From NCBI GenBank assembly GCA_011046135.1, contig DSBG01000136.1:9696-73695 (forward strand): 64,000 nucleotides of DNA, in the 5' to 3' direction. This DNA is from Deltaproteobacteria bacterium (GTDB lineage Bacteria > Desulfobacterota > Desulfomonilia > UBA1062). Shown here piece by piece: positions 1-64,000 of this stretch. A program made the translations under genes and the position numbers. The notes under the pieces were generated by a model, which did no database searches, was not told the origin of the DNA, and was given only the letters and a program-made list of their open reading frames with translations. Every line of letters begins with the position of its first letter. The first letter of the stretch is position 1.

Positions 1-1419
1 TTCAATGGACTGGTGAAGTACGACAAGAACTATACGATCGTAGGAGACCTGGCTGAGTCGTGGGACATCGAAGATGAAGGGAGGCTCCTCAGATTCTATC
101 TGAGAAAAGATGTATCCTGGCACGATGGTGCACCCTTCACGGCACGGGACGTGATGTTCACCTACAGGACCATCATCGATCCCAAGACACCGACCGCCTA
201 CGGAGAGAAGTACAAGCTCGTCAAGCAGGCGCGCATGCTGGACGAGTACACCCTGGAGTTCTCCTACGAGAAACCGCTGGCTCCTGCCCTCATCAGCTGG
301 GGGGCGCTGCAGATCCTTCCTGAGCATCTCCTCAAAGACCAGGACATCGCCACCACCCTTTTCGCGCGTGCGCCCATCGGCACGGGACCGTTCACGTTCG
401 TCCGATGGGAGACCGGCTCAAAGATCATCCTTGCGGTGAACGAAACATACTTCGACGGCAGACCGTATCTCTCGGGGATATCCTACCGCATCATCCCTGA
501 TCAGAACACCCAGTTTATGGAGCTCAGGGCGGGAACTATCGACATCATGGGTCTGTCTCCCCTGCAGTTTCTGCGGCAGACCGACGGCGAGAGATTCACC
601 TCCATGTATACGAAGTATCAGTACCTCTCAGACGGGTACACCTACCTCGGATTCAACCTGAACCGGAAGCCCTTTGACGATATTCGGGTGCGCCAGGCCA
701 TCGCCTATGCCATCGACAAGGAAGAGATCATCAAGGGAGTTCTCCTGGGCATGGGAGAGATCTCCACCGGTCCATACAAGCCCGGCACCATCTGGTACAA
801 TCCGGATGTCGCCAAGTACCCCTACCACAAGAACAGGGCAATCAGCCTCATGGAGGAGGCTGGGTATCGCTATCGAGACGGCATTCTTGAAAAGAACGGC
901 AGGCCTTTTGTTTTGAATATCGTCACAAATCAGGGCAATCCCCTGCGGGACAAGTCTGCCCAGATCATTCAGCAGCGGCTCAGGATGATCGGCATCCAGG
1001 TCAGCATCCGCATTATCGAGTGGACCGTGTTTCTCAAGGAGTATGTGGACAAAGGTAACTTCGACGCGGTGATCCTGGGGTGGAATATCCTGCAGGACCC
1101 GGACCTGTTCAATGTGTGGCACTCGAGCAATGCAGTGCCCGGGGGTCTCAACTTCGTGGGGTACAGGAACGCGGAGGTTGACGAGCTCCTGAGCAGGGGG
1201 AGACATACCTTCGACGAAGAGGAGCGTAAAGAGTGTTACTTCAGGATCCAGGAAATCCTCTCCGAAGAACAGCCGTATGTATTCCTCTATGTTCCCTATT
1301 CCCTCCCGGTGGTCAGCTCGAGATTCAAGGGCATCGAACCGGCTCCGGCCGGCATCACCTACAACCTGGAGAAGTGGTATGTTCCGAGATCACTGCAGCG
1401 ATACGAGATGCTTCCCTGA
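1..1419 (+). CDS. Peptide/oligopeptide ABC transporter substrate-binding protein (family 5), 5'-truncated by the window edge
   Basis: Frame open from base 1 (FNGLVKYD...GDLAESW...FYLRKDVSWHDGAPFTARDVMFT; PIGTGPF; VRQAIAYAIDKEEI) matches SBP_bac_5 motifs; followed by two permeases. Confidence 0.93.
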   Translation, partial: FNGLVKYDKNYTIVGDLAESWDIEDEGRLLRFYLRKDVSWHDGAPFTARDVMFTYRTIIDPKTPTAYGEKYKLVKQARMLDEYTLEFSYEKPLAPALISWGALQILPEHLLKDQDIATTLFARAPIGTGPFTFVRWETGSKIILAVNETYFDGRPYLSGISYRIIPDQNTQFMELRAGTIDIMGLSPLQFLRQTDGERFTSMYTKYQYLSDGYTYLGFNLNRKPFDDIRVRQAIAYAIDKEEIIKGVLLGMGEISTGPYKPGTIWYNPDVAKYPYHKNRAISLMEEAGYRYRDGILEKNGRPFVLNIVTNQGNPLRDKSAQIIQQRLRMIGIQVSIRIIEWTVFLKEYVDKGNFDAVILGWNILQDPDLFNVWHSSNAVPGGLNFVGYRNAEVDELLSRGRHTFDEEERKECYFRIQEILSEEQPYVFLYVPYSLPVVSSRFKGIEPAPAGITYNLEKWYVPRSLQRYEMLP

Positions 1420-1431
1420 GAGGCTGAACGC

Positions 1432-2406
1432 ATGGTGAAATATCTCTTGAAACGGTTCTCCATACTGATTCCGACCTTCATCGGTATCACGATCGTGTGT
1501 TTTGCGGTTATTCATCTGGCACCGGGAGAGCCCACTGATCTGCAGACCGAAATGAACCCGAACATCACTCCGGAGGCCATCGAACAGCTGAAGGCCCATT
1601 ACGGTCTGGATAAGCCCCTCGTCACCCGGTACCTTCACTGGATGAAGAATCTCGGAAAACTGGACTTCGGAAATTCCATCTCATCTGACGCACGGCCCGT
1701 ATGGGATAAAATCAAAGAGCGCCTCCCCATTACTATCTACATCAATATCTCCTCCATGGTGATCATCTTCCTGGTGGCCATCCCACTTGGGGTTATCTCT
1801 GCAGTGCGGCGGGGGGGCATCCTTGACCGATCCATTACGATCTTCGTGTTCATCGGGTTTTCCATCCCCGGATTCTGGCTGGCGCTCCTGTGCATGGACT
1901 TCTTCGGGGTACGGCTCGGCTGGCTGCCCATCTCCGGCATCCACTCACCAGGATACCTCCAGATGGGCTTCCTGGAGAGACTGTTCGACCTCACAAAGCA
2001 CCTGTTCCTGCCCGTGGTGATCTCTGCGTTCGGTTCTCTAGCCGGCATGAGCCGGTACATGCGATCAAGCATGCTTGAGATTATCAGGCAGGACTATATC
2101 CTCACGGCACGTTCCAAGGGTCTTCCGGAGCGCACGGTGATCTACAAGCATGCCATGCGCAACGCCCTGCTTCCGGTGATCACCATCCTGGGTCTGTCCA
2201 TCCCGGGCCTTATCGGGGGCAGCGTGATCTTCGAGAGCATCTTCTCCATCCCGGGACTGGGAAAGCTCTTCTACGAGGCAATCATGATGCGGGACTACAA
2301 TCTGATCATGGGCAGTCTCACCATCGGTGCCGTCCTGACACTGCTGGGCAACCTCATCGCGGATGTCTGCTACAGCATCGCAGATCCGAGGATCCGTGCG
2401 AGCTGA
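1432..2406 (+). CDS. Peptide ABC transporter permease (OppB/DppB type)
   Basis: [15 protein letters not shown]-like N-terminus, EAA-loop region [21 protein letters not shown]-terminal ADPRIR. Confidence 0.93.
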
Positions 2407-2407
2407 T

Positions 2408-3235
2408 ATGGGATTCTGGTCGCGCATGTTGAGAGACAAGCTTGCCGTTGCAGGCATGATCATCGTGCTGGGATTCTTCGTCCTGTCTGTGGCCACGCCG
2501 CTGATCGCGCCCTATGACCCGAGCCTCATCGACGTGGACAATATCCTTGCCCCACCGTCTTCCACACACCTCTTTGGAACGGACGACCTCGGCAGGGACG
2601 TATTCACGCGAATGCTCTTCGGCGCAGGTATCTCGCTGAAGGTGGGGTTCGTGGCCGTGGGTATCGCTGTCCTCATTGGTACGATTCTGGGTTCGCTCTC
2701 CGGGTATTACGGTGGCTGGGCGGATATCATCATTATGCGAGTGGTGGACATCATGCTCTGTTTCCCCTCGTTCTTTCTGATCCTTGCGGTGATCGCCTTT
2801 CTGGAACCCTCCATCTACAACATCATGGCCGTGATCGGGCTCACTTCGTGGATGGGCATCACCCGACTCGTGCGCGCAGAATTTCTCACCTTGAAGGAAC
2901 GTGATTTCGTGCTGGCAGAGAAAACTATCGGCGCTGGAAGCCTTCGCATCATTTTTGTCCACATCCTGCCCAATGCCATGGCCCCGGTGCTGGTGGCCGC
3001 CACCCTCGGCATCGCTTCAGCCGTGCTCACGGAGTCTGCTCTCTCCTTTCTGGGCATCGGGGTGCAGCCTCCAACCCCGAGCTGGGGCAACATGCTTACC
3101 CAGGGTCAGGCAGTGCTCGGTGTTGCCTGGTGGCTCTCGTTCTTCCCGGGAATGGCGATTCTGCTCACCGTGCTGGGGTTCAACCTCCTGGGTGAAGGAA
3201 TCCGTGACGCCATCGACCCTCGGCTGCGACAGTGA
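2408..3235 (+). CDS. Peptide ABC transporter permease (OppC/DppC type)
   Basis: HLFGTDDLGRDVFTR, HILPNAM, ESALSFLGIG..PPTPSWG, DAIDPR; ATG at 2408 just after the upstream stop is preferred over 2363. Confidence 0.92.
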   Translation: MGFWSRMLRDKLAVAGMIIVLGFFVLSVATPLIAPYDPSLIDVDNILAPPSSTHLFGTDDLGRDVFTRMLFGAGISLKVGFVAVGIAVLIGTILGSLSGYYGGWADIIIMRVVDIMLCFPSFFLILAVIAFLEPSIYNIMAVIGLTSWMGITRLVRAEFLTLKERDFVLAEKTIGAGSLRIIFVHILPNAMAPVLVAATLGIASAVLTESALSFLGIGVQPPTPSWGNMLTQGQAVLGVAWWLSFFPGMAILLTVLGFNLLGEGIRDAIDPRLRQ

Positions 3236-3326
3236 ACAACCAGTTCCCTCGGAATCGTAACTCCGCCTCAGCCTCCTTCCCCGGCTCCCCGGGAGCAAAA
3301 TTTTCTCCTCGGCTCTCAGCCACTGA

Positions 3327-3355
3327 TTGACAAGCGCGGGAAGCAGTTCTACTAT
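3327..3355 (+). promoter_or_regulatory. Candidate sigma70 promoter for the ThiF/MoeB gene
   Basis: TTGACA (3327-3332), 17 bp spacer, TACTAT (3350-3355). Confidence 0.6.
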
Positions 3356-3456
3356 GAGGCACATACAGCATCGAGCCTGCACTTGACACGTCTATTCGTA
3401 TACACTCCACCACGAGAACACACCCGAGAAGTTCCCATCAAAGGGGGTCGCTGATC

Positions 3457-4200
3457 ATGACGCTGACACATGAACAACGTCACCGTTACACGAGACAGCT
3501 GGAGATAATCGGAGAAGAAGGCCAGAGGAGGCTGGGAGAGGCCCGCGTACTGATCACAGGGCTAGGGGGCTTGGGTTCGATCATCGCGGGATACCTTGCT
3601 GTGAGCGGCATCGGCTACCTCAGGATCGTGGACGTCGAACAGGTGGAGGCCACCGATCTCAATCGACAGATCTTCTACCTCAGTGATGATATCGGAAGGG
3701 ACAAGCCCGAATCCTTGGCGAAGAGACTGGTCGGACTGAACCCTTTCTGCAGGGTTGATGCCCACATGGAACGGATCGATGAGAAGACGATCCACCACCT
3801 GGTAAACGACGTCCACATCATCGTGGATACCCTGGACAACTTTACAAGCCGGCACGTGCTCAACAGGGCTGCCGTCACCAGGAGGCTTCCCCTGGTCCAC
3901 GGTGCGGTGAGGGGTTTGTACGGCCATGCCCTGACCGTGATCCCCGGGAGGAGCGCCTGCCTGAAATGCATCTTTCCAGAAAGACCTCCCCACGGAACCT
4001 TTCCCATCCTGGGTCCTACCTGCGGGGTGATTGCCTCTGTCCAGGCAAGCGAGGTGATCAAGTACGCCACCGGCATCGGGGCGCTGCTCCTCGATAGGTT
4101 GTTTGCCTGGAACGGCCGTCTCTCTGATGCTGAAATCATCGACGTGGAGCGCAATCCCGAGTGCAGCGTGTGCGGCTATATCCCCCCAGAGGTTGCGTAA
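3457..4200 (+). CDS. HesA/MoeB/ThiF-family adenylyltransferase (E1-like)
   Basis: RYTRQL, GLGGLG nucleotide loop, DLNRQ, D..DNFTSR, two CxxC Zn motifs (CLKC, CSVC). Confidence 0.9.
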   Translation: MTLTHEQRHRYTRQLEIIGEEGQRRLGEARVLITGLGGLGSIIAGYLAVSGIGYLRIVDVEQVEATDLNRQIFYLSDDIGRDKPESLAKRLVGLNPFCRVDAHMERIDEKTIHHLVNDVHIIVDTLDNFTSRHVLNRAAVTRRLPLVHGAVRGLYGHALTVIPGRSACLKCIFPERPPHGTFPILGPTCGVIASVQASEVIKYATGIGALLLDRLFAWNGRLSDAEIIDVERNPECSVCGYIPPEVA

Positions 4201-4268
4201 TGCCCGATCGGCGGAGTGTGCACGTTCATGGCCGTACGCATGACCTATTGCGGATGCATCGCAGGGGA

Positions 4269-4793
4269 TCATCGGTAGGATTCTGTCCCCCTGATTGCCA
4301 GGACCTCACCGAAGTATGACCGGTGGTAATCCTTCAGCGGATAGTGCTTCTCGATCGAGGCATCCAGGAACCGCTCCGGGTCGAAATCACACGAGAAGAT
4401 CTTTGTAAGCTCGATCAGAAGATCTGCCTCGGCAAAGGACGGGGAAGCGACCTGCCTTGATGCGACAGGGGTGAGTCCTGACTCTGCTACCTTGTCGCAG
4501 TTCCTGCCGGAGCGGGACCCGAGAATTTCCAGCGCCTTTCTGAACCTCTGCGGGAAGGCGCACAGGGTAAATGAATCGTAGCGCTCCATGAATTCAAACG
4601 TGTATCTCGTCGGGCGGACGACAACCTGGGCAAAGGGTTTGTTCCACATGATCCCGAAACTGCCCCACCCGACGGTCATTGCGTTGTAGGAGCCCTTGGC
4701 AAAATCCCCGCAGGCAAGGACGAACCATCGCTTGGACCACAATGCGTGGGCATTGATGAGAAAGGAGTCAACCGGTATGGAAGAAAGGGGCAT
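4269..4793 (-). CDS. Flavin reductase family protein (FMN split barrel)
   Basis: NAMTVGWGSFGIMWNKP..VVRPTRYT, GSRSGR..DK, DYH..YFGEV. Confidence 0.85.
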   Translation of the reverse strand: MPLSSIPVDSFLINAHALWSKRWFVLACGDFAKGSYNAMTVGWGSFGIMWNKPFAQVVVRPTRYTFEFMERYDSFTLCAFPQRFRKALEILGSRSGRNCDKVAESGLTPVASRQVASPSFAEADLLIELTKIFSCDFDPERFLDASIEKHYPLKDYHRSYFGEVLAIRGTESYR

Positions 4794-5027
4794 CTGTACA
4801 CCTCCACGTTCATGTGCTCTCTTTGAGCTTTACCCGATTTCCCTGAAAGGGACAACCAGAGGAATTTTCCCATTGATCGATCCACCCCTCTTTCTCATCG
4901 GTTCAGCGGTCACAAACCTTTGGTCAGGAGTGATCTCCCGGGACTGCCCTTGATCCGGAATGGGGCTGACCACTGTATATGATATCGTACTATTGACTCA
5001 CGGTCCTGTGCCGGTATTTATACAGAC

Positions 5028-6443
5028 ATGGAATTTAAAAACCGTTATGTCCTGTACAACCTGCAGCTCTTCGACGGAAAAACAACCGACCTCAAGAAAA
5101 ACAAGACCGTGCTGGTGGAGGGAATGAAGATCCGGGCCGTGGAAGATGGCACCGCACGGAGAGAAAACGAGACCATCAGGGCCATTGACCTGCACGGGTA
5201 CACCCTCATGCCCGGTCTCATCGATCTGCATGTACACATCACCGTGCCCTTCATGGACAGGGTAACGGCAAGGGCATTTTTCGCCATCTCAAACCAGATC
5301 GAGCGCAATGCCAGGGTGTGCATCGAGGCAGGCATCACCACGGTACGGGATGTCGGGGGGTTCCCCGGACGGCTTTCACGGTTGAGGACAGCCATCACCA
5401 CGGGTGATCTGCCAGGACCCCGTATCGTCATGTGCAACTCTGCCCTCACCACCCCGGGGGGAAGCCCTGACTGGGTGCCTTCGTTCAACCCGCTCATCAG
5501 GTCATTCCTCGGCGGTCAGTATGCCCTCAGGGCTGCTACTCCTTCTCAGGCCCGGGAACAGGTCGAAGAAATGATCCGTCTGGGAGCAACCTGGATCAAA
5601 CTCTACTGCCAGCACCACTCGGTGCTCCTCGGAGGGGGAACGCTGAGTGTCTTCGATCAGGAAACCTTCCACGCCATCATGGAAACCGCCCGCAGGAACC
5701 ACAGGAAGGTGTGCTGCCATATCACCTGGCTCAAAGATCTGGCCTATGCCATGTCCATGGGCGTGGACACCTTTGAACACTGCCCCCTTGAAGAGATTCC
5801 CGGTGAAACCGCCGCCGACTTCGCTTCCCGGAGCATGGCCCTGATCCCCACACTGACCTGCCTCGACCTTGGAAACGCCGTGCTCTTGAGCATGATCGAA
5901 GCAACCGTGAGTGAACAAGGACGACAGTACCTCGAGCCGGAGCCCCTCAGACAGGTGAAGAACTTCATCTCCAGATACCGCACGCGCCCCTACCCTCCGG
6001 AAGAAACAGCCTACCGCAGAGAACCCTACTTCGATCTCTCCCTCTTCAAGAGATGCTTCCCGCAGGTCAGGGAAAATGTGGGCAGGATTCTGCACTCGGG
6101 TGGTCGTGTGGGTGTTGGAACCAACTCCGGCGGCATGCCCACGGCACTCTTCGGTGTATTCTACCACGAAGAACTCAAACGACTCGTCAGCTGCGGGCTG
6201 ACCCCCGTGCAGACGCTCATGGCTGCGACATCGGGCAATGCATCGATCCTGGGGCTCGATGATGCCATCGGGAGCGTAACGGCCGGTAAAGTAGCGGACC
6301 TGATCGCTGTGGAGGGAAACCCGCTCCATGACCTCAACGCATTGAAGCACGTTCGCATGGTCATCAAAGAGGGCAGATTCATGTCGGGTGAACCGGAGGA
6401 GAAAGCTCAACCGGTCGTAACGAAATGGCGGAGATTCAGGTAA
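5028..6443 (+). CDS. Amidohydrolase superfamily protein (Xaa-Pro dipeptidase-like)
   Basis: TLMPGLIDLHVH (HxH), GITTVRDVGG, IKLY (carbamylated Lys), CH and FEH ligands, GSVTAGKVADLIAV; GTN in place of GTD. Confidence 0.88.
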   Translation: MEFKNRYVLYNLQLFDGKTTDLKKNKTVLVEGMKIRAVEDGTARRENETIRAIDLHGYTLMPGLIDLHVHITVPFMDRVTARAFFAISNQIERNARVCIEAGITTVRDVGGFPGRLSRLRTAITTGDLPGPRIVMCNSALTTPGGSPDWVPSFNPLIRSFLGGQYALRAATPSQAREQVEEMIRLGATWIKLYCQHHSVLLGGGTLSVFDQETFHAIMETARRNHRKVCCHITWLKDLAYAMSMGVDTFEHCPLEEIPGETAADFASRSMALIPTLTCLDLGNAVLLSMIEATVSEQGRQYLEPEPLRQVKNFISRYRTRPYPPEETAYRREPYFDLSLFKRCFPQVRENVGRILHSGGRVGVGTNSGGMPTALFGVFYHEELKRLVSCGLTPVQTLMAATSGNASILGLDDAIGSVTAGKVADLIAVEGNPLHDLNALKHVRMVIKEGRFMSGEPEEKAQPVVTKWRRFR

Positions 6444-6528
6444 GATCGTCAACGTCACGTGTTCTTCGGAGAGACATACTCCGGAACATCATCGCTCCTT
6501 ATAGACGGAGCTCGAGACAGCGAATCCC

Positions 6529-6900
6529 TCATCTCCTGTTTTTTATTCCGATCAGGAACAGGACTCCATACGCCACCATATTTACAAGGATCACCGCTAC
6601 CCCGAAGAGGATCTGCAGCTCTCTGGTAAGATCATGCGGGTAGATGAGCGCTTCGATGGCATGGATCACGAAGTCTCCCGTGTACGTCTCCTGGCCCGAG
6701 CGCTGCCTGAAGAAGTTCTCCAGGGGGGTCAACGGACAGATTCCTCCGGTGAACTGAATGACGATTCCCCAGATCACGCTAGGAATATGCATCCAGGCAA
6801 TCTTGGGCCAGAACCGGACAAGAACTCCTCCGGCCACGACGAAGACGATGAAGGTGAAGTGAGCGAGTACCACCCCCAAAGAGAGCACCCGGAAAACCAT
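6529..6900 (-). CDS. DUF2784-family membrane protein
   Basis: HF.FIVFVV.GG, W.HIP...WG, CPLTPLEN, Y.GDF; alternative start at 6912. Confidence 0.8.
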   Translation of the reverse strand: MVFRVLSLGVVLAHFTFIVFVVAGGVLVRFWPKIAWMHIPSVIWGIVIQFTGGICPLTPLENFFRQRSGQETYTGDFVIHAIEALIYPHDLTRELQILFGVAVILVNMVAYGVLFLIGIKNRR

Positions 6901-7056
6901 GGCAGCGTCCATACAGGAACAATACGAGGGTCCGCCCGGATGAACAAGTGTGGATCAGAAACACAAGCATTGTGCTGAAACCCATTCCTCACAAAAAGAC
7001 GCCTGATCCCCTCCATCAGGACGATGGACCGGGAGTTGTCCATGGAGAAAGGCTCT

Positions 7057-7749
7057 TCAGGAAAAACCACCGATCCGAATCTGAACCCTCAGGTAGAAGT
7101 TGTGAATTCCCAGGCCACGGAGCGGGATCTCGTAGATTGTACCGCTTTTCACCCTCGCTGGGACGTTCAGCACAACCGTCTCGTCTTCCTCGACCATGCC
7201 TCTTCCGCCGCAGTTCGAGCACACGTAGGGCCACACTCTCCCGCTCCCCCTGCAGGCCTGGCAGGGATACAGCACAGGAATGCTGATCGGAACCCTGCCG
7301 CCGGAGAAGGCCTCACTCGGAGAGAGGATCACTTCCAGGGTGAGTCCTTCGGGACGTTCTGCCTTGGTAATGCCGGCGGTGGTAAAATTCCTGAAGATTC
7401 TCTCAAAGAGCGCATCTATGGGCTGGCTTATGGAGAGAAAATCCCTCATCACGGAGACGGGTTCCGGAACAAGGGGCTCTGCATAGCGAGGTGGGTTCGT
7501 CATGACGGTCTGTGACTGTCCCCTGTGGCCACCCTCTCCATGGGCCAGACCCTCGTCATACGATTTTTTCTTTTGAGGATCAGAGAGCATTTCATAGGCC
7601 TCGACAATGTCCTGAAATTCCCATCTCGAGCAAGATCCTCCCAAATCAGGATGATACTTCTTCACGAGCTTCCTGAACGCCTCTTTTATCCCTGAAATGT
7701 CCTCTCCCCTCGAAACACCAAGGATCAAATAGTAATCTCGCTTGACCAT
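7057..7749 (-). CDS. DnaJ-domain protein with a single Zn-finger pair and partial C-terminal domain
   Basis: DYYLILGV...IKEAFRKLVKKYHPD J-domain; CQACRGSG and CSNCGGRG. Confidence 0.85.
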   Translation of the reverse strand: MVKRDYYLILGVSRGEDISGIKEAFRKLVKKYHPDLGGSCSRWEFQDIVEAYEMLSDPQKKKSYDEGLAHGEGGHRGQSQTVMTNPPRYAEPLVPEPVSVMRDFLSISQPIDALFERIFRNFTTAGITKAERPEGLTLEVILSPSEAFSGGRVPISIPVLYPCQACRGSGRVWPYVCSNCGGRGMVEEDETVVLNVPARVKSGTIYEIPLRGLGIHNFYLRVQIRIGGFS

Positions 7750-7791
7750 TGCTGCTCCACCCTCTCTGAATCTATCAATATTGTTTTTAAT

Positions 7792-7820
7792 ATTATAGGG
7801 TTCAGCAGGAAAAATTCAAG
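7792..7820 (-). promoter_or_regulatory. Candidate promoter for the DnaJ-like gene (sigma70 or RpoH-like)
   Basis: Minus strand reads CTTGAA-N14-CCCTATAA (RpoH-like) or TTGAAT-N16-TATAAT (sigma70-like). Confidence 0.5.
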
Positions 7821-7943
7821 CCACTCCCTGTGGAAACACCGCTCGTGCCCCGAAAAAAGATTCCCCGTGACGAACCCGTTCGCTTCCCTTCCGATCCCGG
7901 TGGCGTGTTCATGATCTTTCCTGCTCAGGAAGTGAGGGGGCTG

Positions 7944-7972
7944 TTGACCAACAACCGGAAATGCATTACCCT
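7944..7972 (+). promoter_or_regulatory. Candidate sigma70 promoter for the XRE/acyl-CoA dehydrogenase operon
   Basis: TTGACC-N17-TACCCT. Confidence 0.35.
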
Positions 7973-8034
7973 GAACACGTTTTCCAGCCAGTCGTGCATG
8001 GAGCTTTTTTTTATTGAACAGGCAGGAGGTCTCT

Positions 8035-8577
8035 GTGAGCAGAACATCTGGAGATTCATTCAGCAGAAAAATCAGGGAATTGAGACAGGAAAAGGGGTTG
8101 AGCCTGGAAGACCTTTCCCGGGAAACCGGCTACCCCCTCGATGTTCTCACGGACGTTGAAGAAGGAACGGTTGCCCCCCCTGTATCCCTCGTTCTCCAGC
8201 TCGGACGTTTGTTCAAGATAGATTTCGAAACCCTTGAACCTCAGGAGAGGAAGGCATCGAAACGCCGCAGATCAAGCCACAAGAAACGCGTCGCCTCCTA
8301 TGCGTACACCCCCTTGACGCGTCCGGGTGAGGAGAAACACCTCAGGGCCTACCTGGTCGGCATCGATCCCAACACCGAGCATCACGGGGTGGAGTATCAC
8401 CATGAAGGAGAGGAATTCATCTACGTCCTCCAGGGAAGCCTTGTGATCCAGGTCGGCCAGAACACGAACAGTCTTGGCACGGGCGAGAGCATACACTTCA
8501 ACTCAGCCCTGACCCATAAACTCAGCAACCCCACCGGCTCGAAGACAGAGCTCCTGGTTGTCATCTACGTTCCCTGA
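8035..8577 (+). CDS. XRE-family HTH transcriptional regulator with cupin sensor domain
   Basis: KIRELRQEKGLSLEDLS HTH; HEGEEFIYVLQG..GESIHFNS..H cupin; GTG at 8035 follows GGAGG. Confidence 0.9.
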   Translation: MSRTSGDSFSRKIRELRQEKGLSLEDLSRETGYPLDVLTDVEEGTVAPPVSLVLQLGRLFKIDFETLEPQERKASKRRRSSHKKRVASYAYTPLTRPGEEKHLRAYLVGIDPNTEHHGVEYHHEGEEFIYVLQGSLVIQVGQNTNSLGTGESIHFNSALTHKLSNPTGSKTELLVVIYVP

Positions 8578-8586
8578 GGAGGGACC

Positions 8587-9726
8587 ATGGCCTTTCAACT
8601 GACCGCCGAACACGAAATGGTGAGGCTCATGGCGCAGGATTTTGCCAGGAAGGAGCTGGAGCCCTATGCAGCGTACAGAGATCAGGAGGAGATCTTCCCG
8701 CTTGAGGTGATCAGAAAGATGGGTGAACTCGGTCTGCTGGGAATGATGGTGCCCTCCGAACATGGAGGATCCGGCGCCGGGGCGATAAGCTACTGCCTTG
8801 CCCTGCAGGAGATTGCCTATGCCTGTGCATCCACCGCCGTGACCATGTCAGTGGCAAACCTCTCGTGTGAACCGCTCCTCAACTTCGGGACAGAGGAGCA
8901 GAAGGCATCGTTTCTCAACAGCCTTGCCTGCGGCGGGAAACTCGGGTGTTTTGCCATCACCGAACCCGGGGCTGGATCCGATCCCGGAGGTATCCGGCTC
9001 AAGGCCGAGGAACGTGATGATCGCTATATTCTGAACGGGAGCAAGATATTCATCACCCACGGTGCATATGCCGACATCATCAACCTGATTGCGAGAACCG
9101 GCCCGGAAAAAGGAAACAAAGGACTTTCCGCCTTTATTGTGGAAAAGGGCATGCACGGCTTTTCCGTCGGCACAAAAGAACACAAGATGGGCCTGAGATC
9201 CTCCAACACCGTCGAGCTCCTCTTCGAGGACTGCGAAGTGCCGAGAGGAAATCTCATCAGCAGGCCTGGTCAGGGGTTCAAGATCGCCATGGCAGCCCTG
9301 GACAGCGGGCGCATCGGCATTGCATCACAGGCCATCGGAATCGCCCGTGCATGCCAGGACGAGGCAGTTCGTTATGCGCGACAGAGGAAACAGTTCGGAA
9401 GGACAATCGACTCGTTCCAAGCGATCCAGTGGATGATTGCAGACATGGCCACCGGGATCGAGGCAGCCTACCTCCTGACGCTTCAGGCTGCCTTCAGGAA
9501 GGACAAGGGGCTTCCCTTCACGAAGGAAGCTTCCATGGCCAAGCTCTTTGCTTCGGAGCTCTCCAACCAGGTTGCCTATCACGCCCTCCAGATCCACGGC
9601 GGATACGGCTACACCAAGGAATTCAAGATCGAACGGCTCTACCGCGACGCACGGGTCACCACAATCTATGAAGGAACATCGGAAGTGCAGCGGCTGGTCA
9701 TCGCTCGAGAGGTCATGAGGGGGTGA
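8587..9726 (+). CDS. Acyl-CoA dehydrogenase (short/branched-chain type)
   Basis: FAITEPGAGSD, LNGSKIFIT, KMGLRSS, RKQFG...FQAIQ, QIHGGYGY, RDARVTTIYEGTSEVQ. Confidence 0.95.
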   Translation: MAFQLTAEHEMVRLMAQDFARKELEPYAAYRDQEEIFPLEVIRKMGELGLLGMMVPSEHGGSGAGAISYCLALQEIAYACASTAVTMSVANLSCEPLLNFGTEEQKASFLNSLACGGKLGCFAITEPGAGSDPGGIRLKAEERDDRYILNGSKIFITHGAYADIINLIARTGPEKGNKGLSAFIVEKGMHGFSVGTKEHKMGLRSSNTVELLFEDCEVPRGNLISRPGQGFKIAMAALDSGRIGIASQAIGIARACQDEAVRYARQRKQFGRTIDSFQAIQWMIADMATGIEAAYLLTLQAAFRKDKGLPFTKEASMAKLFASELSNQVAYHALQIHGGYGYTKEFKIERLYRDARVTTIYEGTSEVQRLVIAREVMRG

Positions 9727-10008
9727 AGAGCTGCCGCGTCGTGTGCCGGCAGGTTCAGAGTGAACAATCCCCTCGTGAATCACCGCCTTTCGCATTCACA
9801 TGAGAGCTTCCTCAGACGCTCACGAGCACGAAGCTTGTTTCCCGGAGAAATTGTGGTTCGCGGAAACAGGGGGTGGAGAGAATGCGTGAGGGGGAACGGG
9901 TTTTTGCGGGAACATGGACGCGGTATTCAAATGGCAGGGGAATTCATGATAGACTTGTGGAGTCCGATGTTCGTTGAAGTCCGGAGCAAAACCGGCCAGG
10001 AGGGAATC

Positions 10009-11496
10009 ATGAAGACGATTGGAAGGATCGCTGTCCTGTGGGTGTTTGTTGCTGCACTCACCTCTGTATCACACGCAGAGGCCATCAAGAGGGCCGTACT
10101 CTACGACTCCATGGCCCACCTCACCTTCGAGAAGACCATCAGCGGGATGCTGGTCCTTGATGGTACGCCGGATATGATCGTGGATTCCCTGACGGCAACC
10201 CCCGTCGATACCGCCATGATCCGGTCTGTCACGGTCGAGCCGCAGAGGATGGTCTCCGGGGCCGCTCTCGACCTCAAAGAACGGCTCACCAGGAGAAAGG
10301 CCGCACTCGACCTGAAAAGTAAGACGCTCACCATGGTGGAGAAGCAGGTTGCCGTCATCTATGGGGCTGCCCTGGCAGGAGACAAGGATCAGGCGTTTGA
10401 GGCACAGCACGTTGCAGAGGCCTTGAACTTCATCGAGGGACGGATTCCCGGTCTCAATGCCCAACAGGTAGCGCTCTCACAGGAAATAGAAAAGCTCGAA
10501 ATCGAGGTGAAGGACCTCCAGTCTCAACTGGACAGGATCTCCACGAGACAGGGGTTCCGGATCGTTATCGAGGCCGAGGGTGTCGTTGAGATCTCCTATG
10601 TGGTGAGAAATGCCTCCTGGACCCCGCTCTACCGTGTTCTTTCCTCACCGGACGCCGGCGAACTGATCATTGATGCATCTGCAAGAATCCATCAGACAAC
10701 GGGCATGGACTGGGAGATCGAAACTCTTGCCGTGTCAACGGGAAGACCATCCTTCGGCATCCAGGCTCCTGAAATAGGCCCATGGTACCTCGAAGCGTTT
10801 TCCAGGGGGCCACGGACAGCATTCAAATCCATGGAGGATACACACGTATCCACCGAGGCCACGCCTCTTCAGGGGGCCGAGGTAAGTGTCGAGGTCACAT
10901 CGACATCCTTTGTTGTCGGGGTGGCCAGAGGGATTCTCCTGCCCGGCGACGGGACATGGCGAACGATCGATCTCGGGAGAACCGCGCAGCAGGGGGTCTT
11001 TACCAGGATTGCCATTCCGAAATATCGCGAGAGCGCCTTTCTCCGGGCTGAAGCCACGCTGTCGGGGTCCATTCCTGTGCTGCCGGGGACGTATTTCGCC
11101 TTTGTTGATGGAGTGTTCTCCGGCAGGGGAACCCTTCGGAACACTCAGCCCGGAGAGAAGATGGAGATCGATCTCGGCATTGACGAAGGCATCGGCATCG
11201 AACGCACGCTCAAGGAACGCTATCGCGACAAAACCCTTCTCGGAAAGAACAGGGTGCGGTACACCTATGAGATGACCGTCAAAAATGCGAGAACCTCGCC
11301 AGTTCTCCTGAAGTTGAAGGACCACATTCCGCTCTCCAGGGATCAGAACATCAAGGTAGAGCTTCTCGGTGTTACTCCCCGCGTCGAACCTGACGACGAT
11401 GGCATTCTTGCCTGGAACCTTCAGATGGATCCCGGGCAGATAACGAGGGTGACCTTATCCTTCTCCATCACTGGAGAGACCGTCTCTGTGTGGTGA
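10009..11496 (+). CDS. DUF4139/DUF4140 (MuiA-like) exported protein
   Basis: Signal peptide MKTIGRIAVLWVFVAALTSVSHA, coiled coil, ASWTPLYR, QTTGMDW...STGRP, DHIPLS, GILAW; RBS AGGAGG upstream. Confidence 0.82.
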   Translation: MKTIGRIAVLWVFVAALTSVSHAEAIKRAVLYDSMAHLTFEKTISGMLVLDGTPDMIVDSLTATPVDTAMIRSVTVEPQRMVSGAALDLKERLTRRKAALDLKSKTLTMVEKQVAVIYGAALAGDKDQAFEAQHVAEALNFIEGRIPGLNAQQVALSQEIEKLEIEVKDLQSQLDRISTRQGFRIVIEAEGVVEISYVVRNASWTPLYRVLSSPDAGELIIDASARIHQTTGMDWEIETLAVSTGRPSFGIQAPEIGPWYLEAFSRGPRTAFKSMEDTHVSTEATPLQGAEVSVEVTSTSFVVGVARGILLPGDGTWRTIDLGRTAQQGVFTRIAIPKYRESAFLRAEATLSGSIPVLPGTYFAFVDGVFSGRGTLRNTQPGEKMEIDLGIDEGIGIERTLKERYRDKTLLGKNRVRYTYEMTVKNARTSPVLLKLKDHIPLSRDQNIKVELLGVTPRVEPDDDGILAWNLQMDPGQITRVTLSFSITGETVSVW

Positions 11497-11704
11497 TCGT
11501 CTTGTACGTGAAATCACCGACAATGGGTGAGGACCGGGTGTGATCTTTTATCATTGTTGAACGTTCCCTCGGGAGGTATCGGCCCCGTGGTCGACGGGAG
11601 CGGCTCCCTGCCCTCTCGGAACAGGCACAGGTGGTTTGCCCCTCGAGCAGGGCTTCTTGTCTGCATTCCGGAGAAAGGCCCCTTCTGCCGATGCAGTTTC
11701 TTTG

Positions 11705-12394
11705 CTACAGGGGCTTTTTCCCACTGACAATGCCGATGGTTCCGAACATGAAGCTGCGCGCAACGACACGGTGAAACCCTGCGAGCGACATGATTCCTGC
11801 TATCTCCAGGGGGGTTTTGAAGGCGTTGGTTGTTTGGGGAAGATAGCGGTAAGCCGCGGTGTTTCCTGCAATCAGGGTTCCCATACAGGGGATGATGACC
11901 CGGAAATAATTTCTGATCAGTCCTCTGAACGGGGTGTCTGCAGGTGGGCTGGTATCGAGGCAGACCGCCGTTCCCCCGGGCTTGAGGACACGCAGTTGCT
12001 CTCTGAAGGCCGCAGCGATGTCAGGGACATTCCTCACCAGAAAGCCAGCTGTCACTGAATCAAAGGTGTTGTCACGAAACGGGAGCACAAGAGCATCCGC
12101 CCCGCACCAGGCCACACGTCTGCCAGTCTTGTTCACGCCTTTTTTCATCATGGCATGTGTGAGGTCTGCGGCAATGATCTGTGCACGGGGATCTCTGCGC
12201 AGGGTCTGAATCGCGATCTCCCCGGTCCCCGCTCCGATATCCAGAAGGAGCCCTCCCGGGGGAAGCTCCATCATTCTCGTGACAATGCGTCTCCACCTGC
12301 GGTCCATACCGAAGGTCATGAGGGTGTTCATGAGGTCGTAGCGAGGAGAGATCTCCCCGAACATCTCTCGAACCCCTTGGTTCCAGCTTTTCAT
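11705..12394 (-). CDS. menG: Ubiquinone/menaquinone biosynthesis methyltransferase (UbiE/MenG family)
   Basis: VREMFGEISPRYDLMNTLMTFGMDRRWR, LDIGAGTG, LPFRDNTFD, RNV, RVLKPGG, AYRYLP. Confidence 0.85.
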   Translation of the reverse strand: MKSWNQGVREMFGEISPRYDLMNTLMTFGMDRRWRRIVTRMMELPPGGLLLDIGAGTGEIAIQTLRRDPRAQIIAADLTHAMMKKGVNKTGRRVAWCGADALVLPFRDNTFDSVTAGFLVRNVPDIAAAFREQLRVLKPGGTAVCLDTSPPADTPFRGLIRNYFRVIIPCMGTLIAGNTAAYRYLPQTTNAFKTPLEIAGIMSLAGFHRVVARSFMFGTIGIVSGKKPL

Positions 12395-12449
12395 GTCTTT
12401 CTCCGGGCCGCGTCCTTCGAAAGAAGGGAGGGTGCGCCACTCTCCCTTC

Positions 12450-14300
12450 TCACGGGCATTCCTCCCCTTTTCTTGCCTGGGCTATGACCCGGGCAACATT
12501 GTCCAGAAGCGGATGATCTTCGATTTCTTCACGGGAGAGGGGAAGGGAAATTGACCAGTTGGGCCACTGGGAGAGTGTGCCGGGCATATTCGGCCGCTCG
12601 TGCACGCCAAGAGCGTCATCGAGGGTGGCTGTCACAATGAGTGAAGGAGACCCGGCAAGCATGCGGTGGGTTTTTTTGATTACCTCGTCGATGGGTGTGT
12701 TCCTGGGTGCATTGATGATTTTTTTCAGACGGTTCCTGATCTGCCGTGTTCCATCCACGTTCGGGCGCAGACCGAGGTTCTGCTGCACGTGGAGATCTGT
12801 GCCGCTCCACAGACCCGCGATGGTTGGGAGGTCATGAGTTGTCACCGAAGCCAGCGCGAGTTTCGGATATTCCCCGGGAGGTTTTTCCTCGAACCAGAGG
12901 AGCCGGGAGGAGAGCATGTGGTGCTGCGCGAGCTTTCTGCGGACCTCCTGCTGTACGGTTCCGAGATCTTCACCCACGATGAAGGCACCGCTCCGGTAAC
13001 TCTCAAGGGCAATGATGGCGAGCAGATCCTGTGCAGGAAATCTCACATAGGCTCCCATCGCCGGTGACATGCCTTTCGGGATCCAGAACTGGCGGAACAG
13101 CCCCATGACATGATCGATCCGAAGTGCCTTGGCATGGCTCAGGCTCGCCTGGATGGTCTCACGAAAGGGGAGATACTCACATGCCCTCAATCGTGCCGGA
13201 ACGAATGGGGCGAGCCCCCAGTCCTGGCCCTGTGCGCTGAACTCATCGGGCGGTGCACCCACAGACATTTCCCTCGCAAGGATGTCTTGCCATGCCCATG
13301 CATCGAAGCCCTGGGGATCGAATCCCACCGGGAGATCCTGCATGATGGGAAGCTCCCGGGAAGCACATGCAAGCTGTTCATCGAGCAACCACTGGAGCCA
13401 CTGATGAAACCGTATCCTTTCGGTGTTTGCCTCGGCGAATCTCGCTACTGCTGCGGATGCCGGATGCCGGTATTCTCCGGGCCAGGAGTGCCAACCTCCC
13501 CCAAAGTGCTCGACAAGCACGCAGAAACACGCGTAGCTGTGGAGAGAATCCCCCTGTCGCGTGCAGTATCCATCGAATGAGGACGTCGTTCCGAAGCGTT
13601 TCCAGACACAATCCAGTGCTTTCATCTTGAGTCGGAACACCTCGTTGCGATCGATGATCCTCTCATGATTGAGACCTCTGCCCGCATCGGCGAGGGATTC
13701 AATCTCTCGGGAACACACCGGTGCTCCAGGTACTTCCTCGACCCTCAGGTACAGGGGGTTCCGATATCGTCTGCTCGTGGGATAGTACGGGCTCGACTGC
13801 TGTGGGAGCACCGGATTGACAGCCAACAGAGGATTTATGAGGATAATCCCGGCACCGTGGGTCTGCCGTGACCGCCGGGCGAACTCCCGGAGATCGGCCA
13901 GATCACCTATTCCCCAGCTTTTCCTGGAGCGCAGGGCATAGAGTTGTACTGCCCAACCCCAGTCCCGGCGTCTCTCGGGCAGGACGCAGCACCCCGGGCT
14001 TGCAATGAGAAAAACCGGTTTGTCCCCTTCAAGAGGTCTGAGCTGGTGATACCCGTAGGGAATATCTCTGGGGAGTGATCCGCGCACTTTGACGATGGTG
14101 CCGTCTTCCAGAACGAGATCCGCATCCCCCTCGATGGGATATACCCGTCCCGGCCGCACGACACGCGCCTTGCTTTCACCAGGAATCTGACTTCCCTGCA
14201 TGGCAGCCTCGATGGCACTGCGCGTTTCTTCGGGTGTCCGGTGCCATGCTCCGAGCACATCCCGATACCTGGAGTAGATGTCCGGTGAGGTTCTGCCCAT
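12450..14300 (-). CDS. malQ: 4-alpha-glucanotransferase (amylomaltase, GH77)
   Basis: QLYALRS..SWGIGD, SPYYPTSR, GAPPD.F...GQDWG, LRIDHVMG, IVGEDLG, TTHDLPT, NMPGT..WPNW. Confidence 0.93.
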   Translation of the reverse strand: MGRTSPDIYSRYRDVLGAWHRTPEETRSAIEAAMQGSQIPGESKARVVRPGRVYPIEGDADLVLEDGTIVKVRGSLPRDIPYGYHQLRPLEGDKPVFLIASPGCCVLPERRRDWGWAVQLYALRSRKSWGIGDLADLREFARRSRQTHGAGIILINPLLAVNPVLPQQSSPYYPTSRRYRNPLYLRVEEVPGAPVCSREIESLADAGRGLNHERIIDRNEVFRLKMKALDCVWKRFGTTSSFDGYCTRQGDSLHSYACFCVLVEHFGGGWHSWPGEYRHPASAAVARFAEANTERIRFHQWLQWLLDEQLACASRELPIMQDLPVGFDPQGFDAWAWQDILAREMSVGAPPDEFSAQGQDWGLAPFVPARLRACEYLPFRETIQASLSHAKALRIDHVMGLFRQFWIPKGMSPAMGAYVRFPAQDLLAIIALESYRSGAFIVGEDLGTVQQEVRRKLAQHHMLSSRLLWFEEKPPGEYPKLALASVTTHDLPTIAGLWSGTDLHVQQNLGLRPNVDGTRQIRNRLKKIINAPRNTPIDEVIKKTHRMLAGSPSLIVTATLDDALGVHERPNMPGTLSQWPNWSISLPLSREEIEDHPLLDNVARVIAQARKGEECP

Positions 14301-14629
14301 TGAGTAACCCTATCCTCAGAGATCCATGAGAACTCGCATCCCGCTACGTCAATCCACCTCTCATTCACTACGAGGTTAAATACCCTGCAAAGGCAAAGAA
14401 CGCAAGATCTGCCCCTGTTTTCATTCCTCAAAGAGACAAGATTCCTCGGACATCCGCCTGATACCTCAGGTACAGGGGTGCTCCAACGGATTACGGAGCT
14501 GAATGTTCATAGCCAGTGAAGAAACAACGCTTCGCTGCTCGGAGAGCACATCGAAAAGCCTCCGCACTGGATCGTGGGGTAAGACAGTTGGTGCCGTATC
14601 TTCCTCGCACGCTCTCCTGCAGGTCTTGT

Positions 14630-16498
14630 TTAGGTGATCTTATCCCAGTTGACGGTCACCTTGTGTTTTTTCCGTGACTGTTCCATATACGCATCGATGA
14701 TTGTCTCACGCTTCATTGAAAGCAGATCTTCTCTGATTGCCCGCGCCTTCCTCTCATCGAGGGCTGTCATGTCTGCCTCTCTTCTGTCCTTGATCCACAC
14801 CACATAGACCTTGTCTTCATGAGCGTAGACTTTCGGGTTTCCGAGGGAATCGAGTTCGTCCCTCAGGGAGGGGAACATGGCAAGGTTTGGTATGGAAGAC
14901 ACGGTTCTTTTGAACTCTCCGGTGGAAGAAGGGTTCCTGCCGAGAAGAACCTCTCGGTCCTGCGAAGCGAGCTTGTTGGCCTCCTCCCTGGTAAGCTCAC
15001 GAGCCTTCTGTGATCTGAGGTCGGAGGTCACCGTATCCCGAATCTCGTCGAGGTCAGGTATCCGGGCGAATTCTCTGGCTGCCACCATATAGACGATGAA
15101 GGAATTCCCGATCTCAGCGACATCACCGATCTCTCCTTCAGGATAGAGGAAGGCCTTTGACGTAACCTCGCTTCCCGCAAAAGGATCGCGCTGTTCGCCT
15201 TCAAAGAAAGGACCGCTCTCTTTCACATCAAGCCCTCGCTGACTGGCATACCCTGCAAAATCAAGCTCTTCTTTTTCAAAGAGCTCTATGAAAGCGCTTT
15301 CGGCTTCGTCAGCGGCAAGGATTCGGGCGCGCTGGAATCTCAGTGTTTCTGTAATGGCTGAGGAGACTTCTTCAAAGGGAATCAGCCGCTCTTCTTCCTT
15401 TGCCTCGAGTTTGAAAACATGAAAGCCCACCAAGGACCTGACCGGCCCTTTGATCTCTCCGGGATCCATGTCAGAGAGCACTGATCCCAGCGGCTCCGGG
15501 AGGCTCCTTACCGGGACGAGACCAAGATCCCCGCCAGAGGCTGCACTCTCGGCATCATCAGAGTAGGTTCTGGCCAGAGCAGCAAAGTCCTGGCCCGTTG
15601 TGGCCTTTTCCAGAATCTCTCGTGCCAGCCTTTCCTTTTCCTCCACGACGGTCGCCTCGGCATCCGGGGGAACCTCCAGAAGAATGTGCCGCGGGTGCAC
15701 TTGAGCCTGCGTGGTGAATTCGTTTCTATGACCATCATAGTGGTCCTGAGCATCTTCAGCGTCCACCTCTATGTCCTTCAGGTAGCGCTGAACCGGAAAT
15801 TCGATGTAAGCGATGCTCGTTTTAGGAGGTACTTTATAGGTTTCCTTGTGGATGTCGTAAAAAGCTTGAACCTCTTCGGGTGTAATGTGCACGCCTTTGC
15901 TGTTCGCCTCGACGTCGACGGGAATGAAATACAGGTCGAAGGTGTCGTTACGGAATTTGTAGGTTGCCTCGATCTCTTTGGCGGAGACAACGACATGTTC
16001 CGTCAAAATGGCATAGAACCGTTGTTTCAGAAGAGATCTTCGCTGCTGTTGTTCAAACTCTCCCGGGGTGATCCTCTGGTACTCGAGGATTCTCCGGTAG
16101 TGATCCATGCTGAACTGGCCGTTTATCTGAAAAGCCGGCACCTGCCTCAGGGCAAGCTGGAGTTCGTCGTTCGAGACAACGACGCCCAGCTGCTCTGCAT
16201 CGACCTTGAGAATATAGTCGTCTATGAGCTGGTTAAGGACCTCTGTCTTCAGGTCCAGCCGCTTGATCATCTCCGGCGTCAATGCGTCGCCGAACTGATT
16301 CTGATATGCCTTCAACATGTCGCTGTATGCCTTCTGGTAGCTCTGCACGGAAATGATATAACGGTCTATCTTGGCAACCTTGTTCGCTTCCCGTGTAACG
16401 TATGAACTCCCTCCCCAGAGCACAAACACCACAATGATTGCTCCGAATATGATGTAGGCAATCCAGCTCTTGGAATGCTTTCTCATGTAGCTCAGCAT
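14630..16498 (-). CDS. ppiD: PpiD-like periplasmic chaperone (SurA N-terminal plus parvulin domain)
   Basis: MLSYMRKHSKSW plus TM; FQINGQF; RHILL..DFAALARTYSDD..GGDLG..GFHVFKL; AAGGAGAGG RBS before 16498. Confidence 0.85.
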   Translation of the reverse strand: MLSYMRKHSKSWIAYIIFGAIIVVFVLWGGSSYVTREANKVAKIDRYIISVQSYQKAYSDMLKAYQNQFGDALTPEMIKRLDLKTEVLNQLIDDYILKVDAEQLGVVVSNDELQLALRQVPAFQINGQFSMDHYRRILEYQRITPGEFEQQQRRSLLKQRFYAILTEHVVVSAKEIEATYKFRNDTFDLYFIPVDVEANSKGVHITPEEVQAFYDIHKETYKVPPKTSIAYIEFPVQRYLKDIEVDAEDAQDHYDGHRNEFTTQAQVHPRHILLEVPPDAEATVVEEKERLAREILEKATTGQDFAALARTYSDDAESAASGGDLGLVPVRSLPEPLGSVLSDMDPGEIKGPVRSLVGFHVFKLEAKEEERLIPFEEVSSAITETLRFQRARILAADEAESAFIELFEKEELDFAGYASQRGLDVKESGPFFEGEQRDPFAGSEVTSKAFLYPEGEIGDVAEIGNSFIVYMVAAREFARIPDLDEIRDTVTSDLRSQKARELTREEANKLASQDREVLLGRNPSSTGEFKRTVSSIPNLAMFPSLRDELDSLGNPKVYAHEDKVYVVWIKDRREADMTALDERKARAIREDLLSMKRETIIDAYMEQSRKKHKVTVNWDKIT

Positions 16499-16750
16499 GA
16501 ACCTCTCCTTTACGCTCATCTCAGTGTTATTCTGGCAGGAACGATAGATGAATGCGCAGATTATTGCAAGGATTTCATGTTGGAAGAGAAACAGAGGATT
16601 CTGGTTCTGGCAAGGGTGAACAACCTCACCCTTCGGGGTTCCCCCCTGAACGCGAACCGGATTGTCTTCACTGACGCCTCTCGATGTCAGCATCTGCGAT
16701 CCACGGTCCTTCTCTGACACAAGATCCGGTACATCACCTGAAACTGTATC

Positions 16751-16780
16751 TTGAGTTTTACGGCAATTTCCCTGTACAAT
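16751..16780 (+). promoter_or_regulatory. Candidate sigma70 promoter
   Basis: TTGAGT-N18-TACAAT upstream of the 16816 ORF. Confidence 0.35.
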
Positions 16781-16815
16781 ACCTCAGGCACTGAACACTG
16801 AGGAGAGGAGTTGCT

Positions 16816-17091
16816 GTGGATAGGATAGTCCTTGGCGCAGGAATTGTAGGTGTTGTCGGAGGGTTCTGTATTCTCGTGTATCAGACACTGATGTTTCTCA
16901 TGCATGGCACATGGCCAGCTTATTCTCTCCAGACGGCAGTGGATAACGGACCGAACGTCATTGCCCAAGCGATTGGATCTTCCCCTGTGATCGCAGGCTT
17001 CACCCAGGGATGTCCCCTCTTCGTTGCCGTCATCGTGATTGGCCTCGTCCTGCTCTTTTTCGGCTCGAAATTGAGAAACCGGTATTCATGA
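16816..17091 (+). CDS. Small hypothetical membrane protein (2 TM)
   Basis: Strong RBS (GAGGAG), two hydrophobic segments, basic C-terminus. Confidence 0.65.
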   Translation: MDRIVLGAGIVGVVGGFCILVYQTLMFLMHGTWPAYSLQTAVDNGPNVIAQAIGSSPVIAGFTQGCPLFVAVIVIGLVLLFFGSKLRNRYS

Positions 17092-17190
17092 TCCCGTGAC
17101 ATCACGGTCTCACATCCACAATCCCATTCGCATGAGATGTCATGAGAGAACGAGTACGCGCTCGAGTTCACCGCACGGGGGTCAATTTCG

Positions 17191-17751
17191 GTGATCTGGC
17201 TTTCTCATAGCGGTATCGTCGGCTATATCCTGCTCGGCATTTCCGTCATCACCCTTGCGGTTTTCCTCGAACGGATCGCTGTTCTCTGGTTCGAGCGCTC
17301 GCGCTACCGGAGAAAACAGGGCATCTACGGGGTACTCGTTCATACCGAAGAGCGATACCGCGGTTTCGAGAATCTGCAACGAGAGGAACGAATCGCACAG
17401 GCGGCGGAAAAAGAACTCGACAGGCACTCTTCAGGGATCGGATTCATCAGGCTCGTATCCCAGACAGCGCCGTTGCTCGGCCTCCTGGGAACAGTGCTGG
17501 GTATGATCACCGCATTCAGAAGGGTGTCTGCCTCCGGTGGTTCGGTGAATCCCTCCGAACTCGCTTCCGGTATCTGGGTCGCTCTGCTCACCACTGCAGA
17601 GGGGCTCATTGTGGCCCTGGTAGCCTTCCTCATGTATCACTACCTGGAGTTTATCATCACGGCATGGGCCAAGGAGATCACCGGCGATGCAGAAAGAATC
17701 CTGGAGGAACCCGGAGATGATCCGGATAGGCAAGAAAAATCATCCGCGTGA
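17191..17751 (+). CDS. exbB: MotA/TolQ/ExbB proton channel protein
   Basis: APLLGLLGTVLGMI, GIWVALLTTAEGLIVA. Confidence 0.85.
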   Translation: MIWLSHSGIVGYILLGISVITLAVFLERIAVLWFERSRYRRKQGIYGVLVHTEERYRGFENLQREERIAQAAEKELDRHSSGIGFIRLVSQTAPLLGLLGTVLGMITAFRRVSASGGSVNPSELASGIWVALLTTAEGLIVALVAFLMYHYLEFIITAWAKEITGDAERILEEPGDDPDRQEKSSA

Positions 17752-18106
17752 TGAACCCAGGATCGAGCTCACTCCGCTGGTGGATGTCGTCTTCCTCCTG
17801 CTGATCTTCTTTCTGCTGACCGCGACCTCAGTACAGCACACCTTTGACATCACCCTGCCCGACGCGAAGAGTTCCCTGCCTCACTCCACCGAGTTGACCG
17901 TAGAGATTGCCATCACAGAGCAGGGAGACATACTCCTCCAGGGAAAAGCATCCACCCTGGAAATCATTGAAGCGCTCCCACAGTCATCTGAGGTGGTGAT
18001 CTTCGGTGACGAGGGTGCCCCCTATGGCATCTTCGTGAAGGTCATCGATGCCCTGCGCATCAACGGTATCGAACGTATCACCATCGCTACGGGCATTCCT
18101 CGCTAG
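17717..18106 (+). CDS. exbD: Biopolymer transporter ExbD/TolR
   Basis: IELTPLVDVVFLLLIFF with conserved Asp; LP.A; GDEGAPYG. Confidence 0.88.
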   Translation: MIRIGKKNHPRDEPRIELTPLVDVVFLLLIFFLLTATSVQHTFDITLPDAKSSLPHSTELTVEIAITEQGDILLQGKASTLEIIEALPQSSEVVIFGDEGAPYGIFVKVIDALRINGIERITIATGIPR

Positions 18107-18564
18107 TCTTGCCACATTCCGATACTTCGTGCCCGGGCTTCCTTTTCGTAGGCGATGAAGAGGTCTTTGTGCGTATACTCAAACCTGCGGTAGGCACGCG
18201 CCCACCCGTCTCGAATGATGCGGCCATTTATGAGCACATCACCAAGATAGACATAGGCAAGGGTTCTTCCATACTTGTCAAGGGGGGTATCGCCGAGATT
18301 GAGAGAGACTTTCTTGTGGAGGATGAGGTCTCTGAGGTAGTCCTTGCTCTGAATGCCGAAGGGCTCTTCCTGCCTGTAGGGTGATTCGACCTCGGGAGCA
18401 TCCACCCCGATAAGCCGTACCTTTCTCCCGTCTTCTATGAGGATGGTGTCACCGTCATAGACTTCTATGACCTCGAAGAGATGCACCGCCTTCGCCCAGT
18501 GGTAGAGTCCCAGCACCAGGAAAATCATGATGAGGACGAGCGGCCAGCGGACATACGCCCTCAT
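18103..18564 (-). CDS. Thermonuclease (SNase) family protein with N-terminal membrane anchor/signal
   Basis: VYDGDTI, VRLIGVDAPE, DKYGRTLAYVY, EKEAR...GMW. Confidence 0.93.
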   Translation of the reverse strand: MRAYVRWPLVLIMIFLVLGLYHWAKAVHLFEVIEVYDGDTILIEDGRKVRLIGVDAPEVESPYRQEEPFGIQSKDYLRDLILHKKVSLNLGDTPLDKYGRTLAYVYLGDVLINGRIIRDGWARAYRRFEYTHKDLFIAYEKEARARSIGMWQD

Positions 18565-19709
18565 TCGATGACCTCCTCGTGCCCTTCGTGAATTCCCATC
18601 AGCGAGAGGCCCTCCAGGACTGTGGAGGCATACAAATCGCTGGAGACAATGGGTGCCAGGTGATTACCCGGAAGAATCCTGAAAACGCACCGAGACTCCT
18701 CCTGTGACACATCATGGTAGTAGGTCTCCCAGAAGAGCTTGGTCTCCTCTCCAGAGATCTGGTTCGGGTCCTTCAAGGGGATGTTCCTCGCGATATCCAT
18801 GCATGAATCCTGGCGTGCGAAGATGACCACGATGGCCCTGAGATGCCTGGCGCTGAATACAGTACTGTCAGTGAAAAGGCTGCAGTCGTCGATATCCTTC
18901 CATACCCTCTTGGCCTTTTCCGGATGACTATACACGACAGCGGATGCGATCGATCTGATGAAATCACCCACGATACCCCTGGTAAAACCCCACCCTGACT
19001 GCAGGGTCTTCCGGAGATGACCGTTGAGAGAAAATTTTGAAATGCTCAGGCATTCATTGCTGAACCTCTTTACGAGAATCTCCGAGTCCCAGCGTTCGTA
19101 CCCTGCCGGGCACACCTGGGCAAGGGAAGATACCGAGGCCGGGTACGCATGGGCGAATCTCCGTGCAAGGATCGCTCCGTGCGACCATCCCAGAACGGCG
19201 ATCTTCGCCCCAACACCCTGTGGTTTTTTCCTCGGTTGCACTTTGTCCAGACGAAGAGGCAGGTCGGACAGAGCTCGGTACCCCTCGATGCAGATTCCCT
19301 CTCCTTCAAGGACATAGCGAACCATTTCCATGAGGATGAACTCCTTGCCCGTGTCACCATGCCAGGAGGGGTCATCGCCGTAGGGGGTATCCGAGACAGG
19401 AACAATCACGATTCCTGATCTGCTGAGAAGGGCGAGCCGGGACGTGAACCCATAGGCATCTCCAGGCCGCTGGGCATGACCGTGAAAGAACACGATGACC
19501 TCGGAGGAGAGTTTTCTTCTGGCTCGATCGGCCAGCTTCTCTTCCTGGGTACGTGCATCGATGAACAGGTACGAGCCGCGAAGCACCTCGCCATTGAAGT
19601 GTATCTTCATCGTGAAGGTCGGGGGCTTCGCAGGAATGCTCCTCTGTGCAGCACCCGGCACTCCCGGTGTGAAGAGCATTCCAATCAGCAGGCATGGGAG
19701 AATCTTCAT
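18561..19709 (-). CDS. Secreted alpha/beta-hydrolase fold protein
   Basis: Signal peptide; FFHGH; nucleophile elbow GWSHG; D (ARQD) and H (PGNH) as candidate triad members. Confidence 0.7.
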   Translation of the reverse strand: MKILPCLLIGMLFTPGVPGAAQRSIPAKPPTFTMKIHFNGEVLRGSYLFIDARTQEEKLADRARRKLSSEVIVFFHGHAQRPGDAYGFTSRLALLSRSGIVIVPVSDTPYGDDPSWHGDTGKEFILMEMVRYVLEGEGICIEGYRALSDLPLRLDKVQPRKKPQGVGAKIAVLGWSHGAILARRFAHAYPASVSSLAQVCPAGYERWDSEILVKRFSNECLSISKFSLNGHLRKTLQSGWGFTRGIVGDFIRSIASAVVYSHPEKAKRVWKDIDDCSLFTDSTVFSARHLRAIVVIFARQDSCMDIARNIPLKDPNQISGEETKLFWETYYHDVSQEESRCVFRILPGNHLAPIVSSDLYASTVLEGLSLMGIHEGHEEVIE

Positions 19710-19952
19710 GAGTACCGATTTCCCCTCATCCTCTCTTCCTTGCATGAAATCCTGGTGTTCTCATGATTCAGAGGATCAGCGGCATCCTGTTTCGGACTCC
19801 CCGCTGATGGGAACCCGAGTCTCCCTGTCGGGACGTGCATGAGGGATGTGTGCATCCGTGCCGTCCACCGTGCCGCCAATTCTCCTGCACGACTCGCACC
19901 TCGAGCGGACAGCATCGAGGCACCCGCATCAAAGCCCGTATCCAACACAATC

Positions 19953-20642
19953 TCATGTTTCATGGTTGCCGGTCTTCTGTGATCCCTTCTCGATATCGAT
20001 GATGGTGTGTCCTCCGGGATAGGTCTTCGTGGCGTAGTCGGTGATCTGTTCCATCTTCCGGATGATATCACGGATCTCCCGTGACTGTGCCAGAATCTCA
20101 TTCGCCGATTGACGAACCTCTTCATCCTGTGTGCTCCTGAGAATAGCGTTTGCCTCTCCCATCAACACGGTAAGCGGCTGGAACACCTCGTGCGAGGTAG
20201 TACTGGCGATCTGTGAACCCACTTCATACACCTTGAGCCGTTCCTTCTCCCGCCTCAGGGCAATGAAATCGAAGGCCCTCTTCACGGTAAACCTCAGCAG
20301 GTCGGAGCCGAATGGCTTGATGATATAGTCGTAGGCCCCCAGGCGTTGTGCCTCGATGACATTATCGATACTGGCAAAACCCGTAACAACCACAACGAGC
20401 GAATTCAACGCTTTCTTGCGAATAAAATCGATGACAGCCATGCCATCCACATCAGGCATCCTCAAGTCGGTTATTACCACAGGATACTCCCGCTCAGAGA
20501 GAAGGCGGATACCCATCACGCCGCCGAGGGCCGTAACAACCGTCACTCCCATCTCGGCGAGAATATCCTCCATGAGGTAACAGTCACCCTCATCATCATC
20601 GATAATGAGCACCACTTTCTCTTCGGGGGAGAGAGATTTCAT
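19953..20642 (-). CDS. Response regulator receiver fused to a HisKA-like (DHp) helix pair, no ATPase domain
   Basis: LIIDDD, ITDLRMP, VTG, IKPF; C-terminal SHEVFQPLT H-box. Confidence 0.85.
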   Translation of the reverse strand: MKSLSPEEKVVLIIDDDEGDCYLMEDILAEMGVTVVTALGGVMGIRLLSEREYPVVITDLRMPDVDGMAVIDFIRKKALNSLVVVVTGFASIDNVIEAQRLGAYDYIIKPFGSDLLRFTVKRAFDFIALRREKERLKVYEVGSQIASTTSHEVFQPLTVLMGEANAILRSTQDEEVRQSANEILAQSREIRDIIRKMEQITDYATKTYPGGHTIIDIEKGSQKTGNHET

Positions 20643-20775
20643 ATAGTTCCATAGATACGGAAAACCCCGGAAACTATCAAGCCCGGATTGAAAGACTGCC
20701 GCCTAGTGAATTCTTGGGAAACCGTGTGAGAACAGTCTGGTGCATCGATTCTTGAGAATCGTCGGCCATTATTAC

Positions 20776-21015
20776 TCAGTTATCATTCTTGGTAAGTTCG
20801 ATACTCCCCAGGTAGGAATGAACAAGGGCAACCACGGGGGCAGACAGCGGGTCATCATGTTCATCGTATTCCACCACGAATCTCTCTCCTGCGAAATAAA
20901 TCACTACAGGCCTCACGTCTTCCCACTTTTCCAAGAGACTCTCCCTGTACTCCATCACTGTCTTCCCTGACACTCTTTTCACGCTCATGTACTCAATGGT
21001 ATCGGATAGTTTCAC
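20776..21015 (-). CDS. Small hypothetical protein
   Basis: AGGAG RBS before GTG; co-oriented between the FlhG-like and receiver genes; globular-looking composition. Confidence 0.5.
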   Translation of the reverse strand: MKLSDTIEYMSVKRVSGKTVMEYRESLLEKWEDVRPVVIYFAGERFVVEYDEHDDPLSAPVVALVHSYLGSIELTKNDN

Positions 21016-21037
21016 GACTCCTGGAGCATGTTGCTGC

Positions 21038-22261
21038 TCAGCTTATGCCGAAGATAGTGGCAAATCGGGAAAACCCGCTCTTGAATCCCTGTTCCGAGGT
21101 TCTCTTTTCCGGCGGTTCACTGATGCTTCTTCCCAGGTACTCGAGACACTGGGAAGATTTACTCGCCGGATACAGATCCGTGATCAGCTTCCTCTGCATC
21201 TCGGCATTTCGGAAACCATCCTTGTCAAACAGGACACCGCCCAAGTATTCCGGTTTCACGGAGAACGTCGTTTCGAAGGCGTTGATACGTTCGTTGATTG
21301 TCTGGCAGATCCTGTTGAAGATGAATATGCCCTGATTCAGACTGGTGATTTGATTCATTACCACGAGAGGCACATACACCTTCTGGGGAACATAGAATTC
21401 AACATCCCTGAGAAGTCTTTCTTCGATTGTCTTGAATCTCTGGAATGATGCCTTGATACAGGCGTACCCTGCAATGATATCCTGCGGCGTCGTGACAATG
21501 AGGCTCTCATCTGAGGCCATGGCAAAATCAAGCACGACTGCCGAGATCCCCGCAGAGAGATCGAAGATGGTTATGTCATACTGCTGGCTGATCTTTCTGA
21601 ACTGTCTAATAAACTTCGAGCGTTGGACATAGTTTATATTGGCGAGCTTGAATTCACCGGAGCTTCCCGCCACAAGGTCAAACCCGTAGGGGGTGTGCTC
21701 CACCATCTGGTCAAGATCGATATCGCCCAGGAGAAAATCATAGAGCGTGTAATCGGGAAACAGTGCCAGTTTATTGGAGATGTCCGCATTTCCAAGATCC
21801 GCATCGATGAGAAGTACGCCTTTCCCCTGATTGTACATGATCCTGGCAACATTGGCGGCAATGTGGGTTTTCCCGACGCCGCCCTTGTTTGAGATGATCG
21901 AGAGGATTCTACCTTCTCTCTTGCTCTCGGTCTTTTTCGTCATGGCCCTGTCATCCCTGGGAACATCGCTGGTGTAGTGGAGGGCAATGGCTTTCTGGAT
22001 TGCATCCTTCTCTGCAAGCGCAACGTATACCTTTTTCCCCATGCGCTGAGAGAGGGCATCCATGCGTTCCTTTGTATCAGGATCACTGATGGCTACGAGA
22101 ACACCCTTGTCGAGAAACCTGATGGGCAGACTGTTATGTTCCCTGGCATAGTCAGCATGGAGGAGTTCCAGGCACTTCCTGTCGGGAATCTCTCTGGTAA
22201 GGTCGATAAACGGTATCCCATATTTTCGTGCACGTGCCCTGATTTCTCTGTCTTCGCCCAT
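21038..22261 (-). CDS. MinD/FlhG(FleN)-family ATPase with N-terminal GspE/PilB-type (T2SSE_N) domain
   Basis: N-terminal YGIPFIDL..IPD..LELL..DYAREH..LP...VAISDP...AI..HY; deviant Walker A KGGVGKT, LIDADLG, AGSSG, DLSAGIS, VTTP. Confidence 0.85.
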   Translation of the reverse strand: MGEDREIRARARKYGIPFIDLTREIPDRKCLELLHADYAREHNSLPIRFLDKGVLVAISDPDTKERMDALSQRMGKKVYVALAEKDAIQKAIALHYTSDVPRDDRAMTKKTESKREGRILSIISNKGGVGKTHIAANVARIMYNQGKGVLLIDADLGNADISNKLALFPDYTLYDFLLGDIDLDQMVEHTPYGFDLVAGSSGEFKLANINYVQRSKFIRQFRKISQQYDITIFDLSAGISAVVLDFAMASDESLIVTTPQDIIAGYACIKASFQRFKTIEERLLRDVEFYVPQKVYVPLVVMNQITSLNQGIFIFNRICQTINERINAFETTFSVKPEYLGGVLFDKDGFRNAEMQRKLITDLYPASKSSQCLEYLGRSISEPPEKRTSEQGFKSGFSRFATIFGIS

Positions 22262-22304
22262 TGAAACCCTCTTCTCGGATCTTCGGAAAAAAGGGTGGGA
22301 AGCT

Positions 22305-24863
22305 TTAATCCGGATTTAAAACCCTGTCTTTGAGAGATTGGAGAATGCTGATGGCATCGATGGGCCTGAGACGCTCGACATCGATGTGGAGAAGTTCCTC
22401 GATGATCTGTGAATATTCATCCTCGAACAGACTCTGCTGTACCGGGCCCTGCTCATGCACAACCGGTACGGTCCTGCTCTTTTTTCCAATTCCGGCAAGC
22501 AGTATCCGTGCCTTTTCCACCACCTCTTCGGGTATACCCGCGAGCCGGGCCACATGGATCCCGTAGCTCCTGCCGATCGCTCCACGTTTGAGTGCCCGGA
22601 GGAAGACCACCTCTCCCCCCGTCTCATCCACAGCCATGTGGTAGTTTTTGATCCCCTGGTGCCTTCGTGCCAGATCGGCGAGTTCGTGGTAGTGCGTTGC
22701 GAAAAAGGTACGGATGCACTGCTTGTCGAGATATTCAGCCACTGCCCATGCGAGTGACATCCCGTCATAGGTGGAGGTTCCCCGTCCGATCTCGTCCAGG
22801 ATGACCAGGCTGTGGGGCGTGGCATTGTTGAGGATATCTGCTGTCTCGCTCATCTCCACGAGAAACGTGCTCTGCCCTGCTGAGAGATTGTCCAGGGCGC
22901 CGATCCTGGTGAAAATCCTGTCAACGATTCCGATGGTTGCCTCCCTGGCAGGGACAAAGGATCCCATCTGAGCCATGAGGGAGATGAGTGCAACCTGTCT
23001 CATGAAGGTTGATTTCCCCGCCATGTTGGGACCGGTAATGATATGGATGGTATCTCTCTCCCCCTTGAAAGAACAGGAGTTGGGTACGAACTCTCCGCTC
23101 TTGAGCACCCTCTCCACTACGGGGTGCCTTCCTGAAATGATCTCCATGGTCCTGTCCAGAGTGATCTCGGGACGGGCGTATCCGTACTCGAGGGCCACCT
23201 GAGCAAAATTTGCCAGGACATCGATACTGGAAATGGCATCCACCGTTCTCTTGAGCTCCACAGTGAAACCCACGAGGTACTCCCGGAGCTCGGCAAAGAT
23301 TCTCATTTCAATCTGAGTGATTGCGTCCTGGGCTCCCAGGAGCTTGGCCTCGTACTCCTTGAGCTCTGGCGTGATGTAACGCTCGGCGTTGGTGAGCGTC
23401 TGCTTGCGTATGTAATGCTGGGGAGCTTTCTCAGCGGTCGCCTTCGATACCTCGATGTAGTATCCGAACACTTTATTGAAGCCGATCTTGAGTGTGTTGA
23501 TACCAGTGGCCTGGCGTTCCCGTGTCTCCAGAGATGCCAGGTACTGCTTCGAATCTCGCCTGAGCAGACGCAGGTCATCGAGCTCCTCGTCCACACCCGA
23601 TGCGATCACTCCCGTGTCGGAAAGCTTGTTCGGCGGATCAGGAACAAGGGTGCGGAAGATTCGGGAACGAACCTCATCGAGGTCATCGAGCCTCTCCCTG
23701 AGCTCAGCGAGAAGACCTGAGGATGCCGGGTCTATCATCTCCTGTATGCGGGGTACCTGCTCCAGCCCGCCACCCAGAGCCACTATATCCCGGGGAGAGG
23801 CACTCCCGGCACAGATCCTGCCGATGATGCGCTCCATGTCAGGAATCCCACCCAGGAGAACCCGGAGGCCTGAAAGCAGGTCTTTCCTCGCACACAGAGC
23901 CTCCACGGCATCGTGCCTGCGGGATATCCCGTCGATGTCCATGTGGGGGAAACACATCCAGTCAGCCAGCTTTCTCGCTCCCATCGAGGTGCACGTGTGA
24001 TTGAGCACCGAAAACAGGGTGTTCTTCTTCTCCCCGGTGATTGCATCGAACAGTTCGAGATTCCTCGTGGTAGTGGAACCGAGGATCATGAATCTTCCGG
24101 GGTTATAGAACCTCAGCGCAGTGATGTGGGCAAGCGCTGCCTTCTGTGTCTGTCTGACATAGTCGAGCACCATTGCCGAGGCCGTAAGGGCTTCGTCTCT
24201 GTCCTTCAGGCCGAGCCCATCGATACCGACGGTTCCGAAATGCTCCGAGAGAATCTCAACAGCCCTTTCGGTTTCCAGGGGGACGCTTACCGGGGTAACG
24301 AAAAACCCCTCGGGTATAATCCGGGTATCCGTCACAATGATCTCACTTGGACAGACTCGGTGGAGTTCATTGATGAAGTCCAGACTGGAAGCCACCTCCG
24401 TCGCCCTGAAGTCTCCCGTGGAGATATCGATGAATGCAACGCCGATCATTTCCTGCCTCGGGTTCTTGCTCACGGCCATGAGGTAATTCGCCCTGTCGTT
24501 TAACAGGTGCCTGTCATCTGTGAGCAGTCCCGGGGTGATGACCTGGACAACCTCGCGGTGTACAAGCCCACGCTCAGAGGCTCCAGATTGACTCTGTTCA
24601 CAGATAGCCACCTTCATACCCATCCGGATGAGCCGGGAGATGTATGCCGATGCACTGTGATAGGGAACCCCGCACATGGGAACGGGATTGTCCTTGTTCT
24701 TGTCTCGTGTGGTCAGCGCAATTCCAAGAATCCGCGATGCTTCACGGGCATCCTCGTGGAACATCTCGTAGAAATCTCCCATACGATAGAACAGGATGGC
24801 ATCTTTGTGCTGTTCCTTGATGGTACGGTACTGCTGCATCATGGGAGTGATGTTCGTCATCAT
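22305..24863 (-). CDS. mutS: DNA mismatch repair protein MutS
   Basis: TPMMQQY, RMGDFYEMF, GRHPVVE, TGPNMAGKST, STFLVEM, DEIGRGTST, FATHYHEL, QQSLF clamp-binding motif. Confidence 0.98.
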   Translation of the reverse strand: MMTNITPMMQQYRTIKEQHKDAILFYRMGDFYEMFHEDAREASRILGIALTTRDKNKDNPVPMCGVPYHSASAYISRLIRMGMKVAICEQSQSGASERGLVHREVVQVITPGLLTDDRHLLNDRANYLMAVSKNPRQEMIGVAFIDISTGDFRATEVASSLDFINELHRVCPSEIIVTDTRIIPEGFFVTPVSVPLETERAVEILSEHFGTVGIDGLGLKDRDEALTASAMVLDYVRQTQKAALAHITALRFYNPGRFMILGSTTTRNLELFDAITGEKKNTLFSVLNHTCTSMGARKLADWMCFPHMDIDGISRRHDAVEALCARKDLLSGLRVLLGGIPDMERIIGRICAGSASPRDIVALGGGLEQVPRIQEMIDPASSGLLAELRERLDDLDEVRSRIFRTLVPDPPNKLSDTGVIASGVDEELDDLRLLRRDSKQYLASLETRERQATGINTLKIGFNKVFGYYIEVSKATAEKAPQHYIRKQTLTNAERYITPELKEYEAKLLGAQDAITQIEMRIFAELREYLVGFTVELKRTVDAISSIDVLANFAQVALEYGYARPEITLDRTMEIISGRHPVVERVLKSGEFVPNSCSFKGERDTIHIITGPNMAGKSTFMRQVALISLMAQMGSFVPAREATIGIVDRIFTRIGALDNLSAGQSTFLVEMSETADILNNATPHSLVILDEIGRGTSTYDGMSLAWAVAEYLDKQCIRTFFATHYHELADLARRHQGIKNYHMAVDETGGEVVFLRALKRGAIGRSYGIHVARLAGIPEEVVEKARILLAGIGKKSRTVPVVHEQGPVQQSLFEDEYSQIIEELLHIDVERLRPIDAISILQSLKDRVLNPD

Positions 24864-25240
24864 GGATCCCGGTCATGCTCCTGAAGTTCCCTCAGGCGCC
24901 GATCTTCTTCTTCCTGTTCCTTGAATTCCCTCAGGCTGAACGACTTGAATCGCTCCACGAACTTCGGATGATTCATATATTTCAGATTGGTTGACAGGAA
25001 TGACTCTTTTATACGCTGTGCCACCTCGTCCACCTCTGCGGCATGAACAGCCTGCCTCTTGAGCACCCGGGTTTTCCTGAGACGGTTCCCCCCGCAATAC
25101 CTCCTGAGCTCCTGATCTTCTTCGGAGAGATCCACGACCATGCTGATTTCAAGATGTATGAGATACAGGGTTCCTGTCAGAACCCTGGACTTGTCATCCA
25201 CCTCCACGACAACACCGTTTTTCAGAGTGATCGTTTCCAT
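24860..25240 (-). CDS. Hypothetical protein translationally coupled to mutS
   Basis: Stop overlaps the mutS start (ATGA); charged globular sequence (D.SR...G..Y...Y..HP.F). Confidence 0.7.
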   Translation of the reverse strand: METITLKNGVVVEVDDKSRVLTGTLYLIHLEISMVVDLSEEDQELRRYCGGNRLRKTRVLKRQAVHAAEVDEVAQRIKESFLSTNLKYMNHPKFVERFKSFSLREFKEQEEEDRRLRELQEHDRDP

Positions 25241-25310
25241 CGTCACAAAGAAATAATACGAGCGCGGAGACAAAAGCAACAACGAGCTGAAAAATGTAAG
25301 CGGCACCAAG

Positions 25311-25420
25311 CACTTTCTCCCCCGTACTCACTGAAGACCAGAGTGTCATAGAAAAATTATTGCAGGAACCCCGGCTCACCCAGCTCTTTCTCCCCGTACT
25401 CGTTGAGGACAGGGAGAGCT
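25311..25420. repeat. Two degenerate copies of a ~35-40 bp hairpin-capable element
   Basis: CACTTTCTCCCCCGTACTCACTGAAGACCAGAGTG (25311-25345) and AGCTCTTTCTCCCCGTACTCGTTGAGGACAGGGAGAGCT (25382-25420) share the TTTCTCCCCGTACTC core. Confidence 0.55.
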
Positions 25421-25454
25421 AGGTGATCATCGAGGAAGAGCGGATCCGGGATGA

Positions 25455-26237
25455 TCAGAACATGCCCAGGGAGGAAATCATGAACTCCCAGGCCTTTGCC
25501 AGCGCTCCGCTCATGAACAGCGGGAGCAGGGAGATGACAAAGGTGGTGAACGTCAGCCCTACTGCGATGGTGAGGGGAAAGGCCATGAGAAACACGTTCA
25601 TCTGGGGCAGGGCCCTGGCGATTATGGCAAAGGCGACATTGATGAGCAGAAGGACTCCGATGATCGGGGAAGCCACCTTGACACCGATCATGAACATCTG
25701 ACCACCGTAGGCCAGACAGCCGAGCAGGAAGGAGCGCTGGGGAAAAGAGGCATCGAGGGGAATCAGGTAGTAGCTCTCCACCAGGGCCTTGATGAGCATG
25801 TGTTCACCGCCGATGGCGAAGAACAGAAGAAAGGCGGTGATGTACATCACGTTCGAGGTGATGGGGGCGTCGATTCCTGTCATGGGATCCACCACGTTGG
25901 CAATGGCGAAGCCCATCTGAAATCCGGCGATTTCCCCTGCAATCTGAATGCCTGCAAAAATGATGGTTACGGCGAGGCCGAGGCTCATGCCGATGAGCGC
26001 CTCATGAAGCAGAAAAACAAGGAGGGTGAGCACATTGATATCCTCTGCACGGATGAGAGGAGAAGGCACCATCGGGACGAGCACCAGGCTCAGGAAAAAA
26101 GCGAGGATGGCGGTGATTCTCCTGGGTATGAGCTCGGCGCTGAAAAACGGTATCATCGCGAAGATGATGCCCACCCTCAGAAAGATAAAGACAAACGTGA
26201 GGGTGTCCTGCCACGCCAGTGATAACAGCTCGTTCAT
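25455..26237 (-). CDS. fliR: Flagellar export apparatus protein FliR
   Basis: FLRV..P.F, AG...GFQMGF, DP, ARALPQMNVF..FP. Confidence 0.95.
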   Translation of the reverse strand: MNELLSLAWQDTLTFVFIFLRVGIIFAMIPFFSAELIPRRITAILAFFLSLVLVPMVPSPLIRAEDINVLTLLVFLLHEALIGMSLGLAVTIIFAGIQIAGEIAGFQMGFAIANVVDPMTGIDAPITSNVMYITAFLLFFAIGGEHMLIKALVESYYLIPLDASFPQRSFLLGCLAYGGQMFMIGVKVASPIIGVLLLINVAFAIIARALPQMNVFLMAFPLTIAVGLTFTTFVISLLPLFMSGALAKAWEFMISSLGMF

Positions 26238-26503
26238 CGGATCAGGAAGGGGATGTTGTTGAAAAGGTTCGTGGTATAGGTCGTAAGCTTTTCAATGATC
26301 CAGGGAAGAGAAAAGAGCAGTGCGAGGAACACAGCGATAATCTTGGGAACAAAGGTGAGTGTCATCTCCTGGATCTGGGTTACCGCTGAAAACACGCTGA
26401 TGCTCAGTCCCACGATCAGACCGATCAGGAGCATCGGCGCTCCCACCATCAATGCGAGCTTGATCGCCTCGGACATGATCGTGCTCACGGTTTCGGGGGT
26501 CAT
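26234..26503 (-). CDS. fliQ: Flagellar export protein FliQ
   Basis: VGL.IS.F.AVTQIQEMTLTFVPKI; ATG at 26503 overlaps the fliP stop. Confidence 0.95.
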   Translation of the reverse strand: MTPETVSTIMSEAIKLALMVGAPMLLIGLIVGLSISVFSAVTQIQEMTLTFVPKIIAVFLALLFSLPWIIEKLTTYTTNLFNNIPFLIR

Positions 26504-27258
26504 CCCACAAATCCCCGCAACAGAGATCCCACAAGAAGATTCCATCCATCAACCAGCACAAAGAGCATGACCTTGAAGGGGAGCGATATCATGATGGGCG
26601 GCAGCATCATCATACCCATGGACAGCAGAATAGAGGATACAACCATGTCGATGATCAGGAATGGGACGAACAGGATGAATCCGATCTGAAACGCTGTTTT
26701 CAGTTCGCTGATCATGAATGCAGGGATCAGCGCCCTTGTCGGAACCTCTTCCCTGTTCTCAGGTTTTGCCTGTTTCATGATGCCCAGGAACAGGGAGAGA
26801 TCCTTCTCGCGGGTCTGCCGGAACATGAACTCTCTCAGCGGTGTCTCCGCATTATTCAATGCCTGGGAAAAAGAGATATACCCGTTCTGGTAGGGGACGA
26901 TGGCCTGTTCGTTGATACTGTCGATGGTCGGAGACATGATGAAGAACGTCAAAAAAATGGCAAGGGCGGTAAGAACCTGCATCGGGGGCATCTGCTGGGT
27001 TCCCAGAGCCTGACGGAGAAACCCGAGAACCACCACGGTCCTGGTAAACGAGGTGACCATGATCATGATGGAGGGAGCCAGCGCAAGGATGGTGAGGATG
27101 AAGAGGACCTGGAGGACACCCATCACCTCTTCGGGGTTCTGTGCTTCCTGCACACCGAAGTTAATACTGGGAATCTGAATTTCCTGGGCAGAGAGAATTC
27201 CCGGGAGAAAAACCAGGGCAAGAGTGAGTGTAAGGGCTCGGTTCGACATGATGCTCAT
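26500..27258 (-). CDS. fliP: Flagellar export pore protein FliP
   Basis: TSFTR, LRQALGTQQMPP, PAFMISELKTAFQIGF, MGMMMLPP, LPFK..LFVLVDGW. Confidence 0.97.
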   Translation of the reverse strand: MSIMSNRALTLTLALVFLPGILSAQEIQIPSINFGVQEAQNPEEVMGVLQVLFILTILALAPSIMIMVTSFTRTVVVLGFLRQALGTQQMPPMQVLTALAIFLTFFIMSPTIDSINEQAIVPYQNGYISFSQALNNAETPLREFMFRQTREKDLSLFLGIMKQAKPENREEVPTRALIPAFMISELKTAFQIGFILFVPFLIIDMVVSSILLSMGMMMLPPIMISLPFKVMLFVLVDGWNLLVGSLLRGFVG

Positions 27259-27635
27259 AGATTCCCCTGGGCGGTCTTCATCTCGTCAAGAGCTTTTTCA
27301 AAATCCCCTCCCTCCATGTCCTTGATCAGGGAGATACTGTTGGAGGTTACCCCGAGGAGCAGGATGGATTTTCCAACCCGTACGAGGGCAAGGTGTGATT
27401 TGGCACCGAGGGCCATCTGACCGAGGATGTCGAGCCCGAGATTTTTCTTGACCCGCGCCACAGGTCCGTACCGCTTCAGGACCCATGCCAGAAAGAAGAG
27501 CAGTGCCATGACCGCAATCAGGGCACTCAGAGCCCTGAGGCTCATTCCTGCGAGGGGAACCTCAGCGCAGTGGAGTTCTCCACACGGGACAACAAGAAGT
27601 ACGAGAAGCGTCAACAGGGTCGAAAAACACTTCAT
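27255..27635 (-). CDS. fliO: Flagellar biosynthesis protein FliO
   Basis: TM segment then LG.K..LVRVGK.ILLLGVT..I; lies between fliN and fliP. Confidence 0.9.
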   Translation of the reverse strand: MKCFSTLLTLLVLLVVPCGELHCAEVPLAGMSLRALSALIAVMALLFFLAWVLKRYGPVARVKKNLGLDILGQMALGAKSHLALVRVGKSILLLGVTSNSISLIKDMEGGDFEKALDEMKTAQGNL

Positions 27636-28162
27636 GCCAATCTCTTCACCCTTTCGAGGGGGCTCACGATGTCGGTGATTCTGATTCCGAATTTTTCGCT
27701 CACCACAACCACTTCCCCTCGTGCAACGAGTTTGCTGTTAACGAGGATATCGAGGGGTTCCCCCGCAAGCCTGTTCAATTCGATGACAGATCCCTGTCCG
27801 AGCTGGAGCAGATCGTTGATGAGCATCTTTGTCTTTCCCATTTCAACCGTTACCTCCAGCGGGATATCAAGAATGAAATCGAGATCTTGCGCCGATCCCG
27901 AGACCGAATGTTCACCAAGATCATCAAACCGGTGTTTTGCCCTGTTCCCGCTAACATCATCTTCCATTGTTTTCTCTTCACCTTCCTCCAGGGATTTGGC
28001 CCACTCCTGTGCAAGCGCCTCCTGATCCATGTCACGAACGTTTTCCAGCTGTGCGCTGTCCTCAGGCTGCTCTTCGATGGCATCACGAGGGAGCGGGGAA
28101 TTCGCCAGGGCGGTTTCGTCTCCTTCAAGGGCATCTGTGATATTCTTCTCTTCCTCGGCCAT
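27632..28162 (-). CDS. fliN: Flagellar motor switch protein FliN
   Basis: LDFILDIPLEVTVEMG, LGQGSVIEL.RLAGEPLDILVN, GEVVVV..KFGIRITDI. Confidence 0.95.
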   Translation of the reverse strand: MAEEEKNITDALEGDETALANSPLPRDAIEEQPEDSAQLENVRDMDQEALAQEWAKSLEEGEEKTMEDDVSGNRAKHRFDDLGEHSVSGSAQDLDFILDIPLEVTVEMGKTKMLINDLLQLGQGSVIELNRLAGEPLDILVNSKLVARGEVVVVSEKFGIRITDIVSPLERVKRLA

Positions 28163-28172
28163 TGTTTCCTCC

Positions 28173-29165
28173 TTAGTAGCGCTGTCTGTCGATGGTTCCC
28201 ACAATGTCAACTGCAAGATTCTCTTTCATCTTGCCAGGCCTGCCATGAAATTTCGGTTGGTTCTGAACCTTTACGACGATGGGATCGCATGCATCCCTGT
28301 CGAGAACAAGGACATTGCCCGGTCTGAGGGAGACCAGTTCCCTTGGGGTAATGTATGTTTTCCCGAGCTCAGCACTCAGTTCCACGTTTACCCCGACGAG
28401 TTCATTCTTGAGCCTGTTTACCCATGCCCTGTCCACGCTTGTTTTTTCTTCTGCATGGAAACTTGCATAGAGTCGTTCACGGATAGGCTCCAGGAGCATG
28501 TAGGGAATGCAGACCATGATGTTTCCACTCGCATCCTCCATCTCGACATCGAACTGAGCAACCACCAGGACCTCTTCGTTCGAGATGATACCGGCAAACT
28601 GCGGGTTCATCTCACTTCTGACATAGGAGAATTCTAGGCTGTAAACGGGTTGCCACGCCGCGGCGAGTTCCTTGATGGCTGCAGAGACAACCTTGTAGAG
28701 CATCCTCTGTTCGATGGGGGTGAACTCTCTTCCCTCCACCTTCATGGATCCCGAACCTTTTCCTCCAAAAAAACAGTCAATGAGTGCGAAGACCAGCTTC
28801 GTTTCCAGAACCACCAGTGCGTTTCCCCGCAGCGGTTCCACCTTGATGATGTGAATGCTCGTGGGCACCGGCAGCGACCTCATGAAGTTCCCGAACTTCA
28901 GCGTGTCAAGAGATACCGGAGTAAGGTCAACCATGCGCCTGAGCATGCTTGAGAGCGAATTTCTGAAAAATCGGGCAAACCGGTCGTGTATCGCATCAAG
29001 CGATGGCATACGACCCCTGATGACCTTGTCCTGGGCGGTGAAATCATAGACGTGCACCTCCGATGAGCCCAGAGCACTCGAGATGTCCCTCTCGGTTTCA
29101 ATTTCTCCACCGACAACCCCCTTCAAGAGGGCATCAACTTCTTCCTGGGTGAGAATCTGTCCCAT
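28173..29165 (-). CDS. fliM: Flagellar motor switch protein FliM
   Basis: ILTQEEVDALL CheY-binding motif, YDF, FFGGKG, EGREFT.IE. Confidence 0.97.
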   Translation of the reverse strand: MGQILTQEEVDALLKGVVGGEIETERDISSALGSSEVHVYDFTAQDKVIRGRMPSLDAIHDRFARFFRNSLSSMLRRMVDLTPVSLDTLKFGNFMRSLPVPTSIHIIKVEPLRGNALVVLETKLVFALIDCFFGGKGSGSMKVEGREFTPIEQRMLYKVVSAAIKELAAAWQPVYSLEFSYVRSEMNPQFAGIISNEEVLVVAQFDVEMEDASGNIMVCIPYMLLEPIRERLYASFHAEEKTSVDRAWVNRLKNELVGVNVELSAELGKTYITPRELVSLRPGNVLVLDRDACDPIVVKVQNQPKFHGRPGKMKENLAVDIVGTIDRQRY

Positions 29166-29174
29166 GCATCAACC

Positions 29175-29699
29175 TCACTGAACCACGAACTCGGAAAAAT
29201 AGATCTGCACCACCTGGCCTGAAGTCAGGTATTTGTTCGTCCCGTTCATAATGGCTCTCTTCAGCGCCCTCTTTCCTGCCACCGATGAGACATCATCAAA
29301 CGACTTGCTCGACAGGAGCATGATGATTTCGTCACGGATGTGCGGGCTCTTTCTATCGATTTCCGCATCCAGCACGGCATTGCTCATCTCGAACTGCATC
29401 GTCACCTTGAGATAGCGCGTTCCCTGGGCATCCGTGAGATTCACGATGAAAGAATCCATCTGCTTTATCGGGCCGCCGAACCCGACACCAGGAGTGATCC
29501 CCTGGACATGAGTCGGCGCAGCCGCTGCCTGGCCTGTGGATGATGCTGCATCCTTCATCATGGGAGAAAGAACGAAGAAATACGCCGCGGCAGCACCTCC
29601 CATCAGGAGCACTACGATGACCAGGATGACGATGAGCAGAATCGGAGATTTCTTTTGCTTCGCAATTTCTTCTGTCGTTTCTGTTTGTTCAGTTGCCAT
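29175..29699 (-). CDS. fliL: Flagellar basal body protein FliL
   Basis: N-terminal TM; FIVNL.D..RYLK; IRD.I...LSSK; YFSEFVVQ. Confidence 0.93.
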   Translation of the reverse strand: MATEQTETTEEIAKQKKSPILLIVILVIVVLLMGGAAAAYFFVLSPMMKDAASSTGQAAAAPTHVQGITPGVGFGGPIKQMDSFIVNLTDAQGTRYLKVTMQFEMSNAVLDAEIDRKSPHIRDEIIMLLSSKSFDDVSSVAGKRALKRAIMNGTNKYLTSGQVVQIYFSEFVVQ

Positions 29700-29708
29700 C
29701 AGGACCTC

Positions 29709-30428
29709 CTAAAATCGATCTTTGAGTATGATAATCTCCACTCTCCTGTTCTGTGAGCGTCCCTCGTCCGTGGTATTGGATGCCACAGGTCGGGTTGGTC
29801 CATATCCGGCCACACAGAAGTTCGTGGGGCTCATTCCAGCGGTATAGACAAAATAATCCAGAATGCGTATGGCCCGAGACAGGGAAAGCCTCCAGTTCAT
29901 CTCAGAACTCCCGCGGTTGTCCGTATGTCCTTCCACTGAGATCAGGGAAGCGGAATTCCTGATCACCTCAGCGATACCCATCAATACCGGTTCGGCCTCC
30001 CTCTTCAACTGAGAAGAACCAACATCGAAAAGGATTTCTGAATTCAGGAGAATAGCCATACCCCTGTTGATTTCTCGAACCTCCATCGGCTGCGGACCTC
30101 TCCCGGTCAATCCGCCGACACCCCTGCTGTCCAGTGAGTCGAGGAGGCTCTTATTGAGCGTCATGGCGTCGAAAAAAAGTTTCGGGGTAACAATATCGAT
30201 GATCAAGGGTACGCCACTCATCTCCTGCGTCTGGGGAAATTCGATGGGTCCCATGACCTCGTTGAAGAATCCGAACAGTTCCTTCAAGGCCTTGTCGTCA
30301 AGTGAGGTCATGGAGATTAGGAGTACAAAGAAGGTGATGAGGAGCGTCACCATGTCTGAAAACGTGACCATCCACGCGTTACGATCAGGCACCTTCACAT
30401 AGATGACATTCTTCTCTTGTTTTTCCAT
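29709..30428 (-). CDS. motB: Flagellar stator MotB/PomB (OmpA-like PG-binding domain), copy with the conserved Asp
   Basis: WMVTFSDMVTLLITFFVLL; VEGHTDN, NWRLSLSRA, NRRVEI; start overlaps the upstream stop (TGATG). Confidence 0.92.
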   Translation of the reverse strand: MEKQEKNVIYVKVPDRNAWMVTFSDMVTLLITFFVLLISMTSLDDKALKELFGFFNEVMGPIEFPQTQEMSGVPLIIDIVTPKLFFDAMTLNKSLLDSLDSRGVGGLTGRGPQPMEVREINRGMAILLNSEILFDVGSSQLKREAEPVLMGIAEVIRNSASLISVEGHTDNRGSSEMNWRLSLSRAIRILDYFVYTAGMSPTNFCVAGYGPTRPVASNTTDEGRSQNRRVEIIILKDRF

Positions 30429-31216
30429 CACTGTTCTTTCAGTTCGAAGTTGTATCCACGATACTGGAAATTCCACAGTGGTGGTGCCTGTGTCTCTTCC
30501 AGGGCCTTCATATCGATCTGTGAGGGAAGATCACCCACCAGGGTGATCTCCACGCGAGAGTTGAGCCTTCTTCCCGCTTCCGTGCTGTTCGTGGTTATAG
30601 GTCTCTGGGCACCCATGCCGTATGCTGCAAGCCTCTGATGAGCAATTCCTCTGCTGCTGAACTGTTGAAGCACCGCCAATGAACGAGCTGCGGACAGACC
30701 CCAGTTGGAGTCGTACGGCGGGGTTTCCACCGGAATCGAGTCCGTATGCCCGGTAATGATGACATCGTTGCGTATCTGGGAGAGAATTCCCGTCAGCACA
30801 TCGAGCACCCGCGTACTTTCCGGGCTGAGGACATCTGTCGCATCGTCAAAGAGGATGTTCGACCGTATGGTGATAGTCACGCCGAGCTTTCCTTCTGACA
30901 CCCCCAGTCCGTTGAGCACCCCATTTTCGATCAGAGAGGCTCGAATCTTTCTGATGTCCAGAAGCGTGTCCTGGAACGGAGCTGTCTGGGGCATGAGGTC
31001 TTTCCCCCCTAGATCCTGGTGGGGGCTCCTTCCACCGGGAAGGATACCGAAACTTCCCAGAAGCGAATTCAGGGCGAGTTTGTGTTTCTTCTCATCATAG
31101 GTGCCCATGGATGAGAGTATGATGAAGAAGGTGAGCAGGATCAGCATCAGGGATGTGAACAGAAAGGCCGTGGGATTCTTTTTCGGTTCAACAGAGACTC
31201 TCTTTTTCCGTGCCAT
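30428..31216 (-). CDS. motB: MotB-like stator protein lacking the conserved TM Asp
   Basis: FTSLMLILLTFFIIL TM; ITGHTDS, SNWGLSAAR, NSRVEI OmpA-like motifs. Confidence 0.85.
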   Translation of the reverse strand: MARKKRVSVEPKKNPTAFLFTSLMLILLTFFIILSSMGTYDEKKHKLALNSLLGSFGILPGGRSPHQDLGGKDLMPQTAPFQDTLLDIRKIRASLIENGVLNGLGVSEGKLGVTITIRSNILFDDATDVLSPESTRVLDVLTGILSQIRNDVIITGHTDSIPVETPPYDSNWGLSAARSLAVLQQFSSRGIAHQRLAAYGMGAQRPITTNSTEAGRRLNSRVEITLVGDLPSQIDMKALEETQAPPLWNFQYRGYNFELKEQ

Positions 31217-31219
31217 GTT

Positions 31220-31999
31220 CTACTCTCCCCGTGACTGCCTTACAGATGATTCCCTCAACACGGGCGCCAGGTACGAATGGAGCTTCCTCTCGACGATCCT
31301 CGGGTTGTCTCCTGCAGATATTGACATGATTCCCTCGATGATCATGCCCTTTTCGAGGGCTTCTTCCCTGGATCGCATGGTCAGTTTGCCCGCCATGGGC
31401 AGCGCCACCATGTTGGCAAGGATAGAACCGTAGAAGGTCGTGATCAGGGCGACTGCCATGGCAGGACCGATGGAGGAAGGGTCCGACATGGACTGGAGCA
31501 TCTGTACGAGTCCGATGAGCGTTCCAACCATGCCCATTGCCGGCGCATAGGTTCCCAGGGATGTGAAGACATCCGCACCCTTGTTGTGACGCTGCTCGAT
31601 ATGCTCGATTTCCGTCTCGAGTATCTCACGGATGGACTGTGGCTCCAGCCCGTCTATCACGAGTTCGAGCCCCTGCTTGAAAAACGGGTCCCTGAGTTCC
31701 CCGGCTGCGCTCTCCAGGGCGAGAATACCCTCTCTCCTGGCTCGGGTGGCGAAATCGACAAAGGTGGGGATGAGTGCCTGAGAGTCACGTTTCTGGGTAA
31801 TGAACACATTCTTGACGACCCCGATCATGCCAAACAGATCCCTCAGGGGAAAGTTGATGAATACGATCCCCAGAGTACCCCCCAGAACAATCAGCAGGCT
31901 TGGTGTATTGATAAACAGGCTCAGCGGGCCACCCGACATGATCCCCATGAGAACCATGCCGAACGCAAACAGTACACCGATAATTGTCGCAAAATCCAT
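31220..31999 (-). CDS. motA: Flagellar stator MotA/PomA
   Basis: MDFATIIG, ARREGILALE, APAMGMVGTLIGLV, IGPAMAVALITTFYG, GDNPRIVE. Confidence 0.96.
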   Translation of the reverse strand: MDFATIIGVLFAFGMVLMGIMSGGPLSLFINTPSLLIVLGGTLGIVFINFPLRDLFGMIGVVKNVFITQKRDSQALIPTFVDFATRARREGILALESAAGELRDPFFKQGLELVIDGLEPQSIREILETEIEHIEQRHNKGADVFTSLGTYAPAMGMVGTLIGLVQMLQSMSDPSSIGPAMAVALITTFYGSILANMVALPMAGKLTMRSREEALEKGMIIEGIMSISAGDNPRIVERKLHSYLAPVLRESSVRQSRGE

Positions 32000-32037
32000 A
32001 CGTGCCCCTTTGCGAGTTGTAATCTTTCCCAGGGAAA

Positions 32038-32053
32038 AGCAAGGGACATGCCA
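32038..32053 (-). promoter_or_regulatory. Sigma54 (-24/-12) promoter of the motA-fliR operon
   Basis: Minus strand TGGCATGTCCCTTGCT (GG-N10-GC). Confidence 0.8.
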
Positions 32054-32069
32054 GCGCTCGAAATATTTC

Positions 32070-32082
32070 CAACTACTTGATA
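32070..32082 (-). promoter_or_regulatory. IHF binding site
   Basis: Minus strand TATCAAGTAGTTG is an exact WATCAA-N4-TTR match, in an AT-rich tract just upstream of the sigma54 promoter. Confidence 0.65.
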
Positions 32083-32109
32083 TTACACATAAATAAAATG
32101 TCCACGCCG

Positions 32110-32142
32110 GTCGTTTCCTGACCTGGTGGTCATAAATTTGAC
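32110..32142. promoter_or_regulatory. Candidate tandem enhancer (bEBP) sites
   Basis: Palindromes GTCGTTTCCTGAC (32110-32122) and GTCATAAATTTGAC (32129-32142). Confidence 0.5.
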
Positions 32143-32150
32143 GCTTTTCT

Positions 32151-32180
32151 GCGCCCGGGCTGCAGCGTTCGCCCGGGCGC
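32151..32180. other. GC-rich inverted repeat just downstream of flgE
   Basis: GCGCCCGGGC-N10-GCCCGGGCGC; no U-tract on the flgE strand, so possibly a stabilising hairpin or weak terminator. Confidence 0.5.
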
Positions 32181-32192
32181 GTTCGTGCTGAA

Positions 32193-33701
32193 CTAATGTT
32201 TCAGGTTGATGAGTTCCTGGAGCATGGTGTCGGTGGTGGTGATAATCCGGGAGTTTGCCTGAAATCCTCTCTGGGTGGTGATCATCTTGACGAACTCTGC
32301 GGCGATGTCAACGTTGGACTGTTCCAGGGAATTGGGCGCGATCCTTCCGAGGCCGTTCTCACCGGGATGTCCTGTGATGGCATCACCCGATTCGCGGGTC
32401 GCCGACCAGAGGTTGCCGCCCACCTTGAAGAGCGCCTGCTGATTGTTGAACTTGGTCAGGCCTACCCGGTAGAGGTTGAGGATCTGGCCGTTGCTGTAGT
32501 GCCCCACCATGATCCCGTCGGTGCTCACGGAGACGTTTTCCAGGAAGCCGGTTCCGTAGCCGTTCTGGGTCTGGTAGATCGTTGTTGACGACGCGGCATA
32601 CTGGGTCGATGTCAGGGCCTGGGGCTGCCAGGAAGAAGACGGCAGGCCGTCGGTGCCGATGGCATCCACTGTGGCCGCTCCTGTCCAGGTATTGTTGGTG
32701 CTTCGGGTTCCGAACTCAATCGCGAGGGTATGGTCCACGCCTGAGACAAACTGGGTGGTGAGCTCTGGATAGCCCTCTGAGGAGAAGGTCGTTGCTTGCA
32801 CCCAGCCGGCGGTGTCCACCGCGGGGTCACCGCTTCCGGTATAGACGAAGGCGGACATATCACTCAAAACGCCGCTGCTCGCGTTGTAGGTCATGGTGCC
32901 GCGCATGAGAATGCCCCGTGCATCGGATCCATCGAACTCTCCCCTGAGGTCTGACTCTGGATTACAGGTAACGATGTATTCCCAGGAATTGTCAAGATCC
33001 ACGTTTCCGTCGTAGTACTCGCTGTTTGCATCAAGCTTGTCGTAGATGACGGTGATGTCGTGGGAATTGCCAAGGGCATCATAGACCCTGATCGAGGTCT
33101 GGTAGCCGTAAGCAGCGTCTGCGATGATCGTGCCCGTGGGATCGTTCGCATTCCAGGCAGCAAAGATGCTGTCTGTGTTGGATACGTCCTGGCTGTTCAG
33201 ATTGGTGATGGCCGTGATCCCGCTCGTTGGCTCGGGAGGTGAGGTAAACGTGTTCAAACGGATGTCCTGAAGGGTGCCCATGTCGTTTCCTGACTGATCC
33301 AGGGCCCAGCCCCGAGCCACATACCCCGCAGGATTGACGAAATAGCCATCCGCATCAAATCGGAACTGTCCGGCCCGGGTATAGTACTCTGTTTCGGTCC
33401 CCTGGGGAGACACGATGAAGAAGCCATTTCCGCCGATGGCCAGATCCGTTGCATTCGTCGTGGATTCGAAGGATCCCTGCTGAAACAGGGTATCCACCGC
33501 ACTCAACGATGTGCCACGGCCAATCTGAGAGGACCCTGCCGAGGTGGCGACCGACTGGGAGAGGACGTCCTGGAAGGTTGTCCTGCTCGACTTGAACCCG
33601 ATGGTGTTCACATTGGCGATGTTGTCACCGATCACGCTCATGGCATTGCCATGGGTTGATAGACCGCTGATCCCTGAAAAGAGTGCACTTGAAATGCTCA
33701 T
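32193..33701 (-). CDS. flgE: Flagellar hook protein FlgE
   Basis: GISGL..VIGDNIANVNTIGFKSSR, TDLAIGGNGFF, YTRAGQF, LEQSNVD..QRGFQANSR. Confidence 0.97.
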   Translation of the reverse strand: MSISSALFSGISGLSTHGNAMSVIGDNIANVNTIGFKSSRTTFQDVLSQSVATSAGSSQIGRGTSLSAVDTLFQQGSFESTTNATDLAIGGNGFFIVSPQGTETEYYTRAGQFRFDADGYFVNPAGYVARGWALDQSGNDMGTLQDIRLNTFTSPPEPTSGITAITNLNSQDVSNTDSIFAAWNANDPTGTIIADAAYGYQTSIRVYDALGNSHDITVIYDKLDANSEYYDGNVDLDNSWEYIVTCNPESDLRGEFDGSDARGILMRGTMTYNASSGVLSDMSAFVYTGSGDPAVDTAGWVQATTFSSEGYPELTTQFVSGVDHTLAIEFGTRSTNNTWTGAATVDAIGTDGLPSSSWQPQALTSTQYAASSTTIYQTQNGYGTGFLENVSVSTDGIMVGHYSNGQILNLYRVGLTKFNNQQALFKVGGNLWSATRESGDAITGHPGENGLGRIAPNSLEQSNVDIAAEFVKMITTQRGFQANSRIITTTDTMLQELINLKH

Positions 33702-33722
33702 GGAATCCTCCTTGTTCTTTTC

Positions 33723-34397
33723 TTACCCTGATATCCTGGTTATGTCCGCCAAACGGACTTCCTTATCACCGAGCTGCAGGTAGATCGTCCCTTCTTCAAA
33801 CCGAACACCCGTGACCGTTCCATCGGCATAGGTGCTCGTCATGACGGGATCACCACTGAACCCCTTCGCCTGCACGCTGAAGTAGTAGGATCCGGAGGGT
33901 ACAGGCTCTCCCTTGTTATCCATCCCGTTCCAGACACAGGTGCCCTGTCCCTGAAGAACATTCTTCATTTCCATGGTCCTGACAATGCTGCCCGATGATG
34001 AGAAGACGGTCACGAGCACATCCGAGGCATTGTCCTCCAGGGTGAAATCCAGAGAAGAATCTCCTCCGGTGTAGTTGACGATGTTGCCGCTGGCACTGAT
34101 CTGCCGCCCGATAAAGGAGAGGGCCTGCATGCTGTTCATGGAACTCTGAAATTTCGCCATCACCTCCAGGTTGCTGTTCATGGAATTGAGCGATTCAAGC
34201 TGCGAGAACTGGGCGAGCTGCGCAGTGAATTCGGTGTTTTCCATGGGATTCAGGGGATCTTGATACTGGAGCTGTCTCACGAGCAGGTTCAGGAACATGT
34301 CCTTCTGCTCTGCAACCTTGTCGGACATAGTCCGTGCCGATGAAGCATCACGAATCGACTGGGTTGCCAGAATGTTCTCCAAGCCTAGGGTCGCCAT
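33723..34397 (-). CDS. flgD: Flagellar hook capping protein FlgD
   Basis: FLNLLV.QLQYQDPLNPMENTEFTAQLAQFSQLE; WNG.D..G FlgD-Ig domain. Confidence 0.95.
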   Translation of the reverse strand: MATLGLENILATQSIRDASSARTMSDKVAEQKDMFLNLLVRQLQYQDPLNPMENTEFTAQLAQFSQLESLNSMNSNLEVMAKFQSSMNSMQALSFIGRQISASGNIVNYTGGDSSLDFTLEDNASDVLVTVFSSSGSIVRTMEMKNVLQGQGTCVWNGMDNKGEPVPSGSYYFSVQAKGFSGDPVMTSTYADGTVTGVRFEEGTIYLQLGDKEVRLADITRISG

Positions 34398-34413
34398 CTC
34401 GTCCTCCTTGTCA

Positions 34414-35961
34414 TCACGCGAAGATATCCAGGGTTCCTGAACCGCGGTACCGCTGGATCATATTCTGTACATTCGGGGCAGTCTTTGACTCTGCCCTGCT
34501 GTGTTGAGATTCCTGAAAGGTTCTTTCCCGCTGGCCAAAGAGCTGCTCCTGGTGGGAAAGGTGTCCGTTCAAGGCCTGGTCTCGACCCAGAGCTGCATGA
34601 TCGAGGCCTGCTGTTACGTTGATCTGGGTGGTTCTGATCCCCTGTTCGGCGAGGGCCTCTTTCAGCTGATGGATATTCTGCGCAATGAGATCCCTGGTGA
34701 TGATGTGACCCGTCTTGAAGGTTGCCTGGAGCCGACCATCCTCCATCTTCATCTTGACCTCTATCCTTCCCAGCAGCGGGGGGTTCAGCCTCAGTGTGAC
34801 CGATCCCTCGCTGTTCTTGAGATGAGCCGGCAGAGCCCGACGGAGCTGGTCCACAACTTGATTCACATGCCTGTCCAGGAGCATGCCCGGGTTTTCGCCC
34901 AGGCTCCGTGCCAGGATCATGAAAGACTCTCCGGAGAGCTTCCCGGAGAGCTGACCAAGGGAAAGATCCGGATACCAGGTTCGGATGGTCTTTTCGATGG
35001 AGGAACACTCCTGTTCGCTCAAGGCCGACTTCAGGAGCTTGAGTGCTGCGAACACTTCCTGTCTGAGGGGCACATTCTCCCGTGTCTTCAGATATTCAGC
35101 GATCCTGGCACTTGCTTCTTCCACCGCACGTGACCGTACCTGCTGATCTTCAGAGAAAAAGATCTCCTTGAGGGTTTGCCTCGGAATTCTGAGGTTGTTC
35201 TCAAGGACCTTGAGGGACTCGTGGAGGGTTTTCACCTCAACAGGCGCGGCGGGATCCAGCGTGACGTTGAGTAAGACCGGTCCTGAGTTCATGGGCAGCT
35301 CCAGTCTTCTCAACGCCCGCTCAACGATCCGCGAGATCTCCCCGGATGCAGGCTGAAGACTCCCTCGTGAAAAGAGCATCACGTCTCCAGGATGTTCTTC
35401 TGCTCCCGCACCGAGATTCTCGGGACTGAATTCACGCCCAACGCCCTCCAGTGTGTGCTCGTCAGCGGTCAACTCTGCAATCAGCTTCTGCACCTGATCC
35501 GGCGCATCTTCACACCGAGAGAACAGCTGTTGTCTCAATTCATCTGACAGGGTTGCCTTGAGGGCGATCACAACCTGCTCGGAGGCCATGATCTGCATGA
35601 TACTCTCTTCAGACATTCCCGACGCAGCCAGCAGCTTCATCACGGCATCGTCGGAGACCATCTCGGCGTTGCCGGTGAGAAACGACCGAATATCACGGGC
35701 ACTGATTCCGCATTCCGTAAGGACGCTCAGAGTCTTGAGGATACTTGCTCTCGTGGGAGCGGAACTCGCCATATCATCACACATGCCCGTGATGGACCTC
35801 AATGCGCAGCACGGAGGTCCGGTGGGATTCAGCCCTGTGGCAAGAGCCTGCTCCAACTGGGCATCGAAGGAGGGGTGAGCCATCCCGGGGGACATGACTT
35901 TCTTCAGCAGTCCCAGGGCACCGCCTGCGAGTCCCAGCAGTTGCGCAACGGGTGATGGCAT
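34414..35961 (-). CDS. fliK: Flagellar hook-length control protein FliK
   Basis: C-terminal LRLNPPLLGRIEV..L.ATF...LKEAL.EQG motif; first gene before flgD; GGAGG RBS. Confidence 0.88.
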   Translation of the reverse strand: MPSPVAQLLGLAGGALGLLKKVMSPGMAHPSFDAQLEQALATGLNPTGPPCCALRSITGMCDDMASSAPTRASILKTLSVLTECGISARDIRSFLTGNAEMVSDDAVMKLLAASGMSEESIMQIMASEQVVIALKATLSDELRQQLFSRCEDAPDQVQKLIAELTADEHTLEGVGREFSPENLGAGAEEHPGDVMLFSRGSLQPASGEISRIVERALRRLELPMNSGPVLLNVTLDPAAPVEVKTLHESLKVLENNLRIPRQTLKEIFFSEDQQVRSRAVEEASARIAEYLKTRENVPLRQEVFAALKLLKSALSEQECSSIEKTIRTWYPDLSLGQLSGKLSGESFMILARSLGENPGMLLDRHVNQVVDQLRRALPAHLKNSEGSVTLRLNPPLLGRIEVKMKMEDGRLQATFKTGHIITRDLIAQNIHQLKEALAEQGIRTTQINVTAGLDHAALGRDQALNGHLSHQEQLFGQRERTFQESQHSRAESKTAPNVQNMIQRYRGSGTLDIFA

Positions 35962-35996
35962 GTCTACCTCCTGTTCAGATTCGATGAGTCTGTGTG

Positions 35997-36012
35997 AGCA
36001 ACCATGGTGCCA
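35997..36012 (-). promoter_or_regulatory. Sigma54 promoter of fliK-flgD-flgE
   Basis: Minus strand TGGCACCATGGTTGCT, a consensus TGGCAC-N5-TTGC match. Confidence 0.85.
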
Positions 36013-36116
36013 AAGGAAGAAAACCATCTTCAGATCAGGGTTTCCGGGGATCAAAACGAACACTGGTAGGGAAAGATTTGCTCGTGACAGAGAAATTCTT
36101 TCCCGGTACGGGCTCG

Positions 36117-37235
36117 TTACTGGTTGACCGAGGAGGGAGCCGTGAAGGGAACGACCATGAGGAACAACCCAACGACTGCGGTCATCACGAAAGCCGGGGT
36201 ATACCCGAACAGGTCAGAGAGATACCCGAACCCGAGGGAGGCAAGAAGCATTCCGAGATTGAACGCCCACACGAACAGCGAATTTCCCACCCCCCGCATT
36301 GTGGGAACTGCGTCCATGATCGAGGCATTCAAGCTCGGGTACAAATACCCGTACCCGATGCCAAAGAAGAGAGAGAGAACCCACAGCAGCTTCATGGTGA
36401 ACGAACCGACGAATGAGGCTGGAAGCGCAACCATGAGAACCACCGCCACGAACCAGAGCATTCTTTCGTTGAGTCGATTCATAAACCGGAAGAGCACTGC
36501 CCACACCACAACACTTCCCGTGACAAAACACACGAAAAATGGGCTCGAATTTCCGATGCCCTCGCTCATGAGAAACGGTGGGAGGAAAATGATGGTGCTC
36601 CCGAAGACCGCACCCAGCACTGCGGTCGCACCCAGAGCAGGTATGGCAACTGTGAACCGAGTTTCTACCGGCGCTTCTTTCCCGCTGTCTGCGGGCAGGA
36701 ACAGTCCTGTGAGACAGGAGAGGCCTCCCAGGAAGGCCGCGCTCGAGAAAAACCAGAAGAAGCCGAAGGCATGGATCATGTACTCTCCGAAAACCGGCCC
36801 GATGGCATGGGTGCTGATGTTGGATGCAGTGAGAACACCGAGCAGGAATTTTCTGTGAGTCTGAGGTACACTCTCGAACACCATGGTTGCACTGACCCCG
36901 AATGCGCTGGCAAATCCCACTCCTTGCAGGATCCGCAGACCAAAGATACAGGGCCCCATGTCCTCAACGAGGGTGTACAGGTAGGTTGGCAGGAACATGA
37001 GCACGGAACCGAAGACAAACATCCATCTCCGCGGCATCTTCTCAGAGATGATACCGACAAGGGGCAGGGCCGCGAGTACCGAGAAACTGAATGACGCCAT
37101 CACGAGCCCGATGTCCTTCGGGGTAAATCCAAGATGGACAATAAATTTCGGAAGGAGCAGGAGCTGGGAAAAGTTGAGAAAGAAAAAAAAGTTTGCGGCG
37201 AGGATGACGAAAAATTTATCGAACTTGCCTGTCAC
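36117..37235 (-). CDS. MFS transporter
   Basis: About 12 hydrophobic segments, G..SEK..RR motif A, LRILQGVG, RG.GNS; GTG start at 37235 inferred (ORF is open to 37385). Confidence 0.88.
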   Translation of the reverse strand: MTGKFDKFFVILAANFFFFLNFSQLLLLPKFIVHLGFTPKDIGLVMASFSFSVLAALPLVGIISEKMPRRWMFVFGSVLMFLPTYLYTLVEDMGPCIFGLRILQGVGFASAFGVSATMVFESVPQTHRKFLLGVLTASNISTHAIGPVFGEYMIHAFGFFWFFSSAAFLGGLSCLTGLFLPADSGKEAPVETRFTVAIPALGATAVLGAVFGSTIIFLPPFLMSEGIGNSSPFFVCFVTGSVVVWAVLFRFMNRLNERMLWFVAVVLMVALPASFVGSFTMKLLWVLSLFFGIGYGYLYPSLNASIMDAVPTMRGVGNSLFVWAFNLGMLLASLGFGYLSDLFGYTPAFVMTAVVGLFLMVVPFTAPSSVNQ

Positions 37236-37872
37236 CGGTAATCCTGTGCGCAAACTCATCCAGGCTGGAGAGGGAGTCATCTCTGCGTGGTCCCTGACCA
37301 CGCCAGAGGTGGTAGGCGTGCATCCCGATGCTGCGCGGAATCTCACAATCAAAGGCGAGGTGGTCACCCACGTGGATAACCTCATGACCTACCGCGTGCC
37401 AGAGCTTTCTGTAGGAGTCCGGCTGTGATTTTACCATTGACCAGTCATCGGGAAGAGAGATGATTTTTTGAAAGTACGATGAAAGTCCGCAGTATGAGAC
37501 CTCTCTGTCGAGGAACGTCCTGGAGGCATTGGAAAAAATGTACAGATCGTGCCCATGGGACCTCAAGAAGCCCAGCACGGGGAGAACATCGGTAAAGAGC
37601 GAGATTCTGTGCGTGTACTCTGAAATGAGCGTTTCTGGGTCGATGTCCGAGAGATCAAAAGACTCGAGCCAGTAGGAAAGCTGGTACCACCTGATGGAGG
37701 CATCACCCACACGACGGTATGCACTCACACACCGCTGGCGGGCACTGGAGATGCTGATGCCCTTGTGTTTGGCGACCAAGGAGGGAATTGCCTCAAGCCA
37801 GATCCCATCAGCGAAAGAGAGCTCCGTCAGGGTGCCATCGAGGTCGAAGGACAGGCTCAGTCCTCTTCCCAT
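37216..37872 (-). CDS. HAD-family hydrolase, YrfG (GMP/IMP nucleotidase)-like
   Basis: FDLDGTL, FSNA, K..P, HVGDH..FD; cap segment F.D.IW...P...WY.LSYW resembles YrfG. Confidence 0.85.
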   Translation of the reverse strand: MGRGLSLSFDLDGTLTELSFADGIWLEAIPSLVAKHKGISISSARQRCVSAYRRVGDASIRWYQLSYWLESFDLSDIDPETLISEYTHRISLFTDVLPVLGFLRSHGHDLYIFSNASRTFLDREVSYCGLSSYFQKIISLPDDWSMVKSQPDSYRKLWHAVGHEVIHVGDHLAFDCEIPRSIGMHAYHLWRGQGPRRDDSLSSLDEFAHRITGDRQVR

Positions 37873-39554
37873 ACCTCGACCCGGTCTTTCCACTTGGCCT
37901 TCGCAGCATAGAGGGCGCTGTCAGCCCTCCTGACGAGTTCCGCCTTGTCGCCCTGTCCATGAGTCAGCGTCCCTACACCGATACTCACCGTCACCTTCAC
38001 CTTTGTGCCATCTCCAAAGGTAAAGGGCGTTGTTCTCACTGCCTCACAAATTCTCTCACCCACCTTGAGCGCATGATGAACCTGTGCGCTGGGAAGAATG
38101 ATGGCGAATTCCTCTCCTCCGTATCGTGCGAGGATATCGATCGTCCGGACCGAATGTCTCAGAAGATTGGCAAGCTGCTTGAGAACCATGTCTCCAAACT
38201 GATGGCCGTAGGTATCATTGAATTTCTTGAAATCATCAATATCCAGGATCAACAGGGAAACCACCCCGTCCTTGAACCTGTGAACACGCTCAAGTTCTTC
38301 CGTGAGACGGTCCTGAAAGTGTCTGTGATTGTAGATGTCCGTGAGCCCGTCAGTGATGGAGAGCAGGCTCAGTTTTTCGTTGAGCATCTTCAGCTCTTCG
38401 CTCGCCTTGTTGAGTTCCCCGGCCCGTGCTTCCAGGGCATCTTTCACCTCTGCCATGTCCCACAGCGTTCTCTCCATTTCTGCATTCTTTTCGAGAAGTT
38501 CGATTTCCAGTGTCTTTTTTTCCGTAATATCGGCGAACATCATGAGCGCCCTCGTACGATGACCTTTTCGGGTAATGACCTGCGCATTGTATTCGATGGT
38601 GAGGAGATGACCCATCCGTGTTTTGAGGGTGCACTCGTTCCCCTTGATTTCTCTGCCTTCCAAAAAGAGCCGTGAGAAAGCAAGGCTAAGGGGTTCAATC
38701 TCGTGTGCTGCCACGAATTCCATGAAGGATCTTCCGGTGATGTCCATCTTCGAGTGTCCAGCTATGGTACAGACAGATTCGTTGCAGTCGAGAATGATTC
38801 CGCGCGGGCTGATATAGAGGATTCCTGACGGCGTCTTCTCGTAGAGCTCGGCAAACCTCTGCTGTTCTTCTCTCAGGGCCCTCTCGATACGTTTCTTCTC
38901 GCTGATGTCCTCAAGCATCAACCAGAGGCATTCCGTATCCCTTCCGGTGATCCACCCCCCCGAGAGCCTGAACTCAATGCGAGTTCCCGTGCTCCTGGTG
39001 AAGAGGATATCACAGGAAGAGATCAAACCCCGGGACTGTCTTGTTGCGGCGTCACATGCCCTGATAAAGGACTCCCTGCTTTCTCGTGAAACGATATCAA
39101 CGATCTGTCTGCCCTGCAGCTCTTCCTGAGCATACCCCAACAGTGAACAGAATGTCTTGTTGGTATAGGCAATGTGTCCCCTGAAGATGATGAGACAGCA
39201 ACTCTGCGAATCGGAGATCATTCTGTGGAAAATTTCCGAATCTCCGTTCTCCAGGGCCGTGTCCGCCTGGCGATCTTCATCTGTGAGGGCGACCAAGCCA
39301 GTATCGTTCAGAAGGGTTTTCGTGTAGGCAAATTCAACTGCTGCATTCTCTTTCGTAGGCAGCGAGATCCTGGCCGGGTCCTGTTCGAAGAGATCGTCGA
39401 AAGAGACCTTCTGGTTGATGACTTCTCGCATTTCACGCTCTTCGTATCCCATCCTGAAGCGCAGTGCATCACTGACATACGTAAGGCGTGAACCCTTGAA
39501 GAGGAGAATATACGGAGAGAGAATATCATGGAGGGTTTCTATATCAAGGTCCAT
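37857..39554 (-). CDS. PAS-domain diguanylate cyclase
   Basis: PAS repeats, coiled coil, ITDGLT..N.R, DIDDFK.FNDTYGH, RTID I-site, GGEEF, RADSALY.AK. Confidence 0.94.
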   Translation of the reverse strand: MDLDIETLHDILSPYILLFKGSRLTYVSDALRFRMGYEEREMREVINQKVSFDDLFEQDPARISLPTKENAAVEFAYTKTLLNDTGLVALTDEDRQADTALENGDSEIFHRMISDSQSCCLIIFRGHIAYTNKTFCSLLGYAQEELQGRQIVDIVSRESRESFIRACDAATRQSRGLISSCDILFTRSTGTRIEFRLSGGWITGRDTECLWLMLEDISEKKRIERALREEQQRFAELYEKTPSGILYISPRGIILDCNESVCTIAGHSKMDITGRSFMEFVAAHEIEPLSLAFSRLFLEGREIKGNECTLKTRMGHLLTIEYNAQVITRKGHRTRALMMFADITEKKTLEIELLEKNAEMERTLWDMAEVKDALEARAGELNKASEELKMLNEKLSLLSITDGLTDIYNHRHFQDRLTEELERVHRFKDGVVSLLILDIDDFKKFNDTYGHQFGDMVLKQLANLLRHSVRTIDILARYGGEEFAIILPSAQVHHALKVGERICEAVRTTPFTFGDGTKVKVTVSIGVGTLTHGQGDKAELVRRADSALYAAKAKWKDRVEVWEED

Positions 39555-40216
39555 CTCTTATTCTTGTCCTCGACAATCTCGCCTGCCTGTTCCATGTCGA
39601 AGAGTACTTTTTCAATCTCCTGAGTGACCATCTCCACATCCATCTCTTCTTCAAGGATACGGATGATGTCCTCTCTTGCCGCACCTCCCGTAAGCTGGAG
39701 GACCTTTTCCGTAAACACCGTGAGATCTTCGTGCTTGGACCAGGGAAAGAGAACCCATCGCCACTGATTCATGACCCTCGGGCAGAAGTCAGCCATGAAT
39801 CGTGAGTCCGCCTTGCTCACGAGCACGGCTGTCCTGATCTGGCCAACCCTGGGCGTGAGGTAGGTCACCACCTCCTCCATGGTTCCCCCTTCATCGCTGA
39901 TGTCATCGACGACGAGCACGCTCTTGTTGGAGAGATCAACCTCCGGCAGGGGGAAAATGAGCGTTGTGGCATCTGTGAGCTGGGTATCGGTCTCCCAGTG
40001 CCCCATCTGAAAGGTACAGATGTATTTCTTCTGAAGATAGTCCACGAGAATCCTTGCAGGAGCGAGCCCTCCGCGGGCAACTCCAATGACAACGTCCGGA
40101 TTGAAATTACTCGCCTTGAGATCGAGATATATCTTCCACAGAAGTTCCTCCACCTCCTCCCAGGAAAGCCTCAAGGCCCGCGGAAAATGTTTCCGAAATC
40201 TGCTCACATCAGTCAT
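39539..40216 (-). CDS. Purine phosphoribosyltransferase-like protein with C-terminal winged-helix-like extension
   Basis: LSWEEV, GVARGGL, VLVVDDISDEGGT PRPP loop, WVLFPW. Confidence 0.85.
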   Translation of the reverse strand: MTDVSRFRKHFPRALRLSWEEVEELLWKIYLDLKASNFNPDVVIGVARGGLAPARILVDYLQKKYICTFQMGHWETDTQLTDATTLIFPLPEVDLSNKSVLVVDDISDEGGTMEEVVTYLTPRVGQIRTAVLVSKADSRFMADFCPRVMNQWRWVLFPWSKHEDLTVFTEKVLQLTGGAAREDIIRILEEEMDVEMVTQEIEKVLFDMEQAGEIVEDKNKRWTLI

Positions 40217-40287
40217 GGCATCACCTTGCTTTCACTGGCTACCCAGTCGACTCTTGGCCTGCCTTTGCCGGATACCTCTGCATCGTG

Positions 40288-41142
40288 TCACCTGGAGAGC
40301 AGCCGAAACAGTGGTCTGTCAAGCGACCCCCTCAGCGAAAATCTCACGGGACCGCCTGTACTCGTCCTTCTCGTGCCCAGAAGGTTCATCATGCTCTCCG
40401 GAAGCATCACCTCTCCCGAGAAGTTTATCCTCGACCTGCTCAGATTCTGTGTGATCTGGAGAGCTCCCTTCATGGAGCCCGAAATCTCGCCTGTCATCTC
40501 CGCTTTCTCAAGGCTGAGAACCCCCCTGTCGAAGCGAGCCTGGACATCGAGCACCTCGAAGCCGATCTCCGAAAGGGGAACCGCTGGTATCGAGATCGGC
40601 AGACCCCCCTGTTTCCAGAGAAACGCGATGTCCCCCGTTGCCCTTTCGAAGGAGTTCGTCGTCGTCTGAATGTCTGCGCTGCCGGTGATGATACCCCTTG
40701 GCTGATACTCAGGAGGCAGAAGCCCTGAGAGCTTCGCCAGATCGACATCTTCCACATTCAGGGTTGCCTTCATGGTCTGGCCAAAGCCGACGATCGGGGT
40801 CTTCACCGTCCCTGTGCCGGATCCGGAGGGAAGGTTCGCCTTCAGATCCAGGGAGACAGACCCGGCAAGCAGGCCCATCATGGCCGGACGCACGATGATC
40901 CGGTCAAGGACAGGCACTGCATCGATACGGAGGCCATCCACAGCCAGGGAAAAGGGCAACCCGGGGTGTACATGTCCGATGCTCACGTCCCTGCCGAAGG
41001 CGCTGCTCAATGAATCTTCCAGGGTGTCCTTGAGGATATCGTAGGGAAAGCGAAGATACAGGAAGAGTGCGAGACAGACAACACCGTAGACCACCAGTGC
41101 GACGATTCCGTAAAAGGACCTCTTCCGCTTCGTTTCAGCCAT
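40288..41142 (-). CDS. gspN: Type II secretion protein GspN (deltaproteobacterial type)
   Basis: TM then FPY, beta-rich body, C-terminal GSLDRP; last gene of the gsp run. Confidence 0.8.
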   Translation of the reverse strand: MAETKRKRSFYGIVALVVYGVVCLALFLYLRFPYDILKDTLEDSLSSAFGRDVSIGHVHPGLPFSLAVDGLRIDAVPVLDRIIVRPAMMGLLAGSVSLDLKANLPSGSGTGTVKTPIVGFGQTMKATLNVEDVDLAKLSGLLPPEYQPRGIITGSADIQTTTNSFERATGDIAFLWKQGGLPISIPAVPLSEIGFEVLDVQARFDRGVLSLEKAEMTGEISGSMKGALQITQNLSRSRINFSGEVMLPESMMNLLGTRRTSTGGPVRFSLRGSLDRPLFRLLSR

Positions 41143-41677
41143 GGTGAACCACCTGGAACGTCACGTCAAGGATACCCTCTCGTTCGAGGCGCTTGAGATT
41201 GAGGCGCTTGATCTGCAGTGCGTGTGGAACATTCTCGATTCCGTAGAGCAGACCCAGGAGGTCTTCCTGATAGAGGCCACGGATCTTCACCTCGACAGAC
41301 TCCCGGCTGGCCTCTCCGGCTTCCCTGATGGGTTTCATGTACTCGATACGGTCACTGATCTCAAGGGAAACGGCAAGCTGTTCGAGAAAGCTGAACAGGT
41401 TGAAATTCTTGTCCTGCACATTCGCAGCAGCAGCTTCAGACCTGGAGGACAATCGAATTTCCTCCGAGAGTTGATAGACGTTCCCGAGTTGGATCTCCTT
41501 TGATGCCACAGCCTTTGTGAGTGCTACGCGTGTATCGAGGAGCGGGTTGATGATGAAGACTACCAGGACGAAGATACCGATCGTGATAGCTCCTGCGAGG
41601 AGAATCAGCCGTTCTCTCCTGGAAAGGGCAGAGAACAGCCCAATGCTTTGCCTGATTTTCTGTATCAGATTTTGCAT
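41135..41677 (-). CDS. gspM: Type II secretion protein GspM
   Basis: LSRRERLIL plus TM, coiled coil, ferredoxin-like C-terminus (L...LY.IE). Confidence 0.85.
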   Translation of the reverse strand: MQNLIQKIRQSIGLFSALSRRERLILLAGAITIGIFVLVVFIINPLLDTRVALTKAVASKEIQLGNVYQLSEEIRLSSRSEAAAANVQDKNFNLFSFLEQLAVSLEISDRIEYMKPIREAGEASRESVEVKIRGLYQEDLLGLLYGIENVPHALQIKRLNLKRLEREGILDVTFQVVHHG

Positions 41678-43173
41678 ACCAGTCTCAGCTTGACCCTCTG
41701 GTCATTCTTGTCAATATTTGCAGAGATGATCTTCACCTCTGTGATGTACTCAATTCCTGCCAGTGCGATTCTGATCCTGTCGACATTGTCATAGGTCTTC
41801 GTCGATCCGCTGATAGTAAGGTTTTCTTCATCGATAGTGACGGTATCGAATACCACGTCGATGTCACGGGGAATCTTGACGCTCATATCCTTGAGCATCT
41901 CCAGGGTACTGTCTTTACCCCTTTTTTCGATACGTCCGGATTTACCGGACATGCGTGCCAGATACTGCTCCATCTGCCTGATAGGATCCACCAGCGGAGT
42001 TCCCGTGGGCATGACGGAACTGAACTCCGCCTGTATCCTCCTGGAGAGCTCATTACTGATCCTGGTTTTGAAGGAGACATCCAGACCGACCCCAAAGATC
42101 CAGAGGACCAGCAGGATGCAGGCAACCCTGATCCACTTCACAGCATATTCCCTGAACTTTTCGAGTTTCTTGGTGGACCTCAGCTCCTGCTGCCGGAGAT
42201 TGATCCCCCCTCCGGGGTCGAGCCCCCGGATTGCCAGAGATACGGAGAGAAAATTGAGCAGGAGTTCCTCTTGAGACCCGTCATGTCGGAGCTCTCTGGA
42301 GGCCGGCATCCCGCAGTGAATCCCCCCTTCCTGTTCGAAGCGAGCAGGAAGATCTGTGATGAGTCGTGCATATCCTGTCGGGACCAGTTCAGGATCCTGC
42401 TCTTCCCGGCTGAACCGCTGCAGCGTAATGAGCACCTCACGGAGGTAGTGGTCCAGTTGTTTCCCTGCCTCAATGCCCCTGGCACGTACCTCCTGGGTAA
42501 TTTCGGTCAGTGTGCACCCTTTTTCACGCACCACGGCCGAAAGGATCGTGGAGAGACCGTAGGGAAATGAACACGCATACCTGAGTCTTTTTCCACTGAA
42601 CAGGGCAAGGGAAGAATCGTTGAAGTCCATGTGCAGGAAGAGATATCCTTTCCCCTCAGCGAGATCGAAGAGATTCCGTGCCCCGGAGCTCAAAGCCATA
42701 GACGGGGCCTCAATCTCCTCAGGGTCGATCCCTGCAGCCTGGAGCGTGGTGATATGTTCCCTCACCTCGTTGAACCCAGTGGAAATGGTTTCTATGAGAT
42801 GCTGACCCGACTCGTCCTTTTCCAGCATCACGAAATCCGTTATCACCCGTGATTCCATGATAGGCAGCAACGATTCGACTTCAGGGCCGATGGTATCTGC
42901 GATCTTTCTTCGGTCGGCAAACGGCCTGGATACGGTACGGTACATGATCTGGTTTTCTTCAAGGCATGAAATCCTTGTGTCCGCCGTCATTCCGAGTTCC
43001 TGTACCAGCAGAGAGATATCGTGGGTCACGGTGTGTTTCGGTGTGTTGTTTTCACTGCACTCCCTGGGAATACGCACCATCTTCTCAATGGTATATTCTG
43101 ATATTCCCGCCTTGATTACCGCTGCTTGCACATGAATATCATTCCAGCAGATTCCCAGGGAACTTTTGGCCAT
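41665..43173 (-). CDS. gspL: Type II secretion protein GspL (actin-like cytoplasmic domain plus PilN-like periplasmic domain)
   Basis: R....PF.D.RKI..TI..E.E, AGIDP, INLR.E, TM, periplasmic domain; between gspK and gspM. Confidence 0.85.
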   Translation of the reverse strand: MAKSSLGICWNDIHVQAAVIKAGISEYTIEKMVRIPRECSENNTPKHTVTHDISLLVQELGMTADTRISCLEENQIMYRTVSRPFADRRKIADTIGPEVESLLPIMESRVITDFVMLEKDESGQHLIETISTGFNEVREHITTLQAAGIDPEEIEAPSMALSSGARNLFDLAEGKGYLFLHMDFNDSSLALFSGKRLRYACSFPYGLSTILSAVVREKGCTLTEITQEVRARGIEAGKQLDHYLREVLITLQRFSREEQDPELVPTGYARLITDLPARFEQEGGIHCGMPASRELRHDGSQEELLLNFLSVSLAIRGLDPGGGINLRQQELRSTKKLEKFREYAVKWIRVACILLVLWIFGVGLDVSFKTRISNELSRRIQAEFSSVMPTGTPLVDPIRQMEQYLARMSGKSGRIEKRGKDSTLEMLKDMSVKIPRDIDVVFDTVTIDEENLTISGSTKTYDNVDRIRIALAGIEYITEVKIISANIDKNDQRVKLRLVCKI

Positions 43174-43192
43174 CTTCACTTTCCTCGTTTTT

Positions 43193-44158
43193 TCAATGGA
43201 TCGTATAATACACGATTCGTGCCTTGTTGTGAATGCGTTCAAGATACGCCCGCACATTCACCTGTGCACCGCTGGGCATGAACCCCTTCGCCTCGACGCA
43301 AAAACGCCGGCTCTTGATGTCGAGACTTTGTTTGATCCAGTTCACCTCGGCAGTATCCTCCTCGAGATCTATCCCCTGTATGCAGAAAAAATCAAGCTCT
43401 CTGAAGGGTCTACAATCGAGAATGCTCTGGATTACCTCGTCTGTCATCAGGTCCGACATGCTCCTGAGCACGGTCTCTTTCGCTGTATTGATGTTCACCT
43501 TTCCCCCGGTGGATACCGTAACATATTCCTGGATGCCTTCATAGCTCTCTGTCCCGTAAAAGTATTCCGGTTTCATGCCTTTGACCAGGAGAATCTCTTC
43601 GGGAGCATCCATGGGTCTGTTCTTGCAGACATAGGGAACATCGAGGGATTCGTAATAGTCTGTTTCTGCGCCGAAGACCGTGTCATCATCAGGATCGATC
43701 CAGTCCACAACGGCATTTGCGAGATCATCGAGCTCCACCTCCGTGATGTCGATCTCGAGCAGGAAGAACAACCGCTTGAACTGGGCGATCCTGAACTCCT
43801 CCTCCTCAGGGTTTCCGAGGCTGTTCAGATCGAATTTTGCGGATTCATCGCTCAGTGTTCCGGAAAAAACAGGCCCCTCCAGGAACGACGACGCAACAGC
43901 GGCATATTCTGAAAAACCTCCCCATTCCTCATCCTCGGAATCATAGGTGGGATCATCCTGGTCCAGCATGACCAACGCGGCCTCGACACCGGCCCGGGCG
44001 AGATACTGTGCCTGAATGGCATCCCGGAAATTATAGGCGAGTTCGATATCGAAGCTCTGCTCTGTGCTGAAATTCACGATCATGACCGTGAACAGAGCGA
44101 CGACACCGAGAACGAGAACGAGAACGAGACCTTTTCTGTCCCGGACGAGGTGTATCAT
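43193..44158 (-). CDS. gspK: Minor pseudopilin GspK
   Basis: KGLVLVLVL N-terminus, QA.YLARAG, DES.K..LN, DWIDPDD, GKVNINTA. Confidence 0.92.
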   Translation of the reverse strand: MIHLVRDRKGLVLVLVLGVVALFTVMIVNFSTEQSFDIELAYNFRDAIQAQYLARAGVEAALVMLDQDDPTYDSEDEEWGGFSEYAAVASSFLEGPVFSGTLSDESAKFDLNSLGNPEEEEFRIAQFKRLFFLLEIDITEVELDDLANAVVDWIDPDDDTVFGAETDYYESLDVPYVCKNRPMDAPEEILLVKGMKPEYFYGTESYEGIQEYVTVSTGGKVNINTAKETVLRSMSDLMTDEVIQSILDCRPFRELDFFCIQGIDLEEDTAEVNWIKQSLDIKSRRFCVEAKGFMPSGAQVNVRAYLERIHNKARIVYYTIH

Positions 44159-44161
44159 GCC

Positions 44162-44854
44162 TTACCCCTGGGCTCCCTTGATCTTGATCCCGGCGAGGGG
44201 CGGCGATGCCACTGCGGTAAAGGTGAGACTCTCTTCACCCTTGGAAAACGTAAGACTCACCCTGACCTGCCGGGGGAGAGACCGTTCCGTTTCCAGATCC
44301 CATTCATCCCGGCTCTGCGAATACTCATCGATGTACTCGATGTTCATCTTCACCAGGTCTTCTGCGAGTTCCAGCTCCGGGCCCGATGTACTTATCCCAT
44401 AGTGCGGGAGGGGGTCTTCCCTCCTCATGAGCATATACAGCCCGGGCTTTTCATCCATCTCCTTGAGGTAGTAGGCGACCTCTGTCAGTCCTGCAAAGAT
44501 ACTGGAGAAACCGATATTCGTCGTCGTGGTCAGCACGAGGCTGTCCCTGTCCATCTCAAAGCCTGTGCCATGCACCCCGATGAATCGATACAGCGAGACC
44601 TCCACCGTACTCAGTTCCTGTTCCGAGGAGGGAACATACGCACAGGTGATGTCTTTGATGATGCGGTCCATGGTGATGCGAACCATCTGGTAGGCCTCTC
44701 TCTGCTCTGAGATCGCCCTAATATTCCTGTGCGAGAGGAAGAAGGTCATGTTCACGGTTGTGATCACCATGGCCGCAATCGCAAGGGCCAGGAGCAACTC
44801 GAGGAGGGTGAATCCATCAGCGCCGCGAAAGAAACGACATGATCTCCGTTTCAT
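44162..44854 (-). CDS. gspJ: Minor pseudopilin GspJ
   Basis: GFTLLELLLAL prepilin motif; W...LP..V C-terminus. Confidence 0.85.
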   Translation of the reverse strand: MKRRSCRFFRGADGFTLLELLLALAIAAMVITTVNMTFFLSHRNIRAISEQREAYQMVRITMDRIIKDITCAYVPSSEQELSTVEVSLYRFIGVHGTGFEMDRDSLVLTTTTNIGFSSIFAGLTEVAYYLKEMDEKPGLYMLMRREDPLPHYGISTSGPELELAEDLVKMNIEYIDEYSQSRDEWDLETERSLPRQVRVSLTFSKGEESLTFTAVASPPLAGIKIKGAQG

Positions 44855-45176
44855 ACGTGCCCTCCCCGGATCCCCAGCGCACCGTGAGGGTATACTTGAA
44901 GTATCCGCTCATCGGGGTCTGTTCGATTTCTTCGGTATAGGTATATCCTTCGAATTCTTCACCGAAATCCCCCTGCCTGCTGCCGGAGGAGAACGCTTCA
45001 ATTCCCGCGGTGACATCAGCGATGCGTTTCTGGGCAAGCAAGGTCGAAGTTGTAATGAATCGAGATCTCAGGGCCATATCAATACCCTGCGACTCGGCAC
45101 TGACAAGGGTGAGCAGAGCGATACCGAGAATAGCGACGGCAACGAGCACCTCGAGGAGGGTGAATCCCTTAGCCAT
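44817..45176 (-). CDS. gspI: Minor pseudopilin GspI
   Basis: MAKGFTLLEVLVAVAIL; short; position in the operon. Confidence 0.85.
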   Translation of the reverse strand: MAKGFTLLEVLVAVAILGIALLTLVSAESQGIDMALRSRFITTSTLLAQKRIADVTAGIEAFSSGSRQGDFGEEFEGYTYTEEIEQTPMSGYFKYTLTVRWGSGEGTYETEIMSFLSRR

Positions 45177-45696
45177 AGGTGACTCCGACCAGGCGATCAT
45201 AGACACGCACCGCCCCGGAGAAGGGCTTTATCATGAGGGTATAGATCTTGCCGAAGCTCCCTTCCAGATAGATGACACCCTGCTCCACGATTCCCTCGGG
45301 AGTCACTTTCAGGTCCATCGACCCCTGTTCTTTCTCATTCTGATAGGGACTCTTTATTCCTGTGATGCTCACTCCCTTGGGAAGCTCTCGCTGAATGATC
45401 ATCTCAGGCACGATCCCGGAGGTCTCGGGTAAGGGATATACCCCCACCCATGACTGATCGATGTCAAAGTGCAGGTAGTGGGTTTTGTGCTGCGTCAGTG
45501 CCGTGGACCTGGCAAACTGGATCACCGCCATGATATCCCTGCTCGCCTTGTCCAGGTTCGATGACGAAAAGCCCGTGAAAAGACGGGGCCCCACATACCC
45601 AAGCGAAATACCGATAATCACGAGAACTATTACCAGCTCAAGGAGGGTAAACCCGTTACTGAATCGCCTCACTGTCCCAGTTCCCGATGTCGGCAT
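45169..45696 (-). CDS. gspH: Minor pseudopilin GspH
   Basis: GFTLLELVIVLVII, AR..A FimT/GspH pattern; start uncertain (45696 or 45672). Confidence 0.82.
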   Translation of the reverse strand: MPTSGTGTVRRFSNGFTLLELVIVLVIIGISLGYVGPRLFTGFSSSNLDKASRDIMAVIQFARSTALTQHKTHYLHFDIDQSWVGVYPLPETSGIVPEMIIQRELPKGVSITGIKSPYQNEKEQGSMDLKVTPEGIVEQGVIYLEGSFGKIYTLMIKPFSGAVRVYDRLVGVTYG

Positions 45697-46105
45697 CCAT
45701 CCCCTCTCCGCCGGGTTGGCCGTCAGCTCCATAGGAGAAGAGATCAAATCCGTTGGGGTTGTACACTCCCGGATAGAGATAGACATAGTCGTTGTTCCAC
45801 GGGTCTTTGGGGAGCGTGCTCTTCTCAAGATAGCCCCCTTCTCTCCAGTTCCTCGGAATATTCCCGACAGAGGGTTTTTCTACGAGAGCTTTCAATCCCT
45901 GGTCAGTGGAAGGATACTCACCGTTATCCAGCATATACATCTTGAGTGCATTCTCGAGGGCCTGGATCTGGATTTTTGCTTGAGTTCTGCGCGCCTCCTC
46001 CGGCCTGCTCATGATCCGAGTCCCGACAAAGGTTGCCAGGATGCTCAGGATGACGATCACCACCAGGAGCTCTATCAAGGTAAATCCTCTTGCGTTCTTT
46101 CTCAT
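45656..46105 (-). CDS. gspG: Major pseudopilin GspG
   Basis: RGFTLIELLVV, Y.LDNG.YPST.QGL.AL, PKDPWNNDY, SYGADG..GG. Confidence 0.96.
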   Translation of the reverse strand: MRKNARGFTLIELLVVIVILSILATFVGTRIMSRPEEARRTQAKIQIQALENALKMYMLDNGEYPSTDQGLKALVEKPSVGNIPRNWREGGYLEKSTLPKDPWNNDYVYLYPGVYNPNGFDLFSYGADGQPGGEGMDADIGNWDSEAIQ

Positions 46106-46118
46106 TGTTCCTCCGTTT

Positions 46119-47342
46119 CTACCGAACGATCGTACTCATTTCCAGCATGGGCATGAGGATGGACAACACGACGAATCCCACGAGGACCCCCATGATCACG
46201 ATCATGAGGGGCTCAAGCAGAGAGGTGAGCCCAGCCACGGATGTCTCGACATCCTCCTCAAATGCATCAGCTGCCTTCATGAGCATCTCCTCGAGACTCC
46301 CGCTTTTCTCACCCACACTGATCATGTGGATGATGATGGGGGGGAAGACTCCTGACTTTTTTAAGGGTGCGGCGATACTCGAACCGTCCATGACCTCGGT
46401 GATGGCGTCTTCGATGGCATGCTCCATGACCCTGTTCTGAACAACCGTCTTGACAATGCGCAACGAATCGATGATCGGCACCCCGGAGGCGAGAAGGGTA
46501 CCCAGGGTTCTGGCAAATCGAGCCACGGAAACCTTCCGGTAGATGACACCATAAATCGGCGCTCTCAACCTGAGCCGGTCAAAACCCATTGCCCCCCTGT
46601 CTGTCTTTTTCCACCGCATGACCATATACCCCGCACCACCGAACACGAGAAGGATCAGCCACCAGGTGGATGCAAGAAAGTCACTCGCCCCGATAAGGAT
46701 CCTGGTGGGCAGGGGAAGGACCTGTTCCATGGTCTCAAACATGCTCACCACCTTGGGTACGACGGCGACGAGAAGGTAGAAGAGAACGAGAAAAGAGATG
46801 CCGAGCAGAAAGACCGGGTAGATCATGGCTGCAGAAATTTTTGATCTCAGGCGGTGCTGTCCCTCCAGAAACTCCGCCAGTCTCAGCAACACGACATCCA
46901 AAGCCCCGCTTACCTCCCCGGATCTCACCATATTGATGTAGAGATCAGGGAATATATTCGTGTGCTCTGAGAGTGCATCGGCAAACGAGAGACCTTCGTT
47001 GACGGAGTCCCTGACCCGGGCCACGGTTCTCTTCATTGCCTGGCCATCGGTCTGGTCGTACAAGGCGCTCAAGGCGTCCACCAGGGGAATGGAGGCACCG
47101 ATGAGGGTCGAGAGCTGCCTCGTCATGACTGTGACATCCTCCAGCCGCACCCGGGTGAGAAAACGCCTCAGGGAAAGATCCTGAATCGATTGAACAGGAG
47201 CCGAGATCTCCTCTGAGATAGAGCTGACATAGACCCCCTGAGAGCGGAGCTTGAGCTTGGCCTCTCTCAGAGATGATGCGTCGATCAATCCCTGCGAGGC
47301 CTTACCCTTTTCCGTGTATCCGTTCCAGGTATATACCGCCAA
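46119..47342 (-). CDS. gspF: Type II secretion inner membrane platform protein GspF
   Basis: TRQLSTL, GE.SGALD.VL.RLA, AMIYP, LPLPT, GEKSGSLE.ML, LLEP; TTG start after GAGG. Confidence 0.95.
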   Translation of the reverse strand: MAVYTWNGYTEKGKASQGLIDASSLREAKLKLRSQGVYVSSISEEISAPVQSIQDLSLRRFLTRVRLEDVTVMTRQLSTLIGASIPLVDALSALYDQTDGQAMKRTVARVRDSVNEGLSFADALSEHTNIFPDLYINMVRSGEVSGALDVVLLRLAEFLEGQHRLRSKISAAMIYPVFLLGISFLVLFYLLVAVVPKVVSMFETMEQVLPLPTRILIGASDFLASTWWLILLVFGGAGYMVMRWKKTDRGAMGFDRLRLRAPIYGVIYRKVSVARFARTLGTLLASGVPIIDSLRIVKTVVQNRVMEHAIEDAITEVMDGSSIAAPLKKSGVFPPIIIHMISVGEKSGSLEEMLMKAADAFEEDVETSVAGLTSLLEPLMIVIMGVLVGFVVLSILMPMLEMSTIVR

Positions 47343-47358
47343 GAGACCACCTCATTCC

Positions 47359-48303
47359 TCAAGGAGCGTCCGGTGCTTCTTCCTTTCCACTCTCTGATGC
47401 AGGTTCACCAGAAAAGGCATGAAAGTACCCTTCGTTGACCACGACGCCCATCTCAGATCGAAGATTCTCCCTGAGCTCGTCGATGGACTTCTGGAGAACT
47501 TCCTTTTCCAGGGTCCGCTGAATGGACGTTCTCACCTGATCGAGGGTTCTCTCCCGTGCCGGCTTGCGATCTTCGAGCTTGATGAGATGATACCCCGATC
47601 CCGATTTCACCACCTCGCTCACCTCGCCGTTGCCCAGGGCAAAGGCGGCCTCTTCAAATGCGGGATCCATCTTGCCTTTGCTGAACCAGCCAAGATCTCC
47701 CCCCGTGGAGGCAGAAGGACATGATGACACCCTCTGTGCGAGTTCGGCAAAGTCGGCTCCTGACCGTATCTCCCGGAGAAGCTCCCGTGCCCTTTCCTCC
47801 GAATCAACGAGGATGTGCCGTGCACGGATCCTCTCGGCAGTCATGTACCGTTCTCGATTCTGCACATAGTACTGTTCAATCTCGGCATCACCGAGGGTAA
47901 TACTCTTTCGAAGCTCCATTTCCATCTGCTTTGCGAGGAACTGTTCCACGACATACGCGAGCTTGTGCTTCACCTCTTCGTCCTGATCGATCCCGCGTTT
48001 CTTCGCCTCGTGCGCCAGCATTTTCATGCTGATGAATCCCTCCAGGACCTCCCTGCGAAGCTGTGAAGGGGTATACCGTTTCTGGATATGCTCAGGCATC
48101 TGAGCGAGTACCATCTCAATGTCCTTCCCATAGACCACGTCATCCCCGATGATCGCAACAACATCGGGGTCGGTTATACCCCCTGGTGTTCCACCGGCTT
48201 CCTTCTGCGCCTGAGAGCAACCGAACACCACGATGAGAACCATGAACACTGCAGCGAATGACCGTTTCAAGAACCCCTCCTTCTTAAGTTTTTCCTTTAC
48301 CAT
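47359..48303 (-). CDS. Parvulin-type peptidyl-prolyl isomerase, probable lipoprotein (PrsA/PpiC-like)
   Basis: Lipobox VVFGC; RARHILV, FAELA..S.CPS..GGDLGWF, FEEAAF, GYHLIK. Confidence 0.9.
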   Translation of the reverse strand: MVKEKLKKEGFLKRSFAAVFMVLIVVFGCSQAQKEAGGTPGGITDPDVVAIIGDDVVYGKDIEMVLAQMPEHIQKRYTPSQLRREVLEGFISMKMLAHEAKKRGIDQDEEVKHKLAYVVEQFLAKQMEMELRKSITLGDAEIEQYYVQNRERYMTAERIRARHILVDSEERARELLREIRSGADFAELAQRVSSCPSASTGGDLGWFSKGKMDPAFEEAAFALGNGEVSEVVKSGSGYHLIKLEDRKPARERTLDQVRTSIQRTLEKEVLQKSIDELRENLRSEMGVVVNEGYFHAFSGEPASESGKEEAPDAP

Positions 48304-48358
48304 AGAATTGGTTATGTCCCAAGAACTCCCGTTGCGGACATCACGGAAGACATGTCCG

Positions 48359-49015
48359 CTATGAATCTTCCCCCGTTACCAGAACCGCAACAAGGATCCC
48401 CTTGCCGATGGTGACCGTGGCCTTTCGAGCAGTGATCACATTGCTCACCCCGTAGGGGTTCCCGATTTCCATGCGGGCACCGGAAAGCTCGTAGGAAAAC
48501 CCTTTGAGCGTAATCTCCTCCACCTGCGCGGTAAGGGGAAGGAGGGAGACTGTTGCCCCTTCCCTGTCCTCGAAAGATTCTGTGCCTGCGAGGAGAACTA
48601 TCTCCTGGCACTGATCGACAATCCGGGCAGGAATGCCTGCCAAGTAGGCCCGGTAGAGGAGGTGCACATTTGCCAGTGCATGGTCAAACCTGCTCCCGGT
48701 TGCCGCGATGATCTCAATTGCATTCGCCCCCCGCTTGATGGCTTCATCGAGGGCGATGTGCGTATCTGTTGCATCCTTCTCCGGGCTGAACCTGATCACT
48801 TCGATTCCCGTACCGGAAATTTCGTGAAGCTCATGCGGGCTCAGGGAATCCATGTCTCCCACCAGGAGATGTGGAGTAACTCCTGCCTCAAGACAGTAGC
48901 GTGCACCTCGATCCGCGGCGATGATCATCCGAGCATCGCGAGCCTTGTGCGCCAGAAAATCGGCATCGGGTGGATAACCTCCTGAGACTATCAGAAACAT
49001 ACGCGGAATAAACAA
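48359..49015 (-). CDS. thiN: Thiamine diphosphokinase
   Basis: IAADRGA, VGDMDS, EKDATD, G.R.DH..AN, L.GF.Y, GVSN. Confidence 0.92.
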   Translation of the reverse strand: MFIPRMFLIVSGGYPPDADFLAHKARDARMIIAADRGARYCLEAGVTPHLLVGDMDSLSPHELHEISGTGIEVIRFSPEKDATDTHIALDEAIKRGANAIEIIAATGSRFDHALANVHLLYRAYLAGIPARIVDQCQEIVLLAGTESFEDREGATVSLLPLTAQVEEITLKGFSYELSGARMEIGNPYGVSNVITARKATVTIGKGILVAVLVTGEDS

Positions 49016-49098
49016 CGATTGGTTCCTGAAGTCAAGCAGGACCTAGCAATGGGGTCCTCAGCGTCCGTGGCCCGTCGTAAACAGGGGAACCAGGCAAC

Positions 49099-49644
49099 CT
49101 AGAATACCGGCGGAATGTCGGAGAGGGAGGGAAGCCGACTGTCTTTGGCAGATACGATGGGGGATTGTGTGGGCCAGACAATGGCGAGATCAGGATCGTT
49201 CCACCGGATGCCGGCATCGGCATGGGGCGCATAGAAGGCATCGACCTTGTACAAGACCCGTGTGCTGTTTCTCAGGGTACAGAAGCCATGGGCAAAGCCT
49301 CTGGGAACGTAGAGCATCCTCACGGGGGAGCTGGACATTTCAACGGAGAGCCACTTTCCATAGGTCGGGGAAGCCCTCCTCAGATCAACGACCACATCGA
49401 GGATCGAGCCGGTGATGACCCAGATCAGCTTGGCCTGGGCATGGGGAGGATACTGAAAGTGCAGGCCTCTGATCACTCCTGATGACTTTGAGAATGAACA
49501 GTTATCCTGGACAAAATCGACGGCGATGCCATAATCCCGAAAAATCCTCGAGCTGAATGCTTCGAGAAAAAATCCCCGTTGATCCTTGTGAACAGAAGGC
49601 TCAACGATGAACACATCCTGAAGCGTCGTTTCAATGAACTGCAT
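49099..49644 (-). CDS. rfbC: dTDP-4-dehydrorhamnose 3,5-epimerase
   Basis: D.RGFF.E, FVQDN, RGLHFQ, DVVVDLR..SPTYG, GFAHGF, YKVD, WNDP. Confidence 0.95.
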   Translation of the reverse strand: MQFIETTLQDVFIVEPSVHKDQRGFFLEAFSSRIFRDYGIAVDFVQDNCSFSKSSGVIRGLHFQYPPHAQAKLIWVITGSILDVVVDLRRASPTYGKWLSVEMSSSPVRMLYVPRGFAHGFCTLRNSTRVLYKVDAFYAPHADAGIRWNDPDLAIVWPTQSPIVSAKDSRLPSLSDIPPVF

Positions 49645-49728
49645 GCGTCTCCCGTGGCATGGTTCGTTTCTGGAGGTGATTCTTACCCCATCGCCTTCCA
49701 GAAGGCAAGCGAGGAGACGAGAGACACC

Positions 49729-50715
49729 TCAGTCCTTCTCCATGGCATGGGAAATCTCGGCCAGGATATCACGCATTCTGTGGTGATATCTGGGAGAGAC
49801 ATGCATAGGAACGAGCTTCTTCGCCCCGAGCTCTTTTCCGAGATGCCCTGCCTGCTGTGCCGTGAGGTGTCCCTTCTCATACGCACGCTCCCTGAGTTCA
49901 TGGAGGTAGTAAGCCTCCACGAAGAGAATGTCGGGATCGAGGGCAATCTCCTTGATGCGGTCGATATTGGTCTGGCTGAACCGTATATCCGTGATGTACA
50001 CAAGCTTCTGTCCACGAGAGGTTCTGACGATTTCGTGCATGAGGGTTCTAGCCTTACAGAGCGTTTCTCCCTGAGACATCCTGACCGGGATCATCTCCTC
50101 GAGTCGATCCTCGAGGATACACGTCTTGAGAAGACCGATCCAGGTACCGGTTCGGTATCCCTTCTCCCTGAGAACATCGCCAAGTATATGGATGTGGAAC
50201 GGTTCCCTCAGGACAAATCCGAGGGTGGGTATGTTGTGGTCCAGGACCACGGCATCAACGTGGAATCGGCCCTGCCGCGCAATGGTGTGAGAGCTTCTCT
50301 CCCTGTTGTGCATGGAGGAGACCTGGAAACCGCTGCGTGCAGAGGCATGCGTCGTGATCACGGCTGTTGGCCCTACTTCATGGATGATGACGTCGAGTGG
50401 ATAGTTCTGTGTGAGATTCCACGAGTATGCCTGCAGCTTCAAGATTATCTTCTCAGTACTTCCCTCGGGTCCGTAGACATGGATAGGATGCTCCCGATGC
50501 AGAATGACCCTGAGGATCCGATCAAATCCGATGAAATGATCCATGTGCATATGGCTAATAAAGAGAGCATGGAGCCTCAGCACCTCGCGATTTGCAAGGC
50601 CCTGGAACCACCCGCAGTCAAACAGGAGTGAGGTTCGTTCATTGAGGATCTTCACATGAACAACAGGGTCAAATAGGGGTCCATTCACGAGTTTTGAGAG
50701 AAACGATGGTCTCAT
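49729..50715 (-). CDS. Ribonuclease Z-like metallo-beta-lactamase fold protein
   Basis: LLFDCG, SHMHMDH, LDH, YITD, GHLTA, HVSPRY. Confidence 0.85.
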   Translation of the reverse strand: MRPSFLSKLVNGPLFDPVVHVKILNERTSLLFDCGWFQGLANREVLRLHALFISHMHMDHFIGFDRILRVILHREHPIHVYGPEGSTEKIILKLQAYSWNLTQNYPLDVIIHEVGPTAVITTHASARSGFQVSSMHNRERSSHTIARQGRFHVDAVVLDHNIPTLGFVLREPFHIHILGDVLREKGYRTGTWIGLLKTCILEDRLEEMIPVRMSQGETLCKARTLMHEIVRTSRGQKLVYITDIRFSQTNIDRIKEIALDPDILFVEAYYLHELRERAYEKGHLTAQQAGHLGKELGAKKLVPMHVSPRYHHRMRDILAEISHAMEKD

Positions 50716-50869
50716 GGCTTCGTATGGAACGGACCCTCCAGATCCGGATGGTTTTGAGGGAGCACAAGCAGCGTCATCCTTGATCCGGGCATTTCTTCAG
50801 GGCTGTTCCAAGAGTTCTGTCCAGGACAGGAGAACCATCCTATGAACTGTTTCACGGGTTCCCCTGGAG

Positions 50870-52969
50870 TCAGGTGTCGGCGTCAGGAATCATGGCGAGA
50901 TCCTCCATCCACGGGGTATCTTCCGAGTCGCTCGGAGCACGGTAGTCGCCCCTTGGAGAGAGTGAGCCACCGGAGCCGACTTTTGGCCCGTTGGGAATGC
51001 ATGATCGCTTGTACTGAGAGAGTTTGAAAAACCGGTGGATAAATATCTCGAGCCAGTGTTTGATCTCTCCCAGGGTATACTGGTGTCGCTTCCCGCCGGG
51101 AACATCGGGCCAGGTTCCCTGTGCCGCGTCACGCCAGGCACACCAGGAGAGAAAGGCTACCTTGGATGGCCGGTATCCATAGCGGGTGATGTAAAAGGTG
51201 TTGAAATCCTGAAGTTCGTAAGGTCCGATGATGGCCTCCGTGCTCTGGGATGGCTGATCGCCATTCGTACCCGGGATAAGTTCGGGGCTGATTTCTGTAT
51301 CGAGGATCTCTTCAAGACACGACGACACCTCGGGACTGATACCATGCTCCCTGGCAACCCAGCGGACAATGTACTGGATGAGTGTTTTCGGGATACTCAC
51401 GTTCACGTTGTAGTGGGACATGTGATCTCCCACACCGTAGGTGCACCAACCAAGGGCCAGTTCACTCAGGTCCCCGGTTCCCACGACCATTGCCTGCCGG
51501 AAATTCGCGAGCCTGAAGAGAATCGAGGTTCGTGCTCCGGCCTGTACATTTTCAAAGGTCAGGTCAAAGTCATCACTGCCCTGGGCACAGGGATGCCCGA
51601 TATCCTTCAACATCTGGTCGCAGGAGGGTCGAATGTCTATCTCTCCCGCCTCAACCCCCAGTGCATGCATGAGCGCCGTGGCATTTGCATAGGTCTTTTT
51701 CGAGGTGGCATACCCGGGCAAGGTGTATGCCTTGATATTGCTCCTGGGAAGCCCGAGGGCGTCCATGGCCCGCGCGCACACGATAAGGGCATGCGTAGAA
51801 TCGAGCCCTCCTGATACCCCGATCACCAGATTTTTGATCCCTGCAGACTCCATTCTCTTTACCAGTCCCTGGACCTGGATGTTGTAGATTTCAAAACAGC
51901 GTTTCTCCCTGATGGCAGGATCGTGAGGCACATAGGGAAACCGCGGTATCTCCCTTTCAGGCAAAATCCTCCCCCCCGGCATACTCACTTTCACGGGAAC
52001 GGTCCTGAACGCCCCACAGAGGTCTGCATGACTCCTCGTTGCATGACAGAAGGTGGTAAATCGCATCCGATCCTGCACCAGACGCTCCAGATCGATATCA
52101 GCAGTGATCACCTGCGGGCTCCAGGAGAACCGGGAAGACTCGCTGAGGAGGGTTCCATTTTCGGCGATGATCCCGTGGCCGTCCCAGGCAAGATCAGTTG
52201 TGGATTCACCGGGTCCGCAGGCAGAGTAGACATAGGCCGAAACACACCGTGCCGACTGGTTGGAGGCAAGCTCACGGCGATAGTCATCCTTGCCCATGGT
52301 GATGTTCGAAGCTGAAAGGTTTGCAAGTACGGTTGCACCGGAGAGCGCCGCATAACTGGAGGGTGGAATCGGGGCCCAGAGATCCTCACAAATCTCCACG
52401 AAGAATCTGAAGTGCGGGATGTTCTCGCCCTGGAAGAGCAGATCCGGCCCGATTGGTATCGCGGATTGTCCGGCCAGATCAATGCTGTTACAGAAAAGAT
52501 CTCGAGCCGATTTGAAATATCTCGCCTCGTAGTATTCACGATAATTGGGCAGGTAACTCTTCACCGCGATGCCCAGAATCTTTCCTTCATGCATGATGAG
52601 AGCACAATTGAACAGGGCGTTGACCGCCACAATCGGGGCACCGACGACAATGACCATGTCGATGTGAGCCGTCTCGCGCAACAGGGTCTTTAGTCCTTCC
52701 TGCACGGCATGGAGGAGCGATTCCTGGAAAAAGAGGTCGTCATTGGAATAGCCTGATAGTCCAAGCTCCGGAAACACCGCGATGACAGCCTTGCGTGAGT
52801 ATGCCTCCTGCACGAGCTCAATGGTCTTCTCAACATTGAACCGCGGATCAGAAACCCTGATCCCGGGTATACATGCAGCGACCCTGATAAAGGAGTGGGT
52901 GTACATGTTGAAGAAAGACAATCGATCCTGCTTGCGCGTATCTTCTCTTATAGCCTTTCTCTCTCCCAT
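50870..52969 (-). CDS. nadE: Glutamine-dependent NAD+ synthetase
   Basis: Nitrilase triad region (FPEL, K..LP.YRE..E, EICEDLW), SGGLDST, ENVQA, GTGDLSE, SPEL, QYKRS; start at 52969 follows AGGAG. Confidence 0.95.
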   Translation of the reverse strand: MGERKAIREDTRKQDRLSFFNMYTHSFIRVAACIPGIRVSDPRFNVEKTIELVQEAYSRKAVIAVFPELGLSGYSNDDLFFQESLLHAVQEGLKTLLRETAHIDMVIVVGAPIVAVNALFNCALIMHEGKILGIAVKSYLPNYREYYEARYFKSARDLFCNSIDLAGQSAIPIGPDLLFQGENIPHFRFFVEICEDLWAPIPPSSYAALSGATVLANLSASNITMGKDDYRRELASNQSARCVSAYVYSACGPGESTTDLAWDGHGIIAENGTLLSESSRFSWSPQVITADIDLERLVQDRMRFTTFCHATRSHADLCGAFRTVPVKVSMPGGRILPEREIPRFPYVPHDPAIREKRCFEIYNIQVQGLVKRMESAGIKNLVIGVSGGLDSTHALIVCARAMDALGLPRSNIKAYTLPGYATSKKTYANATALMHALGVEAGEIDIRPSCDQMLKDIGHPCAQGSDDFDLTFENVQAGARTSILFRLANFRQAMVVGTGDLSELALGWCTYGVGDHMSHYNVNVSIPKTLIQYIVRWVAREHGISPEVSSCLEEILDTEISPELIPGTNGDQPSQSTEAIIGPYELQDFNTFYITRYGYRPSKVAFLSWCAWRDAAQGTWPDVPGGKRHQYTLGEIKHWLEIFIHRFFKLSQYKRSCIPNGPKVGSGGSLSPRGDYRAPSDSEDTPWMEDLAMIPDADT

Positions 52970-52990
52970 AGTCTCTCCTGTATGGTTGCC

Positions 52991-53019
52991 ATTATACAGC
53001 ATATGCCGCACCAAGGCAA
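52991..53019 (-). promoter_or_regulatory. Sigma70 promoter of nadE
   Basis: Minus strand TTGCCT-N17-TATAAT. Confidence 0.65.
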
Positions 53020-53256
53020 TGACTGCTGAGTACCTATGCTGATCGTCCCCTCGAGGGATTTCGGTTTGTCTTTGTCTGTGACATTCAACAGAACACCTCA
53101 AATCACTCCTGGAAGCCGGTACCACCCGAGAGACCGGTAATCACGATGGCTGCATCACGAGGATCACCCGGCGGCGTCACTGTTGCCGACTGGTCTGGGA
53201 TGAGGAGAAATCAATTCACGCTTGAATTCGGTCCATTCGTGTGAGAGGATGGTTGC

Positions 53257-53640
53257 GGGTTGAAGGAGATCAGGTAATCGCTGGTGATCTGCATGTGCGG
53301 TCACGAGAGGAAAGTCCGGACTCCACAGGGCACGGGTGGTCGCTAACAGCGACCGGGGGTGACCCCAGGGAAAGTGCCACAGAAAACAAACCGCTGTTCT
53401 TCACGGGCAGTAAGGGTGAAACGGTGAGGTAAGAGCTCACCAGTTCCCCGGGTGACCGGGGAAGCTTGGTAAACCCCACCCGGAGCAAGACAAATAGAGG
53501 GGCCTATGGGATTGCCCGTCCTGCCCCTGGGTAGGTCGCTTGAGGGAGCAGGCAACTGCTCTCCTAGAGGAATGATTACCGCCTGGAGCGGGGAAACCTT
53601 CTTCAGGAGACAGAACCCGGCTTACGATCTGCTTCAACCC
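53257..53640 (+). ncRNA. rnpB: RNase P RNA (class A)
   Basis: GAGGAAAGTCCGGACTCC, GGAAAGTGCCACAGAAA, GGGTGAAACGGTG, GGTAAACCCC..GGAGCAAG, ACAGAACCCGGCTTA; P1 ends GGGTTGAAGGAGATC / GATCTGCTTCAACCC pair; T-run follows. Confidence 0.97.
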
Positions 53641-53664
53641 TGACTTTTTTTGTAGATACTCGTT

Positions 53665-54741
53665 GTGGATCGTCTCATGCAGAAGAGATCGAGATTTGAA
53701 CTTGGGCACACAGAAAAGATCAGGCGGTCAATCTACGTATATCTGCGTGACGAGCTCGAGCAAAAGCTCAAATTTCTTGCCCTGGAAAAGCCCTACAGGA
53801 CCTGCCAGGAAAAAAATCTTCCCTATCCTTTCGTGGAATCAGGTGATCTCAGGCCGAAGAAAAAGGAATTTTCCAAGGAATCTCCCACAGCTCAACCGTT
53901 TTTCATCATTTTCTGCGAGGACACCATCGAGGACGTCCATCAGAAGTACATCCGATTCTCGGAAGACAACCGCATCCGCAAGGAAACCATCAGCCTCGTT
54001 CCGGATCTCAGGCTCCACCGGTCGTTTTCCTCCGCGGTGAGATTCTTCGAGCGTGACACCTTTTTCGAACTGCTCGAGCAGCTCTTGGATATCGATTATT
54101 GTCTGCTCATTCAGCGTGAGGTCAGATACAAGAAACGAAACAGATATGCACTGACGCACTTCCACGTGAAGATAGACTGGCCAATCGCAGAAGCGGCTGA
54201 GAGCCTCGGCAGGGAGCTCAGATACATCTCCAAGAGCCTCTACGAGAAGGGTGACAGGTACGCAGAAATCCTCCAGCAGAAGCTCTTCGAGTACTACGGC
54301 TGGCACCATCAGGCAGCTGGAGGCCGCAGATCAGCTGCGCTCATCTCGGCCCAGTATCTCAAGAACGTCTGGGGACTCACCACGATCTATGTTTCGAGCG
54401 CTGAAACCAGAACGCTCACCAGTTATTCCGAAAAGGGTGTGGGCAGGTATGCGGTCGTCCAGATAGAGAAAAAGTATGTGAAACAGCTCATCGAAAGCGC
54501 CAACCTTACAGAGGAAGCCTTCCGGCAGGGATACGCCCTGGGTGAATCGAATGAGTTCTTTGATGTGATCCTCTATGTGAGTTACAAACATACCGAATGG
54601 GGCTCCCCTCCCTCGGATGGAAAGTTACGGATACTCAAGCCTGACTATGCCTGGCTTGTGGTGGACATGGAGATGATCCTTCCCACCCCCCACGCCGTGA
54701 GTTTCAGACCGATCCATGTCAAATGGGTCTATCGGAGCTAA
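53665..54741 (+). CDS. Hypothetical protein (358 aa, no recognised family)
   Basis: Long ORF with host-like codon usage, co-oriented with rnpB and folD; alternative start at 53677. Confidence 0.8.
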
Positions 54742-54760
54742 GACAACCAAGGAGGCCTCG

Positions 54761-55627
54761 GTGGCGATTATTCTCAATGGAAACGAACTCTCAGCACGGA
54801 AAAGGGAACAGATCGCCCAGGAAACCCGTGTCTTCGCTGCACAACACGGCAGGGCTCCCGGTCTGGCGGTGATCCTCGTGGGCGACGACCCAGCTTCCTC
54901 AATCTATGTACGCACCAAGAAAAACGACTGCACACAGGTGGGTATCAGATCCTTCGATCACCACCTCCCTGAACACACGGAAGCAGAAGAAGTTCTCTCT
55001 CTGATCAAAACGCTCAATGCAGATGGCGAGGTGGATGGGATCCTCGTGCAGCTTCCCTTGCCGGCCCACATCGACACGCAGGAGGTCCTGCTCACCATTG
55101 ATCCTGCAAAGGATGTGGATGGCTTCCACCCCTACAACATGGGCAGACTCCTTGTGGGAGAGCCGACGATCCTGCCCTGCACCCCCTCGGGGGTGATGTA
55201 CATGCTGAGGGAACACTCGGTGGAGATAAAGGGAAAAGATGCCGTGATTGTCGGCAGGAGCAACATCGTGGGAAAACCCATGGCACTGCTGTTGATGATG
55301 GAGCACGCCACGGTGACCATCTGTCATTCACGAACACGGAACCTCGATCAGAAGATCGCGGCGGCAGATATCGTGGTTGCAGCCATCGGCAAGGCCGAGA
55401 TGATCAAGGGGGAATGGATCAAGGAAGGAGCCGTGGTTATCGACGTCGGCATGAACCGTACCGAAGCCGGCCTCAAGGGCGACGTCTCCTTCGAAGCGGC
55501 CCGGGAACACGCCTCATATATTACCCCTGTTCCAGGTGGTGTAGGCCCCATGACCAGGGCCATGCTGCTCGAGAACACCCTTGTGGCGGCACGGGGACAC
55601 CAGAAAAACCGCGCTGCGAAAACATGA
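54761..55627 (+). CDS. folD: Bifunctional methylene-THF dehydrogenase/cyclohydrolase
   Basis: [57 protein letters not shown]; GTG after AAGGAGG. Confidence 0.97.
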
Positions 55628-55739
55628 CCATTCTCAGAAGGGATGACGCTATCATGAAGGTGTTGGCTCGTACCAGAAGCTGCCCACGGAAAGAACGGGA
55701 GAACCTGTTGTTCCTCTGCTCTTCCCCTGAGTGTTCGCC

Positions 55740-56813
55740 ATGAAAACGCCTCTGTATGCAGAACACCAGAAGCTCAAGGCCCGCATCGTGGATTTTCATG
55801 GCTGGGACATGCCCGTGTGGTACTCCGGCATCAAGCAGGAACACCTGGCCACTCGTTCAGGAGCAGGACTCTTCGATGTGAGCCACATGGGAGAAATTCG
55901 AGTACAGGGTAAAGAGAGTGTCCCCTTTCTTGACCGTATTCTCACCCGTTCAATCCCGGACATACAGCAGGGAAAGGTACGCTATGGCTTCGCGCTCAAT
56001 GAAACAGGAGGAATCATCGATGACCTCACCATCTACTGTGTGCGTTCAGGGGTTGAATACCTGCTCTGCGTGAACGCATCAAACACCGCCGAGGTCTTCT
56101 CCTGGATGGAGCAGCACAACCGTGAGGGGGCGGAGCTTTCTGATATCAGCTCCGAGACTGCCCTGCTCGCCCTTCAGGGACCGCAGGCAGACACAATCCT
56201 CTCTCGGGTTCTTGAAATCGACAAGTGGGATCACCATCCCTTCACCTTTACCCGGTATGATTCCCGCGCGTTCGGGAAACTGATGGTTTCACAAACAGGA
56301 TACACCGGAGCTGGCGGCATCGAAATCTTCATGGATCCTCACTCCGTTGTCCCGCTGTGGAACGCGCTGATCTCTCTGGGCGCTGCTCCCTGCGGTCTCG
56401 GTGCCAGGGATACCCTCAGGCTCGAGATGGGCTATCCGCTCCATGGCAATGACATAGACAGCACCATCACCCCGTTTGAAGCCGGTCTCGGATTTGCCGT
56501 GGACATGAAAAAGGCGGATTTCCTGGGCAAAAACGCCCTGGAAACAGTCCTTTCCGGCGGACTCACGAGGAGGCTCACCGGTCTCGAGATGCTCGAAAAG
56601 GGGGTTCCCCGTCATGGGTGTCCATGCCTAAAAGACGATCAGCAGGTCGGATACGTCTCCTCGGGAAGCATCTCACCGATATTGGACATTGGAATCGCTC
56701 TGTGTTACCTTGAGAACTCCGTGCGCGAGGGAGAAGAGATTACGGTCTCTATCCGGGAGAGGCGGTGCCGGGCTCGGGTGAAAACCCCCCCGTTTGTTGC
56801 AGGAACAGTGTAA
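55740..56813 (+). CDS. gcvT: Glycine cleavage system aminomethyltransferase T
   Basis: KTPL..H, F.GW.MP, GLFDVSHMG, TGYTG, GLGARDTLRLE. Confidence 0.96.
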   Translation: MKTPLYAEHQKLKARIVDFHGWDMPVWYSGIKQEHLATRSGAGLFDVSHMGEIRVQGKESVPFLDRILTRSIPDIQQGKVRYGFALNETGGIIDDLTIYCVRSGVEYLLCVNASNTAEVFSWMEQHNREGAELSDISSETALLALQGPQADTILSRVLEIDKWDHHPFTFTRYDSRAFGKLMVSQTGYTGAGGIEIFMDPHSVVPLWNALISLGAAPCGLGARDTLRLEMGYPLHGNDIDSTITPFEAGLGFAVDMKKADFLGKNALETVLSGGLTRRLTGLEMLEKGVPRHGCPCLKDDQQVGYVSSGSISPILDIGIALCYLENSVREGEEITVSIRERRCRARVKTPPFVAGTV

Positions 56814-56847
56814 GATTTTATATTTCTGTAATCAGGTGAGGAGCCGT

Positions 56848-57237
56848 ATGGTTATACCAGAAGACCTTCTGTACACGAAAGATCACGAGTGGGGGAGAAG
56901 AGAAGACACCTCCCTGAGGGTGGGCATTTCAGACTATGCCCAGAGCGAACTTGGCGACATTGTCTTTGTCGAACTCGAAAAAATGGGAACCCGCGTCCGT
57001 CCCGGAGAAAAGATCGGCACCGTGGAGTCTGTCAAGGCGGTCTCGGAGATCTTTTCCCCCGTGAGTGGAGCCATCATTGAGGTGAACGACTCCCTGGAAC
57101 AGAGCCCTGAGATGATAAACACCGACTGCTACGGGGATGCATGGATGGTGCTCATCGCCATGGACGATCCCACTGAAACAGCCCATCTCATGGGTGCACA
57201 GGCCTACCGGGACTATCTCGAGGCAGAGGCAAAATGA
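56848..57237 (+). CDS. gcvH: Glycine cleavage system H protein
   Basis: YTKDHEW, GISDYAQ.ELGD, VESVKAVS (lipoyl Lys). Confidence 0.97.
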   Translation: MVIPEDLLYTKDHEWGRREDTSLRVGISDYAQSELGDIVFVELEKMGTRVRPGEKIGTVESVKAVSEIFSPVSGAIIEVNDSLEQSPEMINTDCYGDAWMVLIAMDDPTETAHLMGAQAYRDYLEAEAK

Positions 57238-58539
57238 ATGCCCTTTCTTGCGTTGAGTCCCCAGGAGCGTGAATCAATCCTCTCGTTCCTCGGTATCAGA
57301 TCCGAAGAGGAGCTCTTTTCCTGTATTCCGGAAGAGCTTCGGTATGCGGGATCGCTCTCCCTGGAGGGACCATACGATGAGCAGACGCTCCGCGCCCGTT
57401 TCCCCCTGCCCAGAGAAGCCGTCCTCTTCACCGGCGGAGGAGTCTACCGGCACTACGTTCCGGCTCTTGTGGATGCCGTTGCACACCGCCAGGAATTCGT
57501 CACCTCATACACCCCTTATCAGCCGGAGATCAGCCAGGGAACACTCCAGGCCATCTTCGAGTATCAGAGCATGATGGCCAGTCTCACCGGCATGGAGGCG
57601 GCAAACGCTTCCCTGTACGACGGCGCCACAGCACTGGCCGAGGCCGCGCTGATGTCCTTACGCATCAAGGGCGTCCGTCGCATTCTCATAAGTCGGGCGA
57701 CAAATCCAACCTACAGAGCTGTCGTGAGAACCTATCTCCAGCAGGTAGGTGACGTTGAGGTTCATGAAATCCCCTTTAACCCCGCCACGGGCAGCATGGA
57801 TATCTCTTCCCTGAAAAGCAGCCTGGGAAGCGATGCGGCCTTCTTCTTCCAGAATCCTAATTATTTCGGTGTAATAGAACCCATTGAGGAAATCTCAAGG
57901 ATGTCGACGGGATTCGCACTGTGGGGTGTTGTCATCAACGATGCTGTCTCGCTCGGAGTATTGAGCCCACCGGGCACGTACGGGAGCACCCTTGTCATCG
58001 GTGAAGCCCAGTCTTTCGGCAACCCTGTCTGCGGGGGTGGACCACTCCTGGGATTCTTCTGTACCACGAGGGACCATATCCGGAAAATGCCTGGCAGGAT
58101 CGTCGGGCTTACGCATGATCACAACGGAAAACAGGCGTTCTGCCTGACCCTTTCCACGCGCGAACAGCACATACGCAGGGAAAAGGCAACGTCCAACATC
58201 TGTACAAACCAGGGGTTGTGCGCCTTGAGAGCCGCCCTTTATCTGAGTGCCATGGGACCCATCGGTCTCAGGAAGGTCGCCAGCCAGTGCGCATCCGGTG
58301 CACGATACCTCAGAAAGCTGCTGTCTGCAAAAGGCATGGAGACCGTGTTCTCATGGCCTTTTTTCCACGAGTTCGTCGTCAGGATGGATGAAAAGACCTT
58401 TGAAAGGCTCGAGCAGGAGGGGATTGTTCCAGGCATCAGGATTGAATCGTTCTACCCCGAGATCTCTGACGGGGTGCTCGTAACCGTGACTGAAATGAAC
58501 ACGAAAGAGGACTGCAGATGCCTTTTGACGAGACTGTGA
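57238..58539 (+). CDS. gcvPA: Glycine dehydrogenase subunit 1
   Basis: YTPYQPEISQG.LQ..FEYQ, NASLYDG, PGRIVG, TREQHIRREKATSNICTNQ. Confidence 0.96.
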   Translation: MPFLALSPQERESILSFLGIRSEEELFSCIPEELRYAGSLSLEGPYDEQTLRARFPLPREAVLFTGGGVYRHYVPALVDAVAHRQEFVTSYTPYQPEISQGTLQAIFEYQSMMASLTGMEAANASLYDGATALAEAALMSLRIKGVRRILISRATNPTYRAVVRTYLQQVGDVEVHEIPFNPATGSMDISSLKSSLGSDAAFFFQNPNYFGVIEPIEEISRMSTGFALWGVVINDAVSLGVLSPPGTYGSTLVIGEAQSFGNPVCGGGPLLGFFCTTRDHIRKMPGRIVGLTHDHNGKQAFCLTLSTREQHIRREKATSNICTNQGLCALRAALYLSAMGPIGLRKVASQCASGARYLRKLLSAKGMETVFSWPFFHEFVVRMDEKTFERLEQEGIVPGIRIESFYPEISDGVLVTVTEMNTKEDCRCLLTRL

Positions 58540-60011
58540 GCACGTTTCCCGAACACAGGGAACCACTGCTCATAACGCTGAGTTCCCAGGGAAAAAACTC
58601 CCGGCTTGTGCCTGAACCCTTCGATGCCGGTGACCTCGATGATCTGAGACCTGCAGAACACCTTCCCGTTCTTCCGGACATCTCGGAAGTGGAGACGATC
58701 CGCCATTTCACCCGCCTCTCCCGCCTGAATTTCGGGATCGACCAGGGCATGTACCCCCTGGGGTCGTGCACCATGAAACACAACCCGAAGATCTCCGAGG
58801 AAATCCTTTCCAGATTTGCAGCCATTCATCCAGCGGATAGGCGCGCGATGCAGATCATCCTTTCGAGCATCCATACCCTGGCGGGATTTCTCCAGGAAAT
58901 CTGCGGCATGGATGCCTGTTCACTGTGGCCGGCAGCCGGCGCCCATGGAGAACTCACCGGGATGATGATCATCAAGAAGGCAGTCAAGGCAGTGGGACAG
59001 GACCGCACCACGGTGCTCGTTCCTGATACGGCACACGGGACAAACCCGGCTTCGTGCTCTATCGCCGGATTTATCACAAAAAACATCCCCTCGGGCCCGG
59101 AAGGATTCGTCACGGCCTCCCTTGTTCAGAAACATCTCGACGGAGATGTGGCCGCCCTCATGCTGACCAATCCCAACACCCTGGGCATCTTCGAACAGGA
59201 AATCTCACGGATAGCTACGATCCTGCACGAGAACGGATCGTACCTCTACATGGACGGCGCCAATCTCAATGCCATCATGGGAATCTCCAGACCGGGAGAC
59301 ATGGGAGTCGACTGCATGCACGTCAACCTGCACAAGACCTTCGGCGCTCCCCATGGGGGCGGTGGTCCCGGTGGCGGACCCGTACTGGTGAAGAAGACTC
59401 TGGAGAGGTTTCTCCCGGTTCCGAGGCTTGAAAGAGATTCCAGTGGGCTCTTCCACCTCTCCCTACACTATCCCGACAGCATCGGCATGGTACACAGCAC
59501 TCTGGGAAATGTCGGGGTTCTCATCAAGGCCCTCACCTACCTCCTGTCCGTGGGTCCCGATGGTATCAGAAAGGCGGCAGCAACGGCCTGCCTGAACGCG
59601 AATTATCTCAAGAAAAAACTCCGGGAAACCTTCGATTTACCCTACGATACGCCCACGCTGCACGAATTCGTCCTGAGCGACAGAAAACAGAAAGACGCCG
59701 GGATCACGACGATGGATATTGCAAAGATGCTTATGGATGCAGGGTTTCATCCACCCACCGTACACTTTCCCCTGGTGGTTCCCGGGGCCTTGATGATCGA
59801 ACCCACGGAGACCGAGCCGCTCAGGGAGCTTCAACGGTTTACCGATGCCATGGAGAGAATCGCAGAGATGTGTCGGAGCGGGCCGGGCTCGGTCCGGAAC
59901 AGGCCTCAGTCAACGCCGGTGACCCGGGTGGATGAGGTACACGCAGCGAGAAATCTCGTCCTGACATGGAAGGATGCTGAATCCATAGGGTCAGAGCAGG
60001 TATCTAAATGA
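58518..60011 (+). CDS. gcvPB: Glycine dehydrogenase subunit 2
   Basis: RHFTRLS, YPLGSCTMK, AGAHGE, HGTNPAS, NLHKTF (PLP Lys), PHGGGGPG, IEPTETE; start could be GTG 58536. Confidence 0.96.
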   Translation: MPFDETVSTFPEHREPLLITLSSQGKNSRLVPEPFDAGDLDDLRPAEHLPVLPDISEVETIRHFTRLSRLNFGIDQGMYPLGSCTMKHNPKISEEILSRFAAIHPADRRAMQIILSSIHTLAGFLQEICGMDACSLWPAAGAHGELTGMMIIKKAVKAVGQDRTTVLVPDTAHGTNPASCSIAGFITKNIPSGPEGFVTASLVQKHLDGDVAALMLTNPNTLGIFEQEISRIATILHENGSYLYMDGANLNAIMGISRPGDMGVDCMHVNLHKTFGAPHGGGGPGGGPVLVKKTLERFLPVPRLERDSSGLFHLSLHYPDSIGMVHSTLGNVGVLIKALTYLLSVGPDGIRKAAATACLNANYLKKKLRETFDLPYDTPTLHEFVLSDRKQKDAGITTMDIAKMLMDAGFHPPTVHFPLVVPGALMIEPTETEPLRELQRFTDAMERIAEMCRSGPGSVRNRPQSTPVTRVDEVHAARNLVLTWKDAESIGSEQVSK

Positions 60012-60610
60012 GCAAGGAAAATAAAGACCTCAGTGATGAAATCCTCGTGGGCAGGATAAAAAAAGGGGATAGGGATGCTCTGGAGGAGATTGTGAAACGG
60101 TATTCACAGAAGATCTACAATCTCGCCCTGCATGTCACGAGAGACGCAGCAGCCGCTGAAGAAATCATGCAGGAAGTTTTCCTCACCATCCTTTCCAAGA
60201 TCCACGCCCTGACTCACGATGCTTATTTCTCCACCTGGCTCTACCGGGTTGCCATGAATGCAGCGTATGGTTACCTGCGTAAGGAAAGGAAGTACACGGA
60301 GCAGACGGTTTCAGAAGATCTGGAGAACGAAACCGCTGCCGAGTACGACTGGTCATCCCTTTCCGACGATATCCTGGTTTCCGAGGAAAGCAAAGATATC
60401 CTGAGAACATCGATAGACTCACTGCCTGATACCATGAGAATGGTCGTCATTCTCAAAGACGTCGAAGGCTTCAAGAACGAGGAAATCTCCCAGGCGCTTG
60501 ATCTGAGCGTCCCGGCGGTAAAGTCACGGCTACACAGGGGGAGACTTATTCTACGCAGGGCCCTCGGCGATTACTTCAGGAGGTATTCGTATTCGGGGGC
60601 TGAAGAATGA
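60008..60610 (+). CDS. ECF RNA polymerase sigma factor
   Basis: Region 2 (AEEIMQEVF...FSTWLYRVAMN) and region 4 (LP...EG.KNEEIS..L..VKSRLHRGR). Confidence 0.93.
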   Translation: MSKENKDLSDEILVGRIKKGDRDALEEIVKRYSQKIYNLALHVTRDAAAAEEIMQEVFLTILSKIHALTHDAYFSTWLYRVAMNAAYGYLRKERKYTEQTVSEDLENETAAEYDWSSLSDDILVSEESKDILRTSIDSLPDTMRMVVILKDVEGFKNEEISQALDLSVPAVKSRLHRGRLILRRALGDYFRRYSYSGAEE

Positions 60611-60858
60611 ACTGTATGCTCTGCTCAAAACTTTTCCAGGAGTATCTCGATAACACCCTTTCCGAAGAACTCATCCATGAGCTGAACCTCCACATGGAAC
60701 ATTGCAGCAGGTGTCGCGTGTTCTTCAGAACCTACTCTCTGACGGTTACCCTCTCCAGAAAAGTCGAGCAACCCTGCTGTCCCAGTGAAGAAACGATGGA
60801 AAGGCTCACGGCACTGCTCTGTGACAAGCTCTGCTCACTTCACGGAAAACGCCCGTAG
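60607..60858 (+). CDS. Zinc-binding anti-sigma factor (zf-HC2/ZAS), soluble
   Basis: C..L..YLD..L...H...C..C motif (HMEHCSRC); overlaps the sigma stop; no TM. Confidence 0.85.
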   Translation: MNCMLCSKLFQEYLDNTLSEELIHELNLHMEHCSRCRVFFRTYSLTVTLSRKVEQPCCPSEETMERLTALLCDKLCSLHGKRP

Positions 60859-61124
60859 GTTCATCACACGGCGTTTCACGCAGAACACCGCCTCAGTCTC
60901 TTCCAGATAGATCCTGGCTTTTGTGCCTGCGATGCTCACGTCATTGTGCAGACCCAGGGGAAATCTCGAGGGTATACCCTGAACGCATCGCAGTTTTCAT
61001 CCTGGCATGACTTCTTTTCCCGCGCTGTGAACAGAACATCCACAGAACAGATCCTGTACACCCGTGAGGAACAAGAGACTGTCTGTGGCACCTATTCCAC
61101 ACAGGTGATTCCAGAGGATTTTCG

Positions 61125-61153
61125 TTGATAAATGAATGTAGTGCTGGTAAGAT
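61125..61153 (+). promoter_or_regulatory. Candidate sigma70 promoter for the glycosyltransferase operon
   Basis: TTGATA-N17-TAAGAT with a TGn extended -10. Confidence 0.5.
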
Positions 61154-61232
61154 ATTTCGTTGCCGCTGCGAACTGCTTTGCGGAGGTTGGGGAATTCTTC
61201 ATTTTCAATCGAAAGAGAGACGTTACAGTACC

Positions 61233-62528
61233 ATGTCGTTGGAGAGAAAAGTTCGATCGAGCAGCGGGATGGGGCGTACCCGTAAAGACACACGTGATCC
61301 CCTCAGCATCTGTCTGTTTACCTACCGAGGCAAACCGACCAGCGGCGGGCAAGGCGTCTACATCAGGAGACTCAGCACAGCGCTTCGAGATCTCGGTCAC
61401 CGTGTCGAGGTGGTTTCAGGACCTCCCTACCCCACTCTGGATGATGGCATCGCGCTCCACAAGTTGCCAAGCCTTGATCTGTACAATCCGGACGATCTCT
61501 TCAGGGTTCCACATATCAGGGAACTCAAAAATCCGATCAACCTCATGGAATGGCTGGGGGTATCGAGCGGCGGGTTCCCGGAACCTCTGACGTCGAGTAT
61601 TCGAGCCTTCAGATTCATGAAGGCGAACTTCCGCAAGTACGACATCCTCCACGACAACCAGTGTCTCGCCTACGGCATCCTCGGAATCAAGGCCCTTGGC
61701 CTGCCGACGGTGGCCACCATCCATCATCCCATTACTGTGGATCGCGATGTCGAGATTGATTCCGAAAGGGTCTTCTGGAGAAAATGGAAGGTCAGGAGAT
61801 GGTACTCGTTCCTTGGCATGCAGGGAAGAGTTTCCCGGAGGCTGTCACATATCATCACGGTTTCCGAAGCATCCAAGAAGGATATCAGCACTGCATTCTC
61901 CATACCACCGCACCGGTTCCGGGTGGTGGCGAATGGAATCAATACTGATATCTTTCACCCGATGCCGGACGTACCTCGGCGCGAAGACACCATCATGGTC
62001 ACCAACAGCGCGGACACTCCCCTGAAGGGACTCCGCTACCTCATCGAGGCTGTCTCGTCGATACGAAGACACCGCAACGTCACGCTCACGGTCATTGGTC
62101 AACCCAAGAAAGACGGCTTCATAGAAAAACTCGTCTATGACCTGAAAGCACACACATATGTCACCTTCACCGGCCGCATCGAAGATTCCGCCTTTGCCGA
62201 GTACTATGCCAGGGCCACATTGGCCGTCGTCCCCTCGATCTACGAAGGGTTCGGCCTGCCAGCGGGAGAGGCGATGGCATGCAGAGTCCCGGTCATCAGC
62301 ACCACTGGCGGAGCTCTTCCCGAGGTAGTTGGTGACGCCGGCGTCCTCGTTTCCCCCGGTAATGCACGCGCCCTTGAACAGGCCCTTGTTGACCTCCTGG
62401 ACAACCCCGATAAACGTGAGAGACTTGCCCTGGCAGGATATGAACGGGTGAAGAAGCATTTCACCTGGCACGCGACGGCACAAAGGGTTGTTGATGTGTA
62501 CAGGGAGGCAATCGATGCTCACGGTTGA
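61233..62528 (+). CDS. GT4 glycosyltransferase (ManT-like mannosyltransferase candidate)
   Basis: YRG.P..GGQGVY, VSGPPYP, LPSLDLY, GFPEPL, HDNQCL, TIHHPITVD, YEGFGLPAGEAMA (EX7E); start may be 61269. Confidence 0.92.
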   Translation: MSLERKVRSSSGMGRTRKDTRDPLSICLFTYRGKPTSGGQGVYIRRLSTALRDLGHRVEVVSGPPYPTLDDGIALHKLPSLDLYNPDDLFRVPHIRELKNPINLMEWLGVSSGGFPEPLTSSIRAFRFMKANFRKYDILHDNQCLAYGILGIKALGLPTVATIHHPITVDRDVEIDSERVFWRKWKVRRWYSFLGMQGRVSRRLSHIITVSEASKKDISTAFSIPPHRFRVVANGINTDIFHPMPDVPRREDTIMVTNSADTPLKGLRYLIEAVSSIRRHRNVTLTVIGQPKKDGFIEKLVYDLKAHTYVTFTGRIEDSAFAEYYARATLAVVPSIYEGFGLPAGEAMACRVPVISTTGGALPEVVGDAGVLVSPGNARALEQALVDLLDNPDKRERLALAGYERVKKHFTWHATAQRVVDVYREAIDAHG

Positions 62529-63240
62529 TTTTTCAAGGCTCGATCTGAAACCGGGAACACGGGTCCTGGACGCTGGATGCGGGGCAGGTCGGCACCTGAG
62601 TGAAGCCTTTCGATTCAAGGGCGTGGATGTCGTCGGCATCGATATGAGCCGGGATGATGCCCTGAAGGCACAAAATACCATCAAAATCATGCGGCACACC
62701 GGCGAGGATGGCGGAGGGAACGGCATGATCTTCGTGAGCGACATCACCTCGCTCCCCTTTCTCGATGAAACCTTTGATATCGTGATCTGCTCAGAGGTGC
62801 TTGAACACGTACCCGATCATGAGAAGGCCGCCCGGGAGATCTCCCGGGTTCTCAGAAAAGGGAGTTCCCTCGTGGTGAGTGTCCCCCGCTACCTGCCGGA
62901 ACGAATCTGCTGGGCGTTGTCGAAAGACTACCACTCGGAGGAAGGCGGACACATCAGGATCTACCGGAAGCGTCAGGTCATCGGGCTCCTGGAATCTGCC
63001 GGCTTCACCTGCCTGGAGATGGGATGGGCGCATTCACTGCACAGTCCGTACTGGTGGCTCAAGTGTCTGGTTGGCCACAAGAATGACGCTTCTCCCCTGG
63101 TGGCACTCTACCACCGCTTCCTTGTTTGGGACATCATGCAGAAGCCGCTGCTGACCCGTTTCCTCGACAGGATTCTCAATCCGCTCATTGCAAAAAGCAT
63201 CGTACTTTATCTGAAAAAAGGTGATCAATATGGAACGTGA
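62515..63240 (+). CDS. Class I SAM-dependent methyltransferase (MeT1-like)
   Basis: MLTVDF, LDAGCGAGRH, SEVLEH, PERICWALS..YH..GGHIRIY, AHSLHSPYWWLKC, YHRFLVWDIM; GGAGG RBS. Confidence 0.9.
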   Translation: MLTVDFSRLDLKPGTRVLDAGCGAGRHLSEAFRFKGVDVVGIDMSRDDALKAQNTIKIMRHTGEDGGGNGMIFVSDITSLPFLDETFDIVICSEVLEHVPDHEKAAREISRVLRKGSSLVVSVPRYLPERICWALSKDYHSEEGGHIRIYRKRQVIGLLESAGFTCLEMGWAHSLHSPYWWLKCLVGHKNDASPLVALYHRFLVWDIMQKPLLTRFLDRILNPLIAKSIVLYLKKGDQYGT

Positions 63241-64000
63241 TCTATCTGGCGGAAGGATTTCATCACCCCTTGACATAGATGAGCTTGCGGCATCCATTGC
63301 CTCGGTGCAGAGGGATTCCGGAGAAATTCCCTGGCACGAAGGGGGGAAAACCGATCCCTGGGATCATGTCGAGGCAGCCATCGGTCTGAGTATCGGTGGG
63401 TATTACGAGGAAGCCAGGCGTGCATTTGAATGGCTTGCCTCCACCCAGCTCGATGACGGTAGCTGGTATTCATCCTATCGCCAGGGCACTCCGGAAGACC
63501 TCACGAGAGAGAGCAACATGTCCTCGTACATTGCTGTGGGGATCTTTCACTACTACCTGATTACCCGGGACAAACATTTTCTCGAGTACATCTGGCCTAC
63601 GGTCAGTGAAGGAATCGACTTTACGGTAAACCTCCAGGCATCCGGAGGAGAAATCTACTGGGCAAGAAACCCTCACGGGATGATCGATCCCATGGCACTG
63701 CTCACCGGCTGCAGCTCCATCTATATGAGTCTCAAGTGTGCCCTTGTCCTGGCTCTTCTCCTGGGAGAAGCACGGCCACGATGGCAGGCGGCTCTTCAAA
63801 GGCTGGGTGAGGCCATCAGGTATCGCCCGCACCTCTTCAACAAGGAGAAATCCCGCTATTCCATGGACTGGTTCTATCCGGTGCTCTGCGGCGCGATTAC
63901 CGGTGCGGATGCAAAGAAACGCATGAACAAATACTGGAATACCTTCATGGTGGACGGGCTCGGGTGCCGGTGCGTATCGGACAATCCCTGGGTAACGATG
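63230..64000 (+). CDS. Prenyltransferase/squalene-oxidase-repeat (alpha/alpha barrel) protein, MmpH-like hydrolase candidate; 3'-truncated
   Basis: Not in the ORF track; ATG at 63230 overlaps the methyltransferase end and I saw no stop before the window end: MERDLS..QRDSGEIPW..DPWDHVEAA..QLDDGSW..YIAVG..LQ.SGGEIYW..SMDWFYPVL. Confidence 0.85.
   Translation, partial: MERDLSGGRISSPLDIDELAASIASVQRDSGEIPWHEGGKTDPWDHVEAAIGLSIGGYYEEARRAFEWLASTQLDDGSWYSSYRQGTPEDLTRESNMSSYIAVGIFHYYLITRDKHFLEYIWPTVSEGIDFTVNLQASGGEIYWARNPHGMIDPMALLTGCSSIYMSLKCALVLALLLGEARPRWQAALQRLGEAIRYRPHLFNKEKSRYSMDWFYPVLCGAITGADAKKRMNKYWNTFMVDGLGCRCVSDNPWVTM

Follow-up and report, generated by a model that had tools for sequence, protein, structure and literature searches.

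Counterparts of the mycobacterial methylmannose polysaccharide genes in a conserved Desulfobacterota cluster suggest a modified MMP-like polymer

The methylmannose polysaccharide (MMP) is a linear, cytoplasmic chain of about 11–14 α-(1→4)-linked 3-O-methylmannose units with a 1-O-methyl group at the reducing end. To our knowledge, the literature regards MMP and the enzymes that act on it as a speciality of mycobacteria and a small number of other Actinobacteria; among these enzymes are the sole α-(1→4)-mannosyltransferase known so far and two unique ones, an endomannosidase and a 1-O-methyltransferase. For the latter, MeT1, residues for metal binding and catalysis were reportedly described by Ripoll-Rozada et al. 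in 2019. Our literature searches found descriptions from Actinobacteria only and no MMP reports from outside this group, which agrees with the initial annotation of the locus studied here. In Maranha et al. (2023; PMC9883506), the mycobacterial cluster is given as manT-pmeT3-mmpH-meT1 (MHAS_04402-04405 in M. hassiacum and MSMEG_6481-6484 in M. smegmatis). The gene between manT and mmpH (MHAS_04403/MSMEG_6483) encodes the putative 3-O-methyltransferase pMeT3 (WP_005631136.1 in M. hassiacum), whose activity is stated there to be unproven even in mycobacteria. The same source cites Harris and Gray (1977) for the AMMP of Streptomyces griseus, an MMP variant with acetyl groups.

Based on the ORF list and translations, three co-oriented ORFs were found at 61233..64000 of the plus strand of the window (the whole stretch of 64,000 nucleotides that was analysed), as had been described initially. 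Further genes had been suspected beyond the window edge, and three were indeed found there. Positions past 64000 are extrapolated (window = L002 + 61204). The features are as follows:

61125..61153, plus strand: sigma70-like consensus match upstream of manT (TTGATA, 17-nt spacer, TAAGAT; 9/12)
61233..62528, plus strand: manT homologue, GT4 retaining glycosyltransferase of 431 aa
62515..63240, plus strand: pMeT3-like class I SAM methyltransferase of 241 aa (Pfam Methyltransf_23/11/31/25)
63230..64000, plus strand: mmpH homologue, window part, (α/α)6-barrel protein matching PDB 7qsj
64363-65085, plus strand: hexapeptide-repeat sugar O-acetyltransferase, TTG start (Pfam Hexapep)
65106-66698, plus strand: B12-binding radical SAM enzyme (Pfam B12-binding plus Radical_SAM)
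66681-67340, minus strand: meT1 homologue matching PDB 6g7d, about 2.3 kb past the window edge

Thus, homologues of ManT, MmpH and MeT1 and a methyltransferase in the pMeT3 position lie within 6.1 kb (L002:29-6136), with the acetyltransferase and radical SAM genes standing between mmpH and meT1. Judging from the sequences, it is likely that the six-gene cluster serves both to synthesise and to recycle a cytoplasmic, polymethylated α-mannan resembling MMP and that the window holds its first half. Homology, residue conservation, gene order, genome co-occurrence and the lack of signal peptides and of export genes are shown by the data below, whereas the substrates, the linkage, the methylation position, the acetylation and any role in binding lipids or acyl-CoA are inferred.

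The overlaps claimed for the three genes of the window were borne out by direct reading of both junctions. The ATG of the methyltransferase gene (62515), with GGGAGG upstream, lies 14 nt within the ManT frame, which ends with TGA at 62526-62528, and the ATG of mmpH (63230), with AAGGTG upstream, lies 11 nt within the methyltransferase frame, which ends with TGA at 63238-63240. The block had also been credited with its own sigma70-like promoter. This proposal was not upheld, since the single 9/12 match is indistinguishable from chance (1 site, where shuffled versions of the region gave 0.5 ± 0.5). The G+C content of the cluster (0.52–0.58) equals that of its flanks, so the cluster is not a recent insertion.

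The ManT homologue contains the Pfam domains Glycos_transf_1 (1.6e-32) and Glyco_transf_4 (3.1e-24), and it matched PDB 7qsg with an E-value of 1.9e-102 over residues 24-427, the next-best PDB match being at 1.5e-25. The entry 7qsg carries a generic depositor name, and we take it to be ManT of M. hassiacum. The basis for this is its residue numbering, which agrees with the residues given in PMC9883506, namely the Gly15 loop, His142, Lys240, the guanine contacts Leu291/Asp293, the mannosyl contacts Glu313-Gly-Phe-x-Leu317 and the ribose contact Glu321. Mapped by hand on the 7qsg alignment (chain number = paper number + 26), nine of these ten named residues are identical in the homologue (G38, H164, K265, D318, E338, G339, F340, L342 and E346); the sole change, L291 to I316, is conservative. 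The protein, which has nine of the ten named residues and the GT4 domains of the family, is a probable GDP-mannose-dependent α-(1→4)-mannosyltransferase. It is 47% identical to its counterpart in Nonomuraea, our actinobacterial comparator and the single actinobacterial record from the PLSDB protein search.

The third frame, with candidate starts at GTG 63221 or ATG 63230, is open to the window end. It continues to the extrapolated position 64357, which confirms the initial statement that the gene is cut by the edge; read from the GTG, the full-length protein has 378 aa (G000:C2:72916-74052). The window part matched PDB 7qsj (MmpH) at 1.9e-83 and the full-length protein at 8.9e-104. No second PDB match to the full-length protein was found at E ≤ 0.001, and the Pfam search matched no family. 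It should be noted that NCBI records name these homologues "phenyltransferase domain-containing protein", an annotation that the cluster finding corrects.

In PMC9883506, Glu262 is named as the catalytic base of MmpH, Asp47/Asp50 as candidate acids, and Trp49, Asn101, Phe102, Thr163, Met215, Tyr219, Glu265 and Trp315 as subsite residues. According to a manual mapping on the 7qsj alignment (chain number = paper number + 1), ten of these eleven residues are identical in the homologue: D45, W47, D48, N99 and T162 correspond to the published D47, W49, D50, N101 and T163, and M215, Y219, E262, E265 and W315 to the residues of the same numbers. The only named change in the cleft is a conservative one, F102 to M100. 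Most of the named residues are also invariant across 20 Desulfobacterota homologues. With the catalytic and subsite residues of the MmpH family so conserved, the protein is predicted to be an endo-α-(1→4)-mannosidase.

The methyltransferase of the window (Pfam Methyltransf_23, 3.6e-24) had at first been labelled MeT1. This label was rejected because none of the MeT1 structures 6g7d, 6g80 and 6h40 was among its 39 PDB matches at E ≤ 0.001 and because a separate MeT1 gene lies downstream on the minus strand. In addition, the families differ, the window gene belonging to Methyltransf_23/11 and MeT1 to Methyltransf_24. The motifs MLTVDF, GGHIRIY and HSPYWWLKC, on which the label had leaned, are all in this protein, just as the DPWDHVE reported from the third protein is found there, at residues 45-51. 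Residues G145, H146, R148, I149, Y150, H176, P178, W180, W181, K183 and C184 are invariant in all six aligned orthologues, including the actinobacterial one. Over 236 aa the protein is 49% identical to the product of the Nonomuraea gene between manT and mmpH, a non-mycobacterial comparator. On these sequence comparisons, it is the positional counterpart of pMeT3 and a probable mannose 3-O-methyltransferase. The true MeT1 counterpart, as judged from its match to PDB 6g7d (E 5.1e-55, residues 11-203; no other PDB match at E ≤ 0.01), is the downstream minus-strand gene.

The two remaining proteins could be assigned at a broader level. The acetyltransferase (Pfam Hexapep, 2.7e-12) matched galactoside/maltose O-acetyltransferases in the PDB at 4e-21 to 2e-16, and it belongs to the hexapeptide-repeat sugar O-acetyltransferases of this type at the level of superfamily membership only, because it falls below all NCBIfam equivalog cut-offs. 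The radical SAM enzyme has an N-terminal B12-binding domain (7.8e-23), with predicted cobalamin binding, and a Radical_SAM domain (8.6e-26) with the CxxxCxxC core of class B. Its CPNQCVFC motif starts at residue 194, and C194, C198 and C201 are invariant across 22 orthologues. The structural model had a pLDDT of 87, and the top folds in Foldseek were TsrM, OxsB, AprD4 and CysS; neither the sequence search nor the fold search singled out one characterised enzyme, so that C-methylation, dehydration or another step are all candidate reactions.

Based on homology to the characterised enzymes of mycobacteria, we suggest the following pathway. ManT would extend α-(1→4)-oligomannoside primers from GDP-mannose; a GDP-mannose pyrophosphorylase-type domain was found elsewhere in the genome (E 1.7e-80). 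The pMeT3-like enzyme would O-methylate the added mannoses, putatively at 3-O, and MeT1 would add the 1-O-methyl cap to the reducing end. MmpH would then cut mature chains into oligomers priming new chains, a recycling called "partially conservative replication" in PMC9883506. The O-acetyltransferase probably places acetyl groups on free hydroxyls of the sugars, similar to what is found in the acetylated S. griseus MMP, and the B12-binding radical SAM enzyme probably modifies the polymer further. As far as the compared sequences indicate, only the Desulfobacterota version has these two enzymes, and because of them the product may be considerably different from MMP. The most likely product appears to be a cytoplasmic, acetylated and further modified MMP-like methylmannan.

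A scan of genome contigs gave at least 592 relatives, of which the best 80 were compared; all 80 were of the Desulfobacterota type. The closest of these 80 loci, at 82–84% amino-acid identity, belongs to a Desulfomonilia MAG, in accordance with the deltaproteobacterial host proposed from the sequence alone. The six genes stand in the same order at 29 of the 80 loci (53–84% identity), and the acetyltransferase gene follows mmpH in 72 of the 81 loci listed. In a sample of 401 Desulfobacterota genomes, MmpH was found in 50 and MeT1 in 49, with both in 47, one only in 5 and neither in 349; these co-occurrence counts, like those given below, overstate the support because related genomes are not independent. 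The gene set is thus present in about one in eight sampled genomes, cultured strains included. In 19 of the 47 genomes with both, the MmpH and MeT1 genes were not within 8 kb on one contig. In all five Desulfobacterales with a lone mmpH-acetyltransferase pair, manT and meT1 were elsewhere in the genome, and manT was adjacent to the methyltransferase gene in all four Desulfobacterales genomes fetched. The cultured Desulfoluna limicola and Desulfobotulus alkaliphilus also have the genes at separate loci; the radical SAM orthologues of Desulfoluna and Desulfobotulus stand alone, with uninformative neighbours. For the family at large, 1594 clusters in a protein-representative search passed E ≤ 0.001, of which 993 reached E ≤ 1e-10 and 298 reached E ≤ 1e-30, and the nearest clusters in the Atlas were mostly from Actinomycetota. 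Since intact counterparts of all four mycobacterial genes are accompanied by two conserved enzymes, an MMP-type sugar in modified form probably occurs in many sulfate-reducing bacteria.

The role of the radical SAM enzyme allows a more specific, tentative proposal. Close orthologues (E ≤ 1e-150) were found in 38 genomes of the 401-genome sample; each of these also has MmpH, MeT1 or both, and in 32 of them the orthologue lies within 5 kb of mmpH or meT1. In its phyletic distribution, this radical SAM clade is strongly linked to the MMP genes. The enzyme is not obligatory, since 9 of the 52 genomes with MmpH or MeT1 had no radical SAM match at E ≤ 1e-90. It is possible, if somewhat doubtful, that the product is a hyper-modified relative of MMP, in which the B12-radical SAM enzyme would carry out an oxygen-independent C-methylation of the polymer and the adjacent transferase would acetylate it. 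CysS is known to C-methylate a methoxy group. Such a step could convert O-methyl ethers into O-ethyl or O-isopropyl groups, or act on acetyl esters or a ring carbon; this chemistry is something we infer purely. If the proposal is true, the polymer would offer fatty-acyl chains a helical host of greater hydrophobicity, in anaerobes that oxidise fatty acids.

The same two tailoring enzymes in a conserved cluster could also mean that the MMP-homologous proteins act on a different glycan, with another hexose or linkage, or a methylated oligosaccharide on a lipid or small-molecule aglycon. The identity to the Nonomuraea proteins is only 45–52%, which does not fix the acceptor, the linkage or the methylation position; the acceptor of a GT4 enzyme cannot be predicted from its sequence, and the cleft of MmpH differs by the F102 to M100 change. 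We nevertheless regard this reading as improbable. All four of the specialised functions, two of which (MmpH and MeT1) belong to very unusual families, occur together in 47 genomes, with one of these two alone in 5, and the sugar-subsite residues of MmpH and the mannosyl and guanine contacts of ManT named in PMC9883506 are kept. Moreover, a recycling endo-hydrolase together with a reducing-end 1-O-methyltransferase fits only a free linear MMP-type oligomer.

It is very unlikely that the product is a glycan for export or for the cell surface, for instance an O-antigen of methylated mannan or an exopolysaccharide, instead of a cytoplasmic polymer. A 3-O-methylmannose homopolymer is mentioned in PMC9883506 as the O-antigen of Oligotropha carboxidovorans, and the acetyltransferase here resembles polysaccharide acetyltransferases of the WbbJ/WcaF type. 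However, the cluster contains no transporter or flippase gene, and together with its flanks it lacks a Wzx/Wzy/ABC exporter, a polyprenyl-phosphate priming transferase and a ligase; the six proteins all lack a signal peptide and a hydrophobic, membrane-spanning N-terminus. An ECF sigma/anti-sigma pair upstream of the cluster might be taken to favour surface export, but it is kept in close relatives only, with an unrelated gcvP, and is missing beside more distant full clusters. The pair was rejected as a dedicated regulator on the same grounds. The least credible reading, that the genes are an inactive relic of horizontal transfer from Actinobacteria, might draw on the patchy distribution of MmpH in the 401-genome sample (50 genomes, among them all 6 from the family to which the window belongs but none of the 7 from its sister family). 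Against it, all six genes have intact frames whose starts and stops overlap, the catalytic residues named in PMC9883506 are kept, the base composition equals that of the flanks, and among the 80 best-matching relatives (out of at least 592) the set is kept at 53–84% identity over many genera with its order preserved.

If the preferred reading, a cytoplasmic MMP-like methylmannan, is right, polymers of this class are probably far older and more common than has been assumed, because the complete conserved set occurs in roughly one of every eight Desulfobacterota genomes sampled. The roles proposed for MMP, fatty-acyl buffering and cold adaptation, would become testable in different envelopes and in an anaerobic, often fatty-acid-oxidising lifestyle. 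Furthermore, the tailoring of polymethylated polysaccharides by O-acetylation and a B12-radical SAM step would be undescribed chemistry.

Compared with known systems, the radical SAM enzyme shares the B12-binding Rossmann domain and CxxxCxxC barrel of class B enzymes, namely the methylases TsrM, TokK, CysS and MgmA, OxsB, and AprD4, a related sugar diol-dehydratase. Its model matched these six with Foldseek E-values of 1e-19 to 1e-22 and TM of 0.56–0.67, whereas the sequence identity is 16–23%, and it scored under every NCBIfam cut-off (best BchE, 213 bits versus a cut-off of 481). Unlike the actinobacterial MMP, the Desulfobacterota product is predicted from genes, and its host is an anaerobic Gram-negative member of Desulfobacterota (Desulfomonilia). 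The cluster also differs from the actinobacterial one in the O-acetyltransferase and B12-radical SAM genes between mmpH and meT1 and, in Desulfobacterales, in the splitting of the set into manT-methyltransferase, mmpH-acetyltransferase, meT1 and radical SAM loci. Nonomuraea, in contrast, has a DUF1702 gene after mmpH and no hexapeptide transferase. As in the AMMP of S. griseus, acetylation is implied here, by a sugar-type O-acetyltransferase gene directly 3′ of mmpH. Like the mycobacterial MMP set, the cluster encodes predicted soluble proteins without export genes. The gene order manT-methyltransferase-mmpH-...-meT1, with meT1 on the minus strand, is that of Nonomuraea and of the locus tags MHAS_04402-04405 in PMC9883506. 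ManT, MmpH and MeT1 all match the solved structures of M. hassiacum (E about 1e-55 to 1e-104) and, with the published catalytic residues of ManT and MmpH kept, the locus stands as the counterpart of the actinobacterial MMP cluster that the initial annotation had supposed.

Three genes at the 3' end of the window lie on the same strand and overlap one another in the ORF listing, as the initial annotation had described. The window was placed in its assembly at G000:C2:9696-73695 (G000 being its own genome), and reading of the adjacent sequence past the edge confirmed the expectation of further cluster genes, with three found after mmpH.

Genes of the cluster and the pair preceding it (window positions; evidence in brackets)
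60008-60610, ECF sigma factor, follows the glycine cleavage operon with overlapping stop and start codons
60607-60858, zf-HC2 anti-sigma factor, follows the ECF sigma gene
61233-62528, plus strand, manT homologue, GT4 glycosyltransferase, 431 aa (ORF listing; Pfam GT4)
62515-63240, plus strand, class I SAM methyltransferase (MT), 241 aa (ORF listing; Pfam)
63221 (GTG) or 63230 (ATG) to 64357 (extrapolated), plus strand, mmpH homologue, open at the window edge (ORF listing; assembly)
Next gene after mmpH, plus strand, hexapeptide-repeat transferase, 240 aa, TTG start 5 nt past the mmpH stop
Next, plus strand, B12-binding radical SAM protein, 530 aa (Pfam)
After the radical SAM gene, 2.3 kb past the window edge, minus strand, convergent, meT1 homologue, Methyltransf_24, 219 aa (Pfam; PDB)

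The ATG of MT at 62515 lies 14 nt within the manT frame and is preceded by GGGAGG, and the mmpH ATG at 63230 lies 11 nt within the MT frame with AAGGTG upstream. The 375-aa MmpH form starting from this ATG was present in the protein collection (P0001). The G+C content of the cluster (0.52-0.58) was the same as that of its flanks. The sigma70-like promoter attributed to the cluster amounts to one 9/12 consensus match at 61125-61153, which was not counted as evidence, since one site compares with 0.5 +/- 0.5 in shuffles. Upstream, positions 55731-60858 hold the gcvT, gcvH, gcvPA, gcvPB operon followed by the sigma and anti-sigma genes, an arrangement kept before manT in close relatives only. Beyond the cluster (6287-8421 of the fetched locus L002, extrapolated to 67491-69625) lie two overlapping genes, one for a protein of 474 aa with a FapA domain and the other for a pentapeptide-repeat protein of 237 aa; most Desulfomonilia-type loci keep this pair after meT1.

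None of the three window proteins reached the cut-off of any NCBIfam model, and the third had no Pfam match. Against all PDB sequences, the GT4 protein matched 7qsg over residues 24-427 (E 1.9e-102; runner-up 1.5e-25). This entry is taken to be M. hassiacum ManT despite its generic depositor name, because its numbering fits every ManT residue named in PMC9883506. The third protein matched 7qsj, "Methylmannose polysaccharide hydrolase (MmpH)", with E 1.9e-83 for the window part and 8.9e-104 at full length; PDB gave nothing else at E <= 0.001. The functional residues named by Maranha et al. 2023 (PMC9883506) were placed by hand on these alignments. ManT residues G15, H142, K240, D293, E313, G314, F315, L317 and E321 correspond to identical G38, H164, K265, D318, E338, G339, F340, L342 and E346, and L291 is replaced by I316. 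Similarly, MmpH residues D47, W49, D50, N101, T163, M215, Y219, E262, E265 and W315 correspond to identical D45, W47, D48, N99, T162, M215, Y219, E262, E265 and W315, and F102 is replaced by M100. The DPWDHVE motif noticed earlier is, by this alignment, the loop bearing the two candidate catalytic acids of MmpH, since D47 and D50 align there (D45 and D48 here). Thus, the two matches and the mostly identical residues bear out the proposal of a cluster of the mycobacterial 3-O-methylmannose polysaccharide (MMP) type.

The assignment of MT as MeT1 was rejected. All 39 PDB matches of MT at E <= 0.001 were generic class I methyltransferases (top 3bus, 6.8e-14), and the MeT1 entries 6g7d, 6g80 and 6h40 were absent among them. 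MeT1 is present outside the window, because the single PDB match of the downstream minus-strand Methyltransf_24 protein is 6g7d, M. hassiacum MeT1 (E 5.1e-55). By sequence, MT putatively corresponds to the gene that lies between manT and mmpH and encodes the putative 3-O-methyltransferase pMeT3. The motifs MLTVDF, GGHIRIY and HSPYWWLKC, assigned to MeT1 by the initial annotation, are conserved in the pMeT3-like family, Nonomuraea included; they pointed to the right cluster and the wrong gene.

The hexapeptide-repeat transferase resembles sugar O-acetyltransferases, judging from PDB matches to galactoside and maltose O-acetyltransferases (4e-21 to 2e-16) and from its top NCBIfam models (WbbJ, maltose O-acetyltransferase and WcaF), every one under its cut-off. 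Pfam identified both a B12-binding and a Radical_SAM domain in the radical SAM protein, which carries the cluster motif CPNQCVFC (residue 194). Its predicted structure was confident (pLDDT 87.2, pTM 0.87), and the best Foldseek matches were the class B enzymes TsrM, OxsB, AprD4, CysS, MgmA and TokK, with nearly equal scores (E 1e-19 to 1e-22, identity 16-23%), none being singled out that would give the reaction. C-methylation is the commonest chemistry of B12-binding (class B) radical SAM enzymes. It is possible that such C-methylation occurs here and would raise the hydrophobicity of the polymer; AprD4-type sugar dehydration is another possible candidate.

When one genome per GTDB species was scanned for the pattern, at least 596 stretches were obtained, 592 of them confirmed, and the best 80 were used. 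Deltaproteobacterial or Desulfobacterota names (Desulfomonilia, Desulfobacterales, Syntrophales and others) were carried by 74 of these records, including cultured Desulfobotulus alkaliphilus and Desulfoluna limicola; the remaining labels were "uncultured Bacteriovoracaceae" (4), "Proteobacteria" (1) and "bacterium" (1). The six proteins were then compared by tblastn with the best 80 loci plus Nonomuraea (E <= 1e-10, alignment over 50% or more of the query). Of the 81 loci, matches were obtained in 81 for MmpH, 72 for the acetyltransferase, 40 for MT, 39 for ManT (one a 23% paralogue), 38 for the radical SAM protein (two 25-27% paralogues) and 31 for MeT1. Three of the nine loci missing the acetyltransferase stop at or just past mmpH, and one is Nonomuraea. 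The synteny survey across Desulfobacterota suggested by the initial annotation found the complete set in window order in 29 of the best 80 loci.

Many Desulfobacterales loci contain the mmpH-acetyltransferase pair alone. In all five such genomes examined, meT1 (51-64% identity) and manT (55-60%) were found elsewhere and a radical SAM gene (44-55%; solitary in three fetched loci) was present as well. The pMeT3-like gene directly followed manT in 4/4 Desulfobacterales genomes fetched. In two of the Desulfobacterales genomes (loci L094 and L095; G004:C7 and G003:C3), meT1 converges on the manT-MT pair, which is the window's layout minus the mmpH-acetyltransferase-radical SAM block, and the mmpH-acetyltransferase pair lies elsewhere. 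These separate locations suggest that the cluster was put together from two-gene modules.

In an even sample of the phylum (401 genomes, the window's own included), MmpH was found in 50 genomes (31/255 genera) and MeT1 in 49 at E <= 1e-30. Both were present in 47, MmpH alone in 3 (completeness 93, 78 and 82%), MeT1 alone in 2 and neither in 349; as related genomes are not independent, these counts describe a pattern and are not a test. MmpH occurred in 6/6 other genomes of the window's family versus 0/7 of its sister family within the class. Of the 47 genomes that carry both genes, 19 did not have mmpH and meT1 on a single contig at a distance of 8 kb or less; therefore, their co-occurrence is not linkage alone. 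Radical SAM matches were bimodal. All 38 genomes with close matches (E <= 1e-150, at least 50% identity) carried MmpH and/or MeT1, with 32 of these matches within 5 kb of mmpH or meT1, and 23 of the 28 genomes with weaker matches only (38-49% identity) had no MMP genes. The radical SAM protein was absent at E <= 1e-90 in 9/52 genomes carrying MmpH or MeT1. Two near-complete genomes, G154 (100%) and G204 (98%), have MeT1 and the close radical SAM protein (G154:C42:3665-6456 and G204:C49:42115-52573) with no MmpH at E <= 1e-30, which may point to a form of the system lacking the recycling hydrolase or to a gap in the assembly.

Based on the characterised mycobacterial system (PMC9883506, Discussion), we suggest the following pathway. 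ManT would use GDP-mannose to lengthen alpha-(1->4)-oligomannoside primers of at least three units. The pMeT3-like enzyme would methylate the newly added units, and MeT1 the free reducing end. MmpH would then cut the mature chains, giving primers for daughter chains. A GDP-mannose pyrophosphorylase-type domain was found in the window's genome (E 1.7e-80, under the bifunctional-family cut-off). This match, the best of its type in the genome (G000:C6:37106-38149), spans one in-frame TGA, which could mean two separate genes, a frameshift or codon recoding. None of the six cluster proteins has a hydrophobic N-terminus, and no glycan exporter is encoded by the neighbouring genes on either side (gcvT/H/P and the ECF sigma/anti-sigma pair upstream; FapA, pentapeptide-repeat protein and TrkH/TrkA downstream), so a cytoplasmic polymer is the simplest reading. 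The acetyltransferase encoded in the cluster suggests that the product would be acetylated; PMC9883506 cites a report of an acetylated polymer in Streptomyces griseus.

A full-text literature search, with a 2019 PNAS paper and the 2023 PDF supplements outside its reach, gave no paper tying methylmannose polysaccharides, MmpH or MeT1 to Desulfobacterota, deltaproteobacteria or any non-actinobacteria. The 2023 survey, as described in PMC9883506, covered mycobacteria and related actinobacteria only, and NCBI records label MmpH homologues "phenyltransferase domain-containing protein". By homology, the cluster is a putative MMP core to which two conserved tailoring enzymes are added; it is widespread in a phylum of anaerobic Gram-negative bacteria, and cultured carriers make its predicted product directly testable.

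The actinobacterial reference was one locus, that of Nonomuraea gerenzanensis (L083, NZ_LT559118.1, 4745-10804). This 11.85 Mb record is listed by PLSDB as a plasmid; its size suggests a chromosome. A GDP-mannose 4,6-dehydratase gene lies directly upstream of manT.

Genes of the Nonomuraea locus in order, with identity to the cluster proteins
First, manT, 47% to the ManT homologue
Second, methyltransferase, 49% over 236 aa to MT
Third, mmpH, 45% to the MmpH homologue
Fourth, DUF1702 gene, none
Fifth, minus strand, meT1, 52% to the MeT1 homologue

The M. hassiacum locus tags reported in PMC9883506 (MHAS_04402 ManT, 04403 pMeT3, 04404 MmpH, 04405 MeT1) follow the same order of manT, methyltransferase, mmpH and meT1 as in Nonomuraea. 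Between mmpH and meT1, Nonomuraea has the DUF1702 gene, in the place occupied in Desulfobacterota by the acetyltransferase and radical SAM genes.
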